Shown: positions 1 through 23,230 of the stretch, one piece after another | Numbering within the stretch: the first letter of the stretch is position 1 | Layout: each line of letters starts with the position of its first letter | NCBI GenBank assembly: GCA_048885865.1 | Contig: JBHLLF010000041.1 | Coordinates: forward strand, 1 to 23,230 | Direction: 5' to 3' | Length of the DNA stretch: 23,230 nt | DNA from: Candidatus Hermodarchaeota archaeon | GTDB taxonomy: Archaea; Asgardarchaeota; Thorarchaeia; Thorarchaeales; Thorarchaeaceae | Made by a program: the position numbers and the translations under genes | Notes under the pieces: generated by a model | The model's input: only the letters and a program-made list of their open reading frames with translations | Databases searched by the model: none | What the model was told of the DNA's origin: nothing

Positions 1-93
1 GAACCCTTGTCTTAATCTCTGTCAAGAATTATCTCCCGGCTTGTCGTGAGCGGCTGCACATTTATTCTTTGAGTCGATATCTAGTCTTGGGCG

Positions 94-1338
94 CTAGTTC
101 CTAGGCCCCTGTCGCAGAACTCTGCTATATCCAAACTCATCTCTATCAATCCGCTGAATTGGAATGAGCAGCCGGAAAGCACACCCATCCCTATCTACCA
201 AATCGATAAGCTCAATCGTCCCACCCAAGTGCTCAATAATCGATTTTGTGAGATAGAGGCCCATTCCAGCTCCTCCTTTTGTTGTAAATCCCTTTTCGAA
301 TATAACGCTTCGAAATTGGATTGGAACTCCCGGACCATCATCACAGAATATGACTTCTAGAAGCTCACTCTGCATTTTGACCATAATCTCAACTCTAGGA
401 TTACTCCCAGCATGCTGAGATACGTTTCGAATCATATTCGAAAAGACTGTACTGACGAGTCTGCTGCGAGGGCGAACTTGTCGAGCTTCACTGTCTGCAC
501 TGATTTCAATTGTGAGATTCCTATCCATCAATCTAGCCAGCTCTGAAATATACTCAAGCATCGAAACCACATTCTCGAACTCCTCGGGAACAGGAGATGA
601 AAATAGTCTAAGCAAACTCGCCATTCGTTCTCCAGCAGCGAGAGATGTCCTCAGCTGATCAGAAATTCGTCCTTCTTGAGGTGGAAGCATCAACGATGAG
701 AGCTCGATACCTCCAATGACTACCTGCATATCGTTGCCTAGGTCATGAGTTAATATTGACGTGTATATTTGCAGCTCTTTTTGTCGTTCATCCAAGTCCC
801 TATTTCGTTTCTCAAGTTGCTCTACATAGTACATGTGCGTCCAGTTTCCCAGCAAAATTAGGATTGTTAGGGCGATTTCAGCCGCGATTACTTCAGCTGC
901 GACTCCAATGGCAATCCCTGGATGGACAATGACTGTCAGAACAAGAGCTGCATTCAACAGGAGCCCCAGTATCGTTTCAGATCTCGGACTTAGGATTTGA
1001 CTGCCAATAACTACAGCCAGAACAGGCCACGTGAAAATTTGGAACATAAGCCCGCGTTGGTCCCAAACAGGATTGGAAGACAATGCAATGAATGGTAATA
1101 TCGAAACTAGAACTATCCCGATCTTCGCTGTGATCTCATAATGCTTAGTTCTACTGACTAGATAGAGAAAAGCGGAGAGAAATGTCATTGTGGTATAAAG
1201 CGGCATACCTTGAATGACAAGGCTTGTTATTTGCAGTATAGGGAAGACGCAACAGCCTGCAAACAGAGCGAGGGAAACATATCTTGCTTTTAGTGTAGGA
1301 CCTCCTGGTTCTACTTCAGGCGCGGGTTCTGTCAGCAA
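94..1338 (-). CDS. Membrane-bound sensor histidine kinase (about 5-6 N-terminal TM helices, HisKA-like and HATPase_c domains)
   Basis: H-box THDLGNDMQVV, N-box FSNMIRNVSQHA, G1 DDGPGV, F-box IFEKGFTT and G2 GAGMGLYL. The N-terminal ~165 aa are hydrophobic and are followed by a coiled coil (EQLEKRNRDLDERQKEL). The TTG start is uncertain. Confidence 0.93.
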   Translation of the reverse strand: MLTEPAPEVEPGGPTLKARYVSLALFAGCCVFPILQITSLVIQGMPLYTTMTFLSAFLYLVSRTKHYEITAKIGIVLVSILPFIALSSNPVWDQRGLMFQIFTWPVLAVVIGSQILSPRSETILGLLLNAALVLTVIVHPGIAIGVAAEVIAAEIALTILILLGNWTHMYYVEQLEKRNRDLDERQKELQIYTSILTHDLGNDMQVVIGGIELSSLMLPPQEGRISDQLRTSLAAGERMASLLRLFSSPVPEEFENVVSMLEYISELARLMDRNLTIEISADSEARQVRPRSRLVSTVFSNMIRNVSQHAGSNPRVEIMVKMQSELLEVIFCDDGPGVPIQFRSVIFEKGFTTKGGAGMGLYLTKSIIEHLGGTIELIDLVDRDGCAFRLLIPIQRIDRDEFGYSRVLRQGPRN

Positions 1339-1536
1339 GTAGGGGAGGTCTACGATTCTCCGTAAGATGTATTTTGTATCAATGCCCCTTCTGACCGGCA
1401 GTTCTGGTCAACTCCAATTGATAGTGTGGACCTATTCGGATGGCTTGAGCTAGCCCAATAGAATTGTTTTATCTATTCATATTTCTTATTACGTAGTACT
1501 GACTCCCCACGCTTAGCTATTGGAGACGAAGCACCA

Positions 1537-4134
1537 TTGAGTAGAGAAATCGCACGCATGGGCTTCAGAAACGCCTTCCGAAGAAGGCGTGTCGCAGTGT
1601 TCACGGTTATTTCAATTGCCATCGCAGTGAGTCTCCTATACACTGCGCTATCGGCAAGCACAAGTCTCCAGAATAGTGCTAATCTCTTTCTGCAGGACAC
1701 ACTGTCGCCGATTGATATCACAGTTTCAAATGGTGGTGTGTGGAACAGACGAATTACAACTGATATGAGAGCCCAGATTGGGCGTATCCCCGGCGTAACA
1801 AACACTATTCCCAGAATTGAAGAGTATGTTTGGGTTGAGAACGGAACTGAAACCGTCTATCTGATTCTGGTGGGGCTCGACTTACAGCAAGAGCAACATA
1901 TAGGTAGCCTCAATTCAACCGAAGGGATTCTCGATTTCTCAAACAACAGATGTTTCCTGACTAGGGAAGCGGTGAATCTTCTAAACCTAAGTGTTGGTGA
2001 TGAACTACAGCTTTCAACTACAGCGGGCTTCCAGTTCCTAAATGTCAGTGGCTATGGATTAGCACTCGACAAGGGTGTCATAGGACCCGTTGTTTTTGTT
2101 TCTCTGGAGACAGCACATTCCATCTATCATATTAGATATCCTGAGGATTCAGTGGGGAAGCTGCTTGTGGAAATCGATAACATTTTCGGAGCGCCAGAAG
2201 TTGTGAACCATATATCTCAACTCCTTGGTGAGGATTTTATTGTTTCAAATGTCAAGATGTATCCCCTTGAGCTTGCCAATATCTTCCTCGCTCAAGCACG
2301 GACAATTCTGTTGGCACTAGTTGCTGCAGCCTGCTTCATTGCTGTCTTCAGAGTCTTTTCCGCTTTTGCTATGGTCTTCAATGAGAGGAGATATGAAACG
2401 GGCGTGGTCCTCGCATTCGGCGCCCCAAGAGCAAAGGTACTCATGCTGTTTATGTCGGAAATTGGGACAATAGGACTCATTGGTGCCTTTTTTGGCGGCA
2501 TTCTTGGTCTTGCAATGGGTGCGGTTGTGATTCAGTTTGCTGTTCTTCTACTCTCAATTATGGCCATCTCCCCAACATCAAGTTTCATCGCGTCTGTGAA
2601 TGCAATTGACCCCATGTTGATGCTACTTGCAGGTCTTATTGGAATCTTCCTAACACTCCTAGCTGGTTATCTTCCTGCTTGGAGGGCATCAAAAGGATCT
2701 GTTGTAGAAAGCATTGGCTCAGGCCCCATTGCACCATCGCAACGCAAAGGTGCTGTGACTCCAAAAACAAGAAGACGCATTCAATGGGTTCTGATATCCA
2801 TCTCAGCGGTTCTTGTTGCATTAGTGTTCGTTCAGATGTTTTCCGATTTGTTTGGATTACACTGGATATCATCCGACCTCATTCGAATTGCTTCTATACC
2901 TGCATTCCTGATGGCTGTTGTTTCATTATCACCAAAGCTTGCCAACTCCGAACTCGTTATTCGTCCTTTGGTATCGCGGTCCTCCCAGGTAATTCAATCA
3001 ATGGCGACAAAGAACATCAAACGGAACACACTGAGTGGATTGGTTATTTTCAATCTCTTTGTTTCGGTGACTGTGCTTTTTATTGCATCAACTAATGTAG
3101 GGTTGGCTATATCAGAATCATGGAGCGCCAATCTTGGTTGGCAAACAAGCTCTGCCAACATTGTTGTTTACATGGACCCCCCAGGACAAATCGAGTTCAT
3201 TGAAGATGTTGAAGATATGGCGAATGTCACTGAAGCCGTAGCAATGAACCAGGGACTTGCAGACATAATTAGTCCAGTCAAAACAGAATTTGGACTAATT
3301 ATGGGCATACGACCTGAAGGATTCTCGCGCTTGGCATCACTCTCATTGCTCATCCAACAAAATCAATCATTGGGGTTCCTTGCAATAAATGAACCATATA
3401 CTTGTATCCTATCTGAGTATTCAGCCGAGGCGCTGAGTGTTGATATTGGAGATTATATTGAAATTGGAGCGGCTGAGGATGTTCAGGTCGTCGGGATATG
3501 CGAGTCAGCAGTTCCGGTGTTTGTAGTCAGTGTTGTGAACCCTAATTTTGCGATAGTGGGAGCAGAAACATGGGAAATCGTTCGTGAGCAGGAATTCATG
3601 GTTGGGAGTGTTTTGATTGATTCATCCGATCCTGATGCCACTATTGCCGATATCATAATGACACCAAATGCGCATCCAGTGCTGGTATCTTCATTGGAGG
3701 CCGACTACGAGGCCGCACTGAATGCAATTCAAGTGGTGGTCAATGCGTCGCTGGCTACGCTATTTCTCGTAACCTTGGCGAGCGCATTTTTGAGTAGCTG
3801 GTCAATAGCATCTACTCGAAGGCGCGAGATTGGCATGCTGTCTGCTCTCGGAATGACTCAATCAGAGATCGCCAGTACATTGACAGCTGAGAGCGCGAGT
3901 GGTATGATATCAGGTGTTGGTGTGGGTGTTGCAATTGGCCTCACCGTACAAGTTGCACTATCAGATATAATAATGCGATTCACTGGCGGTGTGGTACATC
4001 TCGTAAATCCGGGAATTGCGTTTCTCATTGTGTTCTCCCTCGTAGGTTCAATTGCCGCTTCCTACTACGCCATCCGGAATACTACAAAGACTCGAGTTGT
4101 TGGTCTTCTGCGCGATTTGGGGCGTGGCAGATGA
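1537..4134 (+). CDS. ABC transporter permease, FtsX/MacB family, internally duplicated (about 10 TM helices, two extracytoplasmic domains)
   Basis: Starts with FRNAFRRRR plus a TM helix. Two FtsX signature segments (NERRYETGVVLAFGA and STRRREIGMLSALGM) and GYLPAWRAS. TTG start with GGAG at 1522-1525. Confidence 0.92.
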   Translation: MSREIARMGFRNAFRRRRVAVFTVISIAIAVSLLYTALSASTSLQNSANLFLQDTLSPIDITVSNGGVWNRRITTDMRAQIGRIPGVTNTIPRIEEYVWVENGTETVYLILVGLDLQQEQHIGSLNSTEGILDFSNNRCFLTREAVNLLNLSVGDELQLSTTAGFQFLNVSGYGLALDKGVIGPVVFVSLETAHSIYHIRYPEDSVGKLLVEIDNIFGAPEVVNHISQLLGEDFIVSNVKMYPLELANIFLAQARTILLALVAAACFIAVFRVFSAFAMVFNERRYETGVVLAFGAPRAKVLMLFMSEIGTIGLIGAFFGGILGLAMGAVVIQFAVLLLSIMAISPTSSFIASVNAIDPMLMLLAGLIGIFLTLLAGYLPAWRASKGSVVESIGSGPIAPSQRKGAVTPKTRRRIQWVLISISAVLVALVFVQMFSDLFGLHWISSDLIRIASIPAFLMAVVSLSPKLANSELVIRPLVSRSSQVIQSMATKNIKRNTLSGLVIFNLFVSVTVLFIASTNVGLAISESWSANLGWQTSSANIVVYMDPPGQIEFIEDVEDMANVTEAVAMNQGLADIISPVKTEFGLIMGIRPEGFSRLASLSLLIQQNQSLGFLAINEPYTCILSEYSAEALSVDIGDYIEIGAAEDVQVVGICESAVPVFVVSVVNPNFAIVGAETWEIVREQEFMVGSVLIDSSDPDATIADIIMTPNAHPVLVSSLEADYEAALNAIQVVVNASLATLFLVTLASAFLSSWSIASTRRREIGMLSALGMTQSEIASTLTAESASGMISGVGVGVAIGLTVQVALSDIIMRFTGGVVHLVNPGIAFLIVFSLVGSIAASYYAIRNTTKTRVVGLLRDLGRGR

Positions 4135-4207
4135 TGAAACAGTCAAACTTAACGGAATGGGACGCACTTATATCGGACAAGCTAAATGTAGAATCGAGGT
4201 CAAGTTT

Positions 4208-4435
4208 ATGGCATCCGTACATATTCTGATTCAAGCGGAATCGGGACAGATGTGGGCTGTATCAGAAGCTCTCGAGAAGGTAGACCATGTTGAATCAGTT
4301 CATGTTGTCACTGGACCCTACGATATCATAGTCCGCCTCGAAATGCCAGTGGAGAATCTTCGAGCTGTGATGGATCATGTTCATGCTGTTCAAGGAATCA
4401 TTCGTACTGAAACTTGCATAGCAGTGCGGACCTAG
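4208..4435 (+). CDS. Stand-alone Lrp/AsnC ligand-binding (RAM) domain protein, 75 aa, no HTH
   Basis: VHVVTGPYDIIV and GIIRTETCIA are typical RAM motifs. Start reassigned from 4052 to ATG 4208 because GAGGT lies at 4196-4200 and the longer ORF overlaps the permease. Confidence 0.9.
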   Translation: MASVHILIQAESGQMWAVSEALEKVDHVESVHVVTGPYDIIVRLEMPVENLRAVMDHVHAVQGIIRTETCIAVRT

Positions 4436-4449
4436 AAATCTGACTCATA

Positions 4450-4510
4450 TGATAGCTGACTGGCTTGCATGGTGAAACCTAAGCGATTTTTTGATAGCTG
4501 ATTTTTATTT
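4450..4510 (+). promoter_or_regulatory. Direct repeat TGATAGCTGA (two copies) abutting a TATA-like box upstream of the methyltransferase
   Basis: Identical 10-mers at 4450-4459 and 4492-4501, followed by TTTTTATTT at 4502-4510. Confidence 0.4.
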
Positions 4511-4559
4511 GCGAAGGTCCTGGGAAATGCACGTCAGGCCAATGGCGGTGTAGGAAGCA

Positions 4560-5363
4560 TTGTCGTTCAAGTTTCTTACTGACATTGAGTATGCAACAGC
4601 ATTTCAGGAATTCGGCAATATGCGCAAAGCAATTGCTGAACTAGTTCATTCCTCAACGGAAGATAGAGCAAATCTAATTCTAGATGCTCCAGCGGGTCAT
4701 GGCTATCTGACTGCAGAGTTTGCTCACCTATTCCCCACAAGCAAGTTCATAGCTTTAGGCTTGAGAAATGATGTCGATTCATATGTTGCGCTGAGGAAAT
4801 CCGACTCATATCCCCAGAGGATTTGGACACATGTTGAATACATCGCTTCTGATGCATTGATGATTCCATTCCCTGATGGTGCCTTTGACTTAGTCATCAA
4901 TTTCCTAGGTCTGGAAGACATCCACATGACAAGAGGAATTGTGGGAGTCCAGGTTGCCCTCTCAGAGATGGCCCGGGTTCTTGATGAGAAAGGACTTCTC
5001 CAAATCAGTCTGGTTGAATATGGAGACCTTCCCGAAGAGAAAATTGCTCAGACTGTTTGGGCTGCTACAGGATTGAATCCCATTTTTGAAACCAGAGAAT
5101 GGTATCAAGGAGAGATTGAGTCGCTCGGATTGCGTCTGCTCGAAGAGAAGCAATTCATCTATCCAAAGAAGATGACAGCAGCTCAGGCAAGGGAAGAACT
5201 GAAGTTTGCCTGCAATGTTGCTCCTACAATCTTCTCCGAGTTTGGCGTTTCAGCTAGGAGCTTTGATGACCTTTGGTCAGAGTTTGAAGACCTCATTGAA
5301 GCTCATGGCATGGCCTATTGGTCTCGTATTCGAGTAATGCTATTTGAGCACAAGGAGAACTGA
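4560..5363 (+). CDS. Class I SAM-dependent methyltransferase (Methyltransf_11-like), substrate unknown
   Basis: Motif I ILDAPAGHG, DALMIPFPDGAFDLV and ALSEMARVL. TTG start preceded by AGGA. Confidence 0.88.
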   Translation: MSFKFLTDIEYATAFQEFGNMRKAIAELVHSSTEDRANLILDAPAGHGYLTAEFAHLFPTSKFIALGLRNDVDSYVALRKSDSYPQRIWTHVEYIASDALMIPFPDGAFDLVINFLGLEDIHMTRGIVGVQVALSEMARVLDEKGLLQISLVEYGDLPEEKIAQTVWAATGLNPIFETREWYQGEIESLGLRLLEEKQFIYPKKMTAAQAREELKFACNVAPTIFSEFGVSARSFDDLWSEFEDLIEAHGMAYWSRIRVMLFEHKEN

Positions 5364-6593
5364 CTATCGCCAGACTTTCTTCAGCAATGCCAGTGCATTT
5401 CCACCAATTACCTTGATGATCTCTTCATCCGAATATCCATTCTTTACCATCCATCGAGCGACATTATGTATCGCTTCACTGGGATTCTCAACACCCTTAA
5501 CATAGTCGGGTAGCTTGCTCTCATCTAGGTCAGGTGTTTGCCCTGGACGTGGATAGTGTCCCATGCCGGCTGTTGACAGGATTTCATCGTACACCTTGTA
5601 AAGGCCAACATGGTCACCATAGAGTGTATCCGGGCCACATCCGACATGATTGATTCCCATTAGCTCGATACAATACTCTAGGTGTTTTCCATAGGTGTCG
5701 ATTGAGGGAGTCTTGTTCTCATTGGTTGCAGTATATCCAGGCGCAGCCTCGATTCCAATCACACCGCCCTTCTCAGCTAATGTCTTCAGGACTTCATCAG
5801 GAACCATTCTCTTGATTGTGTGTACAGTTTTTGATCCAGCATGAGAGATAATTGGTGGCTTCTTCGCGGACTCGATTGTATCTAGAGCCGTCTGGTCGCT
5901 GACATGACTTACATCAACCAACATTCCAACCTTGTTCATACGAATGACTGCATCATAGCCGAAGTCAGTAAGTCCGCCATCACGCATCTCATCAAGTCCT
6001 GTCCCAAGTTGATTCGTTTCACTATAGACCAATCCCATTGATCTGATTCCAAGTCCGTAGAGAACGTCAATCCTGTCAACTTCGTTCTCAATGCATGTGG
6101 AGGACTCGAGCACTGCAACCCAAGCGAGTTTTCCAGTTTCAAACGCAGTGACAATATCTTCTACTCTCCGGCAGTGGATGACATAATCTTGGTGTGCAAT
6201 ATCGCAAAGTCGTTGTCCAAGATCATGAATGGTGTCGGTCCATTTCCATCCATGCTTTGAGGTTATATTTACCGAGCCATCCATCAAATTGTCAAAGACT
6301 GCATCGAGGTTTGTTTTGCTAAGAGCCTCATATGCCAGGCTGTCCCTGCCCTCGCGATTGACCAATAGAGAGTCCTTTGAGTCTGCAGGGTACAAAACCG
6401 GATGCTCATGAAGATCAATTACAATATTGTTCTCAAGAATCTCTTGCACGCGCTCCTCTTCAGTCTTCGAGAGCGGCACCTTGTAAGCCCAGTCCTTCTT
6501 CACAGGCTCCCGCCATTTGAACTCTCGATAGTCAACTCCTGGCGCGAGGTATTGATATGGCTTATAGCCGTCGTATTTCTTGTCTTTTCCCAT
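5364..6593 (-). CDS. Membrane/renal-type dipeptidase (peptidase M19, amidohydrolase fold)
   Basis: IDLHEH, LGIRSMGLVYSETN, GGLTDFG, MNKVGMLVDVSH, ISHAG, HVGCGPD and GYSDEEIIKVIGGN. Start placed at ATG 6593, with GGAGGAG just upstream; the ORF track starts at 6611. Confidence 0.92.
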   Translation of the reverse strand: MGKDKKYDGYKPYQYLAPGVDYREFKWREPVKKDWAYKVPLSKTEEERVQEILENNIVIDLHEHPVLYPADSKDSLLVNREGRDSLAYEALSKTNLDAVFDNLMDGSVNITSKHGWKWTDTIHDLGQRLCDIAHQDYVIHCRRVEDIVTAFETGKLAWVAVLESSTCIENEVDRIDVLYGLGIRSMGLVYSETNQLGTGLDEMRDGGLTDFGYDAVIRMNKVGMLVDVSHVSDQTALDTIESAKKPPIISHAGSKTVHTIKRMVPDEVLKTLAEKGGVIGIEAAPGYTATNENKTPSIDTYGKHLEYCIELMGINHVGCGPDTLYGDHVGLYKVYDEILSTAGMGHYPRPGQTPDLDESKLPDYVKGVENPSEAIHNVARWMVKNGYSDEEIIKVIGGNALALLKKVWR

Positions 6594-6611
6594 TTCATCT
6601 CCTCCAATCAT

Positions 6612-7355
6612 CTATTTCTTGAACACTGTATCCATGAGTTTTTCAAAGTCAGCTGCAGGATATGACAGGCGACTGTGTTTTAGATTCAAGTCTACGAACA
6701 TCTCAGCAGTCTTGATGGCAGCCTTCAAAGGATTCACAATTGGAATTGCTGGTTCCTGAATGACTTCGTCAGCCATTTTAAACGCCATCGACATGCATCC
6801 TAATACCAGACAACCTGCCCCCTTCGCCTTTGCTTTTCCAACTCCCGCTGACATCTCCCTAACAACACCATTTCCCCCGGAACCCCACATTTGTGCTATT
6901 GGCGTCTTTACAAACTCAATAGAGGCCAATCTACTCTCTAGTCCCATCTCTCTAATCCGAACTCTGACTCTGTCTTCTGACTCTACTCCAGCCTGCAGAG
7001 GCGTTAGCACACTAAATCTATCGGCGATCATGCAGGCAAGGTGATATGATGACTCAGCTGGACCAATTATTGGTATGTCCATCATCTCTCGTGCTGCAAC
7101 CAACCCAGGATCTCCGGCGCACCCTATAATGATTACATCATACTTGTCTTCTTTCTTAATCCGTAGCAGCCGTTCTAGCATCGGTCCGATTGACATGTAT
7201 TCCTCTATCGAAGACTCTATGGAGAGCGGACCCTCCCCAACCTCTTCAACGTGGAAGTTCGAGCCTGGTCGTATTATCGCAGTCCCTACCTCTTTACGGC
7301 GGCTCAATTCGTCCTCTGGCATTCCATCTCCTGGAATGAGGTACAGCAGTTCCAT
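6612..7355 (-). CDS. Asp/Glu/hydantoin (allantoin-type) racemase family protein
   Basis: Two catalytic cysteines in IIGCAGDPG and VLGCMSM, plus GPLSIES and IPIIGPAES. Lies in tandem with the dipeptidase. Confidence 0.9.
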   Translation of the reverse strand: MELLYLIPGDGMPEDELSRRKEVGTAIIRPGSNFHVEEVGEGPLSIESSIEEYMSIGPMLERLLRIKKEDKYDVIIIGCAGDPGLVAAREMMDIPIIGPAESSYHLACMIADRFSVLTPLQAGVESEDRVRVRIREMGLESRLASIEFVKTPIAQMWGSGGNGVVREMSAGVGKAKAKGAGCLVLGCMSMAFKMADEVIQEPAIPIVNPLKAAIKTAEMFVDLNLKHSRLSYPAADFEKLMDTVFKK

Positions 7356-7526
7356 GAGGTCTACCCGCCAATTTGCACACTAATCGAGTTATTATATTCT
7401 TTCTACCGGTCAACACTGAATTTTGGTGAGATTATCCATCCAACTAGAATCGAATACATCATACACGGCGTTATTAGTCATGAAAACACAGCAAATCCAA
7501 TTCACTTCAAACCATGGTGATATAAC

Positions 7527-7895
7527 ATGGCAGAAATCCCAATGCCTGGAGACGCTATGACACAACCAACTGGCGAGCGCCCCCTAGGAGTCATGATATT
7601 AGCGGTATTGAACTGGCTTCAAGCTCTACTTCTAATAGTCGGTGGAGTAATCATCTTTGCACTCCCATTTATTGGTGCAATAATAGGTGCGGTTGCAGTT
7701 CTGATTGGCTTATTCCTATTCTATGTGGGACTTGGCCTATGGAATTTGAGGAGTTGGGCTTGGATGTGGGCCATGCTGGTAAACATCATTGCTGCACTCA
7801 TCAATCTATTTGGTCAACAATGGTTCGCGCTTGTCATAAACATCGTAATCATTGTCTATCTGAATGCACCTAATATCAGGGAGCTATTTCGATAG
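7527..7895 (+). CDS. Small integral membrane protein (about 4 TM helices) of the RPLGVxILA-type archaeal family
   Basis: RPLGVMILAVL, GLWNLRSWAW and C-terminal YLNAPNIRELF. GGTGA ribosome-binding motif at 7516-7520. Confidence 0.85.
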   Translation: MAEIPMPGDAMTQPTGERPLGVMILAVLNWLQALLLIVGGVIIFALPFIGAIIGAVAVLIGLFLFYVGLGLWNLRSWAWMWAMLVNIIAALINLFGQQWFALVINIVIIVYLNAPNIRELFR

Positions 7896-7907
7896 GCAAT
7901 GAAGGAG

Positions 7908-7942
7908 TGAGGGGATTTAATTCCCTCATCCCACTTCTTTTT
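7908..7942 (+). terminator. Hairpin plus U-tract, putative intrinsic terminator
   Basis: TGAGGGGA-tttaa-TTCCCTCA stem (one G-U pair) followed by a pyrimidine/T run, just after the 7895 stop. Confidence 0.65.
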
Positions 7943-8008
7943 GCTCTCTATGTACCTTCTTTCTGTTAGTTGCTTCACATGCAACCGTTTATTGGAGTGT
8001 CGGCCTAG

Positions 8009-9085
8009 ATGGATTCGGAGAGAATATTGAATTCTGACTCAGAGTCCTGCGCGATGGTCGACCAGGGCTATCCCAGAGGATCATGCCTAGTTGAGGTGTC
8101 TGAAGGCAGGATGAAGCTTGCTTGCTCTGTCACATTGCGCCGTAGTGAGGGAATTGGCTATGAACGTCTGATAAAATCCCTTCATCTGTCGCGGCCAGAA
8201 GATTACCTCTCGATATATCAAAGCGGCTGCAATCATACTTGCCTCAAGTGCCATTCTCATGAGTTCAGCAAAATCGCATCAGGCAAGTGGATGTCTACAA
8301 AAGAAATTGCAGATGTCGCCAAGATATACCGTAAAGATGTTACTGTGTTCGAGCCAAGGAAGGCAGCAACCAGCTGGCATGCACATCGGCTCTGCAGACA
8401 TTGTGGTTCATGCGTTCTCTATGGAACGCGTCCCGAGGGGTGCCCAGCCAAACTAAGACCTGAACAAGTGGTTTTGAGTCCACAGGGATTTGGCCCTGCT
8501 AGAAACATAGTTGCGTTCACAGGCGGCGATATTCTCTGTAGGCCTGAGTTCTACATCGAGGCAACTCAGAAAATCAAAGAGGCAGCTAATGATCTCTGGG
8601 TTCTACTTGAAACCAATGGCTATGGGCTCACTCCAAGAAATCTTGAAGCCTTCGCAGAGGGAGGGATTGACGCATATTGGCTTGACATAAAGGCCTATAC
8701 TGAAGAAGTCTATCGGAAACTCTGTGGAACAACTAATGTGCATATACTATCATGCGTTGAGGAGATTGTGAATCATGGTTTTGCTCTTGAGATACTGACT
8801 CTCTACATACCTGGTTTTGTAGAAACAGATGAACATGTGAAAATCGCAAACCTTGTAGCAGAGATTGATTCCAAGATTCCCATGACACTCCTAGCATTCT
8901 TCCCATGCTACAAGCTTCAATCGCCGGATCATCGAGCACCCACCGCACAAGAGATGGCAGATAGTTACATTGCTATGCGGGAAGAAGGTCTTGAGAACTT
9001 GCGAATTGGGAACAAGGGGGTTTTTGTCAAGACTGAAGAGGACCTGCAGCATTTAGTTGACCTTATTGGACCTGAGGTCATTTGA
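8009..9085 (+). CDS. Radical SAM protein (PFL-activase/AmmeMemoRadiSam-like clade) with extra Cys motifs
   Basis: GCNHTCLKC (CxxxCxxC), VAFTGGD, LETNGY and WLDIKA. Additional CRHCGSC-x9-C insert. Confidence 0.92.
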   Translation: MDSERILNSDSESCAMVDQGYPRGSCLVEVSEGRMKLACSVTLRRSEGIGYERLIKSLHLSRPEDYLSIYQSGCNHTCLKCHSHEFSKIASGKWMSTKEIADVAKIYRKDVTVFEPRKAATSWHAHRLCRHCGSCVLYGTRPEGCPAKLRPEQVVLSPQGFGPARNIVAFTGGDILCRPEFYIEATQKIKEAANDLWVLLETNGYGLTPRNLEAFAEGGIDAYWLDIKAYTEEVYRKLCGTTNVHILSCVEEIVNHGFALEILTLYIPGFVETDEHVKIANLVAEIDSKIPMTLLAFFPCYKLQSPDHRAPTAQEMADSYIAMREEGLENLRIGNKGVFVKTEEDLQHLVDLIGPEVI

Positions 9086-9142
9086 ATCCAACCAGACCAA
9101 AGATGATCAGGAAGCCCTTACATGTCCAATTATGCACAAGCG

Positions 9143-9151
9143 GTTTTATTA
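9143..9151 (+). promoter_or_regulatory. Putative archaeal TATA box for the beta-propeller gene (nearly leaderless transcript)
   Basis: TTTTATTA about 30 nt upstream of ATG 9182. There is no clear GGAG/GGTG ribosome-binding motif. Confidence 0.45.
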
Positions 9152-9181
9152 GCAGATTCTTGAAAATATCTAGGGGCAAAA

Positions 9182-10801
9182 ATGGAGAAGGCTACCGGAT
9201 ACGTATTCCTCCTACTCTTCTTATTCATAGGCAGTGCCCTTCTTGTTCTGGACTTCCCTCTGCTATTTGCACCTCAGAGAAGTGATAGAGAAGTCGTCTT
9301 TAGATCTGGATACAATGATATTTCGAGGGATATGGTTGTGGATAGCCAAGGGAATGTGATAATTGTCGGGGGACGAATGGAGCGCGAGCAAACCTCGATT
9401 TCCAAATTCTATGCCCTGAAGGTTTCAGCAATTGGTGAAGAAGCATGGACCATGGTGTGGAACATCTCCCAATCTGACATGCTGACAAGTGTTGCAGTCG
9501 ACTCAGATGATAACATCCTCCTCGCCGGGATAGTTGGATTCAATCAGGCGAATTCAACTGGATTAGTCATGAAACTGAATCCTGATGGTGAGCTTATATG
9601 GGAGGTTGAGTTTCCCGGACTTGAGTATCACTGGTATTGGTGGCCTCCACGCAGTGCCTTTTTCGGGATTGAAATCGACACAGTTACTAACGACATCTAT
9701 GTTGTTGGTAGCCTTAGCGAAGTGACTCAACGAACTCTTATTGCCCGATTAAATAGTTCAGGTTCTGAACAGTGGCGAACCGAGTGGGCAGGGTCCTTAG
9801 AATTTAATGGCACAGATGCAACAACCTTCTGGTTAAGTTCCAATGATGAGATAATTGTGGCGGGTCGTGTATATGGAGAAGATGATCCATACTATCCTTT
9901 CATTGACTCCTTTATTGAGTGCTTTATTGCTGCGTTTGATTTCAATGGAACCTATAAGTGGAATTCCAGCTTACATTCCCCGTACTGGTCTGGAGTTGAA
10001 ATTGGGCAAAATGAGTTTGTGACCTCAACTGATTCTTGGAGAGGGTATAATCAGGTCACAAGGTATACGTACAACTTCGAAGAGCTCAGCAGCTTTGACC
10101 TTGTTGTAGAAATGCACTCCATTTCAATCGAAGGATTCAGCCTCAATGGGAGCGAGAACATAATTGGACATGGAAGAATAACAAGCCTGATCGCTGGAAA
10201 GTCCGTCACCAAAGAGATATCACCTTTATTCTCAGGTCCGCAAGCTCCTCAGACCCTCATACTTAGCACCACCATAGCTGGTGAGCTGGAATGGTATGAT
10301 TATCTTGTCCTAGGGCGCATGTCGGAACCTTGTGGAGCTGTATTCAACTCCGAGCACCAATTAATCATCGGGGGTCATACAAGCGAATGGTCCCTCTATG
10401 AGAATAATTTCTTCATCGTATTTGGATTCAGAAGAACGCCATTCTATCCTTCCTATCATTTGATTTTGCTAGGATTCTTCCCTGTCCTCAATATTCTCGC
10501 AGTGGCAATGTTTCATGAACTCTCAATCCTATTGAAAGAGGGAAGGTCATTTCTTGGAATTCGGCGGCCAGAATTGAATCTGAAGAATTCCATCGAAGGA
10601 CTTCTCAAGAGTCAACTGGTGATTTTCATATTCCTGTACGTTTTCCTCATTGGTTTCGTAGGAGGAGGTGGGCCTCCGCCTCTGCTCACGTATCTGCCGC
10701 AATGGGTTAGTGCGATGTTTTGGAGTCTTCCTCTCGGCATCTTGATCCTAGGACTTCTGTACTACAGGGAAAGAAGGCGACAACAAGGCGGGCTTGAATA
10801 G
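9182..10801 (+). CDS. Membrane-anchored extracellular beta-propeller protein (SBBP-like repeats) with C-terminal TM helices
   Basis: N-terminal hydrophobic segment. Repeated blades MVVDSQGNVIIVGG, VAVDSDDNILLAG, IEIDTVTNDIYVVG, WLSSNDEIIVAG and VFNSEHQLIIGG. About 3 C-terminal TM helices and many N-x-S/T sequons. Confidence 0.75.
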   Translation: MEKATGYVFLLLFLFIGSALLVLDFPLLFAPQRSDREVVFRSGYNDISRDMVVDSQGNVIIVGGRMEREQTSISKFYALKVSAIGEEAWTMVWNISQSDMLTSVAVDSDDNILLAGIVGFNQANSTGLVMKLNPDGELIWEVEFPGLEYHWYWWPPRSAFFGIEIDTVTNDIYVVGSLSEVTQRTLIARLNSSGSEQWRTEWAGSLEFNGTDATTFWLSSNDEIIVAGRVYGEDDPYYPFIDSFIECFIAAFDFNGTYKWNSSLHSPYWSGVEIGQNEFVTSTDSWRGYNQVTRYTYNFEELSSFDLVVEMHSISIEGFSLNGSENIIGHGRITSLIAGKSVTKEISPLFSGPQAPQTLILSTTIAGELEWYDYLVLGRMSEPCGAVFNSEHQLIIGGHTSEWSLYENNFFIVFGFRRTPFYPSYHLILLGFFPVLNILAVAMFHELSILLKEGRSFLGIRRPELNLKNSIEGLLKSQLVIFIFLYVFLIGFVGGGGPPPLLTYLPQWVSAMFWSLPLGILILGLLYYRERRRQQGGLE

Positions 10802-10839
10802 GTAGAAATAAGCAATCACACTGAACTAACGGATTTTGA

Positions 10840-10871
10840 AGAAAGCTGAAGGGACTCAAGAGCCGAGTCCC
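10840..10871 (-). terminator. Hairpin between convergent genes, putative terminator of the rubredoxin gene
   Basis: Perfect 7-bp inverted repeat GGGACTC (10851-10857) / GAGTCCC (10865-10871). On the minus strand it is followed by TTCAGCTTTCTT. Confidence 0.6.
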
Positions 10872-10889
10872 ATTGCATATTGGGGAATT

Positions 10890-11048
10890 CTAGATCTGTT
10901 CAAAGTCCTCTTTGCTAGCTCCACACATTGGACATACGAATTCATCCGGAAGATCCGCAAAAAGCGTGCCAGGTGCTATTCCGCTGTCTGGGTCACCAAG
11001 ATCTTCGTCGTAGACCCATCCGCAAACCAAGCATTCCCATTTAGCCAT
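10890..11048 (-). CDS. rub: Rubredoxin, 52 aa (not in the ORF track)
   Basis: Manual translation gives [52 protein letters not shown]. It has two CxxCG knuckles, GxVYD and PGTxFxDLP. AGGAG lies upstream of the ATG. Confidence 0.97.
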
Positions 11049-11169
11049 GTTAGCAAACTCCTATACATACAACTTGGAACACCGCGTGCTAAAAGCAGCG
11101 CTGTTCTTCGCACGGCTTCAGAGATATTGAGATAAAAGGCTTCGCCTATCGCGTTTTTCAAAAATGCTG

Positions 11170-11214
11170 AAAGAAAAAGAGAGAGGGTACTCGTGCCCCG
11201 AAAGACACGAGACC
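11170..11214 (-). terminator. UUCG-capped hairpin plus pyrimidine tract, putative terminator of the 820-aa gene
   Basis: The minus strand reads CTCGTGTCT-TTCG-GGGCACGAG (9-bp stem with two G-U pairs, 11190-11211) and then CTCTCTCTTTTTCTTT. Confidence 0.7.
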
Positions 11215-11232
11215 TGTATTATGTTAAATCAA

Positions 11233-13695
11233 TTAACTCCTGCGTCTGACAATTAGTAATGCTACGCCGATTACAGCGACACCACCAATGCCAGCAACTA
11301 CATAGAGAGTTGGGATTCCCAGAATCTCACCCTCCCACCAGTTGCCGCCACCAACTACCTGAATCTGATAGCCTGGTGCAGACCATGTGTACCGGGCGGT
11401 ACCTGGCCATGCCTCGGCTGTATTAGGATTGAACGTGGACACTGTCGTGTTGAAATAGACACAGAATGCTGGAAAGTCCATGAACAGTCCACCATCAGTG
11501 GCTTGAACGCTGTAATCTATGGTCCAGGTCGCACCAGATGCGAGAGTTGCTCGTTGCCAGTACCAATCACGTTCACCATCGAATCCAGAGCTCATACCAT
11601 CCACGACAAGTACGTCATAGGCAGTTTCAGAACCGTAGTTGTGAACGGTGATAGTGAAATCGACCATTTCACCAACATTCACAGTCCTGTTGATTATGCC
11701 CTTTGTGACAACAAGGTATGGCCCATCGACGGCAAGTGCATCTGGATCTGCATCGAATGTCAGAGTGATGTCAGCGGCGTTCAGCGGCTCGAAAGTCATA
11801 GCAACGGGATCAACATTTGCTGCACCTAGGAAGCCAATACCTCCTAGCCATGAAGCACCCAAGTCTGCCATCAGATACGGTATGATATGTTCAGCGAAGT
11901 TCTCCATATCAACCATGTTGATGAGTGCTGTCTTTATTCCCGCGAGGTTGTCTGCAGCCATAGCAGTCCACAAGGCACCAAGAGCAATCTCCCAGTGGTC
12001 TTCCAAGAAAGCAGAAATCTCTTCCTTAGTCTGGAACTCGCTAGGCAAATCGACGCCACCAAAGTCCTTCAGAAGCGCTTCAATCCCATCACCGAATGTG
12101 TTAAGGTAGCCCTCAAGAGCTACTGGGTCGGCATAATAGTCGTTGTCCAGAATGTCCAACAGTCTATAGGAATCAAAGTATCCAATGAAGGCATCTAATA
12201 CTGCAGCCAAGGGATTGGATGCAGCTAAGGTTTCATCCACTCTGCTCATCAGTGCGTCGGGATTCATCCCTGCCTGCGCCATGATTTCTGCTAGTAAGTC
12301 AAAGTTCAGTTCCGTAACTGGTGTAGTTGGGAAGAACATTGGATCAGAGAAGTCCATGTTCAGAACCATCTGCCTCATGTCAGGCCATGGTGTAAGACTT
12401 CCCCATAGGGTGTCAACTGCGGATATAATTCCACTCTCAATATCGGTCGTGTTGAAGTTCAGCATCTGCGCATTTAGCTCAAGAGCAAGACCTTTTGGCA
12501 ATACAGAGAGTATCTCCTTTAAGGCATCACCGAGGGTGGTGTTCTCCTCTATGAACAAATAGGGCTCCATTGAAATATTGGTTGGTATTTCAAAGCTATC
12601 ATCAAGTGAGATCCAGGAGGCTGGTATCTCTGGAATTGATAACGGACCCGGAGATGCTCCAAGGATAGCTGAGATTGAGTTGGCTGTTGAGTCTTGGTCC
12701 ATCTTTGTCTGAATATTGCCTGTGTAGCCAACATGGTCCTTCAAGGAATATGTTTCATCACCTGCGACTGAATCTACAACACCAGGATATTCAAATCCAG
12801 CAAAGCCCACTACGCCACTCTGGACTTCTGTCGCCAGATCGGTGTGAGAGGCATCTGCTCTAATGTAGAAATTATAGCTACCTGCCATAAAATTGCCAAC
12901 AAATGAATCCATGTAGTCATAGTATGGAAGATAGTATCGTGGTATGTAGACTTCACCTGCAGATGTCATCAGAGCTGGCCAATCAGGAGAGCCTGCCAAG
13001 TCCATGAATCCACCCATGTTGGCAAGGCGATCTAGGAACAGAGGCATTGCTGTTTCACCCTGACTTGCAGTAAGAATGTCTATGTATGTCATCATGTACG
13101 TCATGCCGTAGTCATAGACTGGCGTGGTATTGTAGTAGTCGAACCACTGGGACGTATTGGTCTGGATTATCTCTAATCTGTCCATATCAAGTCCGAATGC
13201 GTTCTCATAGACTGTTACCGCTTCCTCAGCAATGGCAATAGCTTCGCTTGCACTAAGGTCTGTAAGTGAAGCCGAGTCCCGATCTACAGGAACTTCCCAG
13301 ATTGGATTTATAGCCAGCTGGAGAATAGCCATCGGACTTCCCACGGCCCCGTTGGGGAATGGTGTCAATCCGTTGAATATAAACTGCATTTGACTGACAT
13401 ATCCATCATCTGTGTTCATTTGATTAGTCACTATCGTCTCAAGTGCGGACGTGTGAGCGTAGTCATAATGCGTTGCATTTTGTACTGACGCTAATATATT
13501 GTACACTCCACCCCAGGCATCCACATAGGAGCCCATCCCTTCTATAGTGGCAACATTTGAAGGTCCATCCGCAGCCACCACCGCCGAAGAGATCTTGGAG
13601 TTCGGCGTGCCCTGCGTACTACCTGCAATCACTGGGAAGACCAGGGTCATCACAACGAATGCAGCTAGAAGCAGGTTGTTTCTTCTAGTACTCAT
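11233..13695 (-). CDS. Large secreted, C-terminally anchored cell-surface protein with a membrane-proximal DUF11/BatD/TRAP-beta-like Ig domain
   Basis: Signal peptide MSTRRNNLLLAAFVVMTLVFPVIA. Acidic body with many N-x-S/T sequons. LVVTK...VGEMVDFTITVHNYGSETAYDVLVVD motif, then a GGG linker, a TM helix and an RRRS tail. AAGGAG upstream. Confidence 0.85.
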   Translation of the reverse strand: MSTRRNNLLLAAFVVMTLVFPVIAGSTQGTPNSKISSAVVAADGPSNVATIEGMGSYVDAWGGVYNILASVQNATHYDYAHTSALETIVTNQMNTDDGYVSQMQFIFNGLTPFPNGAVGSPMAILQLAINPIWEVPVDRDSASLTDLSASEAIAIAEEAVTVYENAFGLDMDRLEIIQTNTSQWFDYYNTTPVYDYGMTYMMTYIDILTASQGETAMPLFLDRLANMGGFMDLAGSPDWPALMTSAGEVYIPRYYLPYYDYMDSFVGNFMAGSYNFYIRADASHTDLATEVQSGVVGFAGFEYPGVVDSVAGDETYSLKDHVGYTGNIQTKMDQDSTANSISAILGASPGPLSIPEIPASWISLDDSFEIPTNISMEPYLFIEENTTLGDALKEILSVLPKGLALELNAQMLNFNTTDIESGIISAVDTLWGSLTPWPDMRQMVLNMDFSDPMFFPTTPVTELNFDLLAEIMAQAGMNPDALMSRVDETLAASNPLAAVLDAFIGYFDSYRLLDILDNDYYADPVALEGYLNTFGDGIEALLKDFGGVDLPSEFQTKEEISAFLEDHWEIALGALWTAMAADNLAGIKTALINMVDMENFAEHIIPYLMADLGASWLGGIGFLGAANVDPVAMTFEPLNAADITLTFDADPDALAVDGPYLVVTKGIINRTVNVGEMVDFTITVHNYGSETAYDVLVVDGMSSGFDGERDWYWQRATLASGATWTIDYSVQATDGGLFMDFPAFCVYFNTTVSTFNPNTAEAWPGTARYTWSAPGYQIQVVGGGNWWEGEILGIPTLYVVAGIGGVAVIGVALLIVRRRS

Positions 13696-13865
13696 GAGTA
13701 ATTCTCCTTAGGAGTATTTTCTCGGTAGTATAGGGTATTAAGTCCCCTAACAAAAACACTACACGAACAGTAGAGTATGCAAAAAGTACGTATTTGAACC
13801 TTTGTCGCTTATTTCGGCATCTAGTGAACTCATGCTCGATGAAAAGCTATCTTCGCGGACACAGT

Positions 13866-15107
13866 CTACTCGTCTTCTTCTCCGGTGGATTCATCAGTAT
13901 CCACAAAATCCTCCAAAACCTCTGAATCTGGTTCGACCTCTGGTTCAGAAACATATTCTTCTCCCATAGGTTCAACTTCAGGTTCCTCTACTTCCTCATC
14001 TTCTGTGAGAACTGGAGCGTCTTCAGGTATAGGAGTTGGTTCCGGAGGGGCTCTGCCTACACGCCTGATGAAGAGTAGTGACATCAGGAGCGCAACGCCT
14101 GGAAAGAGGAAGAGCTTGATGATATCTGGAGCTTTCCCAAGTATTGGCAATATAGACGCCTCAAAGGCAGCTTCGACAACGAGATAGCCCGATGCCAAGA
14201 AGAATGTGAGAGTAGCTGCAAGCTCCTTCGAGATTTTCAGGCGTGTATCCAGATCAGATCTAGCTGATAGAGTTAGACCGACTGAACTCATAGCATAGAG
14301 TATGAAGAAGATGGACATGCCGATATCAACCAGCAATGATAGAATATCCAAGCCAACAATTTCAGGCTTCATTACATTGTAAAGAAAGTAGGCAACATAG
14401 AATGCAATGAAAAGACCCAGAAGAGCAAGGTTGTCGCCCATAGTCTTGTTACGATACCGAAGGATGAGAATTCCATTAAGGAAGTTGTAGCCCAATGCAA
14501 CTAGAAGACCAAGAACTGCCCCAATCAGCACTGGCACCTGAGCAGCATCCAGGAATAATGCAGGATTATAGATGAGCAAGACAAAGAAAGCACCAATCAT
14601 TACGACGTAACTGACTATATACAGAGATCCAAAGAACACTGTAACAGCTTTGGAACGATGTTCAATATCTACCATTTCTGCATATCCCAAGGCAGTCCTT
14701 GAGGACAAATACGCTTGAAGTGCAATCCATCCGAAGAAGGATATCCAGAAGAAGAATAGACTGTACAGAAATGGTGTGAAAATGAAGAGAACCGCATAAA
14801 CGACTGCGCTAACTCCGAGCCACGGAATGAATAGGATTAGGGAACGCCTGTAGGTTTCCTCATCTGCAAGGAACCGCTGTAGTCCAAGAATGGCTAAGAA
14901 TGAGGCGATGAGGAAGAATGTGGGGAATATCCCACCTATGACTGCAATCAGGCCAGTCGCGAAAAAGGGAAAGATTTGTCCCAAGCCTCTGACAATGAAC
15001 ACAAGAATCGCTGATATCAGAAAGATAAATGCAAACCATCGAAGCCTCTTGGACTCGAGGAAGAGCTTGACTCCTTTGATGAATCTAGTGATTATGGGGA
15101 TTTCCAT
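13866..15107 (-). CDS. Polytopic membrane protein (about 10 TM helices) with a Pro/Glu/Asp-rich C-terminal tail, function unknown
   Basis: About 345 aa of alternating hydrophobic helices followed by an acidic low-complexity tail of about 60 aa. GGAGGAATAGGAG immediately upstream. Confidence 0.85.
   Translation of the reverse strand: MEIPIITRFIKGVKLFLESKRLRWFAFIFLISAILVFIVRGLGQIFPFFATGLIAVIGGIFPTFFLIASFLAILGLQRFLADEETYRRSLILFIPWLGVSAVVYAVLFIFTPFLYSLFFFWISFFGWIALQAYLSSRTALGYAEMVDIEHRSKAVTVFFGSLYIVSYVVMIGAFFVLLIYNPALFLDAAQVPVLIGAVLGLLVALGYNFLNGILILRYRNKTMGDNLALLGLFIAFYVAYFLYNVMKPEIVGLDILSLLVDIGMSIFFILYAMSSVGLTLSARSDLDTRLKISKELAATLTFFLASGYLVVEAAFEASILPILGKAPDIIKLFLFPGVALLMSLLFIRRVGRAPPEPTPIPEDAPVLTEDEEVEEPEVEPMGEEYVSEPEVEPDSEVLEDFVDTDESTGEEDE
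13930..13985 (-). repeat. Short coding direct repeat (EPEVEP twice) in the acidic tail
   Basis: GGTTCGACCTCTGGTTC (13930-13946) and GGTTCAACTTCAGGTTC (13969-13985). Confidence 0.6.
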
Positions 15108-15158
15108 CTCCTATTCCTCCTTATGCTGCACATTGACAGAACGAGGTCGCTTTTATTT

Positions 15159-15632
15159 CTACGCCAACGCCTCTTTTAAAACATGCACAAGTTCAGCTTC
15201 TAGCGTAGGTTTCACTGTTGGTTTCTCAATTATCACAGCAACCTTATGGCCATCGCTATCAAATATCTGAATCCAAGGAATCGCTGTTACGCCCCATTCT
15301 TCCATCTCTGGAGGTGATGGTGGTATCTTCCACTGATGATCTGGGTCCAAGGGTGCTGTCTTTATTCCACCGAAGCATCGAACATCCAGCCCAATCTCCT
15401 CTTCCAAATGCATTAGAACTGGAAGCGCCGCTCTGCAATCCTTGCACCACCCTGCACTCATCACTACAAATACGAGGCCTTCAGCTAAAGTCTTGAGTTC
15501 CTGTGTCGACTGGGGATTCAGTTTGTAATCATCGTAGACCTCAAGAAATTGGCCTCCTGCCTTGCCTTCTATACTCTTGACATAATCTCTGGCATTCTTT
15601 GTTCTCTTTCTTATGTCGTCCAAGTCGACCAT
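15159..15632 (-). CDS. Thioredoxin-family protein (WCxDC, Thioredoxin_9-like)
   Basis: VVMSAGWCKDC active site and the cis-Pro segment GVTAIPW. Confidence 0.88.
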   Translation of the reverse strand: MVDLDDIRKRTKNARDYVKSIEGKAGGQFLEVYDDYKLNPQSTQELKTLAEGLVFVVMSAGWCKDCRAALPVLMHLEEEIGLDVRCFGGIKTAPLDPDHQWKIPPSPPEMEEWGVTAIPWIQIFDSDGHKVAVIIEKPTVKPTLEAELVHVLKEALA

Positions 15633-15738
15633 TGCGTTTCTGTCACGGACTGTGCCGCCTCTAAAAGGCTTCTATAGGGAAAGGACTGCTGACTTATGCA
15701 AACACGGAGTATGTCGCCCCAATGCTGAAATGTGATGA

Positions 15739-16317
15739 ATGCTGATTTCTCAAGCAAGCAAGGAGTGGTCCCACCTGGCAGAAGTCTACAAGGCCATCGT
15801 TCTTGGCCCACCAAACGTGGGGAAAAGCTCACTGATTAGACGTTATCAGGCAGGGGAATTCAGTGACGGGTATACTGCCACTGTCGGAATGGATATGAAA
15901 GCAGCTACGTTTGACTTCCCAGACGGTTCTGTTGTCCTCACAGTTGTTGACATCGGGGGACAGTCAACTTTCACCGGTCTAAGAAGCCGTTTCTTTGCTG
16001 GTTCTCATCATATGATTCTTGTCTTTGACAAGACTGACCGATCCACGTTTGACTCAATTCCAGAGTGGCATGGATCATTGACCAAGAATGTGAACATACC
16101 TGAGAAGCTCTTCCCAAGAGGGTCCCTCGTAGGCAATAAGGCTGATTTGAAGGACCAGGAGTCAGTCACCGCCGAGGAGGGCCAGAGGATGGCGGATATT
16201 TTGACTCTGGCCTATTTTGAGGCAAGTGCCAAAACGGGGCTGAATGTCGCAGAACTCTTTCTGCATGCTGCATCTGAATCCAGACAGCTAGTCAGGACAC
16301 GCGCCAGAGAGGCATAA
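15739..16317 (+). CDS. Rab-like (Ras superfamily) small GTPase
   Basis: G1 GPPNVGKSS, G2 YTATVG, G3 DIGGQ, G4 GNKAD and G5 EASAKTG. Degenerate RabF-like motifs VGMDM, RFFAGS and LVFDKT. No C-terminal Cys. The start may be further downstream (CTG 15775). Confidence 0.95.
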   Translation: MLISQASKEWSHLAEVYKAIVLGPPNVGKSSLIRRYQAGEFSDGYTATVGMDMKAATFDFPDGSVVLTVVDIGGQSTFTGLRSRFFAGSHHMILVFDKTDRSTFDSIPEWHGSLTKNVNIPEKLFPRGSLVGNKADLKDQESVTAEEGQRMADILTLAYFEASAKTGLNVAELFLHAASESRQLVRTRAREA

Positions 16318-16396
16318 TTGGAAATCACAAGTACAAGTCCCAACAGTTAAATCTCCAACCAAGTTCATCAGATTGATTTGATTCGAGGGATGCGTT

Positions 16397-17740
16397 TTGG
16401 ACACTATAGAGGAAGTCACAAAGAAAAAATGGATGGCACTATATGCCTTCTTGATAATGGACTTTCTGCAAATCCTGCTTGTGTCGGTTCTGTATCTCGA
16501 CGAGCGGAACAACCCTTTTGTTGTTGGCATTGATTTTTCAAGATTTGAACCAAGTGCATCCATGACTCTATTCATTGGAATCAGCCTGCTCCAACTCTTC
16601 CTTGTGTACTATGTTGCAATAGCCATGCAGCGAGATCCGGATTTAGTGCCACTCTATCCCGACTACAAGGAGGCGGATGAGTGTGCCTGTCGGTTCTCAC
16701 GTGATGAAATCGTCAATTGGACTCTTGAAAATGCGAAGATGAGTGGAGTTTCGGTAGGCAAAATCTATCTGATGAAATCACCTCTCCCCAATGCGTTTAC
16801 ATTCAGTCTTCCTTTGATGGGCTCCATCATTGTTGTGCATAGCAATATCCTGGATATACTTGAGCCTGAAGAAGTAAAAGCGATTATCGCGCATGAGGTC
16901 GGACATATCAAGAACCGTGATTCTATCATTCAGATTCTTGCCAGAATGCCAGCTTTCTTCATTGATACAATCTATATCTATGTCTACGTGCGAATTGCAC
17001 TGGCTATATCGGACTCTCTCTTTGCCACAGGCGATGTCATTTTAGCTGGGATTCGTGTTCTAGTGTTATTGGCATTCTTCGGTCTATCTAGATTCCTTGC
17101 AGCTGTATCGATGTTCCTGATGCAGATAGGATCTCGTGAGGCTGAGCTATTGTCTGACTATCATGCTGCGGAAGTCATAGGCGCCGAACATACAATTAAT
17201 GGTCTTATCCGTCTGGGTCAGCGGTCAGAGGCGATTTCTGTACTAATCGACGAGATTCGTTGGTTGGAATCACTCAATCCTGAAAGAACCGGGGTCGTAA
17301 CCCGGAAAGAGCTTGTACGAATGATTGAGCAATATCCGCTTGATGGTATTGATGAGGCTAATGCTCGGCATATGGCTCCATGGGTCTTTCTTGCGACTAG
17401 ACTGAAACATATGAGAGAAGTCTATGGAGTGGACCTCAGCGATCAGCAAATCAAGTCAGCTATCGAACCAGCCATGGCCTTCCTTGAAGAGAAGAGACCA
17501 GAGAGAGAAGAAAAACCCGAGGAAGAAGATAAGACGCCTAAGACAATTGACTGGAGATCAGTGGATTATGATGGTGACCGCCGCCTCTCAAATGATGAAT
17601 TGAAAGATCTACTTAAGCTACTTCGAACTAATCCAAAGAAGCTCATGTTTGATAGCGAGGTGGGGAAGAACCTGATGGCTTTGAGCCATCCTGACTTCAG
17701 ACGACGAGTGCTTACAATTGCTGATGCATTTGGGCTCTAG
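16397..17740 (+). CDS. M48 (HtpX/Ste24-like) membrane zinc metalloprotease with a large insertion containing an EF-hand
   Basis: Two N-terminal TM helices, PNAF, HEVGH (aa 166-170), SREAELLSD (third ligand E250) and C-terminal SHPDFRRR. EF-hand loop DYDGDRRLSNDE at aa 390-401. TTG start with GAGG upstream. Confidence 0.92.
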   Translation: MDTIEEVTKKKWMALYAFLIMDFLQILLVSVLYLDERNNPFVVGIDFSRFEPSASMTLFIGISLLQLFLVYYVAIAMQRDPDLVPLYPDYKEADECACRFSRDEIVNWTLENAKMSGVSVGKIYLMKSPLPNAFTFSLPLMGSIIVVHSNILDILEPEEVKAIIAHEVGHIKNRDSIIQILARMPAFFIDTIYIYVYVRIALAISDSLFATGDVILAGIRVLVLLAFFGLSRFLAAVSMFLMQIGSREAELLSDYHAAEVIGAEHTINGLIRLGQRSEAISVLIDEIRWLESLNPERTGVVTRKELVRMIEQYPLDGIDEANARHMAPWVFLATRLKHMREVYGVDLSDQQIKSAIEPAMAFLEEKRPEREEKPEEEDKTPKTIDWRSVDYDGDRRLSNDELKDLLKLLRTNPKKLMFDSEVGKNLMALSHPDFRRRVLTIADAFGL

Positions 17741-19239
17741 ATTCTTGCAGCTTCTTGTGCAGTATCTTTTTCAACCTCAGCTGGACTGAGACCTCTGAAT
17801 AATGAGATGATAATGCCAATTACCGCAAGTATTGCCAGTGTCCAAACAGTGAGCTGGAATGCTAGTGTATATGCATTAACATAGGCGGGGCCGGAGGCAG
17901 CTCCAGTGGTATTGATAGCCGCGAAATTCAATGAGAAGACTGTAGTCACAAGAGCTGTTGCTATCGAGAACCCAGTTGTTCGAGCGATGTTTGTAAGGGC
18001 ACTCACTACGCCCATGTATTCTCGGGGTGTCGAAGTCATAATGAAGTTGCTATTTGCCACACTGAAGAAGGATAGACCAAATCCAAGAATCGCAATTCCA
18101 AGCACTGGTAGAATTAGAGACACCCATGGAATTGCAGTAAGAGTGGGCATTGGCTGAATACCAGCCAAAGCCATTCCAAAGAAAACTAAACCAATGAACT
18201 GGGCAAAGAGACCTACAACAGTCTGAGTTCTGGCTCTGACTCTCTCTGAAACAAATCCTGAGAACGGTCCCACTATTGAGATAACTAAGGGGTGTGCTAC
18301 AAGTACAAAGCCTGTAGCAACTTGCGTGAAGCTTTTCGCATCTTGGAGATAGAAGGGTAAAAGGAATGACACAGGCACAAGAGACATGTAAGCAAGAAGA
18401 GCCGAGAATATACTCGTGGATATCCGTCTATCGGCCAGGACATTCATCGGGATTATGGGCGTGATGAAAGTCCTTTCTCTAATGATGAATGCTATGAATG
18501 AAACAAGGAAGATACCGAGGAGTATTATCAAGTCAGGGAATACTGGAATTGTTCCGATCATAGAAACACTGAGGATCAGTGTGAATAGAAAGGTCAGGAA
18601 AAGCAATGCCCCAGCTGTGTCGAATCTTACCTCGTGCACGCACTCGGTTTCAGGGATAGTCGCCCAGACAACGAGGAATCCTACAACGCCAATTGGCAGG
18701 TTGATGAGGAATATACTCTCCCATCCAAAGAATTCACTAAGAAAACCACCTATGACTGGACCTAGAGCTAGGGCAGCAGCCAAAACAATGGAACTCAATC
18801 CTATAGATCTCCCTCGATTCTTGGGAGTGGTGAAGTAGGTGACTAGAGCCAATCCATTAGCTGACATCATGCTTGCACCAAAAGCTTGGAATATCCTTGA
18901 TGCAAGCAGGAACTGAAGGGTTGGACTAAGCGCACAGAATAGTGATCCAATCACAAAGAAGATCATTCCCCATTGGAAGACTTTTGTCTTGCAGAATCTA
19001 TCTCCAAATTTGCCCATAAGGGGCATAAATGAGGTCATAATCAGGAGATATGAGAGGACCACCCACTGAATCTCAGCCATCTCGACGCTCAGGCTGGTTG
19101 CCATTGTTACTAATGAAACATTCACAATCGAGGAGTCAAGAGCGCTCAGGAACACACCAAAGCTTGTTGCTGCCACAATCTTGTACGGACCGGGCATTTC
19201 GATGCCGGTTACTATAGATTGCTGTCCTTGGTCTATCAT
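17737..19239 (-). CDS. MFS drug:H+ antiporter, DHA2 (EmrB/QacA-like) family, about 14 TM helices
   Basis: Motif D1 FLSALDSSIVNVSL, motif A GKFGDRFCKT, motif B ASRIFQAFG, motif C LGPVIGG and WESIFLINLPIG. Start is ATG 19239 or 19197; the ORF track uses 19287. The stop overlaps the M48 stop (CTAG, 17737-17740). Confidence 0.93.
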   Translation of the reverse strand: MIDQGQQSIVTGIEMPGPYKIVAATSFGVFLSALDSSIVNVSLVTMATSLSVEMAEIQWVVLSYLLIMTSFMPLMGKFGDRFCKTKVFQWGMIFFVIGSLFCALSPTLQFLLASRIFQAFGASMMSANGLALVTYFTTPKNRGRSIGLSSIVLAAALALGPVIGGFLSEFFGWESIFLINLPIGVVGFLVVWATIPETECVHEVRFDTAGALLFLTFLFTLILSVSMIGTIPVFPDLIILLGIFLVSFIAFIIRERTFITPIIPMNVLADRRISTSIFSALLAYMSLVPVSFLLPFYLQDAKSFTQVATGFVLVAHPLVISIVGPFSGFVSERVRARTQTVVGLFAQFIGLVFFGMALAGIQPMPTLTAIPWVSLILPVLGIAILGFGLSFFSVANSNFIMTSTPREYMGVVSALTNIARTTGFSIATALVTTVFSLNFAAINTTGAASGPAYVNAYTLAFQLTVWTLAILAVIGIIISLFRGLSPAEVEKDTAQEAARI

Positions 19240-19352
19240 TGCGTCATCGCTCGTCCTTGCGATTATCCGTTGAAGTCCAACCTGCAATTAAGGGTATGGC
19301 TACACCCTCGTAAGGCGGAAGCGTTTTCATCTACCTGACCCTCAGGTGGCCT

Positions 19353-20180
19353 ATGATCGATTTTGACCTTCTTCATAAGAAGGCACGCCATGATATCAGG
19401 ATGTGCCTCCAATCGTGGATTGAGGTGCTGAAGGATGAACTCGGAGAACGCATTGACTACGTTTATTCCAAGGGGTCATCAATGAAGAACTGGGCTTCCC
19501 CAATTGATTATGTGCCTGTACTCAGTGATGTTGATATCCACATCCTTCTCAAAGATGAAGAGGACCTTTTCCTTGGTTGCAAGGACAGATTCGAGGCTGC
19601 AATGCGCTTCTCCAAACGATATGAAGATCGATTCTTTGAACTGGAACCAGAGCCTCTCCATTTTCCACGAAGCCAGTTAGTTCATATCAACCCATTCCGG
19701 ACAGAGAAATGGTTTGTAATGCCGAAGGTCGATGCAGTACAACCTCTGATAGGGGATCCTAAGCCAGCGAAGATTCCCTCAGATGATACTATCCGCCAAA
19801 TCGACTTGGGGAACTTGATCGATCTGAAGGAGTATCTGCATGAAGTTGTCATGAGTGCTGTAGACAGAGCTGGGATTGACTTCTGGTCAATGATTAGACG
19901 AATGCTGTGGAGAGTGTCACCATCACCAGTGCGAGTGATAACACAGACCTATGAAGATCCAAATTCGGTTTGGAACTGGAATCGCACAAAGATATGTGCC
20001 CAACTAATAGACATGGGATTGAATGAAATGGAGAGACTCTATAGGGAGTTCTATATGGCTGGATGGCGTCTGTTCATCTCTGGCTATACTAGCCGCAACG
20101 ATTTCCGCGATTTGGCATACAATGGATACTATCTTTTGAAGGAATGCCATGAGTATGCCTTGAACCTGCAAAATATGTAA
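19353..20180 (+). CDS. Putative DNA polymerase beta-superfamily nucleotidyltransferase with a helical C-terminal domain
   Basis: YVYSKGSS (G41-S42) followed by SDVDIHILL (D59, D61) matches the hG[GS]...DxD signature. AGGTGG ribosome-binding motif upstream. Confidence 0.65.
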   Translation: MIDFDLLHKKARHDIRMCLQSWIEVLKDELGERIDYVYSKGSSMKNWASPIDYVPVLSDVDIHILLKDEEDLFLGCKDRFEAAMRFSKRYEDRFFELEPEPLHFPRSQLVHINPFRTEKWFVMPKVDAVQPLIGDPKPAKIPSDDTIRQIDLGNLIDLKEYLHEVVMSAVDRAGIDFWSMIRRMLWRVSPSPVRVITQTYEDPNSVWNWNRTKICAQLIDMGLNEMERLYREFYMAGWRLFISGYTSRNDFRDLAYNGYYLLKECHEYALNLQNM

Positions 20181-20251
20181 TACCCTCTGGGTTTATCTGC
20201 TGCATAACTCGATTTTTCTACAGTGACCTTGAAATCTGAGGTGATTCTCGC

Positions 20252-21043
20252 ATGCGTGAATACAGGATGCTACCAACGGTCCTCTATAAGGGAGGAGAGC
20301 GGTTTGCAGAAGAAGATGCCATTGCAATTGAAACAGCACTAGAGCTTAGGCTAGATAATGATTTCATTGCGGCTTTTGTATGCACTCCAGGCTTGCAGGA
20401 TGAGCTAGCTGTTGGCTATCTCCTGTCTTCTGGCATAGTTGCGCAAGCGAATCACATCGCCTCAGTGAAAACTGTAAACAATCGATGCAGTGTCAAATTA
20501 GTGAAGGGAGCTGAGGCAAGAAAGTCAGAAGCACCCGCTATACGACGAGTAGTGACAACAGAGTGCTCAGCTCCAGACATGCTTAGGACTCTTCGTACTG
20601 GCGGAGAGATACCACGACTTGATTTCACGCTAGAGGTTCTGCCAGACCTGATTTTCTCTGTATCTTCGGACATGAAAGAGGTACAAGAGGTCCATAAGAG
20701 GACTGGCGCCACTCATGCAGCACTCATCCAAGAGATAGGCAGTGAAGCCCGATCAATAGCTGAGGATTTAGGGCGACATAATGCCGTTGACAAATGCATC
20801 GGGCTAGCAGTTGCAAAATCGAGAGACTTGAGAAAATGCCTCTTAGTCAGCAGCGGCAGACTCACTGCGGATGTTGTTTCGAAATGCGTATGGTCCTCCA
20901 TACCTCTCTTGGTGTCATCATCGGTTGCAACGGATGCTGGGGTCAAAGTTGCCAAGAGAGGCAATATTACGCTAGTTGGAGCTTTACGGGGAAACCGAAT
21001 GCGAGTCTATCATGAGGGTGCAGCAAAGCTGGTTCACAAATAG
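20252..21043 (+). CDS. fdhD: Formate dehydrogenase accessory sulfurtransferase FdhD
   Basis: CTPG..DELAVGYL, TGATHAA, EDLGRHNAVDKCIG and SSGR. GAGGTGA upstream. Confidence 0.93.
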   Translation: MREYRMLPTVLYKGGERFAEEDAIAIETALELRLDNDFIAAFVCTPGLQDELAVGYLLSSGIVAQANHIASVKTVNNRCSVKLVKGAEARKSEAPAIRRVVTTECSAPDMLRTLRTGGEIPRLDFTLEVLPDLIFSVSSDMKEVQEVHKRTGATHAALIQEIGSEARSIAEDLGRHNAVDKCIGLAVAKSRDLRKCLLVSSGRLTADVVSKCVWSSIPLLVSSSVATDAGVKVAKRGNITLVGALRGNRMRVYHEGAAKLVHK

Positions 21044-21052
21044 GTGATTTCC

Positions 21053-21964
21053 GTGTCAAAGCCGAAAAAGCGTCCTCCTGTCAAGATTCGACCCCTGCTG
21101 GAGAGATATGGAATTGTTCCGGATGCGGAACATGGACAGAACTTCATTATTGACAGGAATCTCATAGACAGAGAGGTTTCTTTGGCTGAAGTGCGCAAGA
21201 AAGACATCGTACTTGAGATTGGACCAGGCATAGGCATATTGACCGAAGCACTTGCGCGCAAGGCAAAACATGTGGTAGCCGTTGAAATAGACACTCAATT
21301 TCGAGATATCCTTGCAGACCTACAACAGCATTCTCCCAATCTAGAAGTCATATTCGATGACGCATTGACTGCCGAGTTCCCTTTCTTCAGCAAAGTTGTG
21401 TCAAACCTGCCCTTCAAGGTCGCCCTTCCAATAGTCTTCAAACTCATGGATTATGACTTCGAGCTTGCCATTCTCGTTTGCCAGGAGCGATTAGCCAGAC
21501 GAATCACGGCAAAACCAGGTGATACAGGATATAGTCGCATCAGCGTGCAAGTAGCAAGACGAACTGAAGCAAGGCTTCTATACACTATTTCGAAGACGAA
21601 GTTTTATCCATCTCCTAATGTGGATGCCGCCTTACTCCAGCTCAAGGGAGTGGCACCGAAATTCGAAGTTCCGTCAGAGCAGTTTTTCAAAGAGGTGCTG
21701 AAGTATTTCTTCGCTTTCAGAGAGAAATCAGTCACAAAGGCGTTGAATACACTAAAAGCATTCGCAATATCGAAGAGTGAGATGATGCGGGCTAGACGCT
21801 TGATTGGAGAACGTATAGCGAGAAAAGAAGTCCTAGCGGTGACTCCTCCCGAGTTTGGCAGAATCACACGGATTATTTGGGATGAGTTTGGTGACCTAAC
21901 TCGAAGATTCTACAAGTACTACGATAAGATGAACCTCTATCAACGCGACACCGAGCAGCTATAG
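21053..21964 (+). CDS. rsmA: SSU rRNA adenine dimethyltransferase RsmA/KsgA/Dim1 family
   Basis: GQNFIID, VLEIGPGIGILT, AVEID, VSNLPF, YSRISV and FYPSPNVD. GTG 21053 is favoured as the start because AGGTGA overlaps the fdhD stop; the ORF track gives 21044. Confidence 0.9.
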   Translation: MSKPKKRPPVKIRPLLERYGIVPDAEHGQNFIIDRNLIDREVSLAEVRKKDIVLEIGPGIGILTEALARKAKHVVAVEIDTQFRDILADLQQHSPNLEVIFDDALTAEFPFFSKVVSNLPFKVALPIVFKLMDYDFELAILVCQERLARRITAKPGDTGYSRISVQVARRTEARLLYTISKTKFYPSPNVDAALLQLKGVAPKFEVPSEQFFKEVLKYFFAFREKSVTKALNTLKAFAISKSEMMRARRLIGERIARKEVLAVTPPEFGRITRIIWDEFGDLTRRFYKYYDKMNLYQRDTEQL

Positions 21965-22060
21965 AAAGAAGCGAAGCTTGCACCACTTGAACTCAACAAG
22001 ATACAACGTTTATTCATAACAATATGAGCACAAATTGATTGGCAGAGGTGAGGATGTGCA

Positions 22061-23230
22061 ATGAAGCACATCAATACAAGAATAATTCTAGGGGTAGCAA
22101 TAGCGTTTGCCTTTTTGATGGGATCCCTAGTCACTCCCGTCGCCGCACTGCAGTCGCAGATTGCTATCGAGAAGTACAATCAAGCGTTTCATTACGGAAC
22201 GAATAATCATACATATCTGTATCTTGAGCCCGACCCGCTAGACCGTGTATCTCGTGCCACTATTCATTTGAATGAGGATCTTAATTACTATAGATACTCC
22301 TACGATAATACAGGCTGGGCACGTACTCAGTCTTCGGGTTTTGAACCAGCTAATTCTCCATTCTATTGGATGAACTATCAAGGCTTTGCAACAGGTACAT
22401 ACGGAAATCCTACTCGGCTCCCGAACTTCTACGACTTCACAGCTTCTGACGGTAGCGGAGTAGTTGTTAATACTACCCTGGAAACAAGGACGTTCTCATT
22501 GGCGTTTGGCCAGCATACACCAGTCATGGTCGAACGGGATTCTGTCTACTACGGTACACTTCCGGTCGCTGGGCAAGAGTTTGTTCATCTGACGATAGAT
22601 TGTAGACAAGATGACGTGGGATGGAGTGTCAGCGTTGTAGATCCAGAAGGCCGATTCATGGCCTCAACAAGCGGATCTGGGGGTGACATAGTGTTGATTC
22701 CATTCAATCCCTCGATTGATGGAACGTATCTCGTCATTCTCCAAGCAACTCCTGGATCGACCCTCAATACTCTTTTCGACATTCTTCCAACAGCAGTGTC
22801 GCCTCAGAGGATTGGGATAGACGAGGTTGTCACAGGAGAATTGCCCACTGGTGAAATAGTCATAAATGATGAAACTGGTAGTTTCGTCCATAAGGAGTTG
22901 GCCCCTACAGCTCATACCTACAAGTTCTGGTCGCCAGATAGTCTCGCATCAATCAGCTATTCTTACAACTATCCTGTGATGTTCACGGGCATAAGCATAA
23001 CTCAGCCACCTGCCATATTCTTCACTAGTGATTCTTTCGAGTACGGATATGATGGCGGTTCTCGATATGTCGATGCCATTGGCTTCCCTACATCTGGCGT
23101 TTACAACTACATCGGTGACACGCATTACGTCACCGTCATGGGGGGGGACAACGTAGAATACACATTGTATCATCGAGCAATTGATGAGAGCCCACTTCCT
23201 GTGAACCAGGAGTTCCAGATCGAGAACTAC
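22061..23230 (+). CDS. Secreted beta-rich surface protein, truncated by the window edge (at least 390 aa, not in the ORF track)
   Basis: ATG 22061 preceded by GAGGTGAGG. Signal peptide MKHINTRIILGVAIAFAFLMGSLVTPVAA. The frame stays open to the window end (...PVNQEFQIENY). Contains a PPC/Ig-like segment (VSVVDPEGR...DGTYLVILQA). Confidence 0.88.
   Translation, partial: MKHINTRIILGVAIAFAFLMGSLVTPVAALQSQIAIEKYNQAFHYGTNNHTYLYLEPDPLDRVSRATIHLNEDLNYYRYSYDNTGWARTQSSGFEPANSPFYWMNYQGFATGTYGNPTRLPNFYDFTASDGSGVVVNTTLETRTFSLAFGQHTPVMVERDSVYYGTLPVAGQEFVHLTIDCRQDDVGWSVSVVDPEGRFMASTSGSGGDIVLIPFNPSIDGTYLVILQATPGSTLNTLFDILPTAVSPQRIGIDEVVTGELPTGEIVINDETGSFVHKELAPTAHTYKFWSPDSLASISYSYNYPVMFTGISITQPPAIFFTSDSFEYGYDGGSRYVDAIGFPTSGVYNYIGDTHYVTVMGGDNVEYTLYHRAIDESPLPVNQEFQIENY

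What the first reader, a model, noticed from the sequence alone, without database searches (positions are those of the whole stretch)
16397..17740. HtpX/Ste24-type protease with an EF-hand inserted in its catalytic domain: candidate Ca2+-regulated membrane protease
Seen: all M48 catalytic motifs are intact (HEVGH, E250/D254, SHP at H431). The D254-to-H431 spacing is about 177 aa, against roughly 50 aa in typical HtpX, so there is an insertion of about 125 aa. Inside it is W-R-S-V-[DYDGDRRLSNDE]-LKDLLKLL (loop at nt 17564-17599). This has D1, D3, D5, hydrophobic 8, S9, E12, an aromatic at -4 and an amphipathic exit helix, which is the EF-hand consensus apart from R in place of G6. A charged flexible linker precedes it. 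Known: HtpX, Oma1 and Ste24 normally have no EF-hand. Inference: Ca2+ binding about 30 aa before the catalytic His could gate proteolysis, which would be a calpain-like logic built on a different protease fold.
Basis: partly seen in the sequence, partly recalled or inferred. Interest (0 to 1): 0.82.

Follow-up and report, generated by a model that had tools for sequence, protein, structure and literature searches.

The report
Membrane M48 protease with built-in EF-hand
A Thorarchaeota (Asgard archaeon) membrane zinc protease of the HtpX/Ste24 (M48) kind carries a conserved 120-residue insertion containing a calcium-binding-type EF-hand loop, which makes it a testable candidate for calcium-controlled proteolysis in the closest prokaryotic relatives of eukaryotes.

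Summary
The distance from the third zinc ligand to the HP motif is 181 aa, against a median of 60 aa in 42 ordinary M48 genes.

The insertion holds one EF-hand-type loop, DYDGDRRLSNDE (nt 17564-17599). It is not a chance motif:
- Ligand positions 1, 3, 5, 9 and 12, Leu8 and Trp-4 are conserved in relatives down to 19% identity, in several Asgard families and in bacteria. Non-ligand positions vary.
- A profile of the domain hits solved EF-hand proteins: calbindin (best single stretch 1.7e-5), secretagogin, calmodulin.
- AlphaFold2 (pLDDT 90.5) gives a short helix, the loop, and an exit helix that starts at loop position 10.

New findings:
- Most of the insertion is a helical module predicted to form a homodimer interface.
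- In one Asgard genus, 21 of 21 genomes place the gene directly downstream of a P2-type Ca2+-ATPase.

Caveats:
- Gly6 is missing in nearly the whole Asgard clade.
- The hand is unpaired, with a 4-residue entering helix.
- Pfam EF-hand scores are below threshold.
- Ca2+ binding and gating of proteolysis are untested.

First-stage readers of this scan had noted the same architecture in other genomes. I rate it a new variant of a known kind.

The parts
16397..17740 (+). Whole gene: 447-aa M48 family zinc metalloprotease with inserted dimerisation/EF-hand module
   Evidence: ORF. Pfam PF01435 E 2.4e-18. More than 120 full-length homologues, mostly Thorarchaeota, at 59-96% identity. AF2 model pLDDT 90.5, pTM 0.90.
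16400..16630 (+). N-terminal transmembrane hairpin (helices at residues 2-31 and 52-78), with a Lys-rich N-terminus
   Evidence: Helices in the AF2 model and hydrophobic sequence. Topology is inferred from the positive-inside rule and HtpX homology.
16892..16906 (+). HEVGH zinc-binding/catalytic motif (H166, E167, H170)
   Evidence: Invariant in 20 Thorarchaeota homologues. Aligned to the HExxH of Ste24p and the HtpX domain.
16949..17125 (+). Second transmembrane hairpin (helices at residues 185-211 and 214-243)
   Evidence: AF2 secondary structure. It aligns with the hydrophobic stretch of Ste24p.
17144..17158 (+). Third zinc-ligand motif E250-x3-D254 (REAELLSD)
   Evidence: E250 and D254 are invariant in A1. 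D254 is invariant and E250 at least 90% in 41 distant representatives.
17237..17509 (+). Helical part of the insertion (residues about 281-371), including the invariant WLESLNPER and YPLDGIDE motifs; predicted homodimer interface
   Evidence: Absent from ordinary M48. Helices 263-292, 303-311, 320-343 and 349-371. The symmetric interface uses residues 290-363: ipSAE 0.49 against a best control of 0.02. No fold match outside the family.
17510..17542 (+). Acidic, variable linker (residues 372-382)
   Evidence: pLDDT about 61. Length and sequence vary among relatives.
17543..17629 (+). EF-hand: beta-bridge at I383, short entering helix W386-V389, 12-residue loop D390-E401 (nt 17564-17599), exit helix 399-411
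   Evidence: Pfam EF-hand_6 E 8.7e-4 and EF-hand_1 E 1.8e-3, both below cut-off. Family profile against PDB: calbindin, secretagogin, calmodulin. Segment alone against PDB: calmodulin E 0.004, polcalcin E 0.007. Conservation of ligand positions. AF2 pLDDT 93-98.
17687..17707 (+). C-terminal H431-P432-x2-R435-x-R437 motif of M48 (active-site His)
   Evidence: H431, P432, R435 and R437 are invariant in A1. R437 is invariant and H431/P432 at least 90% in A2.
15739..16317 (+). Context only: Ras-family small GTPase 79 nt upstream on the same strand
   Evidence: Pfam Ras E 1.6e-37. Synteny is kept across Thorarchaeota loci, often with a TldD/PmbA pair in between.

Best explanation
The gene encodes a four-helix membrane M48 zinc metalloprotease, HtpX-like in layout but not an HtpX orthologue. 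Its cytoplasmic catalytic domain is interrupted, between the helix carrying the third zinc ligand (E250) and the C-terminal His-Pro motif (H431), by a family-specific module of about 120 residues. The first 90 residues of the module form helices that probably join two protomers into a homodimer. An acidic flexible linker follows. Then comes a single EF-hand whose loop would bind Ca2+ through D390, D392, D394, the R396 carbonyl, S398 (via water) and bidentate E401. The exit helix of the hand leads within about 20 less-ordered residues to H431-P432, which completes the active site. I therefore infer that Ca2+ occupancy sets the position or order of that segment, and so protease activity or substrate access. 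Shown here: M48 membership, the insertion, family-wide conservation of the EF-hand ligands, the helix-loop-helix model, and the genomic link to a Ca2+ pump in one lineage. Inferred: cytoplasmic orientation, actual Ca2+ binding, the dimer, and the coupling to catalysis.
For: M48 identity:
- Pfam PF01435 scores 67.1 bits against a cut-off of 20.3.
- The family profile hits Ste24p (E 1.7e-7) and the HtpX domain (E 2.8e-6).
- The top Foldseek hits are ZMPSTE24, Ste24p and HtpX.

Insertion: 181 aa against a median of 60 aa between the third ligand and the HP motif.

EF-hand:
- In 41 representatives at 19-57% identity, the loop positions read: position 1 D 39/41, position 3 D/N 39/41, position 5 D/S/N 39/41, position 8 L 40/41, position 9 D/Q/E/S/T 41/41, position 12 E 40/41, and W at -4 in 38/41. 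Positions 2, 4, 10 and 11 vary freely.
- Of 176 family-like proteins, 136 fit the PROSITE-type EF-hand pattern (recalled from memory).
- A profile of residues 262-447 hits calbindin D28k (best single stretch 1.7e-5; the whole-sequence E of 5e-16 is summed over several calbindin EF-hands), secretagogin (1.5e-10) and calmodulin (about 1e-4). All hits lie on the loop plus exit helix.
- The 39-aa segment alone finds calmodulin (0.004) and polcalcin (0.007).
- The AF2 model has pLDDT 93-98 here, with the exit helix starting at loop position 10, as in canonical hands.

Same compartment as the active site: no transmembrane segment lies between E250 and the loop.

Calcium context:
- In Asgard family f11, 21 of 21 genomes carrying the gene have it directly downstream, on the same strand, of a 921-aa P2-type Ca2+-ATPase. 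The gene-pair proteins are down to 61-66% identical across those genomes.
- The ATPase is best matched by Listeria LMCA1 (E 8e-176), SPCA and SERCA. It passes NCBIfam's PMCA-type cut-off, 518 against 507 bits.
- The window's own genome has three P2-ATPase paralogues.
- Thorarchaeota gelsolins are Ca2+-regulated in vitro (PMC7444086, PMC9433394).

Dimer: ipSAE 0.49 against a best control of 0.02. The three runs share at least 68% of contacts and partner pLDDT is at least 80. In the tool's calibration the mark was reached by 20 of 30 proteins solved as pairs of one chain and by 1 of 23 solved as single chains. Those counts hold only roughly here, because my own alignment and riding ligands were used.
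Against: - Loop position 6 is Arg here, not Gly. Gly6 is present in only 1 of 22 representatives of the Asgard-containing clade, against 17 of 19 in the bacterial-context clade. Some archaeal members have Leu or Val there, which is unusual for working EF-hands.
- R395 and R396 could neutralise the acidic loop.
- Pfam EF-hand models score below their gathering cut-offs (19.3 against 25 bits). Only 5 of 41 representatives reach E <= 0.01.
- The entering helix has 4 residues, and no second hand or beta-bridge at position 8 is seen. Neither the monomer model nor the dimer model pairs the hand.
- Three representatives without any catalytic residues keep the loop, and three active-looking ones lost it. 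The coupling to catalysis is therefore not obligatory.
- The Ca2+-ATPase pairing is confined to one genus-level lineage. It was not seen in the Thorarchaeota, f13, f10, f12, f7 or bacterial loci examined.
- No model coordinates were available, so the geometry of the site and its distance to the zinc were not measured.
- There are no expression data.
Confidence: 0.55

Rival explanations
1. The loop is a structural element, not a switch. Either it is a permanently occupied metal site that stabilises the insertion, or, in the Asgard clade, it is a former EF-hand whose acidic residues are now held by R395/R396 or other side chains and no longer bind Ca2+. The protease would then be a constitutive quality-control enzyme like HtpX.
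For: Gly6 is lost in 21 of 22 representatives of the Asgard-containing clade, with Arg-Arg fixed at positions 6-7 in Thorarchaeota (110 of 154 loops). The hand is unpaired, with a 4-residue entering helix. Pfam EF-hand scores are below threshold. No other EF-hand pair protein was found in the window's genome, which is 87% complete.
Against: All oxygen-donating positions stay under strict constraint in both clades, while neighbouring non-ligand positions drift. That pattern is what metal coordination predicts. The site shares the compartment of the active site, inferred to be the cytoplasm, where free Ca2+ is normally scarce, so permanent occupancy is unlikely (established knowledge of Ca2+ homeostasis). 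The Ca2+-ATPase gene pairing holds in 21 of 21 genomes of one lineage.
Confidence: 0.25
2. The EF-hand binds Ca2+, but its output is not catalysis. It controls dimerisation, membrane localisation or binding of a partner, for example the neighbouring Ca2+-ATPase in f11 or the Ras-family GTPase or TldD/PmbA proteases in Thorarchaeota. The family would then act as a Ca2+-sensing scaffold that happens to be built on a protease.
For: Three representatives lost HExxH, the third-ligand Glu and the HP motif but keep DVDGNL.LD..E. Most of the insertion is a predicted protein-protein interface. Neighbours recur: the Ca2+-ATPase in f11, and Ras-family GTPases within 5 kb in f1, f13, L100 and L101.
Against: In 38 of 41 representatives the catalytic motifs and the loop are kept together. 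The predicted dimer interface does not include the loop. Asgard genomes are rich in Ras-family GTPases, so proximity can arise by chance, and f1 and f13 may share ancestral synteny. No partner interaction was tested.
Confidence: 0.15
3. The EF-hand match is a chance acidic motif in a lineage-specific linker and has no function.
For: Short D/E-rich motifs are common, and Pfam scores are below threshold.
Against: The motif is conserved in register across archaea and bacteria at 19% overall identity. The family profile hits solved EF-hands significantly. The model is confidently ordered here.
Confidence: 0.02

Closest known systems
HtpX (MEROPS M48B), bacterial/archaeal membrane quality-control protease
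   Same: HExxH, a downstream Glu ligand in an E-x2-A/S-D motif, and a C-terminal [ST]HP motif. Two N-terminal transmembrane helices, then the catalytic domain, then a second hydrophobic hairpin. The best NCBIfam hits are HtpX models.
   Different: NCBIfam HtpX equivalog scores are far below cut-off (66 against 275 bits). There are about 120 extra residues between the third ligand and the HP motif. That stretch holds a predicted dimer module and an EF-hand, neither of which is described for HtpX.
Ste24 / ZMPSTE24 (M48A) CAAX prenyl protease
   Same: Best solved-structure matches by sequence profile (4il3, E 1.7e-7) and by Foldseek (4aw6, probability 1.00, E 3e-3, TM about 0.33).
   Different: Ste24 has seven transmembrane helices enclosing a chamber and no EF-hand. 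This protein has four predicted helices and a large cytoplasmic insertion.
BlaR1/MecR1 (M56) signal-sensing membrane zinc proteases
   Same: A weak Pfam M56 match around HExxH (E 5e-4) and weak Foldseek hits to BlaR1. The concept is shared: a membrane gluzincin whose proteolysis is triggered by a ligand-binding domain. BlaR1 is a dimer.
   Different: The BlaR1 sensor is an extracellular penicillin-binding domain. Here the putative sensor is an EF-hand inside the catalytic domain. The M56 score is below cut-off.
Calpain (C2 cysteine protease with penta-EF-hand domains)
   Same: Works-like analogy only: a protease with covalently attached EF-hand(s) that would respond to cytosolic Ca2+.
   Different: The catalytic class and fold are different. 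Calpain uses paired penta-EF-hand domains plus Ca2+ sites in the protease core, and it is soluble. There is no homology.
Calbindin D28k / secretagogin / calmodulin EF-hands
   Same: The family profile aligns W-x2-[FY]-D-x-D-x-[SD]-G-x-[LI]-x3-E-L-x2-[LF]-[LIV] with these Ca2+-binding hands. The Trp at -4 is shared with calbindin-type hands.
   Different: Those hands occur in pairs with full-length entering helices and Gly6. This one is single, has a 4-residue entering helix and has Arg6.

Membership tests
Peptidase family M48 | Pfam PF01435 match above the gathering cut-off | tested here: met
   67.1 bits against a cut-off of 20.3, E 2.4e-18, residues 113-270. 39 of 41 distant representatives also match.
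Peptidase family M48 | HExxH zinc motif plus a downstream Glu third ligand | tested here: met
   H166-E167-x2-H170 and E250 are invariant in A1 and aligned to Ste24p.
Peptidase family M48 | C-terminal [ST]-H-P motif | tested here: met
   S430-H431-P432 is invariant in A1 and at least 90% conserved in A2. It lies 181 aa after E250 instead of about 60 aa.
Peptidase family M48 | Fold similarity to solved M48 enzymes | tested here: inconclusive
   The top Foldseek hits are ZMPSTE24, Ste24p and the HtpX domain, but at E 3e-3 and TM about 0.33 over about 230 columns.
HtpX orthologue (NCBIfam equivalogs) | Score above the equivalog cut-off | tested here: not met
   Best hit is NF002322 at 66.1 bits against a cut-off of 275. 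All eight HtpX models are far below cut-off, and their best-scoring stretches lie within residues 58-277.
EF-hand | 12-residue loop with oxygen ligands at positions 1, 3, 5, 9 and 12, and a hydrophobic residue at 8 | tested here: met
   D390, D392, D394, L397, S398 and E401, conserved family-wide.
EF-hand | Gly at loop position 6 | tested here: not met
   R395 here. Gly is present in 17 of 19 bacterial-context representatives but only 1 of 22 in the Asgard-containing clade. The PROSITE pattern as I recall it tolerates Arg at this position.
EF-hand | Helix-loop-helix with the exit helix starting at loop position 10 | tested here: met
   AF2 gives H386-389, loop 390-398 and H399-411, with pLDDT 93-98. 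The entering helix has only 4 residues.
EF-hand | Pfam EF-hand model above the gathering cut-off | tested here: not met
   EF-hand_6 scores 19.3 against 25 bits, EF-hand_1 18.1 against 25.4, and EF-hand_7 16.6 against 30.
EF-hand | Significant sequence similarity to solved Ca2+-binding EF-hands | tested here: met
   Family profile: calbindin (best single stretch 1.7e-5), secretagogin 1.5e-10, calmodulin 6e-5 to 8e-4. Single segment: calmodulin 0.004.
EF-hand | Pairing with a second EF-hand | tested here: inconclusive
   No second loop in the sequence and no beta-bridge at L397 in the model. The predicted dimer interface (residues 290-363) does not list the loop.
EF-hand | Ca2+ binding | not testable with these tools
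   Needs ITC, Tb3+ luminescence or 45Ca overlay, or a structure.

The most novel reading that the evidence does not exclude
This is an undescribed, ancient prokaryotic family of homodimeric membrane proteases that sense cytosolic Ca2+ through a built-in EF-hand. In Asgard archaea it would form part of a real Ca2+ signalling or homeostasis circuit. In one lineage it is genetically coupled to a SERCA/PMCA-like pump, for example as a feedback regulator that cleaves or controls the pump or its regulators. Together with the Ca2+-regulated Asgard gelsolins, it would show that Ca2+ second-messenger logic acting on proteolysis predates eukaryotes.
Probability: 0.25. Interest if true: 0.8.

Novelty: new variant of a known kind. 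Interest (0 to 1): 0.62.

Why it matters
Ca2+-regulated proteolysis is regarded as a eukaryotic speciality, calpains being the main example. Evidence for cytosolic Ca2+ signalling in archaea is thin. For Asgard archaea it rests mainly on in-vitro Ca2+ control of gelsolins (PMC7444086, PMC9433394).

A conserved EF-hand wired into the catalytic domain of a membrane protease offers a concrete test case. It is present in most Thorarchaeota and several other Asgard families, and it is genetically paired with a Ca2+ pump in one of them. The experiment is simple: binding and activity assays on one 447-aa protein.

It would also add a new regulatory principle to the M48/HtpX family, whose activation mechanisms are poorly understood.

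The family also occurs in bacteria. It is therefore not a eukaryotic signature protein, and its value is mechanistic rather than phylogenetic.

Tried and rejected
- Fold of the insertion domain (residues 262-447, model pLDDT 91.6): no informative match. Foldseek against PDB gave a best E of 0.56. VIA-align wide gave a best Z of 5.2 on unrelated helical proteins. The ESM Atlas search by shape found only the protein's own family cluster, TM 0.69. Because the hand is small, these searches barely test it.
- The feature search in the protein atlas gave only sub-0.9 leads. These were fragment clusters in which some members carry M48 and EF-hand_5.
- The search for related loci with the divergent alignment A2 failed because no conserved stretch was available. 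With A1, full-length hits were all Thorarchaeota or unnamed archaea.
- Names for the distant clade could not be obtained. Its bacterial nature was inferred from neighbours: flagellar export genes; PSCyt1/Fae/Mpt_N; ECF sigma factor and WD40 proteins.
- A search of the window's genome for EF-hand pair proteins (PF13499) found none. The genome is 87% complete, so this does not show absence.
- Literature: no paper links HtpX or M48 with an EF-hand. Schaffer et al. 2020 (PMC7016017) discuss Asgard calcineurin-like phosphatases, and no passage returned by the term search mentions this protease.
- Pairing of the two EF-hands across the predicted homodimer was considered. The confident interface (residues 290-363) does not contain the loop.
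- A degenerate partner hand at residues 303-343 (YPLDGIDE) was considered. It has no ligand pattern and no beta-bridge to the loop.
- The Ras-GTPase/M48 'module' idea: synteny is conserved within Thorarchaeota, but in most species a TldD/PmbA pair of about 3 kb sits between the two genes. I treat this as context, not as part of the mechanism.
Full report
**What is there.** The window has about 46% G+C. window:16397-17740 (+) is a 447-codon ORF starting with TTG. Homologues begin at the same place (MDTIEEV / MIEEV), so the start is sound. Pfam assigns Peptidase_M48 (E 2.4e-18, 67.1 bits, cut-off 20.3) to residues 113-270. A profile of 20 orthologues hits Ste24p (4il3, E 1.7e-7) and the HtpX catalytic domain (3cqb, E 2.8e-6). 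NCBIfam's HtpX equivalogs are the best named models but score far below cut-off (66 against 275 bits). The protein is therefore an M48 member but not an HtpX orthologue.

**The insertion.** The Pfam match stops at profile position 161 of 186 at residue 270. In 42 ordinary M48 ORFs from bacterial and archaeal loci fetched, the distance from the third-ligand Glu to the His of [ST]HP has a median of 60 aa, with 40 of 42 between 51 and 64. Here it is 181 aa.

**The EF-hand.**
- The loop DYDGDRRLSNDE occupies residues 390-401 (nt 17564-17599). Trp is at -4, Val at -1 and Leu at +13.
- Pfam EF-hand_6, EF-hand_1 and EF-hand_7 match at E 8.7e-4 to 1e-2, below their cut-offs.
- In 20 Thorarchaeota orthologues at 59-85% identity, D385, W386, R387, D390, R396, L397, S398, E401, L405 and L406 are invariant. 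D392 is at least 90% conserved and position 394 is D or N.
- An exhaustive HMMER search of 1.84 billion cluster representatives found 94 proteins at E <= 1e-10. I aligned 40 of the representatives whose match spans most of the query, at 19-57% identity.
- Without any motif filter, the loop columns in those 41 sequences read: position 1 D 39/41, position 3 D/N 39/41, position 5 D/S/N 39/41, position 8 L 40/41, position 9 D/Q/E/S/T 41/41, position 12 E 40/41, and W at -4 in 38/41. Positions 2, 4, 10 and 11 are free. This is the pattern expected for EF-hand metal coordination (established knowledge of the EF-hand loop).
- A profile of residues 262-447 from 45 family members, searched against all PDB sequences, retrieves EF-hand proteins. 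These are calbindin D28k (whole-sequence E 5e-16 summed over several hands; best single stretch 1.7e-5), secretagogin (1.5e-10) and calmodulin (6e-5 to 8e-4). They always align on the W-x3-D...E loop plus exit helix, with negligible bias.
- The window's own 39-aa segment alone finds calmodulin (0.004), polcalcin (0.007), calcineurin B and calbindin D9k.
- Chance is excluded.

**Structure.** AlphaFold2 on the 41-sequence alignment gives pLDDT 90.5 and pTM 0.90. The model has these elements:
- Two N-terminal long helices (2-31 and 52-78).
- The catalytic alpha/beta unit.
- A second helical hairpin (185-211 and 214-261) that runs into the helix bearing E250.
- Insertion helices at 263-292, 303-311, 320-343 and 349-371.
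- A low-confidence acidic linker (pLDDT about 61).
- A beta-bridge at I383, a 4-residue helix at 386-389, the loop at 390-398, and an exit helix at 399-411 that begins at loop position 10 as in canonical hands.
- A less confident stretch (pLDDT about 70 at residues 421-430), then H431-P432 and a final helix.

The domain folded alone gives the same picture (pLDDT 91.6). There is no second hand and no beta-bridge at L397. No transmembrane segment separates E250 from the loop, so the hand shares the compartment of the active site. I infer that compartment to be the cytoplasm, from the Lys-rich N-terminus and from the known orientation of HtpX and Ste24. The insertion as a whole has no detectable fold relative.

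**Dimer.** A homodimer prediction with Ca and Zn riding along passed the tool's mark. The score was 0.49 against a best control of 0.02. The three runs share at least 68% of contacts and partner pLDDT is at least 80. In the tool's calibration, 20 of 30 proteins solved as pairs of one chain and 1 of 23 solved as single chains reached the mark. Those counts hold only roughly here, because my own alignment and ligands were used. The symmetric interface is made only of insertion residues 290-363, including the invariant LESLNPER and the V342-L347 stretch. It does not include the EF loop. I know of no solved complex resembling this interface, so a pass from memory is unlikely, but this is a model and not a measurement. 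It changes the anatomy: most of the 'insertion' is probably a dimerisation platform, and the EF-hand is a separate element between that platform and the catalytic HP motif.

**Distribution.**
- Near-full-length homologues are named Thorarchaeota almost throughout.
- Among 400 genomes of the phylum, full-length matches occur in family f1 (64 of 85; this is the window's family) and in f7, f10, f11 (21 of 22), f12 and f13 (12 of 12). In f22, only 3 of 135 genomes match at all and the matches listed stop near residue 270; f8 (31 genomes) has no match.
- A quick ML tree splits the representatives into two clades, each with SH-aLRT 100 (midpoint root, for drawing only).
- One clade holds every member with Asgard context.
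- The other clade's sampled members sit among bacterial genes. These include flagellar export genes, PSCyt1/Fae/Mpt_N typical of Planctomycetota, and an ECF sigma factor.
- The bacterial-context clade has textbook loops such as DADASGTLDAAE and DWNHDGFLQLDE, with Gly6 in 17 of 19. The Asgard-containing clade has Gly6 in 1 of 22, with R, L, E, Q, H or V instead. This is the main argument against assuming that the archaeal loop still binds Ca2+ normally.
- Three representatives lack the loop. Three others lack all catalytic residues but keep it.

**Gene context.**
- In Thorarchaeota the order membrane protein, thioredoxin-like, Ras-family GTPase, (0 or about 3 kb), M48-EF, MFS transporter is conserved. 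The 3-kb insert is a TldD/PmbA pair. The same GTPase and TldD/PmbA genes lie near the gene in family f13, in another order.
- The most informative context is in f11. In 21 of 21 genomes the gene lies directly downstream, on the same strand, of a 921-aa P-type ATPase. The two proteins are only 61-83% identical across those genomes.
- That ATPase has the P2 architecture. It passes NCBIfam's PMCA-type Ca2+-ATPase cut-off and nearly reaches the PMR1 and SERCA ones. It is most similar to the Listeria Ca2+-ATPase LMCA1 (E 8e-176), SPCA1 and SERCA.
- All 21 genomes are from one genus, so this counts as one evolutionary event. It is still an independent pointer to calcium.
- The window's own genome encodes three P2-ATPase paralogues elsewhere.

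**Mechanism and odds.** I hold it as near certain (about 0.9) that this is an active M48 protease with a conserved EF-hand-derived loop. I put the chance that this Thorarchaeota protein binds Ca2+ at that loop at about 0.65. I put the chance that Ca2+ occupancy regulates proteolysis at about 0.4. The proposed route is through the roughly 20 residues between the exit helix and H431. The combined best explanation gets 0.55. The rivals are a structural or degenerate site (0.25), a Ca2+ sensor whose output is not catalysis (0.15), and chance (0.02).

**Comparison and novelty.** The closest relatives are HtpX and Ste24 for the catalytic core. BlaR1/MecR1 is the closest known example of a ligand-triggered membrane gluzincin. 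Calpain is only a functional analogy. I found no paper that describes an M48 or HtpX enzyme with an EF-hand. Databases call these proteins simply 'M48 family metalloprotease'. First-stage readers of this scan had already flagged the same architecture on other genomes. Those notes were unchecked. Here the conservation, the profile significance, the model, the dimer prediction, the bacterial members and the Ca2+-ATPase linkage were tested. I rate it a new variant of a known kind.

Noticed in passing
L085:4118-8491 (and L086-L090, L102-L116): In one Asgard genus (family f11), a P2-type Ca2+-ATPase (921 aa; best PDB match Listeria LMCA1) and the M48-EF-hand gene form a same-strand pair with a gap of about 100-200 nt in 21 of 21 genomes. 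A VWA-domain gene cluster lies on the other side.
   Followed up: yes
window 15739-16317; L008:3083-5916; L091:9441-13238: A Ras-family small GTPase and a TldD/PmbA metalloprotease pair recur near the M48-EF gene in two Asgard families (f1 and f13), in different orders. In the window's genus the TldD/PmbA pair is absent and the GTPase is 79 nt upstream. L101 (labelled Odinarchaeota) also has a Ras GTPase adjacent and a HEAT-repeat gene upstream, as in f13.
   Followed up: partly
P0139, P0149, P0171 (representatives): These are pseudo-protease relatives. HExxH, the third-ligand Glu and the HP motif are all replaced, but the EF-hand-type loop DVDGNL.LD..E and the insertion are retained.
   Followed up: partly
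window 17333-17356 (residues 313-320): The Y-P-L-D-G-I-D-E motif in the insertion is invariant in Thorarchaeota, and P314 is at least 90% conserved family-wide. It lies outside the predicted dimer interface and has no assigned role.
   Followed up: no
window 13866-15107 (-) and 19353-20180 (+): A 413-aa polytopic membrane protein with an acidic C-terminal tail and a 275-aa protein have no Pfam match. Both are syntenic with the M48 gene in many Thorarchaeota loci.
   Followed up: no
window 5364-7355 (-): An Asp/Glu/hydantoin racemase gene is followed directly by an M19 membrane dipeptidase gene (Pfam E 1.6e-27 and 5.9e-63). Another first-stage note flagged this pair, and I did not examine it further.
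   Followed up: no
window 17737-17740: The M48 gene and the convergent MFS transporter gene (17737-19287, minus strand) overlap by 4 nt at their 3' ends.
   Followed up: no
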